A program made the translations under genes and the position numbers. From an uncultured Methanomassiliicoccales archaeon (GTDB lineage: Archaea; Thermoplasmatota; Thermoplasmata; Methanomassiliicoccales; UBA472): DNA of 64,000 nt. The notes under the pieces are model-generated. The model saw only the letters and a list, made by a program, of their open reading frames with translations, was not told the origin of the DNA and did not search any database. Of the stretch, positions 1 to 64,000 are shown in pieces (positions within the stretch are counted from its first letter, which is position 1; every line of letters begins with the position of its first letter). The DNA is taken from the NCBI GenBank assembly GCA_963695345.1, contig OY968769.1, forward strand, positions 64,001 through 128,000, in the 5' to 3' direction.

Positions 1-1722
1 CCGGTATCAGCCCGCCTTCCTGCTCCATTACGGTAAAGGGGTCCGCTAGCTCGAACGCCGCCGGGATCAACAGGGCGATGTAGTCATAGAGGGCGTTCAG
101 CAGGGCGCTGAAGATCCCGATCTGACCTATCATGTCCATCAACCATTCTCCAATGTCGTCGGGAATGTCCAGGATGACCCGGATTATGTTCTCGATCCCT
201 CCCAGTATGCCGTCTATCAGGTCTATCGCCCATCCCGGGGCACCGAGCGAGCTGAGGAGGTTGTCGATGGCCCCCTGGACGAGGTTCTTGAACAGGTCCC
301 CAACGGTGTCCGCGATGTCTATTATGTCAAGGTCCAGCGGCAGAGTCGGCACCACCACGATCTGCCATCGGTTGTGCGTGCCAGAGCCGACTCCGTAGAA
401 CGATCTCATCCGGGCACTGACCGTGACCTCGGATGTGATCAGCCCGCTCAGGTCGATCGGTACGCTGATGTCTGGATCGCCGGTGAAGAAACAGAAACTG
501 GGCAGGGTAACGCATTCCCCGCAACCGACAAGGGGGACGTCGCAGGAAGGGTACGGCGGCAGCACGCAAACCTGCCCGCCTCCGACGCACTGCTTCGGGA
601 TGTCGATCCCTATGTCGAGCCTCAGCTTGTCCCACTTGAGGTCCAGCTCCTTGATTATGATGGAACCGTCGTCGCGCATCTCCAAGGAACCTCCCTCGAG
701 ATGGGCGGCCACGTTGTAGCTGGCGGTGAAGGGTCCGAAGCTCCCGGTGCCGGTCTTCTGGAAATGGAACCCCTTGACGATGGCGGTGAATATCTTCCCG
801 AAGGCATCCGCCGAAACAGCGGCCGTCAGGTCGAACGTCCCGCTCCTGGTCCTCGGGCGGGTCGTCCGCGTCACCGTGCCGCCGCCGGAACCGGAGGATC
901 CTCCCCACCGGACGAGGGCGGCGGCAGGTTGAGCGTGACACTGTCCAGGTTGATGAACGCCTTGAACTGGTTCTCCTCCACGGCCGGGTTGTGCGGGACG
1001 GCCGTCGACCCGGACAGCGTCAGGCTGCCCAATCCCTCGGGAAGGCTGATGGCGTGGAACGCCACCGCCGATATGGCCTCGGCGGCCTTCGGCAGGATGC
1101 CTCTGTTCATGACCAGGAGCGCATAGCACTCGATCGCCTCCTCCAGGCCATCCGGCTTCAGTTCAGGTATCTCGATCCCGGACACGTTCATGGAGATGGA
1201 TTGGTTCCCTGGCTGGCCCACGATGCTGAGCGAACCGGTGGCGAAAAGGCCGAGGCAGAAGCAGGTTATGTCCGTTCTCTTGTCGCCCCTGACCGGGCGA
1301 AGGGGGGTGGGCCAAAGACGCGTCCTGGGTTGACAGATCAATCCCGCGCACACCTCGAAATGGACCGCGAAATTCTGGTCGGCGAGGGGAGGGTTCAGCT
1401 CTGGAGGGAGGCTGATGACATTTCCGGGAAAAAAGTCGACCGCGCCTTTCGTCAGCTGGACGATGTAGTCGAGGGTTATCGCCGGGATGGCCGGGGTCAT
1501 GAGAACCGGCAGCGGGTCCATCTCGGTCATCAGCGGGTTACCCGCCCGCAGGACGGCCGGAACCGCCGGGATCGCTCGGCAGATGGGCAGTGGATTCGTT
1601 GCCGGTTGGATCGACCCATAGTTGAAGAGGGAAGGCCTCTGCAGCATGACATGACGGAGGATGCGGTTGATGCAAGCATCCTGGACGGCAACATAGAAAT
1701 CGGAGAACTGGGTGAACGTCAC
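1..1722 (-). CDS. Hypothetical protein (>570 aa, runs off the window), split by apparent frameshifts near 905 and 410
   Basis: ORF 871..1722 continues in other frames through a GSSGSGGG linker, a Cys-rich segment (KQCVGGGQVCVLPPYPSCDVPLVGCGEC) and an amphipathic helical C-terminal part down to base 1; codon style is coding-like throughout. Confidence 0.65.
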
Positions 1723-2109
1723 GGCCGATCACCAGACTTGAGGTGTGAAGACGATGTTCTGTTCATGTTCGGTCCCCATTTTGAACGATACGGTCTGGTC
1801 CGACCGCGAAATATAAAGAACATCGTCGCCACGATAGCGGGAAACCAGGGTCATGAGCAATCTGGGCCATGTCCAGACAGGAACCCGATCCTGATTCTTT
1901 GTCCAGGACGTCGGACCTCCTGCTTTCCCCATTGAGCATTCTTCAGCCGATCTTTGCTCGATGGGCGCTGCTTTTCCTTCCTAGGTCTCTTCCGAAAAAA
2001 TGGTCAAAGCCCGGCCATCCCTGCCAACGACCCGCTAAGCTGATGCATGACGATCATGAAAGGAAACGACCTAAGGTCCGCTAGTCATGCTGGACCCACC
2101 GTCCTTTCC

Positions 2110-3117
2110 TCATTTCCCCAGCGCGATCTCTTCCCATCCGACGGTGGAGGCGGGTTTGCATCCGGTTATGTTCTCGGTGTTCAGATCGAACAGGGTCGAC
2201 GTCTCATCGCCGTCGGTGACCTTGAAGACGTTAGTTCCATCCACCTCTCCGATCACCGAACCGGTAATGCCAACCGTGCTGAACTGATCGACTACCTGTT
2301 GGGAATTCCTCGGATCGCAGGTGACCACGAACCCTGCCCCCTGGTAGGACTTGAGCCACTGGGAGAGATCGATCCCCTTGGGTATCGGGATCCTGTTGAT
2401 GTCCACCAACGCCCCCTTCCCGCTGGTCTCCAGCAACATTCCCAGCGTACCAAGGGATCCTGGGTTGCTGATGTCCTTTCCGGAGCGGAGCAGCTTCTTC
2501 TTGGCGATCTTGTTCATTATCATAATCTGCTGCCGGGCTATGGTCGAATCCTTCTTCGAAGTGGTATCCCAGGCGTAGGTCAGTCCCTCGGGATAGAACC
2601 CGTCCAGGTCCATCGCCATGATGATGTCGTCCCCGGACTGGGCGGTGTGGGAGTAGATGACCTCATCGAGCTTGGCGGTACCGATGATCGCCACATCGAT
2701 GGCGTTGTAGGTGCAGTCCGGATGGGTATGCCCGCCGACGATCGGCACACCGAACTTCTTGACGGCGGTCTCCATGCCGCGCATGACGTTCGCGCAGACC
2801 TTCTCTTCCTTGATCGATAGAACGTCGAGCATGGCCAACGGGACCCCGCCCATCGCGGAGATGTCGTTGAGGTTGACGAGAACGGCGTAGTAGCCGGCAA
2901 AGAACGGATTGGCCTTCATCAGCGGCTGCATGATGCCGTCCGCCGCGAGAAGCATCGCCTCTCCGTTGTGCTCCATCACCGCCGCATCCTCACCGTAGGA
3001 CGCGAGCACCTTTGACGACGAGACCTTGGGGAAGAAGTTGATAACACTTGAGATTGCTTTCTTCCTAGTGATTCCTGGGTACGCCTTAATATCGGACACC
3101 AGGTCGTTAAGAGTCAT
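2110..3117 (-). CDS. Methanogenesis marker 2 protein (AIR synthase/PurM-like family)
   Basis: GEDAA, LLAADG, VNLNDISAMGG, VGGHT and KDISNPG motifs; likely start MTLNDLV at 3117. Confidence 0.85.
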   Translation of the reverse strand: MTLNDLVSDIKAYPGITRKKAISSVINFFPKVSSSKVLASYGEDAAVMEHNGEAMLLAADGIMQPLMKANPFFAGYYAVLVNLNDISAMGGVPLAMLDVLSIKEEKVCANVMRGMETAVKKFGVPIVGGHTHPDCTYNAIDVAIIGTAKLDEVIYSHTAQSGDDIIMAMDLDGFYPEGLTYAWDTTSKKDSTIARQQIMIMNKIAKKKLLRSGKDISNPGSLGTLGMLLETSGKGALVDINRIPIPKGIDLSQWLKSYQGAGFVVTCDPRNSQQVVDQFSTVGITGSVIGEVDGTNVFKVTDGDETSTLFDLNTENITGCKPASTVGWEEIALGK

Positions 3118-3556
3118 GGTATGGTGTATCGTGGAAGCGATTATAACCTTTATCACGCCGCGGTTGACTGGCATGACAAAAAGGGACACGCCTCAAGAAC
3201 GTCCTAGAACAGCTCGATTCATTTAGAGAAATGGTCGATGCCTCGATTGGCTCCATCTGTTTCGGTCAATTTCGAAAAGGATGATGAACATTTTTTTTTC
3301 CGAAATTTTCTAGTCAGAACAAGAATAACAAAACATATAACAGCAATTATTAGGAAATCCACCGAGTAACTTAGGACAGCGGTCATGCCATCTCCAGCAT
3401 TCTTGTATTTCTATGTTCATTTTTATAGTCTGCTGTGAAAAAGTCCTTTGAACCAAATCTGAGATCCTCCTCGCAATAAGTTATCATCCACATTCTTCTC
3501 ACTTGATCGATACATGGACATGTCTGCATTATGACCTATTCCTTCCAGCCCGGGTC

Positions 3557-4135
3557 TCAGACCAGTTTCGTCTGCTTCGTCTCCCTGACCAGATAGGATA
3601 TGTCCAATTGGTTTGCGACGATCGTCTCGAGCAGGGTTTGATAGTCGGCGCCGAGGTCGCTCGCTTCCGGCACATAGGCCCGGCTGCTGTCCGGGATCTT
3701 GAAACCGGATCGGACCAGGACCTTCTTTGCCTCCTGACGCTCCTCCTGAGTCGCCTGCCTTCCCCGCGGTTCGCCGGATATTCCCGCCCTGATCAGTTCC
3801 TCGGCGAAGATCGGGCGCTTGAAAAGTCGCCACATAGCGTAGAGGCTGAGCTCTTCGGCCCTCCGCCCCTCGGCGAGGTCGTGGGCCGCTTCATTTATGA
3901 CGTCATAGATATCTTTCTGACGTCCCTTCACCGGCACATATATCTTGGCTGGAGGGACGTCCTTTTCCTTGAGGACGTGTTGATCGGTCAGCGCGCGGAG
4001 ATAACCGGTAAGTATCAATCTATGAAGATCGTAACCGTTTTTCTCCAGTTCCCTTGACAGAGAACTGATGGAACGACCCTCATCTGTCAGGAGTTCGAGG
4101 ATAATGAACTTCAAATCACGTTCTGGATGGAACAT
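3557..4135 (-). CDS. Winged-helix-like DNA-binding protein, divergent from nrdD
   Basis: N-terminal pattern IILELL..GRSISSLSRELEKNGYDLHRLILTGYLRAL resembles a wHTH; clean 192 aa ORF. Confidence 0.6.
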   Translation of the reverse strand: MFHPERDLKFIILELLTDEGRSISSLSRELEKNGYDLHRLILTGYLRALTDQHVLKEKDVPPAKIYVPVKGRQKDIYDVINEAAHDLAEGRRAEELSLYAMWRLFKRPIFAEELIRAGISGEPRGRQATQEERQEAKKVLVRSGFKIPDSSRAYVPEASDLGADYQTLLETIVANQLDISYLVRETKQTKLV

Positions 4136-4136
4136 G

Positions 4137-4201
4137 TGGTAACAAACCTGGTAACAGACCTGGTAAATAATAAAGCTTTCTTAACGGGGCTTTATTTACC
4201 A
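4137..4201. promoter_or_regulatory. 12-bp tandem repeats TGGTAACARACC plus an inverted copy around the promoter of the wHTH gene
   Basis: TGGTAACAAACC-TGGTAACAGACC-TGGTAAATAATAAAGC at 4137-4176; GCTTTATTTACCA at 4189-4201. Confidence 0.5.
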
Positions 4202-4374
4202 CACCGAGTTCAAAAATGCCTTTAAACCCCACAACGCCAATGTCAGAGGCCTGTAAAACAGAACAGCATTTGGGACACACGTTCTCGGGGAGTTGGGTGT
4301 GCCCTTCTTAAAGGTGAAACTCATGAAATCAATAGAGAACTCACGCGATCTTAGGGGAACAGAACCAGGCGTAA

Positions 4375-6446
4375 TCTGGTCGGACGAGAAGGAATCGACT
4401 GAGCTGTCGCTCTTCGTGCGCACTTCTGATGAAGAGATCAAGGAAATGGGACAAGCAGCGCATATTCGACGCACTGATGAGGGAGACGACCATCAGCGAG
4501 GATGCCGCCGCCATCGTCGCACGCGAGGTCGAGAAGATGATCTCCGAGCTGGAGCTCGATGTTATCACGGCACCGCTCATCCGCGAACTGACGAACGCCA
4601 AGCTGGTCGAGTACGGTCTGGCAAAGATCCGCAGGCAGCACACCCGGTTGGGCGTCCCGCTGTATGATGCACGTCAGATCATCATGAACCCGAACAAGGA
4701 GAACGCCAACGTCCCGCACGGACCGGAGGCCACGAACCTCACGCTCGCCGAGAGGATCAAGAAGGAGTTCGCTCTGCTCGAAGTGTTCTCGCAGGACCTG
4801 GCCGATGCGCATATGCGCGGCGACATCCACCTTCACGACCTCGGCATGGTCGACCGCCCGTACTGCAGCGGCCAATCGATCGAGTACGTGAAGAAGTTCG
4901 GTCTGAACCTGCCCAACGCCATCTCCATCGCCAAACCGGCAAAGCACCCGGAGGTGCTCATCGAGCAGGTGGTCAAGTTCTCCGCGGCACTGCAGGGCAA
5001 CTTCGCCGGAGCCATCGGCTGGGACGCGTTCAACCTGTTCCTCGCGCCTTACCTCGTCGGCTGCGACGACCGCAGGATGAAGCAGCTCGCACAGATATTG
5101 ATCTACGAGTTCGCACAGCAGGCGGTGGCCCGCGGCGGACAGTCGATCTTCTCCGACCTCAACCTGTATTGGGAATGCCCGGACCATTTCATGGGCGTTC
5201 CGGCCATCGGCCCGAACGGCACCTTCACCGGCAAGAACTATGAGGACTACCTGCCTGAATCGCAGCGCTTCATCAACGCGCTGTTCGACGTGTACCTCGA
5301 GGGGGACGCCCTCGGAAGGCCGTTCTTCTTCCCCAAGCCGAACGTGCACATGACCGAGAAGTTCTTCAAGACCGAGGGTCACGAGGAGTTCCTGAACCAC
5401 ATCTCCAACGTCGCGACGGAGAAGGGCAACACCTACTTCGTGTTCGACCGGGGCAACACCGCCAAGATATCCGAGTGCTGCCGTCTGACGTTCAAGCTGG
5501 ACAAGAGCGACCTGGATGACGCCAAGACCCCGTGGAAGATGAGGTACTCGGCGATGCAGAACGTCACCATCAACCTGCCGCGGGTCGCCTACGAGGCGCA
5601 CCAGGACGATGCCAGAAGCTGTTCGAGCTGCTCAGGGAGAAGATCGAGCTGGTCGCCCAGGCCCACGTGCAGAAGAGGGACTTCATCAAGCAGCTGCTCG
5701 ACATGGGCAAGCACTCGACCCTGGCGCTGCTGACCATGAACCTGGACGGCGAGCCGTACTACCGGTTCAACAAGGCCTCGTTCCTGATCGGCATGGTCGG
5801 CCTGAACGAACTGGTCCAGTACCACACCGGTCAGCAGATGCACGAGTCGAAGGACGCGACCAAGTTCGGCCTCAAGGTCATCTCGACCATGAAGAAGTAT
5901 GCCGAGGAGATCGGCGAGAAGTACGGCATCCGCATGCCGCTGGAGCAGACCCCGGCCGAGTCGACCTCCTACCGCTTCGCCAAGCTGGACATGAAGTACT
6001 ACCCGCTGCAGGCCCCCACGGTGATCAGGGGGAACAAGTCGGTCGGCGAGATCTACTACACCAACTCGACCAACCTGAACGTCGGCGCTCCGATCAGTGC
6101 CATCGAGAGGACCAAGGCCGAGGGCCTGTTCCATCCTCTGATCGAGGCCGGTTCGATGACCCATGTCTGGCTCGGGGAGCACAAGCCTCCAGCAGAGTCC
6201 ATCGCCGCCTTCGTCAAGAAGACGTTCGAGAACACCCAGAACTCGCAGATATCGTTCAGCCCGGAGTTCACCGCCTGCCTGAACTGCGGCAAGACCACCC
6301 GCGGACTGAGGTCGACCTGCCCCTTCTGCGCATCTCCGGACGTCGAGGGCATCACCCGTGTCACCGGGTTCTTCTCCAAGACCACCAGCTGGAACAAGGG
6401 GAAGCTCGGGGAGCTTAAGGACCGGCTGAGGAACAACATCTCCTAA
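4375..6446 (+). CDS. nrdD: Anaerobic (class III) ribonucleoside-triphosphate reductase; apparent frameshifts near 4445 and 5612; start approximate
   Basis: N-terminal ATP cone, IHLHDL, PYC, EQTPAES, YYTNS, C-terminal CxxC..CxxC and RVTGF glycyl-radical loop. Confidence 0.92.
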
Positions 6447-6631
6447 ACCGGTCAGGATCCGCGGTCAAACGCCTTACCTTTCCTTCTTTTATCTTTATTG
6501 ATAATTATATATTGGCGAGCCAGTCAGTTTCCTCAGAACAATAATGATTATCTTTATTGGCGATTGTTTGCCAAAGAATAAATACTCACACGGGGCTCAA
6601 AAACTATCTCCACAAGGTAGGGATAACAAAA

Positions 6632-6922
6632 TTGACAAGAGTTCAGATCAGCGAACATGTATGGGTCAACATCAGCCGGCGCAACCTATGTGACAATTGT
6701 GTGGCCGATGTATGCTTGAAGAGGACCGGGGAGAACATCGAGCAGTGCGCACTTTTCAAGTCCGCGTACATCGCGTTCAAGAAATGCAATCACTGCGGAG
6801 AGATATACGAGCTGTTCTCGAGTTTCAAGTCCTTGGATTACGACATGTGCCCTGTCTGCAACGAGAAGATGAAGGACATACAGGTCGTCAATTCCGGTGA
6901 GCCGCTGAGCTCGCAATGCTGA
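6632..6922 (+). CDS. Small Cys-rich (zinc-finger-like) protein
   Basis: TTG start after a purine-rich RBS-like tract; CDNC-x4-C-x10-C followed by CNHC...CPVC. Confidence 0.65.
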   Translation: MTRVQISEHVWVNISRRNLCDNCVADVCLKRTGENIEQCALFKSAYIAFKKCNHCGEIYELFSSFKSLDYDMCPVCNEKMKDIQVVNSGEPLSSQC

Positions 6923-7104
6923 ATTTTTTCCCTCTTCTTATTACTTGATCAGTATCCTCATTTCCTGTTCGATAGTTTGATCCATCATTCCCATCAGCAA
7001 ACCCCAATGGATCATAATTGACTATCTCGCCCCCGCAGGCAAATTTTATATTGACACAATAATGTCTCATACAACCAACAGTGGGGAAGGTTGGGGGCAG
7101 GTCT

Positions 7105-8679
7105 ATGCGATGTAGGATTATTGGGGGAGCACTTTCTGCAATAGTAATGCTATCAGCGGTCGCCATGGTCACAGGCGACTATTCGACGTCTTCGGTTTCA
7201 GGGTTGAATGGTCAAGAGTTTCAATACAGATACATCGAAAATGGAACCGCTGTCGAGATATTCAACTGGTTGGGGCAGGGGACGGATTTCGTCGTACCGG
7301 ATCTGATTGACGGAAAACCGGTAACAAGTATCGGCATCTTCACTTTTCATGGGTCGCCCTATTTGATCAATGTAACGGTCCCTGATAGCGTGAAGAACAT
7401 CGGAGATTATGCATTCTCAGCTTGCCCATCTCTGAATAAGGTCGCCCTGGGCAGCGGAATCAAGCGGATAGGCGATCATTCTTTCATGGATTGTAAGGCC
7501 CTTTCCTCAATTACGATGCCGGAAGGTGTGACGAGAATCGGTAACGAATCTTTCAAGTCCTGCTCTAACCTAACGTCCATTTCAATCCCGGCAAATGTAA
7601 CGACGATCGGTGAATGTGCATTCACTCTGTGCACCAATCTGTCAGAGATCCTTGTCGAAAGCGGCAATACAAAATATGCCAGCATCGAGGGTGTCCTTTT
7701 CGACAAAGATATCACAACCCTTATTGCCTGCCCAGCATTGAAGAAAGGGAGCTATGAAGTTCCTGACGGTGTCATAAGGATTGAAATCAATGCATTTCAA
7801 CGCTGCGTAAACCTCAATTCCGTGGTTCTGCCCGAAGGGGTCATCGGTATAGGCAGCCACTCATTTTCGGATTGCTATGAATTGGCATCAATCAACATCC
7901 CGAGCACAATCGAAAGGATTGACGGCTACGCCTTCTCCGATTGCTGGTCACTTACTTCATTGGTCATTCCTGGAAACATATCTACGATTCAGTCAGGCAG
8001 CTTCTGGGGATGTACCGCTCTGACTTCGATTGACATTCCTGCAAGCGTTTACTTCATCTCAGATCGCGCATTCATGAATTGCACAAGTCTGAGAGCGGTC
8101 ACCATTCCCAGCGAAGTTATCGGCATAGACGCATTCGCGTTCACATCATGCACCGATCTCACTACAATTACATTCAAAGGGGACGCTCCTTACACCAAAA
8201 TATTCTGGACTTCTCTCACAGACAACAATCTAGTTGTTTACTACCAACCAGGAGCAAAGGGTTTCTCGACCCCTATGTGGAATGGATTGCCAACCTTTCC
8301 GACCACGGTATCGAATACCACCCAGATCTGTTCTGTAACTACTGGCGATGGTCAGGCCACGCTATCTTGGGCAACACCGAGGAACGTTGGTGACAGCCAG
8401 ATCGATCATTATACTATCTTTATGGATACAAATCCTATCAGACAGACCAACGAAACCACGACCACTGTGTATGGGCTGACGAACGGACAGACCTATTCTT
8501 TCAAGATTGTCGCCCACGGTTTCGATGGCTACGAAACAACAGCGGAGGTTTCAGTCACTCCTATCAGAAATGAGGCAGGGACCTGGTTGACCGTTCTGGT
8601 ATTGTTCGACGCCGCAATTGCCGCCATGATAATCTCATATCTACTGGTCAAGAGGATGCGTCAAGAGAGAAACCAGTGA
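7105..8679 (+). CDS. BspA-type leucine-rich-repeat surface protein with an Fn3 domain and C-terminal membrane anchor
   Basis: Signal peptide, repeated IPxSVxxIGxxAFxxCxxL units, Fn3 signature (GLTNGQTYSFKIVA), TM helix plus basic tail. Confidence 0.88.
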   Translation: MRCRIIGGALSAIVMLSAVAMVTGDYSTSSVSGLNGQEFQYRYIENGTAVEIFNWLGQGTDFVVPDLIDGKPVTSIGIFTFHGSPYLINVTVPDSVKNIGDYAFSACPSLNKVALGSGIKRIGDHSFMDCKALSSITMPEGVTRIGNESFKSCSNLTSISIPANVTTIGECAFTLCTNLSEILVESGNTKYASIEGVLFDKDITTLIACPALKKGSYEVPDGVIRIEINAFQRCVNLNSVVLPEGVIGIGSHSFSDCYELASINIPSTIERIDGYAFSDCWSLTSLVIPGNISTIQSGSFWGCTALTSIDIPASVYFISDRAFMNCTSLRAVTIPSEVIGIDAFAFTSCTDLTTITFKGDAPYTKIFWTSLTDNNLVVYYQPGAKGFSTPMWNGLPTFPTTVSNTTQICSVTTGDGQATLSWATPRNVGDSQIDHYTIFMDTNPIRQTNETTTTVYGLTNGQTYSFKIVAHGFDGYETTAEVSVTPIRNEAGTWLTVLVLFDAAIAAMIISYLLVKRMRQERNQ

Positions 8680-8838
8680 CCAAACATTCCATATCGGAAG
8701 TAAGATTGGTTCCGCCAAGTCCCTTGCCGGAATGGCCGTACAAATCCTATACCAAAGATGTCACAATTCGAGCGGAAGAAGAAGAAAGACGGGATTGCTC
8801 CCGCTATTCAACCCCCCCCTATGCTATCGAGAATCGTC

Positions 8839-10446
8839 TCAAGCGTTCAATCGCGGCCCGATGAACTGGTAGACGATCAGGAACAGCACGAACAGGGCCA
8901 AGGCGATGGTTATCCTCGAGACGTACCTGGCCCTCTGCTCCTCGGTGGCGTTCTTCCTTATCTTCTGGACGAAAGCGTCCAGCCCGTCCTTGAACAGGAA
9001 CCCTCCGTCCAGCGGGACCGCCGGCAAAACGTTCGTCATGCCGACCATCAGGTTGATCCAGAACACCCAATAGAGGATGTTGGCGGTGATCCAGAACGCG
9101 TCCGCACCGAACGGAGCGACCAGGCCGGTCGGGTGGAACAGCTCGGTGACCGGGGACTGGACCGGTGCCAGCCCTACGAACGGGAGCGATATGAAGCGCA
9201 GGGTGTCGGTGATGAAGTCCCCCGGGCTCTGCATGTTCGCGTACGGCGAAGCAAGGCGCTGGGAGAGGACTTGGATATTGACCACGCCGGCGCCGAGGTA
9301 GGCGCTGTTGATGCCCATGAACCCATAGTCCGCGAATCCGGATGGGACCGACACGCCGGACGAACGCAGATACTCCGCCCGGCTGAGCAGAGTAACATTG
9401 TTGATGCTGCTGACGTTCTCGTAGGCCTGGGTGTCAGCGTGGTAGGACATCACCGTGATATTGACGGTCTGGCCTCCCTGGGTGTTGCGCAGGGCGACCC
9501 GGAGATCGTTCTCGTTGCGGACCGAGGTGTCGTTCAACGAGGAGATCAGCATGCCGGATTGTATGCCGACCAGGTTGGCCGGGTATCCCTTGGTCACGCT
9601 GGTGACCTGGACGCCCGAGACCAGGGAAGCGTTGTATTGGGTGCTCTTGTAGTAGTACGACAGACTTACCACGGAACCGGCATTGGGAGCGGTGGCGTTC
9701 TGCCAGGAATAGATGTCAGTGACCGGGGCGCCGTTCACCGATACCACCTGTGCTCCGAACTGGAGGTCGCTCATGGAGGCGATGCTGTTGTCGGCGACGG
9801 TCGCGACCACCGGCCCTTCCCGGACCGGCTCGACGGAGCTGAGCATGACCGACGAGAACAGGACGGCACAGATGACCGCCAGGATGATGTTGGTGCCCGG
9901 ACCGACCGCGTAGATGCTGGTGCGGCGCTTACGGTCCGACTTGGTGATGGCCTCCTCGTCCGGTTCCACGAACGCGCCGAGAGGGATGACCAGGAACACT
10001 ATGCCCAGCGATTTGATGTCCATCTTGCCGACGCGCGTCAGAATGCCGTGGGCGAACTCATGGACCACGACGGCGACGATCAGGCCGATGATGCCGTACC
10101 AGATGGGGATGATCGGGTTGAGGCCTGGTATGCCCAGTATCATCTCCGGCCCGGGTGCGGCGGACGCCGGTATCTTGGAGACCAGGGTCGCCTCCCAGAT
10201 CAGCAGCGCCATCATGAAGATGGCGACCGCCAGGCATATCCATTTGGCCGCCGCGGCGTAGAACAGCCAGAATCTCCTGAATTTGGAGAGCTTCTCGATG
10301 ACCTTCTTCCCGCCCTCGGTGCGCCACATCAGGAAGATCATCCCCTGAGTGAAGTGGTACTTGGCCAGTATGCCCCTCTTGTTCAGAAAGTAGATCAATG
10401 CGAAGTAGGCGATAACTACCAGCAAAACGATGACATATTCAATCAT
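8839..10446 (-). CDS. Site-2 (M50) intramembrane metalloprotease with PDZ-like domains
   Basis: HEFAHG and NVLPAVPLDGG motifs, GAFVEPD, two PDZ-like segments. Confidence 0.9.
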   Translation of the reverse strand: MIEYVIVLLVVIAYFALIYFLNKRGILAKYHFTQGMIFLMWRTEGGKKVIEKLSKFRRFWLFYAAAAKWICLAVAIFMMALLIWEATLVSKIPASAAPGPEMILGIPGLNPIIPIWYGIIGLIVAVVVHEFAHGILTRVGKMDIKSLGIVFLVIPLGAFVEPDEEAITKSDRKRRTSIYAVGPGTNIILAVICAVLFSSVMLSSVEPVREGPVVATVADNSIASMSDLQFGAQVVSVNGAPVTDIYSWQNATAPNAGSVVSLSYYYKSTQYNASLVSGVQVTSVTKGYPANLVGIQSGMLISSLNDTSVRNENDLRVALRNTQGGQTVNITVMSYHADTQAYENVSSINNVTLLSRAEYLRSSGVSVPSGFADYGFMGINSAYLGAGVVNIQVLSQRLASPYANMQSPGDFITDTLRFISLPFVGLAPVQSPVTELFHPTGLVAPFGADAFWITANILYWVFWINLMVGMTNVLPAVPLDGGFLFKDGLDAFVQKIRKNATEEQRARYVSRITIALALFVLFLIVYQFIGPRLNA

Positions 10447-10517
10447 CCAGGCCCTCTGCCAGCACTAACGACCACGTGCTATAAAAAATCTCGTGGTTTT
10501 ATTTTGGGCCACGTCAT

Positions 10518-10895
10518 TTATTTTCTGGTCCAGCAGTCCTCGGGAACGTCGTCATAGGTGGCGGCGGCATCGTCCTTGTTGCGCGATGCCGGGTCCTCCT
10601 TCATGGCCATCCTCATGATCTGGTCGGTCTTCAGGACCCAGTAGTGGATGCGCCAGAGCTTCCCCTTCTTTAAATGGACCTCTTCCTGCCAGGTGGTAAG
10701 GAAACCTTCCTCTTCCAGCATATAGAAGACGTCCCGGTCTTCCGAAGTAAGTCGGTTGTCGATGGTCTGGTCGGTGAATCCGAAAAAGCTCATCAAATAC
10801 TCTGCCAATTTGTTGATGTCACTTTCGGACATGCCTTTCTTGCCCAAGGTGTTACCCAGAGCTAGGCAGACTTCGCTCATGCTCACGACCGTCAA
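10518..10895 (-). CDS. Conserved Thermoplasmata protein (DUF6015-like)
   Basis: FFGF..IDN.L..EDR.VFYMLEEEG.L...WRIHYW pattern; TTG start with an RBS-like GGGGA. Confidence 0.65.
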   Translation of the reverse strand: MTVVSMSEVCLALGNTLGKKGMSESDINKLAEYLMSFFGFTDQTIDNRLTSEDRDVFYMLEEEGFLTTWQEEVHLKKGKLWRIHYWVLKTDQIMRMAMKEDPASRNKDDAAATYDDVPEDCWTRK

Positions 10896-10980
10896 TACGT
10901 TCCCCAGGCCTGATTGCGCTTCTGCAAAATAATACTTATGCAGGCTGGATGCGATTCTTGATAACACCCATCTAACGAAT

Positions 10981-11292
10981 CTAGGTTTTCTTCCATCTTC
11001 CGTCCCTGCCCCAGAGGGCTAGATACAGTAAGGCTTCGGCTATGACCATGGCGACCAGGATGATGATGGGGACCGAGACCGACAGCCCTGGTTCGACCAT
11101 CTGCCACACCTGCAGCAAGATGAAAGCGTCGACCATCAGGCAGCCGATGAAATACCAGTATCGGAGGTAGTCCCCCAGGAACCATCCCCTCCATCCCGGA
11201 TCGCGACGCATTACGACCGGCTTCAGACGATCCTCTGTCTCCTCGACCTCCGGAGGGGGGACCTTGACCGTGATCTTGCGCTTCGTCGCCAT
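10981..11292 (-). CDS. Small two-TM membrane protein
   Basis: 103 aa, two hydrophobic helices, co-oriented 10 bp after oppF. Confidence 0.65.
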   Translation of the reverse strand: MATKRKITVKVPPPEVEETEDRLKPVVMRRDPGWRGWFLGDYLRYWYFIGCLMVDAFILLQVWQMVEPGLSVSVPIIILVAMVIAEALLYLALWGRDGRWKKT

Positions 11293-11301
11293 CGTCGCGA
11301 T

Positions 11302-12411
11302 TCACCGGAAGTGACAGGCGACAAAGTGCTCGCCACCTTTGTCTATCAGCTGCGGTTCCATCTCCTCGCAGATCGCCTCACGGTACCGACAACGGGTGTG
11401 GAACCGGCATCCAGAGGGCGGATTGGCCGGACTGGGCACGTCGCCGCTCAGGACGATCTTGTCCCGTTTCACTTCCGGGTCGGGTACCGGTATGACGCTG
11501 AGCAGAGCCTCGGTGTACGGATGCAGCGGCTTGCCGAACAGGTCCTCCTTTTTCGCCGACTCCACGATCTTTCCCAGGTACATGACGTTGACCCGGTCGC
11601 ACATGTACCGGATGGTGCTCAGGTCATGGGATATGAACAGATAGGTCAGGTTGAAGTCGGCCTGAAGGTCGTTCAGCATGTTCAGGATCTGGGCCTGCAC
11701 GGAGACGTCCAGCGCCGAGGTCGGCTCGTCCAGCACCACCAGGTCCGGGTTAAGCGCCAGGGCCCGGGCGATGCCGATCCTCTGCCTCTGGCCGCCACTG
11801 AACTCGTGCGGATAGCGGTACATGTGCTCCGGATTGAGACCGACATGCTCCAGCAGGGACTGGACCCGCTCGGTCAGCTCATCGCCGGTGGCGATACCGT
11901 GGACGTGCAGCGGTTCTCCCAGAGTGTCCCTGATCAGCATGCGGGGGTTCAATGAGGAGTACGGGTCCTGGAACACGATCTGCATCTCCCGGCGCAACCG
12001 CCGAAGATCGTCTGGTCTTCGTCTCGCGAGGGAATACTTGTCCCTTATCTCCTCAAGCTCTTCAATTTTAGGCGCTCTGTGGCTGCTCCAGCGGGAGGAT
12101 GATGCGCCGTTCTGTTCCAGCGCGGCCTCTTCCTCCTCCAGTTTGACCACCTTCGACCGGACCTCCGCCGGCATTTTGTAGTAGATATCCCCGTCCGTCG
12201 GTTTGGTGAGCATCAGCATGCATCTGCCGGTGGTGGTCTTCCCGCAACCGGATTCGCCGACCAGTCCGATGGTCTCCCCTTGCCTGATGAAGAAGTCGAT
12301 CCCGTCTATCGCCTTGACCGCTCCCACCTGCTTCTTGAGCAGCCCTCCCCGGAAAGCGAAATGCTTCTTCAATTGCCTGGCCTCGATCAAGATGTCATGG
12401 TCCGCCATCAT
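11302..12411 (-). CDS. Oligopeptide/dipeptide ABC transporter ATPase (OppF/DppF type)
   Basis: GESGCGKTT, FSGGQRQR, LDEPTSALD, C-terminal GCRFHTRC. Confidence 0.92.
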   Translation of the reverse strand: MMADHDILIEARQLKKHFAFRGGLLKKQVGAVKAIDGIDFFIRQGETIGLVGESGCGKTTTGRCMLMLTKPTDGDIYYKMPAEVRSKVVKLEEEEAALEQNGASSSRWSSHRAPKIEELEEIRDKYSLARRRPDDLRRLRREMQIVFQDPYSSLNPRMLIRDTLGEPLHVHGIATGDELTERVQSLLEHVGLNPEHMYRYPHEFSGGQRQRIGIARALALNPDLVVLDEPTSALDVSVQAQILNMLNDLQADFNLTYLFISHDLSTIRYMCDRVNVMYLGKIVESAKKEDLFGKPLHPYTEALLSVIPVPDPEVKRDKIVLSGDVPSPANPPSGCRFHTRCRYREAICEEMEPQLIDKGGEHFVACHFR

Positions 12412-13937
12412 TCCACCCCGTTATAGAGGAAGCAGGCCACGAAATGTCCTGGCCTGACCTCGGTCAGTTCGGGTTTCTTGGCCTTGCAGTTCTGCATCGC
12501 GTAGGGACATCGTGGATGGAAACGGCATCCCGAGGGCGGTTTGACCAGATTGGGGACGCTTCCTTCGATGGTTTCCAGCCTTCCCATGTCGACATTCACC
12601 CTCGGGATGGAGTTCATGAGACCCTGGGTATAGGGGTGGAGCGGTTCCTTGAATATCTCCCGGTTGGTTCCGATCTCGGCAATGGTACCGGCATACATCA
12701 CGCCCACCCGGTCGCAGATCTCCGCCACTACCCCGAGATTGTGGGTTATCATCAGGATGGAGGTTCCGGTCTCCTCCTGCAGATCCTTCATTAGCTTGAG
12801 TATCTGGGCCTGTATGGTCACGTCCAACGCGGTGGTGGGTTCGTCGGCGACGAGCAGGTGGGGTTTGCAGGCCAGCGCCATGGCGATCATCACCCGCTGC
12901 TGCATTCCGCCGGATAGCTCATGCGGATAGGAGCCGACGACATACTCGGGGTCAGGGATGCGTACCAGCCGGAGCATCCGTTCCGCGCGGTCCAGCGCCT
13001 CGGCCTTCATGGGCAGTTCGAAACGGCGGACTATCGGAATCTTCGCCATCAGCCGATAGGACCGCCGGTCCGGGTTCTTGGCCATGTTCTTGTACAGTCC
13101 CCGATACAGACGGTATTCAAAGCCGGATATCGATCTGGTCCGCCTACTGTGGAAGCTTCCGCCGCAGTAAGGGCAGGTCAAGGCACCTTCGGTCAGGACC
13201 GCATGGCAATTTGAGCATACGTCTTCGTTCTTGTCGTTCTTCTCTTTGCTCACTTTCTTGTACTGGTCGACCTTCTTGATCCCTTCCTCGATCTTGTCCA
13301 ACGCGCTCTCGCAGAGCGACTTCTTCTCGTGAAGCAGGAGAACCTCGGAGATCTGGTCCCCCACCTTATACACTGGATTGAGAGCGCTCATGGGCTCCTG
13401 GAATATCATGGAGATGTATTTTCCCCGGATCTTCTGCATGTAGTCCTTGCCTCTTTTCAGGAGGTCGTACCTGGATTCGAGCTGGAGCAGTTCGGCCTTG
13501 AGGTCCTTCACTTTTTGGTCTTCCGGACTGACCTTCGCTTTCTGCAGTGACCCGAGCTCGTCGGTTATCTGCTTGCGTCTTGCCAGCTCCTTCAGGTCCT
13601 TCTCGATCCGAACCAGCTGTGGATCGTCTTTGGAGGCGGTGGGGTGCGACCCCAGGTATCCGGCCTTGGCATCCTCCATCGCCTGGATCGATTCGTCATT
13701 GGCCAGGGGTTTCATGAAATAGATCTGCCCCTTCTCTATTCGACCAGGTGGCTGGGGGATAAGCCTCATCACGGTGTTGGCGGTGACGCTCTTGCCGCAG
13801 CCGGTCTCGCCCACCAGACCAAGGGTCTCTCCCTCATAGATCGTCAGGTTGATCCCGTCCAGGGCTCTGACGATTCCCGCCTGGGTGTAGAAATTCACGT
13901 AGATGTCCTTGATCTCGATCATCGCATCTTTGGACAT
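12408..13937 (-). CDS. Oligopeptide/dipeptide ABC transporter ATPase (OppD/DppD type) with large insertions
   Basis: [33 protein letters not shown]; inserted coiled-coil and CxxC...CxxC segments. Confidence 0.92.
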
Positions 13938-13941
13938 TCAT

Positions 13942-15033
13942 TCACCTCCTCATCCGCGGGTCCAATATGTCTCTCAGAGAATCACCCAGGAGGCTGAATC
14001 CCATGACGAACATGAAAATGAATCCAGCTGGGAAAACCCATGCCCAGTACGGGTTGTACAATGTCCCATTCGGGAAGGGATAGGGGATCTGGGAGAACAT
14101 CATCTGTGAGCCGGCGGAGACCATCCTCCCCCACTCGCAGAGACCCGGGGTGGAGAATCCGATGAAGGATAGCGCGGCGGCCACCAGGACCACGGTACCG
14201 AAGTCCATGGTTATGGAAACAGTGAGCGGGGATATTGTGTTGGGGACGATGTGACGGAACAATATCCTGTTCTTTTTTGCGCCGATGGCACGAGCCGCCT
14301 CCACGTAGGTCGACTCCTTGATAGAGAGGACCTGCCCGCGTATCAATCTCGCATACGACGGCCACCACGTTATCACCAAAGCCAGAATGATGAATTCCAA
14401 TGATTTGCCCAATATCGCGACTATGCCAAGTGCCAGGATAAGGGAGGGTATCGAGAGGAAGACATCGGTCATCCTCATCAGTATCTCATCCAGGACCCCG
14501 CCATAGTAACCGGCGATGGCGCCGACCACCACTCCAATGATCGCGGCGATTCCGACGATCGCCAACGCGATGTAGATCGAGGTCCTTGCTCCCCAGATCG
14601 TCCCGTAGTAGACGTCCTCACCGGACTGGCCAGTACCCCAGACGAAGTTCACGTGTTTGCCCATTGATGATGCCCGTGGCTCCTGGAGGTTTGGCGGTGA
14701 GAGATCGAAGCGATTGATTATCGGATCTGGCTGGGCATTGCCCGACAATGGAGGTGCCAGCCATGGTGCCGCGACGGCAATGAATACGATCGACAGAATG
14801 AGGGCTAGACCAAATATCCCCAACGGATTCTTCCTGAAGACCCTTATGTAATTCTTGAACTCCCTGAGCCGAGGGCGCAATCTGTTGTACGTCTTAGACT
14901 TAAGGGTCTGTTTTTGCCTTATGTCATCGATTGGAACGCAGACCGGTTTTTCCATATCGGCGATTATTGTTTGGTCTTTGTGGCCGCCAGCGGTTCCGTC
15001 TAGTTTCTCCTTCTCATCCTTCTTGAACAGCAT
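13942..15033 (-). CDS. Oligopeptide ABC transporter permease (OppC type)
   Basis: EAA motif YVEAARAIGA, multiple TM helices; start MLFKK at 15033. Confidence 0.9.
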   Translation of the reverse strand: MLFKKDEKEKLDGTAGGHKDQTIIADMEKPVCVPIDDIRQKQTLKSKTYNRLRPRLREFKNYIRVFRKNPLGIFGLALILSIVFIAVAAPWLAPPLSGNAQPDPIINRFDLSPPNLQEPRASSMGKHVNFVWGTGQSGEDVYYGTIWGARTSIYIALAIVGIAAIIGVVVGAIAGYYGGVLDEILMRMTDVFLSIPSLILALGIVAILGKSLEFIILALVITWWPSYARLIRGQVLSIKESTYVEAARAIGAKKNRILFRHIVPNTISPLTVSITMDFGTVVLVAAALSFIGFSTPGLCEWGRMVSAGSQMMFSQIPYPFPNGTLYNPYWAWVFPAGFIFMFVMGFSLLGDSLRDILDPRMRR

Positions 15034-15038
15034 TTGGC

Positions 15039-16067
15039 TCACTCCAGCTTGACCCGCGGGTCCAGGTAGACATACGATAGGTCGACGATAAGATTCGCCA
15101 GGACGAATATGATCGACGTGAACAGAACGAATCCCATGATCGAGGCGGAGTCGAACGTAACCATTGCCCGGGTGGACCACGATCCTAGGCCTGGCCAGGC
15201 GAATATGGTTTCTGTAAGGACCGCGCCGGACAACAGTCCGCCGAACATCATACCCACGACGGTCGTGGTCGGTATCAACGCGTTGCGTCTCGCGTGCTTC
15301 TTCAGTACCACCCTTTCAGGCAGCCCCTTGGAACGGGCGGTCTTCACGTAATCCAGGTTCATTACCTCCAGCATAGAGGATCGCATCAGGCGAGTGATCA
15401 CCGCCAACGAGCTGAAGCTCAGCGCCACTGCCGGCAGAATCAAGTGCTTCAGTGCGTCCAAGAACATCGTCAGGTTGCCGTTCAATAACGAATCGATCAA
15501 GAAGAATCCGGTATAATAGTGCCAACCTGAGGAATACTGGATGAACAGCACATCGTCAAATCGACCAGCCGCCGGCAACAAGTGAAAACTGAAATAGAAA
15601 ACGTATTGCAATAGCAACGCCAGCACGAATATGGGGAGGGAGACTCCGACCAGAGCAAGGACCCGGGTTGAGTGATCGATCGGCCTATCCCTCCTTACGG
15701 CCGACAGGGTACCGAGGAATATGCCCAAAGGAACGGTGATGAAAATGCTGACGAGGGTAAGTTCGAATGTCGCGGGAAAGAAATACAGTATGGTATCAAG
15801 GACCGGGCGGTCCCCGTTGGTAGCTGCCAAGCCCCAGTTTCCTTGGATAACTTGACCAAGCCAAGACAAGTATTGGGTCAGGATGTCATCGTTCAGATGC
15901 AGCATCTGGCGGATCGCTTCCTTTTGAGCCAACGTCATGTTATGGCTGTAGTACATCGCCCCTGGATCCCCTCCAAGCCGCGTCAGAGTGAAAACAACGA
16001 CGGTGATTCCCAGTAGGACAGGTATCAGGAGAAGGATTCTGCGAAGGATGTAGGTTCGCATTTTCAC
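15039..16067 (-). CDS. Oligopeptide ABC transporter permease (OppB type)
   Basis: YILRRILLLIPVL, DYVKTARSKGL, ETIFAWPGLG. Confidence 0.92.
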   Translation of the reverse strand: MKMRTYILRRILLLIPVLLGITVVVFTLTRLGGDPGAMYYSHNMTLAQKEAIRQMLHLNDDILTQYLSWLGQVIQGNWGLAATNGDRPVLDTILYFFPATFELTLVSIFITVPLGIFLGTLSAVRRDRPIDHSTRVLALVGVSLPIFVLALLLQYVFYFSFHLLPAAGRFDDVLFIQYSSGWHYYTGFFLIDSLLNGNLTMFLDALKHLILPAVALSFSSLAVITRLMRSSMLEVMNLDYVKTARSKGLPERVVLKKHARRNALIPTTTVVGMMFGGLLSGAVLTETIFAWPGLGSWSTRAMVTFDSASIMGFVLFTSIIFVLANLIVDLSYVYLDPRVKLE

Positions 16068-16218
16068 GGCGACATCACCCTTTGTTCATCCATATCATAC
16101 TATTAAAGCGTTATCTAAATTTATTAGCATCTGGCTAATGAAAAAATGATATGGGTCAAACTGATTGATAATATAAAAAGAAAAATTTAGAAAAGGTTTG
16201 GTCCGACCCTCCTCGATC

Positions 16219-18651
16219 TTAGGACTTCGAGAAGTGATAATAGATCTGTTCCGAGTACATTGGGTTGAAGATGTACCCTTTCACCCATGTCCTTTCCGCG
16301 TGGAAGTTGGTCGCTATGTCCGTGTAGATGTATATCGCATTCTCGTATGCGGATAAGGATATCTCCGCATACATCTCGCCCCTCTTGGTCTGATTCAGTT
16401 CCTGTGAGGCTGCGATAATCAAGGCATCTAACGTGTCGTTATGTAGACCAAGCGGCCCACCATATATACCGGTCGACAACAGGAATGGCTGTACATAGTC
16501 GTCGGCGTCGGCGTAGTCCGGCATCCATCCCAGGTAGAACAACGGCATATTGCCAGCATCGTTGGCGTTATTGAACGCTGACCATTCCATCGAATTGACA
16601 TTGACGACGATACGGTGGGTAGAGTCCTTCGACGCATTCTCCAGAGCGGCCTTCATCATTAGGCAACCAGCCATACGGTTGGTGTTGTCGGCGTTGTAGT
16701 ACATCTCGATGGTGAACCCATTGTCCCAATAGGAACCGGTGTGCCCTGGTCGCGTGTCATTGGCCAGTTTCAGCTCGGCGACAATCGTATCTGGGTCGTA
16801 CATCTGGTAGGGCGTATCGTTCGTCCATCCGAACATTCCATTGGGAATAACGCTGTTCGGTTGGACCGCTGCACCCTGCAGGACATCCCTTATGTATTTC
16901 TGGTCGTCGAATGCCGCCACGAATGCTTTCCTCAAGTGTATGTCACTGAAGAAGTTGGCAGGTATGTCGCCAATGGCCAAGTTCGGGTCGACGGTGATGT
17001 TCTGGGTCAGACCGATGAAACCGATATTGTATGTGGTCAAGCCCTCGACTATCCTTACATCCGCCCTGTTCCTGACGTCATTGCGGTATTCGGCATTCAC
17101 TGCGATCATGTCAGCATCGCCGCTGAACAGCAACATCTCTCGGGTGGCCTGGCTGCTGATCTGCTTGATCAGGACATGCGCCAACTTGGCTGGTCCTTGC
17201 CAATAGTCGTCGAACCGGTCCAGCCTGATGTACTGCTTCTGTGCCCAGTCGGCCAATTTGAACGGTCCGGTACCCATTATATGGGTGCTCAGATAGGTCG
17301 TCCTGACCCCGAACTGGTCTCCCTGGGGCATGTTCGCCTGGACCCAGGCCTTCTCGGTAACCGAGGCGACCGTATAAGCAAGCCCCTGGATGAACGCAGG
17401 GTATTTGATCGCCAGGTGGAACGTCACGGTCATGTTCGTGTTGTCATAGCTGACGCAGTCATTGATCAATGCGCTGTCGATCGCCACTCCGTTCACATAT
17501 CCCGGGATCAACGCCTGACCCAGGATCCAGCTCGGGGCTCCGAGGTGATTGATCTTCAATGTCCTCTGGATCGAGAATGCCACATCCTCGGGGGTCATGA
17601 CGTTCCCATCGTGGAACTTGACACCAGAGCGGATATGGAAGGTCCAGTTCAGTCCGTCCTCCGATATTCCCCCGTTCTCTACTGTCGGAATCACAGTTGC
17701 CAGAACTGGAATCAGATCGGTCGTGCTCGAACCGTTGTAGAACACCAATGTCTCATAGCAGTTCTGGAGGATCTCATTTCCAGCTGATTCGTAGTCTACC
17801 GCCGGGTCAAGCCATCTGGCATCGCCGTAGGTGGCCACAACAAAGGTATCGGGGTTCTTGACACCTGTGGACATGTCGAGGTCCTTCGGGAGCATTACGA
17901 TCGTTATAGCATACTGTGCTATGGGCGCTTCGGCATGCTTACTCTCAACACCCATGAGAACGGTATAAACGACCCCGTCTCCGGTGAAGGTGTGGTTCTG
18001 AGCACTGGCTGTGGAATAGGTACCAGTAACGAGCGCAGATCCGTCTCCAAACCACCACGTCATGTTTGCTATGTCTGCTTTGGTCAAGACGACCGCGTAG
18101 CCGCTTGCCCCTAGGTCATTTCCCCAGGCTGCTGAGGAAGATCCATCGAACGCAACGGATGCGCCGGTCTTCATGGACGTAACATTTGCCGCTGCGAACG
18201 CGTATGGCCGAGTGGCGTTTGCGACGTCCTTGGCCGGTGTCGTCTGGGGATATGTCACATCCAGAGCGATCAAGCTCTTCCAGTTCGTTCCGCTGTTGCC
18301 TTTATCGTCCTTCACGGTCAACAGTACCAGATACTTACCGGCCATTGTATATTGATGGGTAGTAGAAGGGCCTGTATATCCAAACGTACCGTCACCGAAG
18401 TTCCAAGTATAGTTGTTGATCGTTCCTGTAGCCTTGCTCGCAGCGCCGTTGAAAGTAACGGTCTCAGAAGTCGTTGCGACTGATCGATCCGCTGTCGCTG
18501 ACGCTGTTGCACTTCCCGTTCCTCCAGTGAGGACCAAAGCCGCTCCGATCGCCACGACAAGCAAGATCACGACAACAACAATCGCAATCAATTTTGTACG
18601 GGATTTCTTCGGGCTCTCCTCAATGGGAGGCGATCCAGATGAACCTTCCAT
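16219..18651 (-). CDS. Family-5 substrate-binding protein with an N-terminal membrane anchor and two PKD domains
   Basis: TM helix, WNFGDG/WWFGDG PKD motifs, LDPA, GTGPFKL, GWMPDYAD. Confidence 0.9.
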   Translation of the reverse strand: MEGSSGSPPIEESPKKSRTKLIAIVVVVILLVVAIGAALVLTGGTGSATASATADRSVATTSETVTFNGAASKATGTINNYTWNFGDGTFGYTGPSTTHQYTMAGKYLVLLTVKDDKGNSGTNWKSLIALDVTYPQTTPAKDVANATRPYAFAAANVTSMKTGASVAFDGSSSAAWGNDLGASGYAVVLTKADIANMTWWFGDGSALVTGTYSTASAQNHTFTGDGVVYTVLMGVESKHAEAPIAQYAITIVMLPKDLDMSTGVKNPDTFVVATYGDARWLDPAVDYESAGNEILQNCYETLVFYNGSSTTDLIPVLATVIPTVENGGISEDGLNWTFHIRSGVKFHDGNVMTPEDVAFSIQRTLKINHLGAPSWILGQALIPGYVNGVAIDSALINDCVSYDNTNMTVTFHLAIKYPAFIQGLAYTVASVTEKAWVQANMPQGDQFGVRTTYLSTHIMGTGPFKLADWAQKQYIRLDRFDDYWQGPAKLAHVLIKQISSQATREMLLFSGDADMIAVNAEYRNDVRNRADVRIVEGLTTYNIGFIGLTQNITVDPNLAIGDIPANFFSDIHLRKAFVAAFDDQKYIRDVLQGAAVQPNSVIPNGMFGWTNDTPYQMYDPDTIVAELKLANDTRPGHTGSYWDNGFTIEMYYNADNTNRMAGCLMMKAALENASKDSTHRIVVNVNSMEWSAFNNANDAGNMPLFYLGWMPDYADADDYVQPFLLSTGIYGGPLGLHNDTLDALIIAASQELNQTKRGEMYAEISLSAYENAIYIYTDIATNFHAERTWVKGYIFNPMYSEQIYYHFSKS

Positions 18652-19065
18652 ATGCTTTCCTCCTTTCTCCCATAACAAAACAATCGGGAGATTGACATTT
18701 GATAACAGTTTGAAGCTATTTATAGCTTATCAGTTTTGATAATAAGCGTTTTCTGTTATCCAGTATCCGAAATATGTGCTTAACGATTTCAATTGTGTAT
18801 TTAAATGGCAGTTTTCTCTTTATCAAAAGGAATAATGACACTTTGCACCAAATATTCAATATAAAGCAACAAAACGTCCAAATTATTGGATATAGCATCG
18901 GTTGCATTGGAAAGCGCTTATGAGAATGTTTATATATTAGAATACTCCGGACCAATCGTTATTCTCCCAATTGTAACCTGCTCGGTACATATCGGTTTTT
19001 TTCAGGAAATGAACCTCATTCATGACCGGTTTGATACAATCCTATTGTTGTCAATGTGAAAAGCA

Positions 19066-19731
19066 TCACAGATATTCCATGAGAAGGTCGTCCTTATTGA
19101 CCAATTGTTCGATCAAGCGTTCGGCCCATCTCAATTTCTTGGCCTTGGTCACGATCGATGAACCTTCCTTGACCCTTGGGCGGACCAGGTCGAATCCGAT
19201 GAGCCTTATGTTGTGCGTTCCGAAATGTGCGGCCAAGGCTACTGCCCTGTCACCGTCGGTGAACCCGCCGAAATTCCTGACGGTAGCAAACGGTGTGGAC
19301 TGGGTCGTCAGGACCGCACACCCCTTGACTAAAGGTATGTAACGACGGATTGCCTCGATGTTGTCCCCGTGGGCATGGATGACCATGGTGGCCCCCCCTT
19401 CATTCGCCGACAGGTCCGTCGCGACATCTCCGTCCAGATCGGTGACCACGAAGTCGGGGACCGTGCCTTCATCCAGCAGCAATGCGGTGCCGATCCCCAC
19501 CGTCAGCGTGGTCCCTTTGAGCAGATCAGTGAGCCGGCCTCCGTTCTTCGACGGTCCGGCGATGATCGTGGCGCAGCTTCCGAACATCCCGGTCAGGCAG
19601 ACATCGTCGCATTGGGGGATGTCCGAGGCCAGGGCGGACAGTATTCGCGCCGCCCTCTCGTCCTCCTCCCTGGAGTAGCCGAAATCATCGATGATCTGTT
19701 CGTAGACCGGTTCCCAGTCCTTGAACCCCAT
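19066..19731 (-). CDS. 6-hydroxymethyl-7,8-dihydropterin diphosphokinase, MptE-like (DUF115)
   Basis: VVTDLDG, HAHGDN, NFGGFTDGDRA, KKLRWA motifs. Confidence 0.82.
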   Translation of the reverse strand: MGFKDWEPVYEQIIDDFGYSREEDERAARILSALASDIPQCDDVCLTGMFGSCATIIAGPSKNGGRLTDLLKGTTLTVGIGTALLLDEGTVPDFVVTDLDGDVATDLSANEGGATMVIHAHGDNIEAIRRYIPLVKGCAVLTTQSTPFATVRNFGGFTDGDRAVALAAHFGTHNIRLIGFDLVRPRVKEGSSIVTKAKKLRWAERLIEQLVNKDDLLMEYL

Positions 19732-19740
19732 CCTTCTCCC

Positions 19741-20895
19741 TCAGGCCTCCGGATGACGGACCTGCTCCTTGCTCTCTTCCTTTTGGATGGCCTCTTTCAG
19801 CGTGGTCTTCAGGTTGGTGTTGATCAGCCCGCTGAAACCCATCAGGAGGAAACCAGACAGTATCTCCAGGAAGATGACGTTCTGATTGAGCTTGGAATAT
19901 CCCAGGAAGAACAGGGAGGCATCCAGCGAACCCTGCACTATGAAGCTGATGGCGAAGACGGTGACCGATATCACCAGATAGGCCCAGTATACCTTGCCGG
20001 TGGAGGCGTAATGGCTCACGAACCGCCCGGTCTCGAAGGAGAAGATCGCGAACGCCCACATCCACAGGGTGGCGTTGATGAACAGGAGCACCTTCTGGAC
20101 GATGTCGATGTCCGGGTTGGCGTTGGCCGCCTCGACACCGAAGAACACGCCTATGAAGATGCAGGAGATGGTCAGTATGGCGAACGGGATCATCAGACTA
20201 CCGGAACGGATGGCACGACCGGTGCTGGTATACCAGGATGCAATCCTATCCGCCACCTTGTAGGCGTAGAAGATCAGATAGACGCCCAGGACCAGGGCGA
20301 TGGAGCCGAATGCCATGTCCGATATGAGGCTGATCATGGTGGGGTCCATGTAAAGCTCCACCAGTTTCGGCAACAACGCGAAAATGCCCAGGACGGTCAG
20401 CACCAGTCCGATCGGCGTCAGGACGCGCTTGCGCACCTTGTCGTCCTGCATCATCTTGAGCAGGATGTAATAGGTACCTTCGACCGTGGGCGCCTGTTTC
20501 ACCCAGACGCGGCGCACCGAATCGACCTTGACCCGGGAGAAGACCATCGGATAGATGAACTCGTCCTCCGCCCCGTCGCTGACCAGGACGACCCTCTCCG
20601 GCTTGATCATCTCCAGCACGTTCTCGAGCTGGGTCGCCAATGCCAGATCGGACTCGAAGCCCACCTTCGGGTCGCCGCATATGGTGGCGATCTCCACGTC
20701 CATGCCCTTCTTGGCCATGTCATCGTAGATGCTCAGGGCGGCCAGGACCGTGTTGACGTCGCAGTCCTCGGGGTCCTTCAGGCCCAGCGCGAGGGCTGCC
20801 TCAAGGTTCTCCGTCCTGCCGATGAACGGGCTGTTCATGCCCGCCTTGACGCCGAAATCGTCGTCCCTGTCCACGCTGAGGACCAGTATCTTCAT
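19741..20895 (-). CDS. DUF373 family membrane protein
   Basis: LVLSVDRDDD, DPEDCDVN, VSDGAEDE followed by TM helices. Confidence 0.85.
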   Translation of the reverse strand: MKILVLSVDRDDDFGVKAGMNSPFIGRTENLEAALALGLKDPEDCDVNTVLAALSIYDDMAKKGMDVEIATICGDPKVGFESDLALATQLENVLEMIKPERVVLVSDGAEDEFIYPMVFSRVKVDSVRRVWVKQAPTVEGTYYILLKMMQDDKVRKRVLTPIGLVLTVLGIFALLPKLVELYMDPTMISLISDMAFGSIALVLGVYLIFYAYKVADRIASWYTSTGRAIRSGSLMIPFAILTISCIFIGVFFGVEAANANPDIDIVQKVLLFINATLWMWAFAIFSFETGRFVSHYASTGKVYWAYLVISVTVFAISFIVQGSLDASLFFLGYSKLNQNVIFLEILSGFLLMGFSGLINTNLKTTLKEAIQKEESKEQVRHPEA

Positions 20896-21069
20896 CTATC
20901 CGCTCCATCCAAGTTTTCGCTATATGAAGGTTTTGCTGAGCGTTCGCATCCTGTATGAACGAAGATGGCCAGTCTCCCCGAAATCGAAGGCACAAATGAT
21001 ATGTCTGGATTATCAAAGGATGGAATATGATGCAAAAACAATATAACAGGGAAAGGAATGTAACGACAA

Positions 21070-22065
21070 ATGGACAGGAAGGCCGGATATAAGGAATGCC
21101 CACGCTGCGGTCTTAGGAACAAGCCGTCGGCACTTCAATGCGATTTCTGTGGACTCAGATTCATCGCAGGAGAGGACTGGGATGACAATATCCAGGCACT
21201 GGAAAAGATGGGTGACAATGACGAGAAGGTCCTGGTGGACGAGGACGTGTCCAAGCGTATCGAGGCCACCATAGTCAAGCGGGACAAGTTCGAAACACCC
21301 GTCAAGACCAAGGACAGAGAGCCTGAAAGGCAGAATAGCGTTTATTATGGCAACGTCAAGGAAACGGCAGCGAGCGCTGCCCCTGCCGTTGTTCCACCTG
21401 CACCATCGATAGCGGTCTCCCGGGGAACCGTCATACAGAAGCCTGCGGAGAGCCGCCCGGTGGAGCGCGTCCCAGAGCCGGTCAAGGCAGATCCAGTACC
21501 GGAAAGGATCGTGATTGCGGATCAGCCGATGATGACGGCGCCCGCGCCCGAGCCGAAGATAGAACTTAAGGCATCACCAGTTCCGGAACTTGTTCCCGAC
21601 CCGTCGTCGAAACAGAGACCGACCCATGATCTGGAACCGGTTGCGGAACCGAAGCCTGAAAAGAAGTCGGTACTGAAGCCGTCGAAGGAGAGAAAGGTGG
21701 TAAGGCGGGTGGTGAGGACCAGGCCCCAAGTGCTCACGCCGGTGAAGAGCACTGTCAACAGGACCGCATTGACCGCAGTCCTGGCCCTCGGTGTCATATC
21801 ATACCTGGCAGCCCTCATGTTCGGCGATAGCAGCCTGGGAAGGCCAGGAGGCTGGGCGATGGTCACGGTATCGTCGATGATTGTAGTGGTCGGGGTCGCC
21901 GGGCTCTTCATTCCCGGCCCGGACAGCAAGACCGTCCCGGTTGACGTCCAGAAGCCTGAGGCCAGACCTAACCGGGAAGTCCTCATCTGCCCGAAATGCC
22001 ACGAACTGGTCAAGGAGAGCGACAGGGCCTGCCCGGATTGCGGGGCAGAGTTCCGGGGCGAGTGA
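21070..22065 (+). CDS. Membrane protein with N- and C-terminal double zinc ribbons and a Pro/Glu-rich linker
   Basis: CPRC..CDFC, two TM helices, CPKC..CPDC. Confidence 0.75.
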   Translation: MDRKAGYKECPRCGLRNKPSALQCDFCGLRFIAGEDWDDNIQALEKMGDNDEKVLVDEDVSKRIEATIVKRDKFETPVKTKDREPERQNSVYYGNVKETAASAAPAVVPPAPSIAVSRGTVIQKPAESRPVERVPEPVKADPVPERIVIADQPMMTAPAPEPKIELKASPVPELVPDPSSKQRPTHDLEPVAEPKPEKKSVLKPSKERKVVRRVVRTRPQVLTPVKSTVNRTALTAVLALGVISYLAALMFGDSSLGRPGGWAMVTVSSMIVVVGVAGLFIPGPDSKTVPVDVQKPEARPNREVLICPKCHELVKESDRACPDCGAEFRGE

Positions 22066-22072
22066 CGGTGCT

Positions 22073-22708
22073 ATGAGGGTCACCTGGCACGGCCATTCCT
22101 GTTTTGAGGTGAGAAATGGAGTGACGGTCGTCACCGACCCTCACGACGGCAAGTCCATCGGGGTCAAGCCGCCGGTCGTCAAGGCGGACGTCGTTCTCAT
22201 CAGCCACGAACATTTCGATCACAACTGCGCCCGCATCGTGCGGGGCGATTTCAAATGCGTCAGGGAATCCGGCCAGCGGACCGAGCGGGGTGTGGACATT
22301 TTAGGAGTTCCCGCCTTCCATGACGACTGCGGCGGAGCCAAACGCGGCAAGATCAACATCTACCGGTTCACCTTGAACGGCGTGGTGTTCTGCCACCTGG
22401 GAGACCTGGGCCACATGCTGGACCCGGAGACGGTGGCGGCGCTCCAGCCGGTGGACGTCCTTTTCCTACCGGTGGGCGGGGTCTTCACCATCGACGGTAA
22501 GCAGGCCCGCGAGCTGATCGGGATACTAAAGCCCAAGGTGGCGATCCCGATGCACTTCCGCATCGGTGGTCTATCGATGTCCATTCACACCATCGATGAT
22601 TTCCTCGAGGGGCTGCCGGAGGACAAGGTCGTCCGGGTCGGGAACGAGATCGAGTTCATGCCCGACGAACTGCCCAACGCGACCGCATATTGGATCTTCT
22701 CGCCCTAG
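22073..22708 (+). CDS. MBL-fold metallo-hydrolase
   Basis: WHGHSCF, SHEHFDH, HLGDLGH, IPMHF. Confidence 0.88.
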   Translation: MRVTWHGHSCFEVRNGVTVVTDPHDGKSIGVKPPVVKADVVLISHEHFDHNCARIVRGDFKCVRESGQRTERGVDILGVPAFHDDCGGAKRGKINIYRFTLNGVVFCHLGDLGHMLDPETVAALQPVDVLFLPVGGVFTIDGKQARELIGILKPKVAIPMHFRIGGLSMSIHTIDDFLEGLPEDKVVRVGNEIEFMPDELPNATAYWIFSP

Positions 22709-22764
22709 GGCGGCAGAGCATCATTTCTAGAATAGTATCGGAAAAAAAGGAATGGCCGGGACGA

Positions 22765-23428
22765 TCAATAGATGCCCAGCGCGTCCTCGACACGGCCCAG
22801 TTCGATCGGCGTGCTCCTGAATCCGACCGCGCCCCCTTTCGAGTTCGCGACGATGCAGGCGCCCACCATTCCCGAACCGTAGTTCAGGGTGCCGATGGCC
22901 GGCTTGACCTTGAGGACCGAGCTGCAGCACCTCGAACTCCGCCTTGGTGGATTCGGGGTGGCACAGCATGCCCTTGTTGGTCGCGCAGCACATCGAACCG
23001 ACGATGTTCTGCCCGGCGATGGTGCCGGGAACGACCTCCACCTGGAGTGTCTCCGCGATGGCGCGAGTACAGCGCCGGGTCGATCTCCGGGTTGATCAGC
23101 GCGCCCTTGTCGTTGGCCAGGATGTTGTTGCCGGCGGCGTTGTAGCGGTCGTCCAGCCTGTAGACGGTCAGGTGCTTCGAGAGATTCTCGATCTCGACTT
23201 CGGAGGCCATCGACGCCACCATCGGCACCGTACGAGTTCATCGCTACCAGCGCACCGATCAGGTTGGTGTTGGCTATCGTTCGTCTTGATGCATTTGACC
23301 TGGAGCGCCGTCTCCATGTCGTTGACCAGGGTGTCGGACGAGTCGACCGGTATTAAAGAAATGTTCTCGTTGGCGCAGGAAAATACGCCAACGTATTGGT
23401 TTCCGTTATAGCTCGACAGGTTTAACAT
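22765..23428 (-). CDS. eif6: Translation initiation factor aIF6; several apparent frameshifts
   Basis: Fragments GNQYVGVF, GNNILANDKGALINP, GTIAG..VGS, GTLNYGS, TPIELGRVEDAL; follows eL31. Confidence 0.88.
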
Positions 23429-23441
23429 GAATTTCCGAGCT

Positions 23442-23714
23442 TCACTGTTCCGGGAGAGAGACCTCTACCAGCCCATCCTCGAACTTTACCGCCTTGACGA
23501 TGATCTTCGACGGTGGTTTTTGGATGCTCCGGCTCCAGATCGCTTCGTTGACCTTTGTGTCGATCCAGACGTTGCTCTCATCGGTCTTCATGTGCCTCAT
23601 TATGTATGTCCTGATCTCAATGATGGCACGGTTCGCCCTCTGTGTGTAGGGAACGATCTTCATCTTCCTCAACGGGATGGTGAAGACAACCTCTTTCTCG
23701 CTTGCTTCTGCCAT
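23442..23714 (-). CDS. rpl31e: 50S ribosomal protein L31e
   Basis: FTIPLR, RANRAI, VNEAIWSRSIQKPPSKI. Confidence 0.93.
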   Translation of the reverse strand: MAEASEKEVVFTIPLRKMKIVPYTQRANRAIIEIRTYIMRHMKTDESNVWIDTKVNEAIWSRSIQKPPSKIIVKAVKFEDGLVEVSLPEQ

Positions 23715-23721
23715 GTTGTCC

Positions 23722-23877
23722 CTACTCCTTTATCTTGCTGTATCTCCAAGACCTGCGCTTCGGGTGCCGGAGGAAAGTCCTGTTCGTTCGAAGCATGACC
23801 CAGGCAGGAACCCTCCTGTTCTGGTTCACCTTCTTCATGAGCCTAATCTTCATTGCGCACGGTTTACTGTGTGACAT
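23722..23877 (-). CDS. rpl39e: 50S ribosomal protein L39e (not in the ORF track)
   Basis: Manual translation [51 protein letters not shown]. Confidence 0.93.
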
Positions 23878-23878
23878 T

Positions 23879-24217
23879 TCAAACCCTCTCAATAGTGATA
23901 TCCCTTTTTTGGGGGGCTACCTTTCTCAGTATCGATTTTAGAGTCGGTTCATCGATCTGGCGGCTTATCTGACCCGCCTGGACCAAACGTATCAGCTGGT
24001 CCTCGACCGCGCGGGCGACGTCAGGGTAGGCCATCTTTACCGTTGCGAGCCTGTCCCTGGCCTCGGGTGTTAGGATCTGCCGCATGATCGCCGCCTTCTG
24101 ATCGTCGATCTGCTTCTGCTGGTCCTGCACCGCCGCCTGCTGGTCACGCTGCCTCTGCAACTCTGCCATCTTCCGCCGGCGTAGCTCCTCGAGTTCAGCG
24201 TCTTCCATCGATGTCAC
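23879..24217 (-). CDS. PDCD5-like DNA-binding protein
   Basis: [26 protein letters not shown], conserved position after rps19e. Confidence 0.9.
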
Positions 24218-24220
24218 CCC

Positions 24221-24649
24221 TCACTGCTTGATACTGTCAGCCACTTCCTTGGCCACGCTGTCCAGCAGCGCTTGTCCCTTCGCAGACACGACCCTTCCGT
24301 TGTTCTTGTCCTTCTGGATAAGACCGGAGGATTCCAGCTGCATCAGGCATTTTCGTGCAATAGACCTGCTACCCTTCACTGCATGGTTTGGTCGGGAGCC
24401 ACGGTCAGCAAACCCGCCGTACTCGGCGGATAATCTTGAAGTCCCGATCGGTCCCTTAATGTAGACCTTTCTTAGGACGGATGCTGCTCTAGTGTACCAC
24501 CAATCAACTTGCAAGGGCGCCTTTTCAGTATGCCTTCCGGTCTTAACGAAGTCAGCCCACTCAGGAGGCGCGATCGTGTTGATCTCCTTGAGCTTGATTG
24601 CTGTCTTCTCGATCAGCTTGTCGGAAGGTACGTCATATACCGTTACCAT
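24221..24649 (-). CDS. rps19e: 30S ribosomal protein S19e
   Basis: TVYDVP, PEWADFVKTG, WWYTRAASVLRK. Confidence 0.95.
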   Translation of the reverse strand: MVTVYDVPSDKLIEKTAIKLKEINTIAPPEWADFVKTGRHTEKAPLQVDWWYTRAASVLRKVYIKGPIGTSRLSAEYGGFADRGSRPNHAVKGSRSIARKCLMQLESSGLIQKDKNNGRVVSAKGQALLDSVAKEVADSIKQ

Positions 24650-24809
24650 TTTTTCTACCTTCTTTGGCGAGCGTTGGCTCGATGGCCTAGACTGCGCCGG
24701 ACGCCACTAATAAGATGAACATATAAATAGTCTTTCCCGCCCGCTGGACGTATGGCCAACGTCCGCCCCCCGCATAGGATAAAATACGGTTTACTCCCTT
24801 TGGAGCACC

Positions 24810-25352
24810 GTGAGATACGTCATTGCCGTGACCGGGGCGTCGGGCATCGCCTATGGGCTCAGGCTACTTGAATGCATCGAGGGAGAGAAGGTACTGGTGC
24901 TCTCCGAGATGGGCAAGCGGGTGCTGGTCGAGGAGACCGGCCAGAAGATCTATGACGTGGAGCGCAAGGCCACGGTGGTCTACGGCGATGAGGACCTGTT
25001 CGCCCCCATTGCGTCCGGTAGTTACAAGCATGACGGGATGATAATCTGCCCCTGTTCGGAATCGACCATGGGCAAGATCGCCTCGGGGATCGCCGATACG
25101 TTGATCACAAGGGCGGCGGCGGTCGCCATGAAGGAAGGCCGGAAGCTGATCATCGTGCCCCGCGAAACACCGCTGAGCACCATCATGATCGAGAACGAGC
25201 TCAAACTGGCGAGAGCGGGGGCGATCATCCTGCCGGCGTCGCCTGGATTCTACAGCAAGCCGACCACCGTCGCCGAGATGGTCGATTTCGTCGTCGGCAA
25301 GATTCTGGACCAGCTGGGGCAGAAGAACGAACTGTTCCACCGTTGGGGATGA
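24810..25352 (+). CDS. ubiX: Flavin prenyltransferase UbiX
   Basis: TGASG, ASGS, PCS, VPRETP, PASPGFY. Confidence 0.9.
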   Translation: MRYVIAVTGASGIAYGLRLLECIEGEKVLVLSEMGKRVLVEETGQKIYDVERKATVVYGDEDLFAPIASGSYKHDGMIICPCSESTMGKIASGIADTLITRAAAVAMKEGRKLIIVPRETPLSTIMIENELKLARAGAIILPASPGFYSKPTTVAEMVDFVVGKILDQLGQKNELFHRWG

Positions 25353-26002
25353 AGGGCGAGTCGCCGTCCGAAGACATAGCATCCGTTCCCGGCAATCAAT
25401 AGTCATGATAGGTCATACTCAGGTTCATGAGTGGCGGATAATTATCGTGGAGAGAGGCTCGTTGATCGGTCTGATGGGACCGATCCGAATGCGGTCAGAT
25501 TTGAGAGATGTATGCCAAGATAGTGCTCCGTCCTGATCATTCTGGATGTCGTCATTGCAGGATGTTATTTCCTGATCTATGCGATTCAATTGGCCGTTGA
25601 CTGCAAGTCTAACGCTGTTCATTTTCATTTTATCGACTGTCGGGGCCTATTTTGTTATAAGATCTAAGTGCAGCTGGATCGGGAAAATCCAGGCTTTCGT
25701 TCTACACGAATGGTGATCTACTTCCATCCAGTTCATTGACTACAAGATTGGGTAGGAGGAACTTTCATCGAGAAGGAAGATGATCAAGCACATTAAATTG
25801 GAAGGCAAGACTGGAAAAGTAGTCAAGATCTTTCTTGAGCCTGGTCCTTGTTAATGGTCGGAGTCAATATATCGGCGCTCCGAGGGATGCCCGAAGATTA
25901 TCCGACAAGAGAGCGCTTTCAAGGGACCTGGCTTCGAGCTCTAGGAACGTTCCGGTATGTCTGAAGTCGGACGATAGAATGAATGAATTCTTCAATCGCC
26001 GC

Positions 26003-28887
26003 TCACTCGATGTAGATCGCCGGGCGTTTCGGCTGGGCGTGCCGGGCCTTGTTCATCGGGTCCTCCTTTCCGGCGTCGTCCGCCGAGAACACCGATACCT
26101 GGCATCCGAGCTCCGCTCCCAGGAAACCGACCACGCCGGACAGGTAGGCATACTCGTCTATCGCTGTCTCCAGCTTCTCGATCTCGATGCCGGTACGCTT
26201 CATCAGCTCCTCGGCCAGCTTGCGGGCGTAGTCCGGCGCCTCCTTCCCGTAACTGCTTGATCTCCTCGTCCGCCATCGCCGCCTTGGTCAGGGTCGGGAT
26301 CTTCAGCTCGCCCTTCTTGTGCAGCTCCACCGCCATCCGGTAGACCTTGAACTTCCAGGCGGGGGACGTGTAGAGTATGATGCGCTTGGGGCTGATCTTC
26401 GTCACCCTGATGATGTTGTTGGTATCGTCCATCACCTCGCGCAGATAGTCCTCGGCCAGCTCGGCCGCCAGGGCGGAATGGGCCGCTTCCGGTTTGGGGT
26501 ATGATTCGGAGGAGACCAGGTTCGTGTTGCCCAGCGCCGACCACAGTTCCTCGGCCATGTGCGGGGTGATCGGCGTCATCATCCTGATCCAGGTGTCCAG
26601 CGCCTGGCGGACCGCCCTGCCGTTGTTGCCGCCCCGCCGGGCGTACCAGCGGAAATCGTTGGGGGTCTCGAAATAGACCTCGTTGGACATGACCCGGAGG
26701 TCGAACTCGTCCATCGCCTCGGTGACCTTGGCGACGCGGGACGACATGCGCGAGAGGAGCCACTGGTCGATGCCCGACAGATCCCCGGACTCGGTGATGC
26801 CAGCGTTCTCGGTGACCGTCCTCGTGATGCGGTCCAGCCGGGAGACGTAGTTCTCCAGTGATCTCCTCGTCCCATTCGACGTCGGCGAACGGCGAGGCGA
26901 TGTGCGCATAGTACAGCCTCAGTGAATCGACGCCGTACTTCTCCGCGGCACCGGGAATGGGCTGCGCTCCGCCCTTGGACTTGGATATCTTGCCCGCCTT
27001 GCCGATGACGTACCAGTTGACGAAGATGCCCCTCGGCCACTTCTCCTTCGGCAGGATGGCCACGTGGTTCATCAGGAACGCCGGGAAGTGCACGGTCATG
27101 TGCTCCTTGCCGCCCAGGTTCAGGTCCAGCGGATACCAGTAGTCGACGTCGGCCCGGATGTGGTCCAGCAGCGAGGATGGGACGCCGGTCTCGTTGGCGA
27201 CGGACGCGCTCTCTCCTTTGCCCAGGATGACGTAGTCGAAGAACGCCTCGGTCATCTGCTCCGCCCTGATCTCGCCGGAGTTCACGTACTTGGATATCAG
27301 ATAGTATACCGGATAGAGCGTCGAATCGGATATCGCCTCGATGATCCACTTCTCGTCGAACGGGAACTTCGTGCCCAGCCAGTTGCCCTGACGGACGCAG
27401 GCCCGCTCCCGGAACCAGTCCAGCACCGGCTGCACGTTGGTGTAATAGTCGTTTGGAAGGATGTGCATCGACTTGCAGTGCTCCTTGGTCATGTCGGTGA
27501 ACTTCTGGTTGGCGTAGTCGATGAACCACTGGTCGGTCACCTTCTTGATCAGCACCGGCTGGCCGCAGCGGCAGACGACGTCCTCGGACAGGTCATAGAA
27601 CAGCGCCCCCTCGTTGGCGGACAGCATCTCCTGCTTCATCAGGTCCTTGGCCTGCACCACTGACATGCCGGAGAACTTGCCGCAGTTCTGGTTCATCCGG
27701 CCCTGGTGGAAGCCCTCCTTGTAGACGGTCTTCTTCGCCTCCTCCAGACGCGGATCGCCGGTCTGGGTGATGCCCAGCTTCTCGATGATCTCGATGGCGG
27801 GCATCGGCCCCCAGCCCTTGGTCTCGATGATGGCGATGGGCTTGATGCCCTTGACCATGGACGGCTCGAGCGCGTACTTCGCGATCATCTCGTCGTCCTC
27901 CTGGATGGTCTTCAGCGCCATCCAGTCGTCCGGCGCGTCGGACGGCACGGAAACCACCAGGCCGGTACCGACGTTCGGATCGCAGAACGTCGCCGGCAGC
28001 GCCGGTATCTCGCGGTGGGTCATCGGCGTAGTGCAGTTCATGCCGACGATCTCGGCGCCCGGTATCTTGCCGATGACCGTGACGTCGTCCATCTGGTACT
28101 TCATCTTCTCGGCGGCCGGGGCGCTCACCACCCAGATCTCGCCGGCATGCTTGACCTTGACGTACTCGACGTCCGGGTTCACCCAGAAGTTGGTCTGGCC
28201 GAATACGGTCTCCGGACGCAGCGTCGCGGCCACCAGGAACATGTCGCCGACGCGGAACTTCATCAGCGTGTACTCGGTGGTCTCGGCGCCCCCGCCGCAC
28301 ATGATGTCCGTTTCCGACGCGTCGATCGCCACCGGACCGCAGTTGACGCAGGCCGGGGCGAAGTACGGTTTCTGGATCAGCAGCCCCTGCTCCATGAGCT
28401 TGCGGAACTGCCACTGTATGAACTTGCCGTAGTCCGGGAAAATGGTGCAGGTGAACCTTCTCCAGTCGGACAGGAACCCGAACCTCTTCCAGTACTGGTT
28501 CACGTAGACGTCGTTGAAGAACTCCACCACCTTCCGGGGTTCGGTGAGCGTCTCCAGCACATCCTCCGGGCAGCCGTTCCGGAGCATGTACTCGACCATG
28601 TTCTGGTCCTTCTTCCTTATCCGGGTGGCCAGGCCGACCGCCCCGTTGCCGGTGGCGTGCGTGCCGACCGGGAAGAGCACGTTGAAGCCCTGCATCCGCT
28701 TGAACCGGGAGAAGGCGTCGACGTAGGAAAAGCCGCGCATGTGTCCGACATGGAGGTAGCCAGTGACGCCCGGGTAGGCGAAAATGATCATGAACTTGGG
28801 GCGGGAATCCCTCTCCGACTCATTGATTCGTTCGGAGTACCATCTCTCTTGCCATTTTGCCTCGATCTCCGACGTCCGGTTGGTCAT
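26003..28887 (-). CDS. leuS: Leucine--tRNA ligase (archaeal type); apparent frameshifts near 26858 and 26250
   Basis: HVGH, ATLRPET, SVPSDAPDD, KISKSKG, C-terminal PKRPAIYIE. Confidence 0.93.
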
Positions 28888-29201
28888 CAGTGCACCCACA
28901 TCGTCATTGCGAGTGCGGGTTATCGGGGTTTGGTCTTAATAGGATTTTGGATGGGGGCGGACTGGGGAAGATGAGGATATATTGGATTCCTTTCAGAAAG
29001 CCCCACAGTAGCTACCAGCCGACAAATGAGGCGCAGCGACGGAACGTGTCCGCCCATCGACCGGTCAATCGAATGTCCCATTTCCATTAGACCCGTCATC
29101 GGACCATGTTCATTCATAGGGCAAAATAAATAATAGGCCCAATTGCATATAGGTAATGAAGCTCGCCGATCAGATTGTATGCTAGTCGGGTTGGAATCGG
29201 T

Positions 29202-29304
29202 ATGACATTGTCATCCGGATGCCTGGCTCGTAAAATTGGCATACTTAATGTGACTTTCTGAGACTTAGGGAGCTAGTATTTTATAATGGATAAGACAATG
29301 TCAT
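29202..29304. promoter_or_regulatory. Two GACA-W-TGTC palindromes and a TATA box upstream of the RHH-ftsZ operon
   Basis: ATGACATTGTCAT at 29202-29214, TTTATAA at about 29280, AAGACAATGTCAT at 29292-29304. Confidence 0.55.
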
Positions 29305-29311
29305 ATTACTC

Positions 29312-29713
29312 GTGGCGACAATGAAGGCCAACACAAATGATGGGGAAAGAATAACTCTCAGGCTTGAGCCGGAGGACCTTACGCTCATCGATGAATATCT
29401 CGATGGGCACCCGGAGTTCTCGAGCCGGTCACATTTGGCAAGAATCGCCATCCGCTCAATGATCGTGGAGGACGATAGAGCGGAGGAGACGGTTGAAACG
29501 TCTCCAAAGAGGAACACGATCACGGTCGAGATCCCAACGGCCATCTTCGCGGTCATGGAGGACAGCATAAGACGGGGCGAATACACGTCCTTCCAGACCG
29601 TCATCGAAGAACTGGTCAGGGGAAGATTCCTGTCGAGGGAAGTGAGCACGGCGCTCAACGCCGAGGTGCAACAGCGCTCTGCGAAGACTCTCGACGTCAT
29701 GTGGACCGATTAA
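29312..29713 (+). CDS. Ribbon-helix-helix (CopG/CdrS-like) regulator with two RHH-like halves
   Basis: ERITLRL..LIDEYL..EFSSRSHLARIAIR and a second TITVEIP..GEY unit; lies upstream of ftsZ. Confidence 0.75.
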   Translation: MATMKANTNDGERITLRLEPEDLTLIDEYLDGHPEFSSRSHLARIAIRSMIVEDDRAEETVETSPKRNTITVEIPTAIFAVMEDSIRRGEYTSFQTVIEELVRGRFLSREVSTALNAEVQQRSAKTLDVMWTD

Positions 29714-29828
29714 GGAAAAAGGTAGCACAAGGGTAGCTTGTGGAAGGGATGGGATGCACTACCTTGCAGAGCGAAAGCTCTGCAAGGAACAACCTGGATT
29801 AGGGGTTCAGGGTTCGGGATGGGGTATA

Positions 29829-30689
29829 ATGGAAACCGGGGCAATAGAGCAAACAGTCAGGACCGAGCAGCTCATGGAGGTGCTCGAGCGGGGCATGATG
29901 AACCCTAAGATCGGAGTCATCGGTCTAGGGGGAGCTGGGAACAACATCGTGAACAACATTTACGATGGCTGCAAGGGCAACGTCCAGATCATAGCGATCA
30001 ACACGGACGAGAAGGCCCTGCAAGGGATCAGGGCGCACAAGAAGCTGCTCATCGGCAAGGACGTCACCCAGGGGAAGGGGGCCAACGGGTTCCCGGAGGT
30101 GGGAGAGTACTGTGCCGAATGTGCAAAGGATGCGATCAAGGAGTCGATGAAGGACAGGGACGTAGTGTTCATCATCGCCGGAATGGGAGGCGGTACCGGC
30201 ACTGGCACCGCACCGGTAGTGGCCCGGATCGCAAAGGAGCTGCGCACCATTACCTTCGTCATAGCGATCAACCCGTTCTCGTTCGAGGGCGGGAGAAGGG
30301 AGAAGGCAAAGGAAGGGCTCATCAAGCTGAAGGGCGTCGCGGAGACCACGGTCATTGTGGACAATGACAAACTGCTGGCCATGGCGGAGAACATGCCGAT
30401 CGGAAAGGCATTCGCCATCATCGACAGGAATGTGGTGAAGATCATCGATTCCTTTTGCAGCCAAGTGAACAACCAGTTCGTCAGCCACCTGACCAAGGAG
30501 GTCAACGAGTGGATGGCCGGCAGGAACCAGGAGCCGGTAGCGGCACCGGCCCCGGCCAGGGCGAAACTGCCCGAGATCACGGTATCTCAAGCGGCCCACC
30601 CTCTCCGGGGCGGAGGCCAAGCTGGATGGCGTGGCCAACATGGAAATGAACAACAGAGACCCGATGATACAGTGATCGTCGAGGCCTGA
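29829..30689 (+). CDS. ftsZ: FtsZ-family GTPase, N-terminal domain only
   Basis: IGLGGAGNN, AINTD, GMGGGTGTG, PFSFEG, DNDKL; no T7 loop or C-terminal domain visible. Confidence 0.8.
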   Translation: METGAIEQTVRTEQLMEVLERGMMNPKIGVIGLGGAGNNIVNNIYDGCKGNVQIIAINTDEKALQGIRAHKKLLIGKDVTQGKGANGFPEVGEYCAECAKDAIKESMKDRDVVFIIAGMGGGTGTGTAPVVARIAKELRTITFVIAINPFSFEGGRREKAKEGLIKLKGVAETTVIVDNDKLLAMAENMPIGKAFAIIDRNVVKIIDSFCSQVNNQFVSHLTKEVNEWMAGRNQEPVAAPAPARAKLPEITVSQAAHPLRGGGQAGWRGQHGNEQQRPDDTVIVEA

Positions 30690-30875
30690 TGACCCCAACT
30701 ACCGGTGCGGGCGGGTCCCGGTCCCGCCGCACCTTCAATTTTTTACAATTTCTAACATCTCCGACCTGATCCAATACGTTCTCTGTCATATTCGACCGTC
30801 TCAGTGATAGACCGGTCAGGGAATGTACGGCGACCACCCAAAGCCATATCATACCGGAAGTGCCCTGCCATCTCG

Positions 30876-31988
30876 ATGTTGGTAGGGCTGGTCATCAATC
30901 CGATCGCCGGTATGGGCGGTTCCGTAGGCCTCAAGGGGACGGACGGCAGGGACGTCTATCAGGAGGCGGTGCGGAGAGGCGCCCATGCCGATATCCGAGG
31001 AGCGTGCGGTCGCCGCCCTCCGGTCGGTACCTTCCTCACTGGATGTCCAATTCCTGACCGCCTCGGGCGATATGGGCGGAGAATGCCGCCACCCGGGCAG
31101 GCGTCGCCTTTCCAGAATGTCTATGATATGCCGGGGGAGACCTCTCCTTTCGAAACGATGGAAGCATGCGCCGAATTCGTTCGGAAAGGCGTCTCGCTGA
31201 TCGTCTTCTGCGGCGGGGACGGGACGGCCAGGGACGTGCTGGACGCGGTGGGCGACACGATGCCCATCGTCGGCATCCCGGCCGGGGTCAAGATGCATTC
31301 CGGTGTCTTCCTGAACTCGCCGTCGGGTCTGGGCCCGTTGCTCGAGCATTTCCTCATCGGCGACTATCCGACCGAGATGGCAGAGGTCGCCGATGTCGAC
31401 GAGTCGGCCGTTCGAGACGGACGGATCAGCGACCGGGTCTACGGCTATGCCCTTACCATAACGCGCCGAAGGACTGGTCCAACCGTCCAAGGGCGAGATC
31501 GCCGGCTCGACCGACGACGGAGGAAAAGGAGGAGATCGCCCAGTACTTCGTGGAGAACATGATGAAGGGACGTTCTCTACATCATCGGACCGGGCACGAC
31601 GACGAAGGCGATCGCCGATGAGATGGGCTGGACAAGACGCTGCTCGGAGTCGATGTCATACAGGATCGGAACAGTGGTCTGCAAGGATGCGAATGAAATG
31701 GCTGCTTGATCGACCTGCTCGGAGATGTCCTCGCGATCTCGAGATCGTGGTCACTCCGATCGGCAGGCAGGGATTCATCTTCGGCCGGGGGAACCAGCAG
31801 ATCAGCGCCGAAGGTGATCCGGAAGGTGGGCACGGACAGCATCCGGATAGTCGCCACACCGACCAAACTGAGAACCCTGAACAAGTTGAGGGTCGACACC
31901 GGGTGACCGGGAATTGGACGGACGGCTGAAAGGATTCCGCCGGGTCCTGGTCGGTTATGGCAGGGAACGATTGACGAAGGTGGAATGA
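30876..31988 (+). CDS. ATP-NAD kinase family protein; multiple apparent frameshifts
   Basis: NPIAGMGGSVGLKGTDG, GGDGTARD, GIPAGVKMHS, GPGTT, QGFIFGRGNQQIS. Confidence 0.82.
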
Positions 31989-32098
31989 GATCCGGATATG
32001 TCCCCATGATGATCTCCATAATCTTGAGCCTAGATTGACTCGCCCAATCCAGCGAATAATCGGTAAAGTGGATAACGAGGAACTGCATACCTGGACTA

Positions 32099-32536
32099 AT
32101 GGCGATTCTCAACGTACATTTCCGGGTCTTCTGTCATGCCACCGAGGACGAGGCTAAGGTGGTCCAGGCATTGAAGTTCGCCAGCGGCGCCGATGAACAG
32201 ACCAGGGAGGTGACCGAGGGCTATCATGGCAATCCGATCATCGTCCTCGAGGTTTTCATCAAGGAGAAACGCCGTTCCAAGGACTTCTTCTCCAGATTGA
32301 GCGCGGACGATCTTCAAGAGATCGCTGACTCCCTGGAGAAGCGGATGGACGACGACTGCAATCTCTATCTCCGCTTGGACAAGCAGGAAGCCTATCTCGG
32401 GAACCTGAAGATGACGACCAGCGATGATGCCATCGCTGTCAGGGCCAAGGTCGAGAGCTATCCGAAGAAGCTGGAGAACGCGATGAAGAGCGCCACCGAG
32501 TTCCTCGAATCATTGATTCAGTCCAAAAAAGGTTAA
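32099..32536 (+). CDS. RNA-binding domain protein (DUF54-like, predicted exosome-associated)
   Basis: HATEDEAKV, GYHGNPI, YLRLDKQEAY, KVESYP. Confidence 0.8.
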   Translation: MAILNVHFRVFCHATEDEAKVVQALKFASGADEQTREVTEGYHGNPIIVLEVFIKEKRRSKDFFSRLSADDLQEIADSLEKRMDDDCNLYLRLDKQEAYLGNLKMTTSDDAIAVRAKVESYPKKLENAMKSATEFLESLIQSKKG

Positions 32537-32566
32537 CTACGGGAAAGGCATCAACGGCCTCGCTAA

Positions 32567-32653
32567 GCAGGGGTAGTCAAGCTTGGCCAAAGACGTAGGA
32601 CTTAGGATCCTATTCCTAGCGATTCAAGGGTTCAAATCCCTTCCCCTGCACCA
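32567..32653 (+). tRNA. tRNA-Leu (anticodon TAG), CCA encoded
   Basis: GCAGGGG/CCCCTGC acceptor stem, TAGGA-CT-TAG-GA-TCCTA anticodon arm, long variable arm, GGTTCAAATCC T loop. Confidence 0.93.
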
Positions 32654-32776
32654 CGATTCTCACATACCGGCTAGGGGAAGAATTGGATTGTTTTATCTAA
32701 CATTGTTTAGATAATTGTACCCATCAGGCCCGCTTTCGATAGGACCTGGCATGACGAGCAGAGAAGGAGCCGGGTA

Positions 32777-33090
32777 ATGCTGTCCGAGAAGGAAATCAAC
32801 CTAGTCTTAGGTAAAGACCTAGTCGTAGGGAAGAAGAAGGAAGAGCTCAGCTTTAGGGATTGGCTGACGGTGAAAGGGTATTGCACCGTTGACGGTCAAG
32901 CACACCATCAGCTACGTCAACCATATGTTGCGGGAGAACAACACGCCCTTTCCTAAACGGGAGGACGCCGAGAAGATCGGGCTGAAGGTGCTGAACTCGG
33001 CGTATTCGAAGAGCTATCAGAAGCATTTGCTGACGGCATTGGAGTTGTATATGGAGTATGTCGGGTTTCCTATCAAGTTCAAGAAACTCT
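32777..33090 (+). pseudogene. Probable tyrosine-integrase N-terminal fragment
   Basis: MLSEKE..FRDWLTVKGY / ..KSYQKHLLTALELYMEYVGFPIKFKKL next to the tRNA, then an abrupt switch to AT-rich DNA; no catalytic R-H-R-Y part present. Confidence 0.5.
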
Positions 33091-33142
33091 GGGATCTAAT
33101 TATCGGTTTAACAAATATTAATACGATAGGACGAGCAGTTTA

Positions 33143-34864
33143 CTATGCTGCTCTTATTCCGTCCCGCGGTGGGGCAATAACGAATTTTGCCCCTTTCTCT
33201 AGCTCGCCATCTTCGGTTATCGTTATGCCAGTAATTGCGAGGATCTCACGGGAAAGGAACAGCCCGAAGCCATGGTCCTTCCCTACACCTTTAATGAAAA
33301 GTCTTGTCTTCATTTCTGGGGAGATGCCGACACCATCATCTTCGCAGACTATGGCACGGACTCCATCATGTTCTTCGAGATAGAAGTGGATGATTGTCAC
33401 TATTTCGCCATGAATTACTGAGTTATACATCAGGTTATGGAAGACCTTGACTGTCATGGGGTCAGCGAATAACTCGACGCCTGCTGGAATGCCGTTCACT
33501 ACTCTAACCTTTTCTAATTGCATAGTTGCTTGGGCATTTGCTATCAGTGTCCCAACATTCTGCCAGATAGGAGAGTGGATACCAATGTCTTCATACTCTT
33601 TGGTGAATTGGACCATTGTAGATATTCTCTCGGCCGACGTCACTGCCTTGCTCAGATACTCCTCAGTTAAAGGATCGTATTCATTTCTTTCCAGCAAAGC
33701 CAGATTGCCTGATAGCACCATTATCTGGTTATTAAGATCGTGCCGTGTGATGCTGGATAGGAGGTTCAACTTCTTGTTGGCGAGCGTGAGTGCGGTCGTT
33801 GTCCTTTTTTGTTCCGAGATATCCCTGACCACCGATATGACCACATTCTGACCCTGCAATTTCACAACATGGGCATTGACCTCCACCGGGACGATGACCC
33901 CATCTTTGCGGCGATGTCCTGTGACGAATCTAGCTTCACCCGTATTCCTCAGGGTCGTTTGTATCTCTTCCCTTGTTGGATCGTAATAATCAGTGGAAAT
34001 GTCAGCGGGGGCCAATCCAAGCATTTCTTCTCGGGAGTAGCCAAGCATATTACACCCAACCGCGTTGATGTCCATGAAGCGCCCTAAGACACCACCTTCG
34101 GTGAATTCATATATCTGAATTCCGTCATTGGCATGGTTGAATATATCACGGAACTTCTCTTCACTTTCTCGTAATCTACTCTCCATTCTATTACGCTCGG
34201 TTACATCCACTAAGGATATCACAAGCTCATGCGGATCAATATGGCTTCCAGATACCAGGCATGTCCGTGCATCGCCCGATTGAGAGCTTACGACCATCTC
34301 AATGTCAGCAAAATCCTGGGTCGTTCCATGCAATTCTTTGATTTTTAGAATATCTTTCTCCTTGAAGAAGAGTTTAAGGTCTTTACCTTCGACCGTCTCA
34401 TTCCCTGTGATCTCATGGAATCTTCTGTTCGCCTCCTTGATTTTTTCGTCATCTGATAATACAGCAACCATTCCCGATTCCGATTTTGAGAAGATGGTAT
34501 GATATCTCTTTCTTTCATTATCAAGTCTGATCGAAAGATATGCCACAACAATGGATATTAGAACGAAAATGACAGATCGTATTAGGGCCTGAAACAACGG
34601 GTCAATTTGCGGGCTATAGTAAGCGCTCAGGAACAAGTAAGTTGCGCTCAAAGTAAGAGTGAAGATCACCCCCCTCCACTTGTACCAGTATGCTGCTAGG
34701 ATGATAGCGAAATAGTATATGTTCTGGAAAACAATGGTAGTCCCTTGAGATAAGTAATATACTGTGATTGCCAGATCTGCAATTGTACTGATCGCAATGA
34801 TCATCAATACATATCGTCCCGCTAAACTGGATATGTTCAGAGGTGGTTTCCTTTCGTTTTTCAA
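33143..34864 (-). CDS. Membrane-bound PAS-domain sensor histidine kinase
   Basis: Four N-terminal TM helices, two PAS domains, TRHDLNN H-box, EDDGVG and GFGLFL boxes. Confidence 0.9.
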   Translation of the reverse strand: MKNERKPPLNISSLAGRYVLMIIAISTIADLAITVYYLSQGTTIVFQNIYYFAIILAAYWYKWRGVIFTLTLSATYLFLSAYYSPQIDPLFQALIRSVIFVLISIVVAYLSIRLDNERKRYHTIFSKSESGMVAVLSDDEKIKEANRRFHEITGNETVEGKDLKLFFKEKDILKIKELHGTTQDFADIEMVVSSQSGDARTCLVSGSHIDPHELVISLVDVTERNRMESRLRESEEKFRDIFNHANDGIQIYEFTEGGVLGRFMDINAVGCNMLGYSREEMLGLAPADISTDYYDPTREEIQTTLRNTGEARFVTGHRRKDGVIVPVEVNAHVVKLQGQNVVISVVRDISEQKRTTTALTLANKKLNLLSSITRHDLNNQIMVLSGNLALLERNEYDPLTEEYLSKAVTSAERISTMVQFTKEYEDIGIHSPIWQNVGTLIANAQATMQLEKVRVVNGIPAGVELFADPMTVKVFHNLMYNSVIHGEIVTIIHFYLEEHDGVRAIVCEDDGVGISPEMKTRLFIKGVGKDHGFGLFLSREILAITGITITEDGELEKGAKFVIAPPRDGIRAA

Positions 34865-35090
34865 GAACCTGACCTATCTTGCCGATTAAGGTATTGATAT
34901 GATAAGCATTTCGACAAAAATATTCGATGAAGCCAGTCCGCTATGTTGCCCATTCTTGCTGGTAAACCTCGGACAAGATCCGTCGTATTCGTACATCCCT
35001 AGGATATTCGAATTTCGGTTTTAACGATAGTGAATTGTATTAGCTAGATGTCGATAGAGCTTATTAATGCTTAGGTTAGGCTTATGATCA

Positions 35091-35134
35091 TATTCCTAGC
35101 GATTCAAGGGTTCAAATCCCTTCCCCTGCACCAC
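35091..35134 (+). repeat. attR-like copy of the tRNA-Leu 3' end
   Basis: TATTCCTAGCGATTCAAGGGTTCAAATCCCTTCCCCTGCACCAC, identical to 32611-32654. Confidence 0.92.
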
Positions 35135-35334
35135 TCAAATCAAAATACGTTTTGGAAAGTAGCGAGAAGTTATCTTTCGTCATTCTTTCGGGCTATATCA
35201 CAAAGGATGAGTCGTCAGCCTGTTCGATTCTGGAAGGCAACATCCTGCTGGCGATACTCAGGCCCTATGGGATTAATAACTTCACGTGATTTTACGCACA
35301 TCGTTCGCAATCGTCACTATGGAGTTATGCTCAA

Positions 35335-36967
35335 ATGAGCCAAGGCAACAAGATCGCAGCCCTTCTGATCGTCGCACTGGTCCTTGCCGCAGGTCTGTCC
35401 GTGAGTGCTCGTTCAGTCGGAAAGTGTGGATGAAAGGAGACTGGCGATCATCGTGACCAACGACCTTCATAGCCACGTCGTGAGCTTCAAGAACTCCACT
35501 GGAATTGACGTGGGAGGACTGGACCGGATATCATCATGCGCCAAGAGCGTTGAGGCCCGCTACTACGATACCCTTCTGGTGTCATCGGGTGATGATGTCT
35601 CCGGTAATTTCTTCAACACTTTCCAGGGCATACCGGAAATGACCGCAATGTCCCGCATCGGTTATGATGTGGCCACACCCGGCAACCACGAGTTCGAATA
35701 CGGCCTGGATGATTACCGTATCGCATTGAACGGTGCAGACGGGGAGATCATCTCGTCGAATCTCAGGTTCGATGACCAAGTGGTGAACTCCACCGTACAC
35801 GAATCAGGCATCAAGACGCTCGGCAACCTCAAGGTGGGATTCTTCGGCCTTACCACGCCTGACCTTCCGACCCTGGTGAAGTTGGACCAGAGGGTGACCG
35901 TGCTGAAGGATGTGATCAACATCTCCAGGGCCATGGTTGCCCATTTGGAGGGTGAGGGTGTGGACATGATCGTGGCATTGTCCCACTGCGGGGTGGATGT
36001 GGACAGGTCGATCGCCGGGAATGTCAGCGGCATCGACCTGATCGTTGGCGGACATGATCACATCAACTACCATCATGTCATCGAAAGCCCTGATGGCTGG
36101 AGCACTCAGATCGTCCAGGACGGCTGCTTCGGAGAGAAACTGGGCGTGATGAGCTTCCGATTTGGCGGAGGTATGGAGGATGTTGAATGGCAACAGGTCC
36201 CTTTGACGGCGGACGTCGGTTCGGACCCGGCGATCCTTGACTATTTGGCACCGTACATGGCCGAATACGAGCACCAGTTCTCCAAATTGATCGGCAACAC
36301 CACAACGGCTCTTGATGCCAGAAAGATCGCCATCAGGCACACCGAGACGAACCTGGGGAACCTGGTCGCAGATGCCATACAAGACGCGTTCCCAGATGCC
36401 GACGTCGCGGTATTCAACAGCGGTTCTATCCGGGGGGACACCGTCTACCCATCGGGCAACATATCATTGATGACCGTGGATTCGATCCTGCCATACGCGA
36501 ACACGGTCTATCTGGTGAAGGTCACCGGCGCACAACTGAAACAGGTCCTGGAGATCTCAGCTGCCAGCAACCGAACATCAGGGGATGGGTGGCCCGGGGA
36601 TAGGATATCGGACGCGGCTTTCCTTCAGGTGTCTGGAGTGCGATGCACCATCAACACGAACGCCACCCCATTCTGCGCGTTGTATAACGGTAGTTCCGTG
36701 CGGGAAATATTCCACCTTGGGGAGAGGGTGAGCCAGGTTCATGTCATGCTCGAAGGTGTCTGGACCGACCTGGACCTGAACGCCACCTATACGATGGCAA
36801 CGAGCGATTATCTGCAGGCCGGCAGTGATGGGTACTATATTCTGGGAGACATACCCACTGAGTCCAAGTTGTTCACCTCAAAGGCCATGCAAGACATTCT
36901 GGCCGATTATGTGAGGACACACTCGCCGATATCGCCTTTTGTGGACCACCGGATCTTGATGGAGTGA
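35335..36967 (+). CDS. Secreted 5'-nucleotidase/UDP-sugar hydrolase; apparent frameshift after the signal peptide
   Basis: MSQGNKIAALLIVALVLAAG signal; NDLHS, GDD, GNHEF, LSH, GGHDH, NSGSIR motifs. Confidence 0.88.
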
Positions 36968-37015
36968 GCCGACTATTCCAGAAGCATGACCATGATGTGC
37001 TCGTCGAATCATATT

Positions 37016-37076
37016 GCCTTTGACCAACGGCATAGGAATTAGGATCCCGTCCCTAGCCATAGAGGTTCGAATCCCT
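37016..37076 (+). repeat. Degenerate tRNA-Leu(TAG) fragment (older att-like scar)
   Basis: TGACCAACGGCATAGGAATTAGGATCCCGTCCCTAGCCATAGAGGTTCGAATCCCT aligns with tRNA positions 32584-32641 with scattered substitutions. Confidence 0.65.
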
Positions 37077-37667
37077 ATATTTTTAAAACGATTCTCAGCT
37101 ACCACGGGCAGCCCCGATTTCTTAATTAATGTTCCAGACTTGACATCCTTACTCATCGATGTTAAAGTCAGAGATCGAAAACCAGCTGGACAGAACAGTC
37201 TCAAATCCTCTCTCAACTGAAAGCCCCTTTATGTGAAATATTCAGATTTTCATAAAATGAGGGAACTAGAACGCAGAATGAGAATATGCACATGGTATGC
37301 GTTCATCGAACAGAACGGCGAAAGGGAAATATTTAGCTCGCCAGCTTATCTAATTCCTATTTCTAGAGTGGAAAGACACTTGCCACACCATATGATTGAA
37401 AAACTGAAATAACGAGAAAGAAGAAAAATGGGAAATCAGAATTCCTTTTCATTGCATGAACGAGTGGAACTCCATGATTGACCTATCAGACAAATGTCAA
37501 GGATGCAACTTGAGATATTGCATCATTAGTCCAAAATGAACCGAATCCCAAGTCGGGGATTGTATTTCAATCGCATCACTTAAAATCAAGAGGATCAGCT
37601 CATATGATGGTTACTTACCGATCTGTTGAAATTCTTCCCTTCATTATTCATCCGATTGTTGAGCTCT

Positions 37668-37955
37668 TTATTTGACCGAATCAAGAATGGACATGAGTCC
37701 GGTCTTCAGCGATTTCTTTGGCGGAGCCTTCTTTCTGGTGGTCTTCGCTTTGGTGCTATTCGCCTTTTGAACCTTCTTCACGGGAGCTTTCTTCTCGGGC
37801 TTGGGCTTGACGGTTTTGGTTACTGGTTTATTGACCTCCACTCGGTCAAGCCTTTTTTCCAGTTCGTTTATCCTCTCGATGATCTCGTTCATCTTCTCCG
37901 CTTTCAAAAGGTCCCCGACCTTAACCTTAGCTAAGGGTTTCTCCATACTTACCAT
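37668..37955 (-). CDS. Small basic protein: coiled coil plus Lys-rich tail
   Basis: KMNEIIERINELEKRLDRVE then KPKPEKKAPVKK; decayed paralog at 42677-42943. Confidence 0.6.
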   Translation of the reverse strand: MVSMEKPLAKVKVGDLLKAEKMNEIIERINELEKRLDRVEVNKPVTKTVKPKPEKKAPVKKVQKANSTKAKTTRKKAPPKKSLKTGLMSILDSVK

Positions 37956-38225
37956 CCCTAGTATTTGCTAGGGATTTTGAGAATATAATGTATGGGATTA
38001 CATATATGGGGCGATCAATGAATCCGATCTAACCAAGCCTCGCGAAAGGTCCTGCATCTCGAGAGGTGCCCGCGCTTCGGTGAACGGAATGAAAACCCAT
38101 ACCAGGCCGGCGGAACCACCTCGATATCTCGGCCAGACATCCAACGAAGGGGAAACAGGTCGACCGTGGGACACAAGCCCGAATGCTCGATCGATCATCG
38201 TGGTCCCGCCGGCCACTAGTACCGC

Positions 38226-40661
38226 TTATAGGACGAAGATGACCATGACGAAGTACATGACCAGCGTCGGAACGAACAGCACGGCCCAGGCCCACTTCTT
38301 CCATTTGTACACCTTGTGGCCATCCATCGGCACGAAGGGCATCATGGCATAGGCGGCGGTCAGCAGGTTCATCGATGCACCCAGCTTTCCTAGGGTCGAA
38401 GCCGTTCCCCCCAGCGGTATGAGGGCGGCGAACAGCCCGAACAGGATGATGCTCACCACCGGGCCTGAACCGTAGACCATGGCCTGCTGCTTCACCGTCA
38501 TCTTGTCTGCCTCCTCGATGGCCAGCCTCGAGGGCGACGAGTACACCACCCCAAAGGCGAGGGCGGTGATGAACATGATGGCGGTCCCCAGGAACCAGAA
38601 CTTGTACTCCGTGGGAACGTTGTGACGCCAGGCCATATATCGGTGCACCAGGTCATGGATGGAGACGGCCAGGCCTGCCACCACAATGTAGATCAGCCAA
38701 TCACCGAGGGATCCGAGGTCGATGTGGTTGGTGAGCATGAACGCCAGCCCGAGGAAGACCGATGTGAAGAATATCACGCTCATCTCCCAACCCGAGAAGC
38801 CGGCGAACATTGGTCGTCTCTGCACCACGTTGGTGCCTTCAGGCTCGACCTTAGCCACCTGTTTCCAGACGTAGGAATGTGCCCTTCCTTTGAAATAGCC
38901 CGACACGAAATCGAAAACCTTGTCCAGCCGGAACAGCCTCCTGAGATAGGACCGGACCGAGTCGACCCCGTTGGACACGGCGGTCGCCGTCTCCGTGGCC
39001 CTGCTGACCACGAAGGCCCCTATCAGGGCGAGACCTGAGCCCACTGCCACGGCCGCCACCGGCGGCAGCGCCGCCTGCATCATCGAGGACGATGTTGGCT
39101 TTCCTTGGATGGAGGATTGCGCTCCCGCTCCGATCGAGTTCACCGCGACCACGTAGTATGAGTAGCTGTCGTTCGCCGTGCCGTTCGTGTCCAAATACGT
39201 CAAGGTACCGGCCGTAACGTTACCAATGATAGCATATTGGCCTCCCGAGGAATTGGCCCGGTAGATGTCATAGCGCAATATGCTGGACCCTCCGTCCTCG
39301 GCCGGTACGTTCCAAGTGAGGGTTATGTTGTTCGGATTGAACCTGACCATGAGTCCCTGGGGCGCCGACGGGGTCGTCGGGCCCCCCAGGTTCACGATCA
39401 CCTCGTTGGTCGGCAGGCTCAGGCCGACGGAGTTGGTCGCCCTTACGGCGTAATAATAGTTCATTCCGGGGGTCACCGTGTTGTCCACGAAGGTGGTCGT
39501 TCCCGGGGTCTCGGTGGCAATCCCCACATAGACGCCCGAGCTTACCCCCCGGTAGACGATGTACCAGCCGATGCCTGGACTGCCAGCGTCGGCAGGAGCA
39601 GCCCAGGTGAGGACGACCATGTTATTTCCTGTGACGGCCCGCAGGCCGGTCGGAGCACCGGGTACGGTTTGCGTCCCGGCCAGGACTGAACCCATGGTCA
39701 GTCCGCCAAATGAGCCTCCTGTCGCCGGGAAGTTCGAGGCGGCGAGAGCGTGACCCTTTAACTCGGTCGGTGTGCCCGAAAACCAAAAGGTACCCAAGCT
39801 GGTCGGGGCGGTGAGCCCCATGAATGATATGGAGGTCAGGGCAGAGCATCCCTTGAAGGCACTGGGTCCGATGCTGGTGACGCCTCTGCCGATAGTGACG
39901 GAGGTCACCGATCTGCAGCCATCGAAGGCATATTCGCCGATCTTGGTGACATTCTCGGGAATGGTGATGGAGGAAAGGGCCCAGCAGCCGGCGAACGTGT
40001 CATTTTCGATGATCGTGAGGCTCTCCGGGATGGTGATTGAGGAAAGGGCGATGCATGAGGAGAATGCGTATTCCCCTATATGGGTGACCCCTTCCGGGAT
40101 GGTCACCGAGGTCAGAACGATGCAACTATCGAAGGCGGCGGTGCCAATGGATGTGACGCTGCTTGGAATGGTGACGGAGGTGAGGGAGGTACAGTGCTCG
40201 AAGGTGTAGTCGCCGATCGTCTGGACGCCGTCGGGAATGGTGACGGAGGTGAGGGCGGGACAGTAGTCAAAGGCATAGTTTCCGATCGTCTGGACACTGT
40301 TTGGGATGTTGACGTAAGTAAGCGCTGAGCATTGCTCGAATGCGAAATCGTCGATCGTCTGGACGCCGTTCGGTATGGTCACGGAAGTTATCGCTCCATT
40401 GTTGGTGAAGGCCGAGTCCCCGATCGCCACCGTGGCGTACCCGCCCAAAATAGAGGGTACCGTGATCGCTCCGCCGGCTCCAGTGTATCCGGTAACCGTG
40501 GCCGCCAGTGGACTGCCCTCGACCGTATACATGAAGTCCCCGTCCTGGGAAGCGGCCGCTGTCTCTGATCCGAACAGAAGCACCGAACTCGAGACCAGCA
40601 ATAACCCTATGAGCAAGAACCCCCCGACTCTTGCTAGACTCTTCTCTGCCACAGCACCCAT
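38226..40661 (-). CDS. BspA-type LRR plus two Fn3 surface protein fused to a C-terminal M50-like membrane domain
   Basis: Signal peptide, about 9 LRR units, two Fn3 domains, TM, then HDLVH, SGP and MMPFVPMDG motifs. Confidence 0.82.
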   Translation of the reverse strand: MGAVAEKSLARVGGFLLIGLLLVSSSVLLFGSETAAASQDGDFMYTVEGSPLAATVTGYTGAGGAITVPSILGGYATVAIGDSAFTNNGAITSVTIPNGVQTIDDFAFEQCSALTYVNIPNSVQTIGNYAFDYCPALTSVTIPDGVQTIGDYTFEHCTSLTSVTIPSSVTSIGTAAFDSCIVLTSVTIPEGVTHIGEYAFSSCIALSSITIPESLTIIENDTFAGCWALSSITIPENVTKIGEYAFDGCRSVTSVTIGRGVTSIGPSAFKGCSALTSISFMGLTAPTSLGTFWFSGTPTELKGHALAASNFPATGGSFGGLTMGSVLAGTQTVPGAPTGLRAVTGNNMVVLTWAAPADAGSPGIGWYIVYRGVSSGVYVGIATETPGTTTFVDNTVTPGMNYYYAVRATNSVGLSLPTNEVIVNLGGPTTPSAPQGLMVRFNPNNITLTWNVPAEDGGSSILRYDIYRANSSGGQYAIIGNVTAGTLTYLDTNGTANDSYSYYVVAVNSIGAGAQSSIQGKPTSSSMMQAALPPVAAVAVGSGLALIGAFVVSRATETATAVSNGVDSVRSYLRRLFRLDKVFDFVSGYFKGRAHSYVWKQVAKVEPEGTNVVQRRPMFAGFSGWEMSVIFFTSVFLGLAFMLTNHIDLGSLGDWLIYIVVAGLAVSIHDLVHRYMAWRHNVPTEYKFWFLGTAIMFITALAFGVVYSSPSRLAIEEADKMTVKQQAMVYGSGPVVSIILFGLFAALIPLGGTASTLGKLGASMNLLTAAYAMMPFVPMDGHKVYKWKKWAWAVLFVPTLVMYFVMVIFVL

Positions 40662-41023
40662 TCAAACACCCCAAGACAAAGACAAATTGGAGCGATGTAT
40701 CGTCCCAAGCGTAACTTAATGATTTGCCAATAATGAGCCCTGTGGAATATTGAGTGGGTCTTACCAACATCTCTATTCTTGAAGACTCATTGAAATTGAT
40801 GGGGCAAGAAATCACTTGGCTGACAGCTCAACGGCATTGTCACAAATTAGATGTCTGGCTCATCGTGGATAATTGCATAAAATTACCCGCATTTAAATAA
40901 ATATATTGTATAATGACAATTAATTTGCTAGGGAGAATCCAGAAAAAAGGAGACGGGATAATCATATCCCATCGAATGATTTTCCCTGCTGGGCTGCCAT
41001 TAAAATAATTCGTCCCTACGAGA

Positions 41024-41515
41024 TTACAGTTTTATCCCGATCAATACCCCGTGGACAAACCTCTTCGTTTCCTCAGATGCCGTGGTAACCAGCGGACCCT
41101 TCAGACCAGTGACGCCGATGTGGAGCACTTTCTCCTGAGCGTTGAACCCCATTTCCTTGGCTCGGTCACGGAGCTTCGGAGCCGCCCCGTTGGTGGCCCA
41201 CTTGCCTTTGTTCCTCTCATCCATATCCTCAGGAACATCCATCATGGTATCAAAGAAGATCACGGGTTGTTTGTTCCACCCCAAGGACTTCATCTCTTTC
41301 AAGAAATTTTTCGCGCTCCGGGTCTCCTTGAACATACGGGTCGGTGAGCCAAGGAACATGAAATCACCTGCCAATAACTTCGGATTGTCTTCAACCGACA
41401 TAATTTGGGCCTCGTGACCATCTTTTTGGATCTGGAGGACGATGGCCTCAGCGACCGTTTTTGTGTTTCCATATACGCTGTCATATGCAACAATACCTTT
41501 CATTTTCATCACCAT
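41024..41515 (-). CDS. Flavodoxin-like protein
   Basis: YDSVYGNTKTVAEAI, LGSPT. Confidence 0.85.
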   Translation of the reverse strand: MVMKMKGIVAYDSVYGNTKTVAEAIVLQIQKDGHEAQIMSVEDNPKLLAGDFMFLGSPTRMFKETRSAKNFLKEMKSLGWNKQPVIFFDTMMDVPEDMDERNKGKWATNGAAPKLRDRAKEMGFNAQEKVLHIGVTGLKGPLVTTASEETKRFVHGVLIGIKL

Positions 41516-41703
41516 GCTATTTTCAAATCGTACATTTTCTCACTATGGATCAATAATTGTCCTCGCTTCTCAAATCATCTGACCATATCGACATTCGGAC
41601 GGCCGACGGATATGTTACCAGAGTTTTCATAATACCCCACAGAATCACAGAAGGAATAATTAATATAATTCAATTACGTTTTAATAATTATTTATTAAAG
41701 GTG

Positions 41704-42459
41704 ATGACGATCGAATCTGAAAATGTTTTGAAAAGAATGGATAGGATTGAAAGTGACCTCATCGAACTGCGTTCATCGTTGTCTAGACCGAGAGGAAAGG
41801 AATACAAGCAGCACGTGGTGAGGTATGTTCATAATGCATTCATGGAATTCAACCGCACCAATATCATACAAAAGATAGACTGCATGAATGATTTTGATCA
41901 TTGCTCCAAACGAATGATTTGCATGAAGCACATCAGGGAAGAAATCGAGGCAGCCAGCCTTGCCTACATCCGAGGGGATTTTGAAAAATCTCAGTTCAAC
42001 ATGGAGGAACTGCGGAAAAAATGGGAGGAAATGGGCGAGATATGCGAGTCTGGAAACTGCAATAAGCACTTTGGGATAATCATCGCTGAGATCAGAGCGG
42101 CGTTGATATTGGCCATGAAGATAGAGATGAGTGATATGGAGACGACCCGAAAGATCGAGGAACAATCAGGTCCCTCCTTGGATGCTGCAAACACCTCGCT
42201 GAAGCTGGCCGCCATAGCACATCCTGCCCGATTGGAGATAATTTCCACTCTAGAGAAAAAGGAATTGGCCTTCTCCGAGCTCAGCAGGCAACTGAATCTC
42301 AGAACGGGGCACCTGCAATATCACCTCAAGGTGCTGGTGGAGGAGGGCTATGTACGAAAGGAGAGGAGGGGAGAGTACTCAATTACCCTACAAGGGCTGA
42401 CCGCTCTCGATGGGTTGAGGGAGTTCATGTCAGGCTTGAAGGATGTGGCCCCGGCTTGA
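41704..42459 (+). CDS. ArsR-type wHTH regulator with a Cys-containing N-terminal domain
   Basis: C-terminal AHPARLEII..FSELS..GHLQYHLKVL; N-terminal C-x5-C-x5-C and CxxxxC. Confidence 0.8.
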   Translation: MTIESENVLKRMDRIESDLIELRSSLSRPRGKEYKQHVVRYVHNAFMEFNRTNIIQKIDCMNDFDHCSKRMICMKHIREEIEAASLAYIRGDFEKSQFNMEELRKKWEEMGEICESGNCNKHFGIIIAEIRAALILAMKIEMSDMETTRKIEEQSGPSLDAANTSLKLAAIAHPARLEIISTLEKKELAFSELSRQLNLRTGHLQYHLKVLVEEGYVRKERRGEYSITLQGLTALDGLREFMSGLKDVAPA

Positions 42460-42676
42460 TAAATACTCATTCCCTAATGCCTGGTTCCATGGAAGGTCTG
42501 AGTTCTCCATCTGATCCGCATTGCTAGATTAGGAGCCAGTAATGCTGTCCAAGAAAGTTATCACCGGTGTCCAAATAGATCCTCATTCATGCCAATTGGT
42601 TGTATGTTCGAAGAAATGAACGAAGGACAAGAACAGTGTTATTCTCCATCCCCTTGACATACGAATGCTGAGCTCT

Positions 42677-42943
42677 TTACTTGACCAAGCCGATAGGGGA
42701 CAAGAGACTGGTCATCGGCGATTTTCTTTATTGGACCTTCCTTTCAGGATTATTCACTTTAAGGATCTTGCTTTATGGGACACTTAGCTTTGTCAGCATT
42801 GGTCTCAGCATTCTTCCTGGTAGGACTTTGGATTTTCCAGTTTGTCAAGCCTCTTCTCCAGCTCGTCAATCTTTGTGATAACTCGTTCATTTTGTCCGCC
42901 TCCAGGGGCCCCAGAACTTTTCTTGAGCTAAAGGCCCTGCCAT
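42677..42943 (-). pseudogene. Frameshifted paralog of the 37668-37955 protein
   Basis: MAGPLA..EADKMNE..KIDELEKRLDKLE..KSPMTSLLSPIGLVK* versus MEKPLA..KAEKMNE..ELEKRLD..KSLKTGLMSILDSVK*; shared 3' flank GAGCTCTTTA. Confidence 0.6.
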
Positions 42944-43103
42944 GATATCCCACTCCCTGAATGACTGGTTTTTCTGAGGATCAAAGGGTTAGGGTTTACA
43001 TCCCATCTCAAGTCCTTGGCAATTAGGTCGAAAGAATATCCTGGCCTCATTCCAGCATAATCCCGAACCTCATGGTTTCCCTGACCAAACCTGCCCGAAG
43101 ATG

Positions 43104-43871
43104 TTAGGGCCTGGCCTCATTCCATTGGTCTTCGAAGAGGTCCCTCATCCACCTCATTGATTCTGGATCGGTACCGGCGAGGACCTGGTAATCCATCTTC
43201 CCTTCCAGGTTCGGCAACGACATGCCCGCTGTCTTGTCGGTCAAAACCATCACGGAACAGATCCGGGGGATGAATCTCCTCTCCATTCCCTTTTCGACAA
43301 CGAGTTGTGTTTCTTCCATCGTCTCAGTGATACTTTCCTGCAGCAAGAACCTGACCTTCACTCCCTCCAACGAACGCTCCCTGAGTATCTTCCCATGGTG
43401 CTCCAAACCTTGATCGGACATCACATCGACCCACTTGGCGTTCTTGAAGATCTCGGAGACGGTATTGAGGTTGGGGACCGACTCGGTCAGAAGGACGGTC
43501 TTTGAGAGCTCGCCGAAACGGGCACGGAACTTTGGAGGGATGCGCGACGCATCATGTCCCAAGAAGTACTCCCTATGCTGGGAAAGGAATTGCATGGCGG
43601 AGGCGGATTCGAGGATGAGCTTGGCATACAGGGTGGAGCGATACTTGCCATCGGTGGTCTTCTCCAGGAGGTTGGCGTCCGTCAACCGCTGCAACTGCCT
43701 GAAGGCCTCGGTGGCGGTTATGTCCAGCTTCTTCGCGATCTCGTTCAGCTTGAGGTTCTGGGTCAGGAGCTCGTCGATTATCCTGCGCCGGTCCGCGCTT
43801 GATAGCTGAAAATAAAGCTCGGAGGACCGATCCTCATGGTCGTTCGTTTTCAACAAATGTAACACCAACAC
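43104..43871 (-). CDS. HTH transcriptional regulator (DUF1724/FilR1-like archaeal type)
   Basis: N-terminal HTH (LSSADRRRII..RQLQRL), YFLGHD..IP, C-terminal W..DLFEDQW. Confidence 0.75.
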   Translation of the reverse strand: MLVLHLLKTNDHEDRSSELYFQLSSADRRRIIDELLTQNLKLNEIAKKLDITATEAFRQLQRLTDANLLEKTTDGKYRSTLYAKLILESASAMQFLSQHREYFLGHDASRIPPKFRARFGELSKTVLLTESVPNLNTVSEIFKNAKWVDVMSDQGLEHHGKILRERSLEGVKVRFLLQESITETMEETQLVVEKGMERRFIPRICSVMVLTDKTAGMSLPNLEGKMDYQVLAGTDPESMRWMRDLFEDQWNEARP

Positions 43872-43952
43872 ACATCTGATAATGACAACACATTCGGCTC
43901 AAATAATGGTTATCAGCCCACCTACGCCCTCACCTGATCTGAGGCTAGGAAA

Positions 43953-44216
43953 ATGGCTGACACGAACGGAAAGGACGAGAGGGCGTTCACGATCGAGCTG
44001 AGGTCCAAGGGAGACGTGAAAAACCTGTCCCTGGACAAAGGGGAACGGGTCTTCATAGAAGGCTCCTTGGGTGTTCTTGAGCGAGCCCGATTCATCGAGG
44101 ACATCGTTCTGGAGGTGATCGGAAGCAACGGCGTGCTCCGGATCGATCTTACCATGAAAGACCTGCGGATGAGCGCGGGGAAGGCTGAGGGACCCAGCAC
44201 CGATGCGGAGGGGTGA
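43953..44216 (+). CDS. Conserved hypothetical protein
   Basis: Clean 87 aa ORF with an RBS; FTIELRSK..VFIEGSLG..LEVIGSNGVLRIDL. Confidence 0.6.
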   Translation: MADTNGKDERAFTIELRSKGDVKNLSLDKGERVFIEGSLGVLERARFIEDIVLEVIGSNGVLRIDLTMKDLRMSAGKAEGPSTDAEG

Positions 44217-44369
44217 TGGGATGGACGAAGGACATTGCAGAAGGAACGTTCCGATGCCATTAACAGAGGTTCAGGAACCTCATGAGACCAGACAATTGGT
44301 GGGAAGTGGTTTCCAATGACAATAAGACCAGACAACATGATAGGGGAAGTGGAGGGACGCCACATGCAA

Positions 44370-45414
44370 ATGAAAGCGGTCATATGCCCTAAGATACGGG
44401 CCTCCGGAGGTCCTGGAACAGAAGGACATTGATAGGCCGGTCCCGTTGGACAATGAGGTCTTGGTCAGGATCAAGGCGACGACAGTGGTCCAAGCGGACA
44501 TCAGGATGCGGGCCTTCCGGGTCCCTCTTTCATTTTGGGTTCCAGCTCGGTTCGCCATCGGCATCACCAAACCGAAGAGACCCATACTGGGAACGGAGTT
44601 TGCCGGCGTGGTAGAAGGAATCGGGAAGGATGTCCAGAGATTCAAGGTCGGAGACGACGTGTTCGGCCTCACTGGCCATGATGGTGGATGCTATGCCGAA
44701 TACCGGTGTGTGCCCCAGGATGGTCCAGTGGCATTGAAACCAAATGACCTAAGCTTCGAGGAGGCGGCCGCCCTGCCCATGGGCGGACTGACGGCATGGC
44801 ATTTCCTGAGGAAAGGGAGTGTGGGCCGGGGTCAGAAGGTCCTGGTCTACGGCGCATCGGGGAGCATCGGGACCTACGCGGTACAGCTGGCCAAGCACCT
44901 GGGGGCGGAAGTGACCGGGGTGACCAGCACCGCCAATCTCGACCTGGTCCGGTCGCTGGGGGCGGACAATGTCATCGATTACACCAAGGAGGACTTCTCC
45001 CAGGCGGGCGCGGTCTACGACGTGGTCTTCGATACGGTGGGCAAGAGCTCGATCTCGGCCAGCATGAGGTCATTGAGGAAAGGAGGCTGTTATCTTCAGA
45101 CGGTCGCCACGCCCGGGACGAGCCTGCGCATGCGCTGGGCGGCGTTCACCACCGGCAACCGGCTGATCGGCGGCGTGATGGCGGGGACAGGCGATGACCT
45201 GGCCTTCCTGGGGAAGCTAGCCGGAACGGGGAAGATCAAACCATACATCGACAGGTCGTTCGCAATGGAGCAGATCGTTGAAGCCCACCGATATGTGGAA
45301 CTGGGACACAAGAAGGGCAATGTCACCATAACCGTGGGAGGCGGCCAGACTCCGCCAGCAGTAGGGAAGTTCCTACCTTTTGCTATTGAATCCTCGTCGT
45401 CCCGGAGGGGATGA
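44370..45414 (+). CDS. NAD(P)-dependent oxidoreductase, MDR/quinone-reductase-like; apparent frameshift near 44394
   Basis: MKAV..YGPPEVL, GTEFAGVV, YGASGSIG, GHKKGNV. Confidence 0.85.
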
Positions 45415-45415
45415 C

Positions 45416-46393
45416 ATGACAGGAGAGAACATGATGTCGGCAGCGACCGGTGGCGAAGAGCAGTCCGATCATCCCATATCGGCCAGGGATGTGGTGGTGA
45501 AGTTCGGGGCGACGACGGCGCTGGACCACTTCAGTGTGGACATCCCCAAGGGAGTGGTCGGGCTCCTAGGACCGAACGGGGCAGGTAAGAGCACCTTCAT
45601 CAAGACCGTGCTGGGCCTGGTCCAGCCGCGAAGCGGCCAGGTGACCGTCGCCGGGCTGGACGCCAGGAAGGATATGCTCACCATCCGCGATAAGGTCGGC
45701 TACATGCCCGAGCATGACTGCCTGATCGACCAGATGACCGGGGTAGAGCTGGTGTGCTACATGGGCAGGCTCTCCGGCATGTCGAAGGAGGACGTGGTGC
45801 CGCGCAGCCACGAGATGCTGGACTTCGTCGGCCTGGGCGAGGAGCGCTATCGCATGATAGGCTCCTATTCCACCGGCATGAAGCAGAGGGCCAAGCTGGC
45901 ACAGGCCTTGGTGCACGACCCGAGCATACTCTTCCTGGACGAGCCCACGAATGGCATGGACCCGCTGGGGCGGGAGGAGATCCTCGAGCTCATCGGGCGG
46001 ATATCCGCCACGGATAAATCCATCATAATCTCGTCGCACATCCTCCAGGATGTCGAGCACCTCTGCCGTGAGGTCGTAATCGTGAGCTCGGGTCGGGTGG
46101 CGGTGCAGGGAGAGCTGAAGGCACTGCTATCCCGGGGCAAGGGTCGCAAGCGCATCACGGTGAGGGGACCTGACCAGGGGCTCAAGTCCTTCGTCTCACG
46201 GCTGAGTTCGCTGGCGGAGGTACTCTCGATATCGGAGGAAGGCGGGCAGGCGACGATCGTCCTGGACATGAAGGACGGGAGCGGCACGGTCTTTGAGCTC
46301 GCCTCCGAGGAAGCGGTGCAGGTCCGGGCGTTCGTTCCTGACCGGGTCAGCCTGGAAGACTTCTTCATCGACGTGGTCAGGGAGGGACACTGA
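45416..46393 (+). CDS. ABC-2 type transporter ATPase
   Basis: GPNGAGKST, YSTGMKQR, LDEPT, SSH. Confidence 0.9.
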   Translation: MTGENMMSAATGGEEQSDHPISARDVVVKFGATTALDHFSVDIPKGVVGLLGPNGAGKSTFIKTVLGLVQPRSGQVTVAGLDARKDMLTIRDKVGYMPEHDCLIDQMTGVELVCYMGRLSGMSKEDVVPRSHEMLDFVGLGEERYRMIGSYSTGMKQRAKLAQALVHDPSILFLDEPTNGMDPLGREEILELIGRISATDKSIIISSHILQDVEHLCREVVIVSSGRVAVQGELKALLSRGKGRKRITVRGPDQGLKSFVSRLSSLAEVLSISEEGGQATIVLDMKDGSGTVFELASEEAVQVRAFVPDRVSLEDFFIDVVREGH

Positions 46394-47214
46394 TGGGCCT
46401 CAATCCCATCGAGTACCGACCCTGGAAGGGGAAGCGGGTTGAGCATGGCCGCCGTCCTTTGATCATCGCCAGTAAGGTCGTTGAGCAGAAGCTGGGCTCC
46501 AAATGGCTCCTCGGCCTGCTGATCCTCGGCGGTTTCCTGGTGCAAGGACTGTCCCTCATCCTCCTGTCCACCATGCCGCACCAGTCCCTCACCCCGGAGG
46601 CCATGGCCGGCCAGATGCAGGGAGCTCTGTTCTACGTCTTTGCCATCATCCTCGTGGCCATGACCTGCGGCGACCTGCTGGCGGAGGATTTGCGCGCCAG
46701 TTCCTTGGTGCTCTATCTCACCAGGGGGATCAGGACCTACGGTTACCTGCTGGGGAAGCTGTTGGGCGCCACCATCGTCATCGGGATATTCACCCTGGCC
46801 CTGCCCCTGGTGCTGGCCTGCGCCTTGACCGCCACTCAGTCCGGCAGCGATTACACGGCGAGCCTGGAGGTCATCGGCCGCACCGTGGCGGCTGGCGCCT
46901 GGACCACGGTGCTGTTGATGCCGGTGGGCCTGCTGTTTTCCTCCCTCACGAGCAAGAAGACCTACGCGGCTGTCGGGGCCTTCATGACCTTCTTCGTCAT
47001 GGAGATCATGGGCAACTTCCTTTCCCAATTCGATGCCGATTGGGCCGTCCTCGGGCCGCAGAGCCTCCTGTCCCATTCGTTCGAGGTCATCTACGGTCTG
47101 GAGGTGACGGGGGGTGTGGACCTGTGGTTGATGGCCATTGTATCACTCGCGCTCATCGTGCCCCCGGCCATCATCACCTACCTCAACGTGTACAAAATGG
47201 AGGTGGGGCAATGA
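46393..47214 (+). CDS. ABC-2 type permease
   Basis: Six TM helices, LYLTRGI..YLLGK. Confidence 0.8.
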   Translation: MGLNPIEYRPWKGKRVEHGRRPLIIASKVVEQKLGSKWLLGLLILGGFLVQGLSLILLSTMPHQSLTPEAMAGQMQGALFYVFAIILVAMTCGDLLAEDLRASSLVLYLTRGIRTYGYLLGKLLGATIVIGIFTLALPLVLACALTATQSGSDYTASLEVIGRTVAAGAWTTVLLMPVGLLFSSLTSKKTYAAVGAFMTFFVMEIMGNFLSQFDADWAVLGPQSLLSHSFEVIYGLEVTGGVDLWLMAIVSLALIVPPAIITYLNVYKMEVGQ

Positions 47215-48143
47215 GCGATCCTGTCGTCCAGGCCATCGAGGTATCCAAATGGTACGGGGACGTGATCGGTCTGAACGGCCTCAGCATCGAGGTGCCCAAA
47301 GGCATAACCGGCATCGTCGGCCCGAACGGCGCGGGGAAGAGCACCTTCTTCAAGCTGGTGGCGGGGACCGTCCGGCCGAGCGCCGGACTCATCACCGTGC
47401 TGGGCGAGAGCACATGGAAGAACCCGGCCCTGCTAGGCCGGATAGGTTTCTGTCCAGACTTTGACTTCCTGCCGGCCGATCTGAGCGGGCGGGGGTACCT
47501 GCGGCTGTGCGGAGGGCTGCATGGCATGAACGGGGGACCGCTGGTGCAGAGGATTGACCAGGTGCTCGATACCGTGCACATGGTCAAAGACGCGGACCGC
47601 AAGATGGGAGGTTACAGCAAGGGCATGCGGCAGAGGATCAAGATCGCCGGGGCCCTGCTCCATGATCCTGAGGTCCTCTTCCTGGACGAACCGTTCTCCG
47701 GGACGGACCCGGTGGTCAAGCGTGAGCTCATGGACCTGACCAGAGAACTGAACCAGAGCCATGGCCACGATATCGTCGTATCAACGCATGTGTTGCATGA
47801 GGTGGAGCGGCTCACACACTCCATTGCCTTGCTCTACAAGGGGAGGGCGGTGGCCACCGGGGATGTCTCCGAGATACGGGGGCTGATGAGCGCATATCCA
47901 CACCATATCGTCATCGAGGGGACCGGGATCTTGAAGCTGGCCAAGGAGCTGATCGACCAGGACTTCACCGTCTCGGTCGAGCTTCGGCCGGACCGTAAAG
48001 GGCTCACGGCCATGGTCAGCAGGCCGAACGATTTCTTCAACGAACTACCCTCGATGTTGAGACGAACGGAGAGCGAGATTGAGCGTATGGAAAGCACGGA
48101 CGACGACCTGGAATCGGTGTTCCGCTATCTGGTGAGGTGGTAA
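47211..48143 (+). CDS. ABC-2 type transporter ATPase
   Basis: GPNGAGKST, YSKGMRQR, LDEPF; ATG overlaps the upstream stop. Confidence 0.9.
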   Translation: MSDPVVQAIEVSKWYGDVIGLNGLSIEVPKGITGIVGPNGAGKSTFFKLVAGTVRPSAGLITVLGESTWKNPALLGRIGFCPDFDFLPADLSGRGYLRLCGGLHGMNGGPLVQRIDQVLDTVHMVKDADRKMGGYSKGMRQRIKIAGALLHDPEVLFLDEPFSGTDPVVKRELMDLTRELNQSHGHDIVVSTHVLHEVERLTHSIALLYKGRAVATGDVSEIRGLMSAYPHHIVIEGTGILKLAKELIDQDFTVSVELRPDRKGLTAMVSRPNDFFNELPSMLRRTESEIERMESTDDDLESVFRYLVRW

Positions 48144-48144
48144 G

Positions 48145-48895
48145 ATGATCTCGAACGGCTGGATTGGGCTAAGGACGATGCTATGGTTCTCGACAAGAAA
48201 ACTTTTGCTTAACCGCAGATGGCTGATCGTGGCACTGCTCGCCCTGCTGGTCGCCGCCTTCTCAGGCTTTTCGGCGACGCAGAACATCGACCGACTGGAG
48301 GATGGGAGCAACATACTGGCAATGCTCATCCTCTCCTTCCTCCTGCCGGTGCTGGCGCTGGTATACGGGGCTTCGATGATCCGGAACGAGATCGACGACC
48401 GCAGCATCACAACCGTCGTCACCTCGCCCCTGGACCGCCGCGTATCCTACCTGGCATACTTCCTGGCGCTCATCCTGGTGCTTGGGGCGATGATGCTGTT
48501 GCTCAACATCGTGGGATGGTCGAGCTTTTTCCTGGTCGCCGGGATGGACGCTGAGGCGGTGGACCTGCTGCTGGGTTACTCGCTCATCCTGTTGATAGGC
48601 GGAGTGGTGTATGCCTCCCTGTTTTTGGCACTGGGCGTGGTGCTCAGGCAGCCGATCTATCTCGGACTCATCTACGTCTTTGTCTGGGAGGGGTTCGTGG
48701 GCTCGGCGCCCGGTGCCATAGGGGAGTTTACCATCGGGCACCAGCTGGGAGTAATCGCCTCCCAGGTCATCGGTGAGGGTGGGATATCACGCCTGAGTGG
48801 CGATCCCCTGATATCGGCGATGGCCCTTTTGGCGGTGACGGCAGTCAACCCTGGTCCTGGGGGCAGTGACCTTCCACGGGAAGGAGCTCCCCTGA
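48145..48895 (+). CDS. ABC-2 type permease; apparent frameshift near 48850
   Basis: TM helices, EIDDRSI; alternative frame ends LVLGAVTFHGKELP* just before a terminator. Confidence 0.8.
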
Positions 48896-48904
48896 ACCGG
48901 CCAT

Positions 48905-48935
48905 GGCCGAAAGGCCGCCTTTTTTTATTCTTTTT
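48905..48935 (+). terminator. Hairpin plus T-tract terminator
   Basis: GGCC-GAAA-GGCC followed by T runs. Confidence 0.55.
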
Positions 48936-49342
48936 CAGGCAAGGATCGTTCGGAGACCTCCGACCCAGGGTAACTGAGATGGCATTGCGTTGTTGGGCGG
49001 TGAAGAGGGCTTTCATACCCTTCTTTCTCCCTATCGACGAAGACCAGGCCGATTGTTGGCACCGCCAGCGGAGCTGTGTATCCAATTGGCCAGGATCGTT
49101 CCGTCAGATCCATTCGATGCCGTGGTCGTGGCAGGGGGCGAAACGCTCGCCGACGATGACTGAGTCCCAAACCGCCGGAGCTGTGGCATGCATCTTGACT
49201 GCGTGGATAGGATCGCAACGAGGCAGGTATGGAGGGGATGAAAGCCCGCACGTTCTACGGCATTCGTTCGTCAGGACGATGTAAGTAACCGATGTGATCT
49301 TACATCTGTTGAACATAGCCCCTGAGATAGCATTCCCAATGA

Positions 49343-50498
49343 TCAGGCCGCAGGAGTGGGTATCTCTCCTTTCCCCGGTGGCGGCGTCGCCGAAGAGGAT
49401 GGCGCTGTTGTTGGTCAGGTCTCCCTTCTTGATCATCAGCTCGGAGTTCAGGAACTGCCGCGCCCCGAGGAACGCCATTCCGATGTTGTCCACCTGGAAG
49501 AGCCTCCCGTAGAACTGTTGGGTGAAGAGCTCGGCGCCGACCTCGGTCACCGGCCAGAAATAGCCGGCATAGGCCTGCACCCCTCTGGCGATGAAGGCGG
49601 CAGCGATCCCGTTGCTATGGTTCTCGTTCGACACCAGCCGCTTGCCTCCCGCCGCCCGCCCTGATTCACAGGCGCTGTTGAAGACGATGTACGGCGGTTT
49701 CTTCCATTTCAGGTCGAAGATCTCGTCAGCGGTAAGGTCCCCGTCCGCGAACCGTACCGCACTGGTCTCCGGTGCGGAAGGGTCGAATGAGCCGTGCCCG
49801 GAGAAATGAACGATGTCATAGTCCTCACTGGCCAGCCTTTCGGAGAAGGCCGCCAGCGTGGCCTGTTCCCGGGTCAATACATCCACCCTGACACTGAACC
49901 GGTCATACGGACCTTCCAGCTTTCGGAGCGCGTCGATCTCCCGTTCCCCCGCGGTCAGGTCGAGGGTCGGATTTCCGATCGCCAGTATCTTGACCACATT
50001 GTCCTCGTTCAATGGGTTGGCACCGGGTTCGGGGAATATCCTGGTGGTGACCAATCGACCGAAGGGGGTCACCATGGCCATCGGGACATCCCGGGCCATG
50101 AGCAGTTCCCAGGGAAGGTTGAGGATGGTCTCATCCACGTTCAGAAGGATCGCCGTGGGCTCGATGTTCGCCAGTACCTTGGTCCCCGGAACACCGATGA
50201 AGATGTCGTACAATCTCTTTCCCAGCAGTCGAACCCGTTCCTGGGCCTCCTTCGGTGAGAGGTCCTCTCTGACGCTCCACAGATAGAGCTCGTGCGTCGT
50301 GTCCAGCAGGTACCGCTCATCCTCCGGCTCTACCGTGATGTTCTGTTGCCAGGTCACCCCGGTCCCCTCCTCATGTATGGAGACGAGGAACTGGAGCGAC
50401 TCGCCATCCATTGGCAGGTCCCTGCTGTACCGGGCGATCGAGATGTGCAGCACTCGCGGAAGAGACTTCTTCATGCCTTTGCGATATTCACCTATCAT
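49343..50498 (-). CDS. Stand-alone CHAT-domain (caspase-clan) protease; 3' end uncertain (ORF track reads on to 49104)
   Basis: LPWELL, IVHFSGHG (catalytic His), FNSACESG (catalytic Cys), AAAFIARG, FWPV, LFGD. Confidence 0.85.
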
Positions 50499-50538
50499 GG
50501 CCAGGATACCTCCCTCCTTTCTTGTTTACACCCTATGA

Positions 50539-51361
50539 TCAGATCGTCAGCACCTTTTGCATTTCGAACGCGTCGTCCTTGTTCCCTACCCGGTCCAGGT
50601 TCGGTCTTTGATTCTTGGGCATCATCTTTACTATGCTCTCGTGCAATGTCAGGTAGTTCCCGTCGAACTGACCGTCGTTCCAGACCGCCCTCAGCATGGA
50701 AGTGAACAGACTGTTCCTCTCGCCGTCCCTGGATTGCTGCCAATCCTGGCAGCCGGAGATCAGGAGGACAGAGGCCTTCACGTCCTCTGCCCTGACGTTT
50801 GCGGTCTCCCTCTGGAGCTGGTCATAGAATTCCCTGTTGCTCTCGTATACGTCCTTCACGATCGAATCTGGCATCGCCTTCACCCGTGATCGGAACGGTG
50901 TACCCTGCTGCAACGAACGGATGACGTCCCCTTTGATGATCGTCCCGCTGTGGCAGCTGTCGGAGAAGACGATCACGCGCACCCCTTGGGCGAATTTGGA
51001 GTACAGCGCCAGGAGCTCATCGTCCATGATCTCACCGTCATAGAGGCACCAGGTCTCATCCTGTTCGTCGTCCTCGTCGCCATTCACATCCGGTAACCAG
51101 CTGCCATGGCCGGAATAGTAGAGCAGGAAAATGTCCCCCGACACCAGCACATTGGCCGCTTTCGTCATCTCGTCGATCACCGATTGCCTGGTCGCCTCCG
51201 CGGTAAAGAGGGCCTTTACCTCGAATCCTTTTGACCTGGCAATTTCGACCATGTCATTGGCATCCCCCTCACAGGCGTTCAGCTCGCCTGACCATTCGTT
51301 CGCGTACTTGTTGAGGGTCGACCCGGTTCAACCCGATTATCAATGCCTTTCCTATTGCCAT
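50539..51361 (-). CDS. Metacaspase/peptidase C14 family protein; apparent frameshift near 51313
   Basis: MAIGKALIIGLNRVDP / ..GELNACEGDANDM, YYSGHG, DETWC, SDSCHSG, LISGCQDWQQS. Confidence 0.88.
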
Positions 51362-51584
51362 ACGATCCCCTCGGCCACCCTGGATCGGGCTGGGCGTAAA
51401 TCGATCAATATTCATTCGTTATCGAAGTTATAAAACATTTCCGCCCGCCCCGGTTTCGATTCCTTGAAACTTATCGGACAAGGATATTGCCATATGGCGA
51501 TCGAGCTGACATCACCCTTGCATTGGTCAATTATACATTTTAATAGATGCAAATGCGTTAATTATACGATCGAGGGGGAGACAC

Positions 51585-52157
51585 ATGAAATGTCCTAAAT
51601 GTGGAGAGGAGAATCCGGATAATGCGTTGAAATGTGCCGCGTGCGATTATCCATTTACCAAGGCACCGCCACCGAGACCGGGCATAGACCCGTCCAGACC
51701 CCAGGATCCCGATTATGCGAAGAGGTACTGGGAGAGATTGGACCAGTTGTTCTACGACACGCTGAAGAACGCTGAGACGGCTTATAAGGTCAACCTGATC
51801 ATAAACCTGATCGTGGTCGCCGTCGGGATATCGCTCCTGGCATATTCGATGTATTATAGCTGGTTCAACAATCTGGATATCTACTCGGTGGGTTTTGGAG
51901 CATTGGGAGTGGTCACCTTCATAACCACGTTCTTCATCACCACGCAAAAGAAGATCCAAAGAAGGGTGGGGGACCTGACCCAGATCCAGATCGTGTACCG
52001 CTCCTATTGTCTCTTCGAGGAGGCGGTGGGCGACTGGGAGAGGAAGCATTCCGATGCGGACATGACGCTGCAGAACTTGGACGAGATAAATGCCCAACTT
52101 TCCAAGATGATGGCGTCGGCCACGAACAGCATAGAACAGGTCGTTGGGGAGGACTGA
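51585..52157 (+). CDS. Zinc-ribbon plus two-TM membrane protein
   Basis: CPKC..CAAC, Pro-rich linker, two TM helices, helical tail; RBS GAGGGGG. Confidence 0.75.
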   Translation: MKCPKCGEENPDNALKCAACDYPFTKAPPPRPGIDPSRPQDPDYAKRYWERLDQLFYDTLKNAETAYKVNLIINLIVVAVGISLLAYSMYYSWFNNLDIYSVGFGALGVVTFITTFFITTQKKIQRRVGDLTQIQIVYRSYCLFEEAVGDWERKHSDADMTLQNLDEINAQLSKMMASATNSIEQVVGED

Positions 52158-52333
52158 GGTACCGGTCACAGGCTGGACCGGTTCCGCCCCGATGGACAAG
52201 ATGAGGGGTTTCGATCATGCGGTGTCGGAGCCCATCTAGATATGGCAACCAAATCGAAATCCAAATATGCCCAGAACTTACGTAAAATTCATTCGCCATT
52301 ATACATGATCTTAATTTGACGGAGGAACGAGCA

Positions 52334-52625
52334 ATGATACCGGAGAAGCTGATGGAAATCATGGAAAAGGATGGAGTTGTCGCTATCGCCACCTTGGGCC
52401 CCGGCGGTCCACATATGGTCAATACTTGGAACAGCTATCTCAGAATTTCAAAGCAGGGGCAATTATTGATCCCAGTAGGCTACATGCATAGGACAGAGGC
52501 CAACATTGCCCACGATCCGAACATATTGATCACATTGGGCAGCAGCAAGGTAGAGGGCTTGCACGGAGCGGGCGCCGGTTTCCTGATCAAGGGAAAAGCG
52601 AGATTCTTAACCTCTGGCCCTGAAG
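52334..52625 (+). pseudogene. FMN-binding split-barrel (pyridoxamine-phosphate-oxidase-like) protein, 3'-truncated
   Basis: GVVAIAT, HMVNTWNSY, LGSSKVEG, GFLIKG, then runs into antisense repeat DNA. Confidence 0.7.
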
Positions 52626-52626
52626 A

Positions 52627-53118
52627 CCCCGGCGGAGTAACGGTTGGCAAGGATGCTATTCTGACCGGAGCTATCTATCTGCTGCCACACCACCATGGCA
52701 TTGCCGTTGATGTCCATGGCGATCTGCGGATTGGTTGCCTCCCCTGTACCGGACTCTAGCCAAACTGCCCCTCCCCAAACCCCGGCGGAGTAATGGTTGG
52801 CTAATATACTTTGGTTCCTTGAGCCGTCTGTCTGCTGCCACACCACCATGGCATTGCCGTTGATGTCCATGGCGATCTGCGGATTGGTTGCATTCCCGGT
52901 GCCAGCCTCTAGCCACACTGCGCCTCTCCAGGTCCCCGCAGAGTAACGGTTGGCGAGTATGCTCGTGTTACTAGAGCTGTCAACCTGTTGCCATACCACT
53001 ATGGCATCTCCATTGCCTGACCTGGCGATCTGCGGATTGGTTGCATTCCCGGTGCCAGCCTCTAGCCAGACCACTCCACTCCAAACCCCGGCGGAGTAAC
53101 GGTTGGCCAAGATGCTAT
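52627..53118 (-). repeat. ~3.2 tandem 153-bp coding repeats (51-aa beta-propeller-like blades); orphan gene fragment
   Basis: CCCCGGCGGAGTAACGGTTGGC-like units recur at 52627, 52780, 52933, 53086; unit SILANRYSAG.W...WLEAGTGNATNPQIA....G.A.VVWQQ. Confidence 0.85.
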
Positions 53119-53363
53119 AGTGACCGGATTCCATTTCCGGCCTGGACGGATGAAAGAGAGCGGGATCGATCATGCCGACTCTCCTTTCATCTTCCCAATT
53201 TCCCCTTGAACCAATGATGGACCCGCGAACCGCCCTGCCAGATACTGAATGGATTCTTTTGATTCCCCGAACAAGAAATTTCGAGGAACCGAAATCTTCG
53301 GTTATTATTGGTTCAGAAACCTTCTTTATTGGCATCTGCCTGGGTTTGCCCCATGATCTGCTC

Positions 53364-54381
53364 TCAGGTCATTGTGGAGCGGCCTAATGCCTTGATGTTC
53401 TCAATCGGCGCATCGAACGGTATCTCCCCGGCCGAGGTAACGATAAGACCGCTTCCATCACCAGAGGTACTGATCAACTCTGATACCTTTTCCATTATCT
53501 CTTCCGGCCTTGATCGGGCAATGAAATGGGGTTGAATGCCAGCAACGAGGCAACCTCTACCCTTCAGCATGCTCACAGCGCCTGGATACCCTTCCCAATC
53601 GAAGGATGTGTGAATCGCGGTGGGTTTTACCGCATCGAATTGAGCGTCGAGATAGGCTCCCTTCGCACAATTGCTCAGTATCGTCATCAAGCCATTCTGG
53701 TGGAACCTCTCCGCCATTGCCTGGGCATAGTCGATATCGAAGGTCTTTGCCAGCTGGAATTCATTCTGCTCTGAGTCTGCGCTCCCATCTTCGATGAATA
53801 CGATCTCCACTCCGGAATGGTCCTTTAGCAACCGTCCATATTCGATGAGCGAATCGGTGAGCACATTCAGGAGATGATGGGTTCGGCCTGGCTCCATGAT
53901 CTCATCCATTAGAAGGCCGTCGAAACCTCGGACCGAAGCGGCCAAAGTAAACGGGTCGCTCACCTGACCGATGACCGCGACCTCGTTCCCTACCTTCGCG
54001 TTGATGATCTTCGCGGCTTCCAGGGAGGTCGACCAAACCTTGTCTTTGATCGGATCGACGTATTCCAGCCTATCGACCTCCTCTGGTGATAATGGAGCGC
54101 CCCTCGGGTAATCCTCGTCTTTAGGGAATGTTAGTTTGACCCCAAAGGCCTGGGCTTCATTTAACAGGTCGCCCCACCCTACCATGATGTTGTCAAAACC
54201 GAACTCCTGCGTCGCGAGACATATCTTAGCGAATTTGTTTGGGTCCGAATAGGCTTCCCTTATGGTCAGTCCGGTGACCTCCTGAATGCGATTTCCTCCA
54301 CCCAGTTGAATGTGCATGGTCGGGATCCTATCTGGCATATCAAGGCTGAAGGGCAGAGTGGAATCTTTCTTTGGGAGACAT
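53364..54381 (-). CDS. UroD/MtaA-MtbA (MT2 methyltransferase) family protein; apparent frameshift near 54345
   Basis: MSPKERFHSAL / MPDRIP, EAQAFG, DPFTLA..RG, C-terminal PIENIKAL. Confidence 0.8.
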
Positions 54382-54810
54382 GGCAGAAATATTGGAACGG
54401 CCTCGGCTTTAAACCTATGATAGGAGAGCGGCCATGGATGACCTGGAACGATGTTTGTATGTCATCCTGTGTGGATGCATTTTCCCGGATCGCTGTGTTT
54501 CCCTTCTTCATGCTCGGTTTCAGGTTCACTACAAGGACACCCATCTTCCTTCAACTATCATCTGAAAATATCTGAGAAGAGAGTAGAGTTAGACACTTTT
54601 TTAACTATTATTAGATTTAAATAATCTGCATAGCCTGCATACTCAAGTACGATTGACAGGGAATAATTTCACTACATCTAGGACTTTTGATCTTATCCCA
54701 TGTTATCCAACAGTCCATATCGTTCCTTAAACAGTTTATCCAATTTTCCTTTTGACTGAAATCGTATCATTAACGAATTGACAAAAACGGACTGGGAGGT
54801 CCGTTTAGGT

Positions 54811-55236
54811 TTATAAGGTCAAATAGATGTTATATGTTCCACCATCTGCAACTTCTATCGTGGTTGAATCCGAGGAATCTCCCAGACCACCACCGGTTCC
54901 AGTACCGGAAATTGTGATGTTGCCCGATGATCCAGACAGCCAAGCATCATATTGATAGACCTGTGAGCTCAATGCGCTCAGGGTATCCGATCTGATCCAG
55001 TTACCATTGACATATAGATTGATATCAATAACATTCGCGATGTGGGCACTTGTGACGTGGATGTATATGGTTGCTTTGAATTTGTTTGCACCTATATAAC
55101 CACCCATCGACAACGCCAACAAGGCAACGATTACAATCACAACAATGACGACGATACCGATTACGATTTTTGTTTTCTTTTTCTTTGCTGATGGTTGATT
55201 TAGGTTAGAGTTGTTTGATCCGTTCATTATAGTCAT
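54811..55236 (-). CDS. Small membrane-anchored surface protein
   Basis: KKKK plus a TM helix followed by a beta-rich domain. Confidence 0.65.
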   Translation of the reverse strand: MTIMNGSNNSNLNQPSAKKKKTKIVIGIVVIVVIVIVALLALSMGGYIGANKFKATIYIHVTSAHIANVIDINLYVNGNWIRSDTLSALSSQVYQYDAWLSGSSGNITISGTGTGGGLGDSSDSTTIEVADGGTYNIYLTL

Positions 55237-55388
55237 CCTTTGTATTTTTATGAAAAGCCTTAGTAAGTCTTCAGATTACACCCAGAATATGGGTGTCTGG
55301 TCGATTCATTCTCCCAGAATAATCGACGGACCTGCTCATATTAATAATGGATGACTTAGCAGATTGTTCTTACATGAGCGATGCAGAT

Positions 55389-55550
55389 ATGAATCCTAAC
55401 AATTTCGATGATGCATCTTCTTTGATAAGTACATCAAATTGAGAAGGAGTCTATTTGATTACAATAACCTGATCGAGCAGCCAGCAATGAGGGCACTATT
55501 GCCTGACCTGAGGGGAAAAGGATGTCGTCGACCTAGACTGCGGATATGGT
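55389..55550 (+). pseudogene. Class I SAM methyltransferase N-terminal fragment
   Basis: Frames give MNPNNFDD..DKYIKLR..YNNLIEQPAMRALLPDLRGK / VVDLDCGYG (decayed motif I). Confidence 0.6.
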
Positions 55551-55554
55551 TCGA

Positions 55555-55685
55555 ATTTCGTTCTTCTTATCGAGCAGAATATCTGGCTGGGTAGCCCATG
55601 TGATCGAACAGTTTGAGGATGCGGTTCTCTTCGTCCGTCCCAAGTTTATGTTGGAGAGTACGGAAAGGCATACATCCCCATCTAG
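55555..55685 (+). pseudogene. Citrate synthase C-terminal fragment
   Basis: FFLSSRISGWVAHVIEQFEDAVLFVRP matches the R..GW.AH..EQ....RP terminus. Confidence 0.6.
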
Positions 55686-55807
55686 CAATGATGAACTTAA
55701 GCACACGAATCGTTATCATGATCAAATCGTCCATTTTTATTCGGATGGAAAAGGATATTTTTCGTTTCCTAATCTGGTAGCCGCTGGTTCAGTAGATTAG
55801 GTTATTT

Positions 55808-57271
55808 TCAAAGCTCAGACCGGTTTTCATTTCCAAGGCTAGGATTGGACCTCAGAATGGCCCAAATTTTGTAAGGAGTGAACCGTTCGAATAGGCAGAT
55901 CACCGTCAGAACGGTAATGGCGAATATTCCTAAGAGCAACAGGAAGGAGAGCAGGCTTGGAACTGGGAACTGAACAAACCGGACCATTGAGACAGTTGCG
56001 ATTCCGGAGCAGGCCAGTAAGAACGGATAGATCAGAAGGGGATAGACCTCGTTCGCTTCGGTATGCATGATGCTTTTTATCGCATTTAGAGAAAGAAATA
56101 GCACTGGGATGGAACTAAACAAGACCGCTATCGATACACCCACCAGACCATAGTATGATATCAGGGGGAAGAACAGGACCAGAAGCAGGATCACCTGAAC
56201 GAATTGAAGCCTGGAATATATACGAGGCTTGCCGACTGCCATGAACAAAGCGGCCGCTGCCTCTCCCAAGCCTCGGATTAGGCCCCACCAGGCCAGTATT
56301 TGGATCAATGGTATTATGGGCGACCAGCTGTCACCCAGGAAAAACAGGGTGAAGTCGGGCGCCAGAGCTACCAGGAAACCGATCAGCAGGAAAGAGAAGA
56401 AGGAGGTCAGCTTGAGCGTCCTCAGGAAGAGGTGCTTCAACTGAACCAGGTCGTCCTGCAGCTTTGAATAAACGGGAAACGCCACCTGAGAGAACATCTG
56501 ACTTATCTCAGTGGAGGGGGTGTTTGAGAAACCGTAGGCCATTTGATAAAAGCCCAGGGCGGCGACTCCCAATATTCGACCTACCAGGATGTCATCCCCC
56601 TGGATCAATATGAACACCAGGGCCGATGACACCAGTATCCATCTCCCGTAATTCGAGAGGTCACGGACCTTCCTCAGGTCGAAATTGAGCTTGGGTCGGT
56701 AGGGGTGGATGACATAGCTCAATACCAGAAGGGTCAGGTCCTTGGCGATGAGACCGAACACCAAAGCCCAGACATTCTGGAAGATGAGGACGGCTGTCAT
56801 GCATACTATAAAATCAGCCAGTGTGCCGCTGAACCGGAAGAGGAACTGTTTCCGGAAATCCAGGTCCTTAAGGAAAAAGAATGTGCCTGGGTTGGTCAGC
56901 CCTTGGAATATCAGTGAGATCCCGATCACCTGGAGCACGGGAACTGCCTCGAGCGTGCCAAAGAACTCAGCTATGAGAGGCGCCAGCAGGAAGAGTGCGA
57001 CGAACAGTAGGGCCCCTCGAACGGCCAGAACGGTCCAGACAGCGTCGAGGTCCGTGGTGATGTCGGACTTCTTGTGTACCAAGGCCTGCTGCAACCCGGT
57101 CTGGGAAAAGACGTCCAGACCATACATGGTGAGAACCGCGATGCCTAGGAGACCGAAGTCAGAAGGAAGTAGGAGATGAGCGAGAACAATTAGACGGGCC
57201 AAGGTGAGTATCTGCTGTATGGCGTTAGTGCCAAAGGACCACAGGCTGCCTCGGAACATCTTCCGGCCCAT
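55808..57271 (-). CDS. Wzx/WzxC-like polysaccharide flippase
   Basis: LAHLLLPSDFGL, GLQQALV, LGFYQMAY, FPVYSKLQ; about 12 TM helices. Confidence 0.88.
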   Translation of the reverse strand: MGRKMFRGSLWSFGTNAIQQILTLARLIVLAHLLLPSDFGLLGIAVLTMYGLDVFSQTGLQQALVHKKSDITTDLDAVWTVLAVRGALLFVALFLLAPLIAEFFGTLEAVPVLQVIGISLIFQGLTNPGTFFFLKDLDFRKQFLFRFSGTLADFIVCMTAVLIFQNVWALVFGLIAKDLTLLVLSYVIHPYRPKLNFDLRKVRDLSNYGRWILVSSALVFILIQGDDILVGRILGVAALGFYQMAYGFSNTPSTEISQMFSQVAFPVYSKLQDDLVQLKHLFLRTLKLTSFFSFLLIGFLVALAPDFTLFFLGDSWSPIIPLIQILAWWGLIRGLGEAAAALFMAVGKPRIYSRLQFVQVILLLVLFFPLISYYGLVGVSIAVLFSSIPVLFLSLNAIKSIMHTEANEVYPLLIYPFLLACSGIATVSMVRFVQFPVPSLLSFLLLLGIFAITVLTVICLFERFTPYKIWAILRSNPSLGNENRSEL

Positions 57272-57640
57272 GGAGTGGTTCTCAGCTTGGTCTGTACCAG
57301 AGTGGTGAGTCGAACTCCTCCTATTCCCTGCCAGCCATCCTGTGATCCGCCCTATATGTTTCCCTCTTCCCTTTTACCCGGCTCACCTATATATATTCAG
57401 GCTTGTGATCGATAAGAATTCGGATATCCAGGAGTTCCATTTTCAATCGATCTGGTCAAATGGATGACCATTAACATTCAAACTGGATGTTGAAGATCGG
57501 GTTACGTGTTCTCGGATGTAGGTTGAATTCTTGATTACGATTCACTCAATAATTAATTCGAACCATTGAGAGTAAGGGGCGTCGAGCATGATCACACGAT
57601 GGTGATAAGTCCAACTGCCTTCGTAAGAGGGAAAATCCGA

Positions 57641-57808
57641 TCAAGCGGATTTCCTCTTCACCTTCCCGATTTCTTCCTGAACCTTACCTTCGACCTGTTG
57701 AAGCTTGCCTTTGACCTGTTCTGATTTATTACCAGTCAATTTGCCTACTTCCTCACGTACCTGTCCCTCGACCTGTTTGACTTTTCCTTTCACTTCATCA
57801 TTGCCCAT
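57641..57808 (-). CDS. CsbD-like stress protein (55 aa, not in the ORF track)
   Basis: MGNDEVKGKVKQVEGQVREEVGKLTGNKSEQVKGKLQQVEGKVQEEIGKVKRKSA*. Confidence 0.85.
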   Translation of the reverse strand: MGNDEVKGKVKQVEGQVREEVGKLTGNKSEQVKGKLQQVEGKVQEEIGKVKRKSA

Positions 57809-58433
57809 GATCGTTCAACTTAGCCATGGCATTATAAAGGAATGGTGTCGATTGCTCACGCATTACGACAAATCTCGCTTGAAACGATGTGGAGCCACGT
57901 CCTCGAGAAGTCCCATGACATCGATGAGGATGATTCAAGGCAGAAAATGCTTGATGATGAGATAGCTGCGTCGGAGGAGGGTTCATGCGCTGTTGGGATG
58001 AAATAAAGGAAGGTGGAAAGAAGCACAAAAGATAACGAATATTAGGAAAAGGCATCGGTGGAATTGGTTAAGGAACAATATACGAAGGATTAGAATATCC
58101 TTATCAGTTTAGCGAGTTTTCATAATCTGGCATAAGCTTATGTCGATAAGCAAGTAAGATCGCTGATATCACAATAGTAATGCCATCCAAGTTATTTTGT
58201 CAGATCTTATCTGGCACCACTTCTACCCGGCGGACTAGGTCGAGCAATAGTATTTATAGCCAAGCCGAGCTAGGAATGAATCAAGATTAGATCGGCCCTT
58301 TCATCCAGCAGCCCGATCTTCTTCCTTAGAATCGACTGAAACTTGGTTCCTTTGAACCTTAATTGTCCTTCTCAACGAGCAGAATTCCAATTCTGGAACG
58401 AATCACCAACCGCACATCCTCGAAAGAGCATAA

Positions 58434-58844
58434 ATGGACGAAAGCAACATGAACTGTGAAGATTCCATAATTCTCCTCATTTACAGAAACCGCTCACATT
58501 TGAATGACCGTCGCTTGCCCTTCGAGGTGTGTCGTAAAGGAATCGGGGCGACAGAAGGCTTTTCCGTGATCCAGGTCTCAGAAGGAGTTCACAAACTCGA
58601 ATGCTCTGGATTCGTATTCGGTGAGAAAAGGTACGTAGAAACACGCCGTGGTCCCTGCATGGCTTATTCACTGACCCCTCTCGGGACGCTACGAGCCAAG
58701 ATCCTTGGATCATCAAACTACGTTCCTCCAAAATCGATCCCGGTCAAGGCAGAAAGGGTTGAGGACATTGCCCTTTTGAACCGACGATCAATAGCATTAA
58801 TCACGAAGTCTTTGTCACGAAAGATCGGTGGAAAGCACAGATAA
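58434..58844 (+). CDS. Hypothetical winged-helix-like protein
   Basis: VSEGVHKLECSGFV..MAYSLTPLG wing-like pattern. Confidence 0.5.
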   Translation: MDESNMNCEDSIILLIYRNRSHLNDRRLPFEVCRKGIGATEGFSVIQVSEGVHKLECSGFVFGEKRYVETRRGPCMAYSLTPLGTLRAKILGSSNYVPPKSIPVKAERVEDIALLNRRSIALITKSLSRKIGGKHR

Positions 58845-59336
58845 GCTGAATCATTCACAATGGCTGTAATGCCAGTAGTTATGATCCGGTCATGACTGCA
58901 TGGACCGATACATGAAGCATCAATGTACCAATAGCCTTTGACATCCCTGCATCAGACCAATGAATAATCTATGAAATCATTCCTTGCCAAAGGTCGATTT
59001 CTTGATGCAGTCTATCTTCTTCAACCATTTCCAATCGACACCGATATCGAATAAACCCAAAATGGCGATAAGGATGTTGAACGCAACACCACTCGATTCC
59101 AATACACGATTATTTTGGTGGCCATTAACATGACGCCTGAAGGATTTTGGCTGGTGATAATTTCTCTTGACTGCTCTTTTCACCTTACAGTTTCAGAAAA
59201 TCATCATGCTGATGCGGATCCTGAAGAAATGGCATCATATAACGACAATACACTATCCGCGAAATGGGTTAATTGGCTATTTAAGTAACTATTTATAGAA
59301 GTGCTAATCTAGTGTTGGTCTAGTAGGAGTCAACTG

Positions 59337-60984
59337 ATGTCGAGTGGTCAACAGATTATCATTCTTAGGGAAGGTACCGAGAGGACTAAGAATAGGGACG
59401 CGCAGACGAACAACATCGCTGCTGCCCGCGCCGTCGCTGACGCGGTAAGATCGACCTTAGGGCCCAAGGGAATGGACAAGATGCTGGTCGATTCTATGGG
59501 AGACGTCGTCATCACCAACGATGGGGTCACTATACTGAAGGAGATTGACATACAGCATCCCGCGGCAAAGATGGTCGTCGAGGTCGCGAAGACCCTAGAT
59601 AGCGAGTGCGGAGATGGGACGACATCTTCAGTCATTATGGCAGGTGAACTTCTAAAGAATGCGGAATCACTCATCGAACAGCATATTCATCCTACAATAA
59701 TCGCGAACGGGTATAAGTTGGCGGCCGCTGAGGCATTGAAGGTATTGGATACTATTGCCGTCCCCGTCGCCGCCGAGGATGTTGAGATGCTCACCAAAGT
59801 CGCTATGACCGCCATGACCGGCAAGAGCGTGGGCGGACAGAGGGACTTCCTCTCCGACCTGAGCGTCCAGGCCATCAAGGCCATCGCCGAGAAGAACAGC
59901 GCTGGCAAGTGGACCGTCGACGTCGACAACATCAAGGTGGAGAAGAAGACCGGCGGATCGATCGCCGACACCGAGATCATCAAGGGCATCGTGCTCGACA
60001 AGGAGCGCGTGCACCCGAGGATGGCCAAGGTCGTCAAGAAGGCCAAGATCGCCCTGCTCTCCGCCGCTCTCGAGATCAAGAAGACCGAGGTCGAGGCCAA
60101 GATCCAGATAACCGATCCGTCCCAGATGCAGCGCTTCCTCGATCAGGAAGAGGCGACCCTGAAGAGGATGGCCGACAAGATCAAGGCCGCAGGCGCCAAC
60201 GTCGTCTTCTGCCAGAAGGGCATCGACGACCTGGTGCAGCACTACCTGGCAAAGCAGGATATCTTCGCTGTCAGGCGCCTCAAGGAATCCGACATGGAAA
60301 AGATCTCCAAGGCCACCGGGGCCAACGTCGTCGGCAACATCGACGAGCTGAGCGCCACGGACCTCGGGAGTGGCTGGCATGGTGGAAGAGAAGAAGATAG
60401 GGGAGTCTGAGATGACCCTCATAACAGATTGTAAGAACCCGAAGGCGGTTTCTGTCATCATCCGGGGCGGTACGGAACATGTCATCGACGAGGTCGAGCG
60501 GGCATTGCATGACTCGCTTCGCGTTGTCGGAATCGCGCTGGAGGACGGTAAGGTCGTCCCGGGCGGAGGAGCCCCTGAGATCGAGCTGTCCCTCAGGCTC
60601 GCATCCTATGCCTCCACCGTCGGAGGAAGGGAGCAGCTGGCCATCGAGGCCTTCGCCAACGCCATGGAGATCATCCCAAAGGCGCTAGCTGGGAATGGCG
60701 GACTCGACATCATCGACGTCGTCATCCAGCTGAAGAGCGCGCACGAGAAGAAGAACGGCAAGAACATGGGCATCAACCTGGACACCGGCAAGCCGGACGA
60801 CATGCTGAAGCTCAACGTCATCGAGCCGCTCCGCGTCAAGACCCAGGCGGTCAAGTCGGCCACAGAGGTCGCCAACATGATCCTGAGGATCGACGACGTC
60901 ATCGCCTCCAGGAAGGCACCCCCGATGCCGCCAGGCGCACAGGGTGGAATGCCGCCGGGAATGGGCATGCCAGACATGATGTAA
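59337..60984 (+). CDS. Thermosome (group II chaperonin) subunit; apparent frameshift near 60370
   Basis: [34 protein letters not shown], Gly/Met/Pro tail. Confidence 0.95.
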
Positions 60985-61130
60985 GCACGCCATCCAAGCG
61001 CAAACCCCTTACTAGCCCCTTTTTCCACTAGTTAGTAAGAAATGTCCTCAAATGGACGTTCGAAATGCTGGGCCGGGTTCGTCCAGTAACGAAATCGAGC
61101 ATGCAAGCTTAATTCTTCCCCGCTCTCATT

Positions 61131-61700
61131 CTAACCCCGTTTGCTCTTCCTGTAGCCTTTGCCCACAGACCATGCCGTACCGGAACGGGCACCGAGTTTA
61201 TAGTAACCTTTGTCGGGCATCGAGAACAGCATGGGATCCACCTTCGTTAGATCCAGCTGCCCGCCCACCAGGCAATCATCATCGACATAGGTGTTCACGA
61301 TCCTCCCGATGAAAATGTCGTAGTTGGGGAAGTCCACCGTCTTTAGGAGCTCACACTCCATATTGACCTTGCATTCCTTTATCAGGGGTGCTCCGGTCTT
61401 TCCATAGAATGCATCGAACAAAGCAGATTTGTCCTCGTCCTTGCCGCTCACGAGCCCCACGTGGTCGGTCACTTCCATCAACGCCGTCGATGGGATGTTT
61501 ACCGAGAATGCTCCGCTCTTTTTGATCCCTTGGTTGGTGTGGTGGGCCTTGTTCATCCCCAAAGATATCGAGGTCAGGTCCATTATGCCCACGTGGGCGA
61601 TGGCGATGTAGTTCGGCCTTCCCTCGATCATCGTTCCCACTATGGTGGTAGGCAACGGGTATAGGAGGTTCTTCACCCCGAGTTCGGTCTTCATGACCAT
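61131..61700 (-). CDS. Flavin reductase-like (flavoredoxin) protein
   Basis: LYPLP, FSVNIPS, GLVSG, APLIKEC.VNMEC. Confidence 0.87.
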   Translation of the reverse strand: MVMKTELGVKNLLYPLPTTIVGTMIEGRPNYIAIAHVGIMDLTSISLGMNKAHHTNQGIKKSGAFSVNIPSTALMEVTDHVGLVSGKDEDKSALFDAFYGKTGAPLIKECKVNMECELLKTVDFPNYDIFIGRIVNTYVDDDCLVGGQLDLTKVDPMLFSMPDKGYYKLGARSGTAWSVGKGYRKSKRG

Positions 61701-61920
61701 AATAATAAATGGCCGATAAATAAATATTGACCTTGACCTAAACCGGTTCACTGGTTTGAATGAATTCAAGCCAGCATACTACGTTTTGCGTTGCAATCTA
61801 GGCTTCACTTCACTTTTATTGCTGTTCGGAGAATGGCGCTTTTTGCGGTGGCCGAATAGCCACCGATTGCGTTGAAACTTCAATTGCATTTCGTTTCTTT
61901 CTTAGCATCTTTGGCAGACT

Positions 61921-62196
61921 TCAAACCTTTTTCCTTGCATTGATTATTACTATCTTGACATCTTCAGACCAGCTGTCATCTTTTGTTCCAGACAATGGTC
62001 TTCCGGTTGGCATCATGTTCTTGGGAACGTGTTCTGATCCCTTCAGTTCCTTGCTTACAATTTTTCTAAAACAGATATTCTGATTATCACCCTTACAATA
62101 CGCTCTGACAAATCCTGCCAAAGCCAATTTTCTAGAGTCATCGTTCGAGAATACCTTCATGAATTCACAGGTGGACAATTTTTCACAATCTGTCAT
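61921..62196 (-). CDS. Small four-Cys hypothetical protein
   Basis: C-x5-C..YC-x7-C.R..VP..MMP.G; RBS GGAG. Confidence 0.65.
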   Translation of the reverse strand: MTDCEKLSTCEFMKVFSNDDSRKLALAGFVRAYCKGDNQNICFRKIVSKELKGSEHVPKNMMPTGRPLSGTKDDSWSEDVKIVIINARKKV

Positions 62197-62653
62197 TTCC
62201 CAACATGTCTCCTTTTTTAAAAAAATGCCATATTTAAATATTTAATGGCCTTGATGCAAAATCCTATTTTGATTATTAGAGCGATATAGTCTATTTAGAG
62301 AGATTCTAAGAAGAACTACCGGGCAGATGTCAGGCATCGAGACCGCCCCTATCGTCCGATCCAGGCATTCAAAAAGAAAGATGTTCCAGGAAAAACCGAG
62401 AGACCCAGACATCTCAGTATTCTTAAGAATGCTCTTATGAGAAGTCTATTTAATTATCGATCTACCCCAACAACAAAAATGCTAGGCTGCGGTTTACCTC
62501 GTGTCACGGATTCTTACGACCCAAGAATCCACTAGCGTATTGGCAACAATGATACTGGGCATGGCAGCAAACTCAAGACAAAGTCGTTGAAGCGTTGCCA
62601 TTTGATGGTCACAGTAAAATTATAAACGCATTCAGCCTTCAATCATTGGGAAA

Positions 62654-63202
62654 ATGATAATCGCGGTCAATGCTTCCACGTACAAGGATGGGTCAGGCGA
62701 GACCATCATGAATGCGGTGGCCGAAGGCGCCAGAGAGAACGGGAAAGTGGTCAAGATATTCAATCTGAACGAGCTCGGCCCGCTTACGGAATGTCAGAAC
62801 TGCGGCTCCTGCAGAGAGACCGGGATTTGCAGGCTCAACGATACTATCGCGGAAATAATGGGTGATATCCGCGACTGCGAGGGATTGATCCAATCTACGC
62901 CGATCAGTTTCAATGTCGAGAACGGACTTTACCGGATATTCCAGAACCGATTCTTCAGTTTCATGGACAGGAACTTTTCCACCACGATCCCCAAGGGGAA
63001 GAAACTGGTGACCATTGTGACCTGCGGCCTGGATAAGGATGCGGCCGAAAACGTTTCGAAAAGACTGGAAAAGACCCTGGAGCAGCACTTCTTCTTTGAG
63101 CCGATCGGACGGATCGTGTGCTGCACTTTCTTCGACCATGATATGGCGAAGAATGACGATGCCTTGATGGAGAAAGCCAGGACGATGGGCCTCAAACTGT
63201 GA
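62654..63202 (+). CDS. Iron-sulfur flavoprotein (Isf-like, flavodoxin fold)
   Basis: CQNCGSCRETGIC = CxxCxxCx5C motif, STP, GKK. Confidence 0.82.
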   Translation: MIIAVNASTYKDGSGETIMNAVAEGARENGKVVKIFNLNELGPLTECQNCGSCRETGICRLNDTIAEIMGDIRDCEGLIQSTPISFNVENGLYRIFQNRFFSFMDRNFSTTIPKGKKLVTIVTCGLDKDAAENVSKRLEKTLEQHFFFEPIGRIVCCTFFDHDMAKNDDALMEKARTMGLKL

Positions 63203-63261
63203 TCTTCTGGATGAATAAATCCACTCGATTCCTCTTTGATTCTATTCAATACATGATTGTT

Positions 63262-63304
63262 AAAAAAACTGAAAGGGGGAAGGTGTGAACTTCCCCCGGT
63301 TTTC
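63262..63304. terminator. Hairpin between convergent genes
   Basis: GGGGGAAG-GTGTGAA-CTTCCCCC flanked by A and T runs. Confidence 0.55.
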
Positions 63305-63334
63305 AAATTACTACTCCTTGTCCGATCGGATTCA

Positions 63335-64000
63335 TCACATCCCAGTGTGCGTGCTGCCCGTCTGCAGCGTACCGGCGCTGGTCACGGTGAAGGATGTGCA
63401 CAGACCATACGCGTCGAACGTGCCGTCGACACTCCCGCCGACATACACCTTGTAGGTATCGCCACTACCCAGTTCAGGCGAGCTGAAGATGAACGATGCA
63501 CAGCTGGCCAAGGTCTTGAACGCCACTACCGGGTTCCCGGACTGATCGAGGACATAGACCAGCTTGTTAGCGCTTACGGTGATGGAGAAGCTGAAATCGA
63601 TGCAGGTCTGGTCGGACGCACTGCTGGCTCCGTCGTGCATAAGAGCCGTGGCCAAGACCAGCCCTCCGTTGATGATCGTTCCCAGGTCGGAATCCAAACC
63701 GCTGTTCTGGCCATTGGAGAAGCCATAGACCGTTCCGCCATTGATGATGATGTACCCGTTTGAATCGATACCGTCACCGTCGGCGCTTCCGGAGGCGTCA
63801 GCGTATACCGTTCCCCCGTTGATGGTAATGACGCTCACCCCGTCCTCGTTGGCGTTTATCGCGTCCTCCGCCGAGGATATGGATATGTTGCCGCTGTTGA
63901 TAGTGAGATGCATGCAAGATTCGATCCCTTCGAACTCAGACTCGATGTCCAGACTTCCGTTCCCTTCTATCAATAGGGAGATGTCCGAGCTTATTGCGCC
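63335..64000 (-). CDS. Cthe_2159-like carbohydrate-binding beta-helix protein (partial; start outside the window)
   Basis: EGIES, DAINA, DGIDSNG.I.INGGT, GLDSD repeats. Confidence 0.82.
   Translation of the reverse strand, partial: GAISSDISLLIEGNGSLDIESEFEGIESCMHLTINSGNISISSAEDAINANEDGVSVITINGGTVYADASGSADGDGIDSNGYIIINGGTVYGFSNGQNSGLDSDLGTIINGGLVLATALMHDGASSASDQTCIDFSFSITVSANKLVYVLDQSGNPVVAFKTLASCASFIFSSPELGSGDTYKVYVGGSVDGTFDAYGLCTSFTVTSAGTLQTGSTHTGM

Follow-up and report, generated by a model that had tools for sequence, protein, structure and literature searches.

The closest described relative of the gene pair reported here is the SAVED-CHAT and PCaspase system from the type III-B CRISPR locus of Haliangium ochraceum, in which SAVED-CHAT activated by cA3 is reported to cleave and activate PCaspase, the two together leading to abortive infection; only six further genomes were found to carry the gene cluster (Steens et al., bioRxiv 10.1101/2023.06.23.546230). 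The pair found in the window (by which we mean the whole 64,000-nucleotide stretch of DNA that was analysed, from an uncultured Methanomassiliicoccales archaeon) is a putative sensor-less variant of this cascade. In both, a CHAT protease and a C14 peptidase are encoded together, each with an active-type dyad, and SAVED-CHAT matches the active subdomain of the window CHAT (residues 163–375, Z 17.1; VIA). The window CHAT differs in having no SAVED domain in Pfam scans and, as its N-terminal half, a predicted separase-type pseudo-protease subdomain; the surroundings of the window pair revealed no genes for a cyclase, CRISPR components, a sigma factor, an inhibitor or a kinase, and cleavage may run in the opposite direction.

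Two other groups of proteins resemble the individual enzymes. First, Csx29 of the type III-E Craspase and eukaryotic separase share a two-subdomain protease core with the window CHAT and are its best structural matches, extending over nearly the whole protein, although their sequence identity to it is 10–18% and the window CHAT has neither a TPR/helical regulatory domain nor a Cas7-11 or securin-like partner. The family to which it belongs, a tight one here called CHAT-380, is also much shorter, at about 380 aa, than Csx29 (about 650–750 residues) or the separases (1,000–2,100). Secondly, GSU0716 of Geobacter sulfurreducens (PDB 3BIJ, whose entry title is 'Uncharacterized protein GSU0716') and the type I metacaspases/orthocaspases share the p20 dyad and the p10 'SGCxD' motif with the window C14, which is placed directly upstream of a CHAT gene. 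In bacterial gasdermin systems caspase-like or CHAT proteases activate a membrane-damaging effector whose gene is adjacent; the window proteases are likewise of clan CD, but Pfam and PADLOC scans of the neighbouring ORFs contain no gasdermin and, as originally stated, no Cas gene.

Borvo (BovA) is a single-gene anti-phage system said to act via a CHAT protease domain (as cited in bioRxiv 10.1101/2024.10.26.620412), and it offers a CHAT protease linked to phage defence that, like the window enzyme, has no CRISPR association. The window CHAT is, however, half the size and paired with a C14 gene, and it matches positions 509–665 of the 711 of the profile only (E 2.5e-12); because this match is confined to the catalytic core and is not full length, identification as BovA was rejected. 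In the NTP-dependent conflict systems of multicellular prokaryotes, nSTAND1/STAND NTPases occur with caspase-like effectors, and no description of a C14/CHAT-380 pair was found in the portion of that paper available (Kaur et al., eLife 2021, PMC8195603). Relatives of the window pair similarly sit with nSTAND1 (locus L018) or WD40-STAND NTPases, patatin and effector-like genes, whereas in the window only the protease pair is present.

Organization of the locus and features of the two proteases

The ORF list of the window places the C14 metacaspase gene directly 5′ of the stand-alone CHAT gene, both on the (−) strand, with the positions given in Table 1. The original prediction of two co-oriented caspase-clan proteases 40 bp apart holds, with both proteins above the Pfam cut-offs: the C14 matches Peptidase_C14 (PF00656) at 65.8 bits (cut-off 21.4; 79.8 bits in a six-frame genome search) and the CHAT matches PF12770 at 97.4 bits (cut-off 24). 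Because the genes are co-oriented they likely share one operon, and contigs of a related strain span the C14–CHAT junction and keep the 40-nt same-strand spacing. Upstream of the C14 gene is an AT-rich intergenic region with TATA-like stretches toward both of the genes that it separates, and we read it as a putative promoter region for both. The divergent region had been put at about 220 bp, and the distance from the ATG at 51361 to position 51585 agrees with this, but that ATG is out of frame with the 237-aa C14 ORF of the assembly (see below). Other neighbours of the pair are an ABC transporter, a dehydrogenase, a PNPOx-like protein and an MtaA-like methyltransferase.

Table 1. Features in and around the C14/CHAT-380 locus, with positions in the window.
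Feature	Position	Strand	Basis or remark
CHAT protease gene, CHAT-380 family	49343..50498	(−)	384-aa homologue-backed model; TGA at 49343–49345
C14 metacaspase gene, GSU0716/PDB 3BIJ-like clade (B-type, clade B)	50539..51361	(−)	273 aa, with base ~51311 ignored
Spacer from C14 stop to CHAT start, 40 nt	50499..50538	(−)	ORF coordinates
Divergent intergenic region between C14 start and two-TM start, 223 bp	51362..51584		Sequence reading
Gene for Zn-ribbon, two-TM and C-terminal helix protein, 190 aa	51585..52157	(+)	ORF; outside all Pfam models
Read-through tail of CHAT ORF, 80 codons	49104..49342	(−)	Frame analysis; no counterpart in any homologue
Surplus base in neighbouring ABC-2 permease gene (48145..), outside the module	48847..48847	(+)	Frame analysis

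Both window enzymes look active, because their His/Cys dyads are intact (YYSGHG and DSCHSG in the C14, HFSGHG and NSACES in the CHAT), as had been noted from the sequence, and are invariant among homologues, namely H85 and C136 across 40 C14 sequences and H231, H235 and C277 in 45 CHAT sequences. Neither protein has a signal peptide, and Pfam identified no sensor domain in either, be it TPR, NTPase or another type, also in agreement with the earlier description. The C14 contains the p10-type motif in the form SGCQDWQQS and shares 71% identity with an intact paralogue of 273 aa, which aligns end to end (273 residues) with PDB 3BIJ (E 5.7e-85); its only NCBIfam match is a sub-threshold one to caspase_w_EACC1. 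Position 161, in the linker between p20 and p10, is Arg or Lys in 40/40 C14 sequences, and is followed by Met163 in 39/40 and by an invariant Pro164. The C14 sequences divide into two clades, A and B, with 100/100 support in the tree.

Homologues of the window CHAT are 380–386 aa long, the closest being 96% identical, and its NCBIfam scan gave no match. The predicted model (pLDDT 81) matches the protease cores of separase and Csx29 over residues ~13–375 (Z 20–22, with 292–318 residues aligned), while caspases and legumain align to residues ~161–375 only (Z ~11; both VIA); a sequence search with the CHAT profile found no relative of solved structure. As modelled, CHAT-380 is the separase/Csx29-like core alone, composed of a pseudo-protease subdomain and an active subdomain, with no sensor. 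Arg287 is kept in 43/45 CHAT sequences and lies within a loop of pLDDT < 50.

Distribution and genomic company of the C14/CHAT-380 pair

Sixty-six CHAT loci were fetched, and the removal of 9 near-duplicates and 2 non-members left 55 distinct CHAT-380 loci. A same-strand C14 gene lies within 500 bp of CHAT-380 in 30 of the 55, and the pairing is thus conserved; co-occurrence of the two genes, which the original prediction proposed to look for by gene-neighbourhood search, is a recurrent feature. The adjacent C14 is upstream of CHAT in 24 loci and downstream in 6, the gap is 20 nt or less in 21 of the 30, and several loci have a 4-nt overlap between the stop of C14 and the start of CHAT. Many phyla are represented, among them Methanosarcinales and, on contigs, Promethearchaeota (Asgard), and one clade brings together CHATs of Methanosarcinales, Oscillospiraceae, NC10 and a deltaproteobacterium. 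Searches of plasmid, phage and viral-contig collections found no CHAT relatives. Thirty loci are flanked on either side by 850 bp or more; in 17 of these a C14 adjoins CHAT-380, in 2 it is further off but within 5 kb, and in 11 it is missing, so that CHAT-380 can stand alone. In the genome that contains the window, the only two C14 genes adjoin the only two CHAT genes; at the second of these loci the CHAT is fused to fn3 and a membrane segment, and is located beside BspA-type LRR surface proteins.

The placement of the pair in an accessory zone is upheld by comparison with 40 relatives, in none of which the window C14 was found and one of which is a clear case for the CHAT. In the sister species G007, whose genome is 99% complete, there is a CHAT and no C14, and the genes that flank the window module lie far apart. 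A similar coordinate raised the suspicion that the G007 CHAT is syntenic with that of the window; this was rejected, as the tblastx match comprises the CHAT gene alone.

PADLOC (database version of 2023), applied to 24 ORFs of the window from 29.7 to 64 kb, revealed no defence system around the pair, no Cas effector and no type III CRISPR or CD-NTase source of cyclic oligonucleotides; its matches are generic ABC-ATPase and wHTH similarities only, including weak Csa3-like wHTH ones. No nSTAND1 match above cut-off is present anywhere in the window's genome. Other CHAT-380 loci are richer. L018, from a member of the Chloroflexia, carries an nSTAND1 NTPase (83.4 bits), a patatin, a C11 peptidase and a second CHAT; WD40-STAND NTPases are present in 6 CHAT-380 loci, an MBL-fold gene is immediately upstream in 4, and patatin genes are found in L004 and L008. 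This company is typical of conflict systems. ABC ATPases next to CHAT-380 in L021 and L023 were considered as a recurring partner and set aside, being of the oligopeptide type and unrelated to the DrrA-type ATPases of the window.

The Zn-ribbon/two-TM gene and models for the action of the pair

The model of the two-TM protein (pLDDT 83) has helices at residues 42–95, 99–154 and 162–188; its Pfam zinc-ribbon matches are all below cut-off, with no other Pfam match at E≤0.01 and no NCBIfam match. Its family includes 439 cluster representatives at E≤0.001, and Pfam scans of 10 and 76 members revealed no consistent family, SLATT_6 matching 1 of the 10 (E 0.003) and CyanoTRADDas_TM 2 of the 76 (E 0.12); 20 longer members have unrelated extra domains only (CARDB, HEAT, fn3, Frankia_peptide). 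An Atlas search returned unnamed clusters first and CyanoTRADDas_TM at a score of 0.87, which is at most a lead. A six-frame genome search with PF20712 (E≤10) did not match the gene, a DUF4231/SLATT_3 protein had no BLASTP match to the two-TM protein and only a 0.2% probability when aligned with the family profile by hhalign, and Foldseek returned nothing at E≤0.001.

We regard it as possible, at somewhat short of even chances, that this protein is a membrane-side component of the protease module, and we hold equally tentatively the more specific reading, close to the original one, that it would be a membrane effector or membrane-side regulator cleaved by the protease pair. What speaks for this is chiefly L018, in which a family member (L018:5329-5943; profile E 5.7e-17, hhalign probability 97.7%) is some 2 kb away from a pair of the same two protease types, within an operon of two-TM, patatin, C11, CHAT and nSTAND1 NTPase genes that is divergent from CHAT-380 and a clade-B C14. 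The family and the clade-B C14, which adjoins CHAT-380 there, were each found in a single one of 301 Chloroflexota genomes, both times the same one (clade-B C14 loci were sought in 301 and 251 genomes of two phyla, with 1 match each, too few for statistics). An analogous pairing is seen in L089, where a clade-B C14 is followed by a DUF4231/SLATT_3 two-TM protein, and the closest homologues of the window two-TM protein (P0242, 77%) and C14 (P0122) each come from a contig of 1897 bp and of one source, perhaps a single contig. Against it, tblastn and profile searches of the other 54 distinct CHAT-380 loci found the family in 0/54. Moreover G015 (99% complete), which has neither C14 nor CHAT, retains the two-TM gene at the syntenic position, 1.2 kb downstream of the same dehydrogenase and in the same orientation, which suggests that the gene is an old resident and that the ABC transporter and the proteases inserted beside it. 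The profile searches do not show membership in the SLATT, DUF4231 or TRADD-N-associated TM families, and the empty fold search counts against the effector reading as well.

For the proteases themselves we put at about an even chance the reading that they form a cytoplasmic two-protease module, a short cascade of proteolysis such as serves in conflict or cell death. One enzyme would cut the other in an exposed loop and so license it to cut cellular or effector targets in its turn. Metacaspases as a family are specific for Arg or Lys and many are calcium-gated, and the loop after the catalytic Cys is the place of executioner caspase activation. On the basis of the conserved basic residues we lean slightly toward the metacaspase acting first and the CHAT second: the metacaspase would undergo self-processing at the invariably basic position that precedes 'MP' in its p20–p10 linker, and would cut the CHAT at Arg287, in the disordered loop just past the catalytic Cys277. 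In the alternative order the CHAT would act first, as in SAVED-CHAT/PCaspase, and the conserved basic residues could equally serve catalysis or folding instead. Prediction of a complex of CHAT and C14 (with P0122 as the first row of the C14 alignment) gave no answer (score 0.00), which we count neither way for binding. The analysis establishes the gene pair, the intact dyads, the folds and a pairing kept across phyla; cleavage, its direction and its trigger we infer, as we do the role in defence or cell death, which is read solely from the company that these genes keep in other loci. Of the proposal of a protease cascade in defence or cell death, the coupling of the two proteases is supported, by their pairing in 30/55 loci, the association of both genomic C14 genes with CHAT, and the SAVED-CHAT precedent. 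Against the cascade speak the empty PADLOC scan around the pair, the lack of matches in the plasmid, phage and viral-contig collections, and the CHAT genes with no C14, that of G007 included.

It is rather unlikely, in our view, that the pair is functional and serves ordinary regulated proteolysis, whether in a stress response, in protein maturation or turnover, or as a HetF-like developmental switch. Such a role would fit the absence of defence genes around the window pair and its transporter and metabolic-type neighbours, the many CHAT-380 loci that consist of just the two genes and lack an NTPase or effector, and the CHAT–fn3–membrane fusion beside BspA-type LRR proteins at the second locus, which hints at surface-protein processing. 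It fits less well with a family that is patchy and crosses domains at 60–85% identity, and with a pair not found in almost all of the close relatives searched, a pattern more to be expected of mobile conflict genes than of housekeeping ones; the richer loci, with their nSTAND1, patatin and MBL-fold genes, also argue against it. An extended version of that cascade, in which C14/CHAT-380 would be a self-contained, undescribed, sensor-less immune or suicide module spread horizontally through at least 10 bacterial and archaeal phyla, methanogens and Asgard archaea among them, with a metacaspase, perhaps ion-gated, licensing CHAT by a cut in the post-Cys loop, and with two-TM, patatin, MBL-fold and SLATT-type proteins as interchangeable membrane-directed end effectors, is speculative and we consider it doubtful as a whole.

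Reading frames, adjacency and wider meaning

Each of the two protease genes is shifted by one base in the assembly, with surplus bases near 49353 (CHAT) and 51311 (C14). Because of the former, the as-assembled CHAT ORF extends to 49104 (49104..50498 on the (−) strand, 464 aa) and reads past 49343, the position at which 7/7 aligned homologues end; the predicted end at 49343 is thus supported by the homologues but is not that of the assembled ORF, and the real organism probably does not translate the tail. The longest C14 ORF as assembled (50539..51252 on the (−) strand, 237 aa) is missing the first β-strand, and the N-terminal 16 codons (MAIGKALIIGLNRVDP) sit in a different frame. The C-terminus of the ABC-2 permease is frameshifted in turn by the surplus base at 48847, which is absent from the contigs of two sequencing runs. 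Since contigs of a closely related strain (85–99% alike) have none of the three surplus bases (48847, 49353 and 51311), and since the thermosome gene in the window is likewise split, with Cpn60_TCP1 positions 1–310 and 311–489 in two frames, the frameshifts in C14 and CHAT are probably assembly errors.

If the frameshifts were real, the metacaspase would be without a core strand, its first, and the module would be dead in this strain, a decaying remnant from which nothing functional is made. We consider this improbable. Three single-base frameshifts in three adjacent genes inside 2.5 kb do exceed the rough genome-wide rate that we estimate from 85% completeness, and the Thermomicrobiales locus L026 also has a split CHAT and a stop within C14. 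Yet exactly these three bases are missing from the contigs of the closely related strain, the same kind of split affects the thermosome gene, the one-contig genome of the window is 85% complete compared with 99% for its sister, and, frameshifts aside, the genes are free of stops and other damage and are 71–96% identical to intact relatives.

The window C14–CHAT adjacency could be secondary, because the clade of its C14 is not that of the usual partner (of the 30 adjacent C14 genes elsewhere, 27 belong to clade A and only 3 to clade B) and its gene order, C14 then CHAT, is the reverse of that in the three other clade-B loci. Counted in favour of a functional module, in the tree the window CHAT groups with CHATs having clade-A partners, apart from the L018/L059 clade, which has a clade-B partner, and with this separation the clade-B partnership needs two changes on a tree whose backbone is weak. 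That the adjacency is accidental, the two being independent clan-CD proteases in one variable region with no mutual action, is very improbable: in addition to the clade and the gene order, the region is a synteny break and clade-B genes also occur away from CHAT (as in L089), but both C14 genes of the genome adjoin its only two CHAT genes, the clade-B C14 is rare in the Chloroflexota and its single occurrence there is beside CHAT-380, and the 40-nt same-strand spacing is kept in the related strain.

For the window itself the outcome is modest: an accessory gene pair with a putative role, both frames of which may be misrepresented by the assembly. Among prokaryotes, the CRISPR-associated SAVED-CHAT/PCaspase system is, to our knowledge, the only two-tier caspase-like cascade to have been demonstrated by experiment; a far simpler two-gene pairing of a metacaspase and a minimal separase-like CHAT recurs in many phyla of both prokaryotic domains, and this recurrence suggests a simple protease switch of two steps, comparable to the switches behind cell death and immunity in animals. 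If the enzymes act on each other, they would constitute the smallest natural system for the study of how proteases of the separase/Csx29 type are restrained and released. If true, this would also assign a definite partner to the metacaspases of bacteria and archaea and would bear on the origin of caspase cascades.

The protease genes and their reading frames

The two proteases are transcribed in the same direction, with 40 nt between the C14 (metacaspase) stop and the CHAT start, and they match the Pfam models Peptidase_C14 (65.8 bits, cut-off 21.4) and CHAT (97.4 bits, cut-off 24), the latter with a weaker Peptidase_C25 match over the same core. Pfam identifies no sensor domain (TPR, NTPase, or other) in either ORF, and neither translation, read by eye, begins with a hydrophobic signal-like stretch; both proteins look cytoplasmic. 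Because the ORFs, the Pfam matches, the spacing, and the lack of sensor and signal are all found, the original prediction of two co-oriented caspase-clan proteases with His/Cys motifs, devoid of a TPR/NTPase sensor or signal peptide, describes a real arrangement. The divergent two-TM gene matches zinc-ribbon models only, below threshold, at residues 2–26 of its product. We note also a 242-aa ORF of three to four tandem repeats of ~45 aa, with the pattern ...SILANRYSAGVW.GAVWLE.GTG.ATNPQIAMDINGNAMVVWQQ..., which has no Pfam or PADLOC match and whose 3′ end overlaps the end of a PNPOx-like ORF.

Features of the window and of related loci
Feature	Sequence	Position	Strand	Details
CHAT ORF as assembled	window	49104..50498	(-)	464 aa; HFSGHG, NSACES
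Intact CHAT model	window	49343..50498	(-)	384 aa; taken if the shifts are assembly indels
C14 ORF as assembled	window	50539..51252	(-)	237 aa; YYSGHG, DSCHSG
Intact C14 model	window	50539..51361	(-)	273 aa; taken if the shifts are assembly indels
Two-TM ORF	window	51585..52157	(+)	190 aa
ABC-2 permease	window	48145-49284	(+)	junk tail after one-base surplus
PNPOx-like ORF	window	52316-52759		
Repeat ORF	window	52607-53335	(-)	242 aa
Thermosome gene	window	59337-60984	(+)	ORFs 59337..60410 and 60370..60984
~398-aa family	L005	5215-6432		
~398-aa family	L009	4224-5402		
~398-aa family	L010	1029-2204		
~398-aa family	L015	10733-11929		
~398-aa family	L017	11817-13001		
~398-aa family	L028	2927-4123		
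MBL-fold gene	L013	6752-7873		
MBL-fold gene	L017	6797-7918		
MBL-fold gene	L014	2-1168		
MBL-fold gene	L009	3-506		

Three frame shifts affect this region. First, CHAT homologues are uniform in length, mostly 380–386 aa (the nearest has 384 aa and is 96% identical), and all seven of those aligned stop where the window protein reads '...RRDTHS'; a surplus base near 49353 makes the assembled frame miss the TGA at 49343–49345 and read through an 80-codon tail. This TGA is where the original prediction ended the gene, and it is reached once the surplus base is ignored. Secondly, the first codon of the C14 ORF corresponds to residue 36 of a 273-aa paralogue, and the missing N-terminus, MAIGKALIIGLNRVDP, lies upstream in another frame from ATG 51361, with one surplus base near 51311. 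Thirdly, the frame of the neighboring ABC-2 permease breaks near 48847. Read on in the other frame, the gene stops near 48893, with a GC-rich hairpin and then a T run just beyond, and the surplus base is missing from the contigs of two runs.

The contigs of four public runs were compared with 48700–51700. The best run represents a closely related strain, aligned in 17 pieces from less than 90% to more than 99% alike, and its contigs are one base shorter at precisely the three shift sites (48847, 49353, and 51311), with the remaining indels lying within the two intergenic stretches. The thermosome gene is divided between two overlapping ORFs in different frames (Cpn60_TCP1 positions 1–310 in the first and 311–489 in the second) and, as a housekeeping gene with a frameshift, points to assembly indel errors. 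The genome itself, a single contig of 2.56 Mb, scores as 85% complete, compared to 99% for a one-contig sister genome. From these three lines of evidence the shifts are probably assembly indels, and it is on this argument that the reading frames of the window proteases hinge. The shifts may instead reflect real decay of the genes in this strain, as three within 2.5 kb exceeds the rough genome-wide rate inferred from the completeness figure, although a close relative lacks the bases at all three sites and the thermosome gene is likewise split.

The intact paralogue of the C14 protein aligns along its full length with PDB 3BIJ (Geobacter GSU0716; E 5.7e-85), and in the p20 part with yeast, plant, and trypanosome metacaspases. 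With a threshold of E≤0.001, 7492 of 8000 scored candidates fall in the C14 family, a large one with members typically 272–279 aa long, and 234 of 8000 in the smaller CHAT family. An AlphaFold model of the CHAT protein (45 sequences; pLDDT 81) aligns at residues ~13–375 with the separase C-terminal protease region and the CHAT part of Csx29 (Z 20–22), whereas caspases, legumain, and SAVED-CHAT align only with residues ~161–375. Because the separase and Csx29 cores cover nearly all of the ~380 aa, the window CHAT is, as modeled, a bare two-subdomain core of pseudo-protease and active protease with nothing attached.

Conservation of the C14/CHAT-380 pairing

Alignments of the ~380-aa CHAT family (CHAT-380) were scanned over genome contigs (25 loci) and metagenome contigs (41 loci, many of them on short contigs), and each locus was queried for C14 of either type, further CHATs, C11, and the two-TM protein; removal of nine near-identical duplicates and two non-CHAT-380 loci left 55 distinct loci. 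The co-occurrence of C14 and CHAT is conserved: 30 of the 55 have a co-oriented C14 gene no more than 500 bp away, a figure that describes CHAT-380 genes and not C14 genes because every locus was found through CHAT. The adjacent C14 is upstream of CHAT in 24 and downstream in six, the gap is 20 nt or less in 21, and in several loci, by simple ORF calls of our own, the end of C14 and the start of CHAT share 4 nt; four more loci have a C14 1.4–4.5 kb away. Where at least 850 bp flank CHAT-380 on both sides (30 loci), C14 is adjacent in 17, within 5 kb in two, and absent in 11. Record titles place CHAT-380 in NC10, Bacillota, a deltaproteobacterium, Chloroflexota, Acidobacteria, Acidimicrobiia, Steroidobacteraceae, Armatimonadota, Electronema, Thermomicrobiales, Methanosarcinales, and Promethearchaeota.

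The C14 tree divides into two clades at 100/100 support, both of which keep the His, Cys, and p10 motif. Clade A contains the usual CHAT-380 partners, and clade B, which is 3BIJ-like, comprises the window C14 and its paralogue together with the partners from loci L018 and L026. Adjacent partners number 27 from clade A and three from clade B, all three of the latter downstream of CHAT, with that of L059 typed by tblastn only and outside the tree. In the CHAT-380 tree the window protein groups with A-partnered CHATs and that of the sister genome G007 (SH-aLRT 89), apart from the L018/L059 pair, so that the B partnership needs two changes, a reading that no strongly supported branch forces. We read these sequence relationships as a conserved need of CHAT-380 for a neighboring C14, a place that a clade-B gene would fill in the window's lineage. 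In the Thermomicrobiales MAG locus (L026:1709-3705) CHAT-380 is in two tblastn pieces and the adjacent C14 has one internal TGA; this pair looks broken, through either decay or assembly error.

Among 40 relatives from the genus, family, and order, C14 was found in none and CHAT-380 is clear in one, G007 (60% identity), with a fragment in G005; the Pfam model finds no C14 anywhere in G007. The window's genome has exactly two C14 and two CHAT matches, paired in both places, so that each C14 adjoins a CHAT. The second C14 shares 71% identity with the window C14 and lies immediately downstream of the second CHAT gene, whose 635-aa product combines an fn3 domain and a hydrophobic segment with CHAT at its C-terminus. 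This second clan-CD cluster (L003, G000:C1:320000-339999, ~9874-15013) has an intact 273-aa C14, BspA-type LRR ORFs preceding the 635-aa protein, and a divergent C11 clostripain-like gene close by; L003 and the window together mirror the single large cluster of L018.

The two-TM gene and the company of richer loci

A word-indexed search recovered 10 homologues of the two-TM protein, three of which (67–99% identical) have the zinc ribbon, the rest being mostly ~155–160 aa and without it. By profile, 439 of 1.84 billion representatives match at E≤0.001, no Pfam model covers the family core, and the predicted model has three long helices with TM segments on two. When the profile was run over six-frame ORFs of every retrieved locus, it matched L018:5329-5943 (E 5.7e-17; hhalign probability 97.7% over 98 columns). 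There, genes for patatin, the two-TM protein, C11, CHAT, and an nSTAND1 NTPase (83.4 bits) follow in order on one strand, divergent from CHAT-380, clade-B C14, a UDG-like gene, and an amidohydrolase. Within 301 Chloroflexota genomes the two-TM family occurs in one and clade-B C14 in one, the same genome. At L089:6630-8199, found without CHAT seeding, a DUF4231/SLATT_3 two-TM gene lies 32 nt downstream of a clade-B C14, with no CHAT seen within the 8.6-kb contig. The closest homologues of the window C14 (P0122) and two-TM protein (P0242) are each on a 1897-bp contig from the same source, putatively a shared one. The membership of the two-TM gene in the module, as originally proposed, is favored by these observations, but apart from L018 and the window no CHAT-380 locus retrieved has a family member, and relatives G001 and G015 have the two-TM gene with no C14 or CHAT match; a functional link with the protease pair is possible but somewhat doubtful.

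In G015 the two-TM gene, in the same orientation and beside an integrase fragment, is 1.2 kb downstream of the block of regulator, small-protein, and dehydrogenase genes that in the window stands ahead of the ABC transporter. From this gene order it looks as if the ABC transporter and proteases were inserted beside an older two-TM gene; loss in G015 is a possible alternative. The G015 homologue, from a related genus (L090, G015:C2, 6064-7129), looks shortened (its ORF has 109 aa, within an open frame of 145 aa) and borders on the phage-integrase-family fragment, which suggests an insertion hotspot.

Six CHAT-380 loci add a second CHAT of ~480 aa, a ~398-aa family, and a large WD40-repeat protein (cluster c3), which we read from its P-loop motif as a putative STAND-type NTPase; the 25 Pfam families among its matches listed are all WD40-type. 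The ~398-aa family has no Pfam or NCBIfam match and stands between the ~480-aa CHAT and either the WD40 gene or CHAT-380 in the six loci, making it a candidate component of these systems. Four clusters contain an MBL-fold gene. In L013, L014, and L017 it is the gene immediately upstream of CHAT-380, and in L009 it lies at the edge of the cluster; its presence recalls the trypsin-MBL module, in which, as outlined in 10.1101/2025.09.03.673762, an MBL nuclease is activated by a protease. L004, L008, and L018 encode patatin-like phospholipases, and nSTAND1 was defined in a study outlining NTP-dependent conflict systems (PMC8195603). The richer CHAT-380 loci thus keep conflict-system company. An Asgard archaeon MAG (Promethearchaeota contigs L022 and L028) also carries CHAT-380 genes, one beside a c3 gene and the other clustered with a clade-A C14, a second CHAT, and the ~398-aa family. 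None of the conflict-system genes is in the window, and no nSTAND1 scores above cut-off in its whole genome. PADLOC returned only generic ABC-ATPase and wHTH similarities among 24 window ORFs from 29.7 to 64 kb, and did not match the defence module originally proposed to any defence system.

Proposed order of action and relationship to known systems

Metacaspases (family C14B) are Arg/Lys-specific, and in executioner caspases the activating cut falls in the loop after the catalytic Cys. In the linker of C14, all 40 sequences have a basic residue, Arg or Lys, at position 161, ahead of Met163 (39 of 40) and an invariant Pro164. CHAT-380 Arg287, within G-G-x-R-L-V-S, is kept in 43 of 45 and is in the only long low-confidence loop of the model (residues 279–295), immediately after the catalytic Cys277. 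These conserved basic residues suggest candidate cleavage sites for an Arg/Lys-specific enzyme, and because of them and the caspase-like placement of the CHAT loop we lean to an order in which the metacaspase would act first, cutting itself and then CHAT, and the separase-like CHAT would then be a specific downstream cutter. The reverse order, with CHAT acting first, is nearly as likely, and has a precedent in SAVED-CHAT/PCaspase, where, as outlined in 10.1101/2023.06.23.546230, cleavage by SAVED-CHAT switches on a C14 protease and abortive infection results.

Like SAVED-CHAT/PCaspase, the window locus brings CHAT and C14 proteases together, and by analogy they may work as its cascade does. 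Unlike that system, it has no SAVED domain and no cyclic-oligonucleotide source detected nearby; the same preprint describes a SAVED sensor on SAVED-CHAT, whereas neither window protease has a sensor. The window CHAT is not BovA, since only the catalytic core of the BovA profile matches, and it is not a Craspase component; as originally noted, no gasdermin is near the pair. A full-text literature search, in a library with a minority of subscription-journal papers, returned no description of a C14 that has a minimal CHAT without further domains as its partner. The window version is an unusual sub-variant of the conserved C14/CHAT-380 module, by virtue of its clade-B partner and possible two-TM neighbor.
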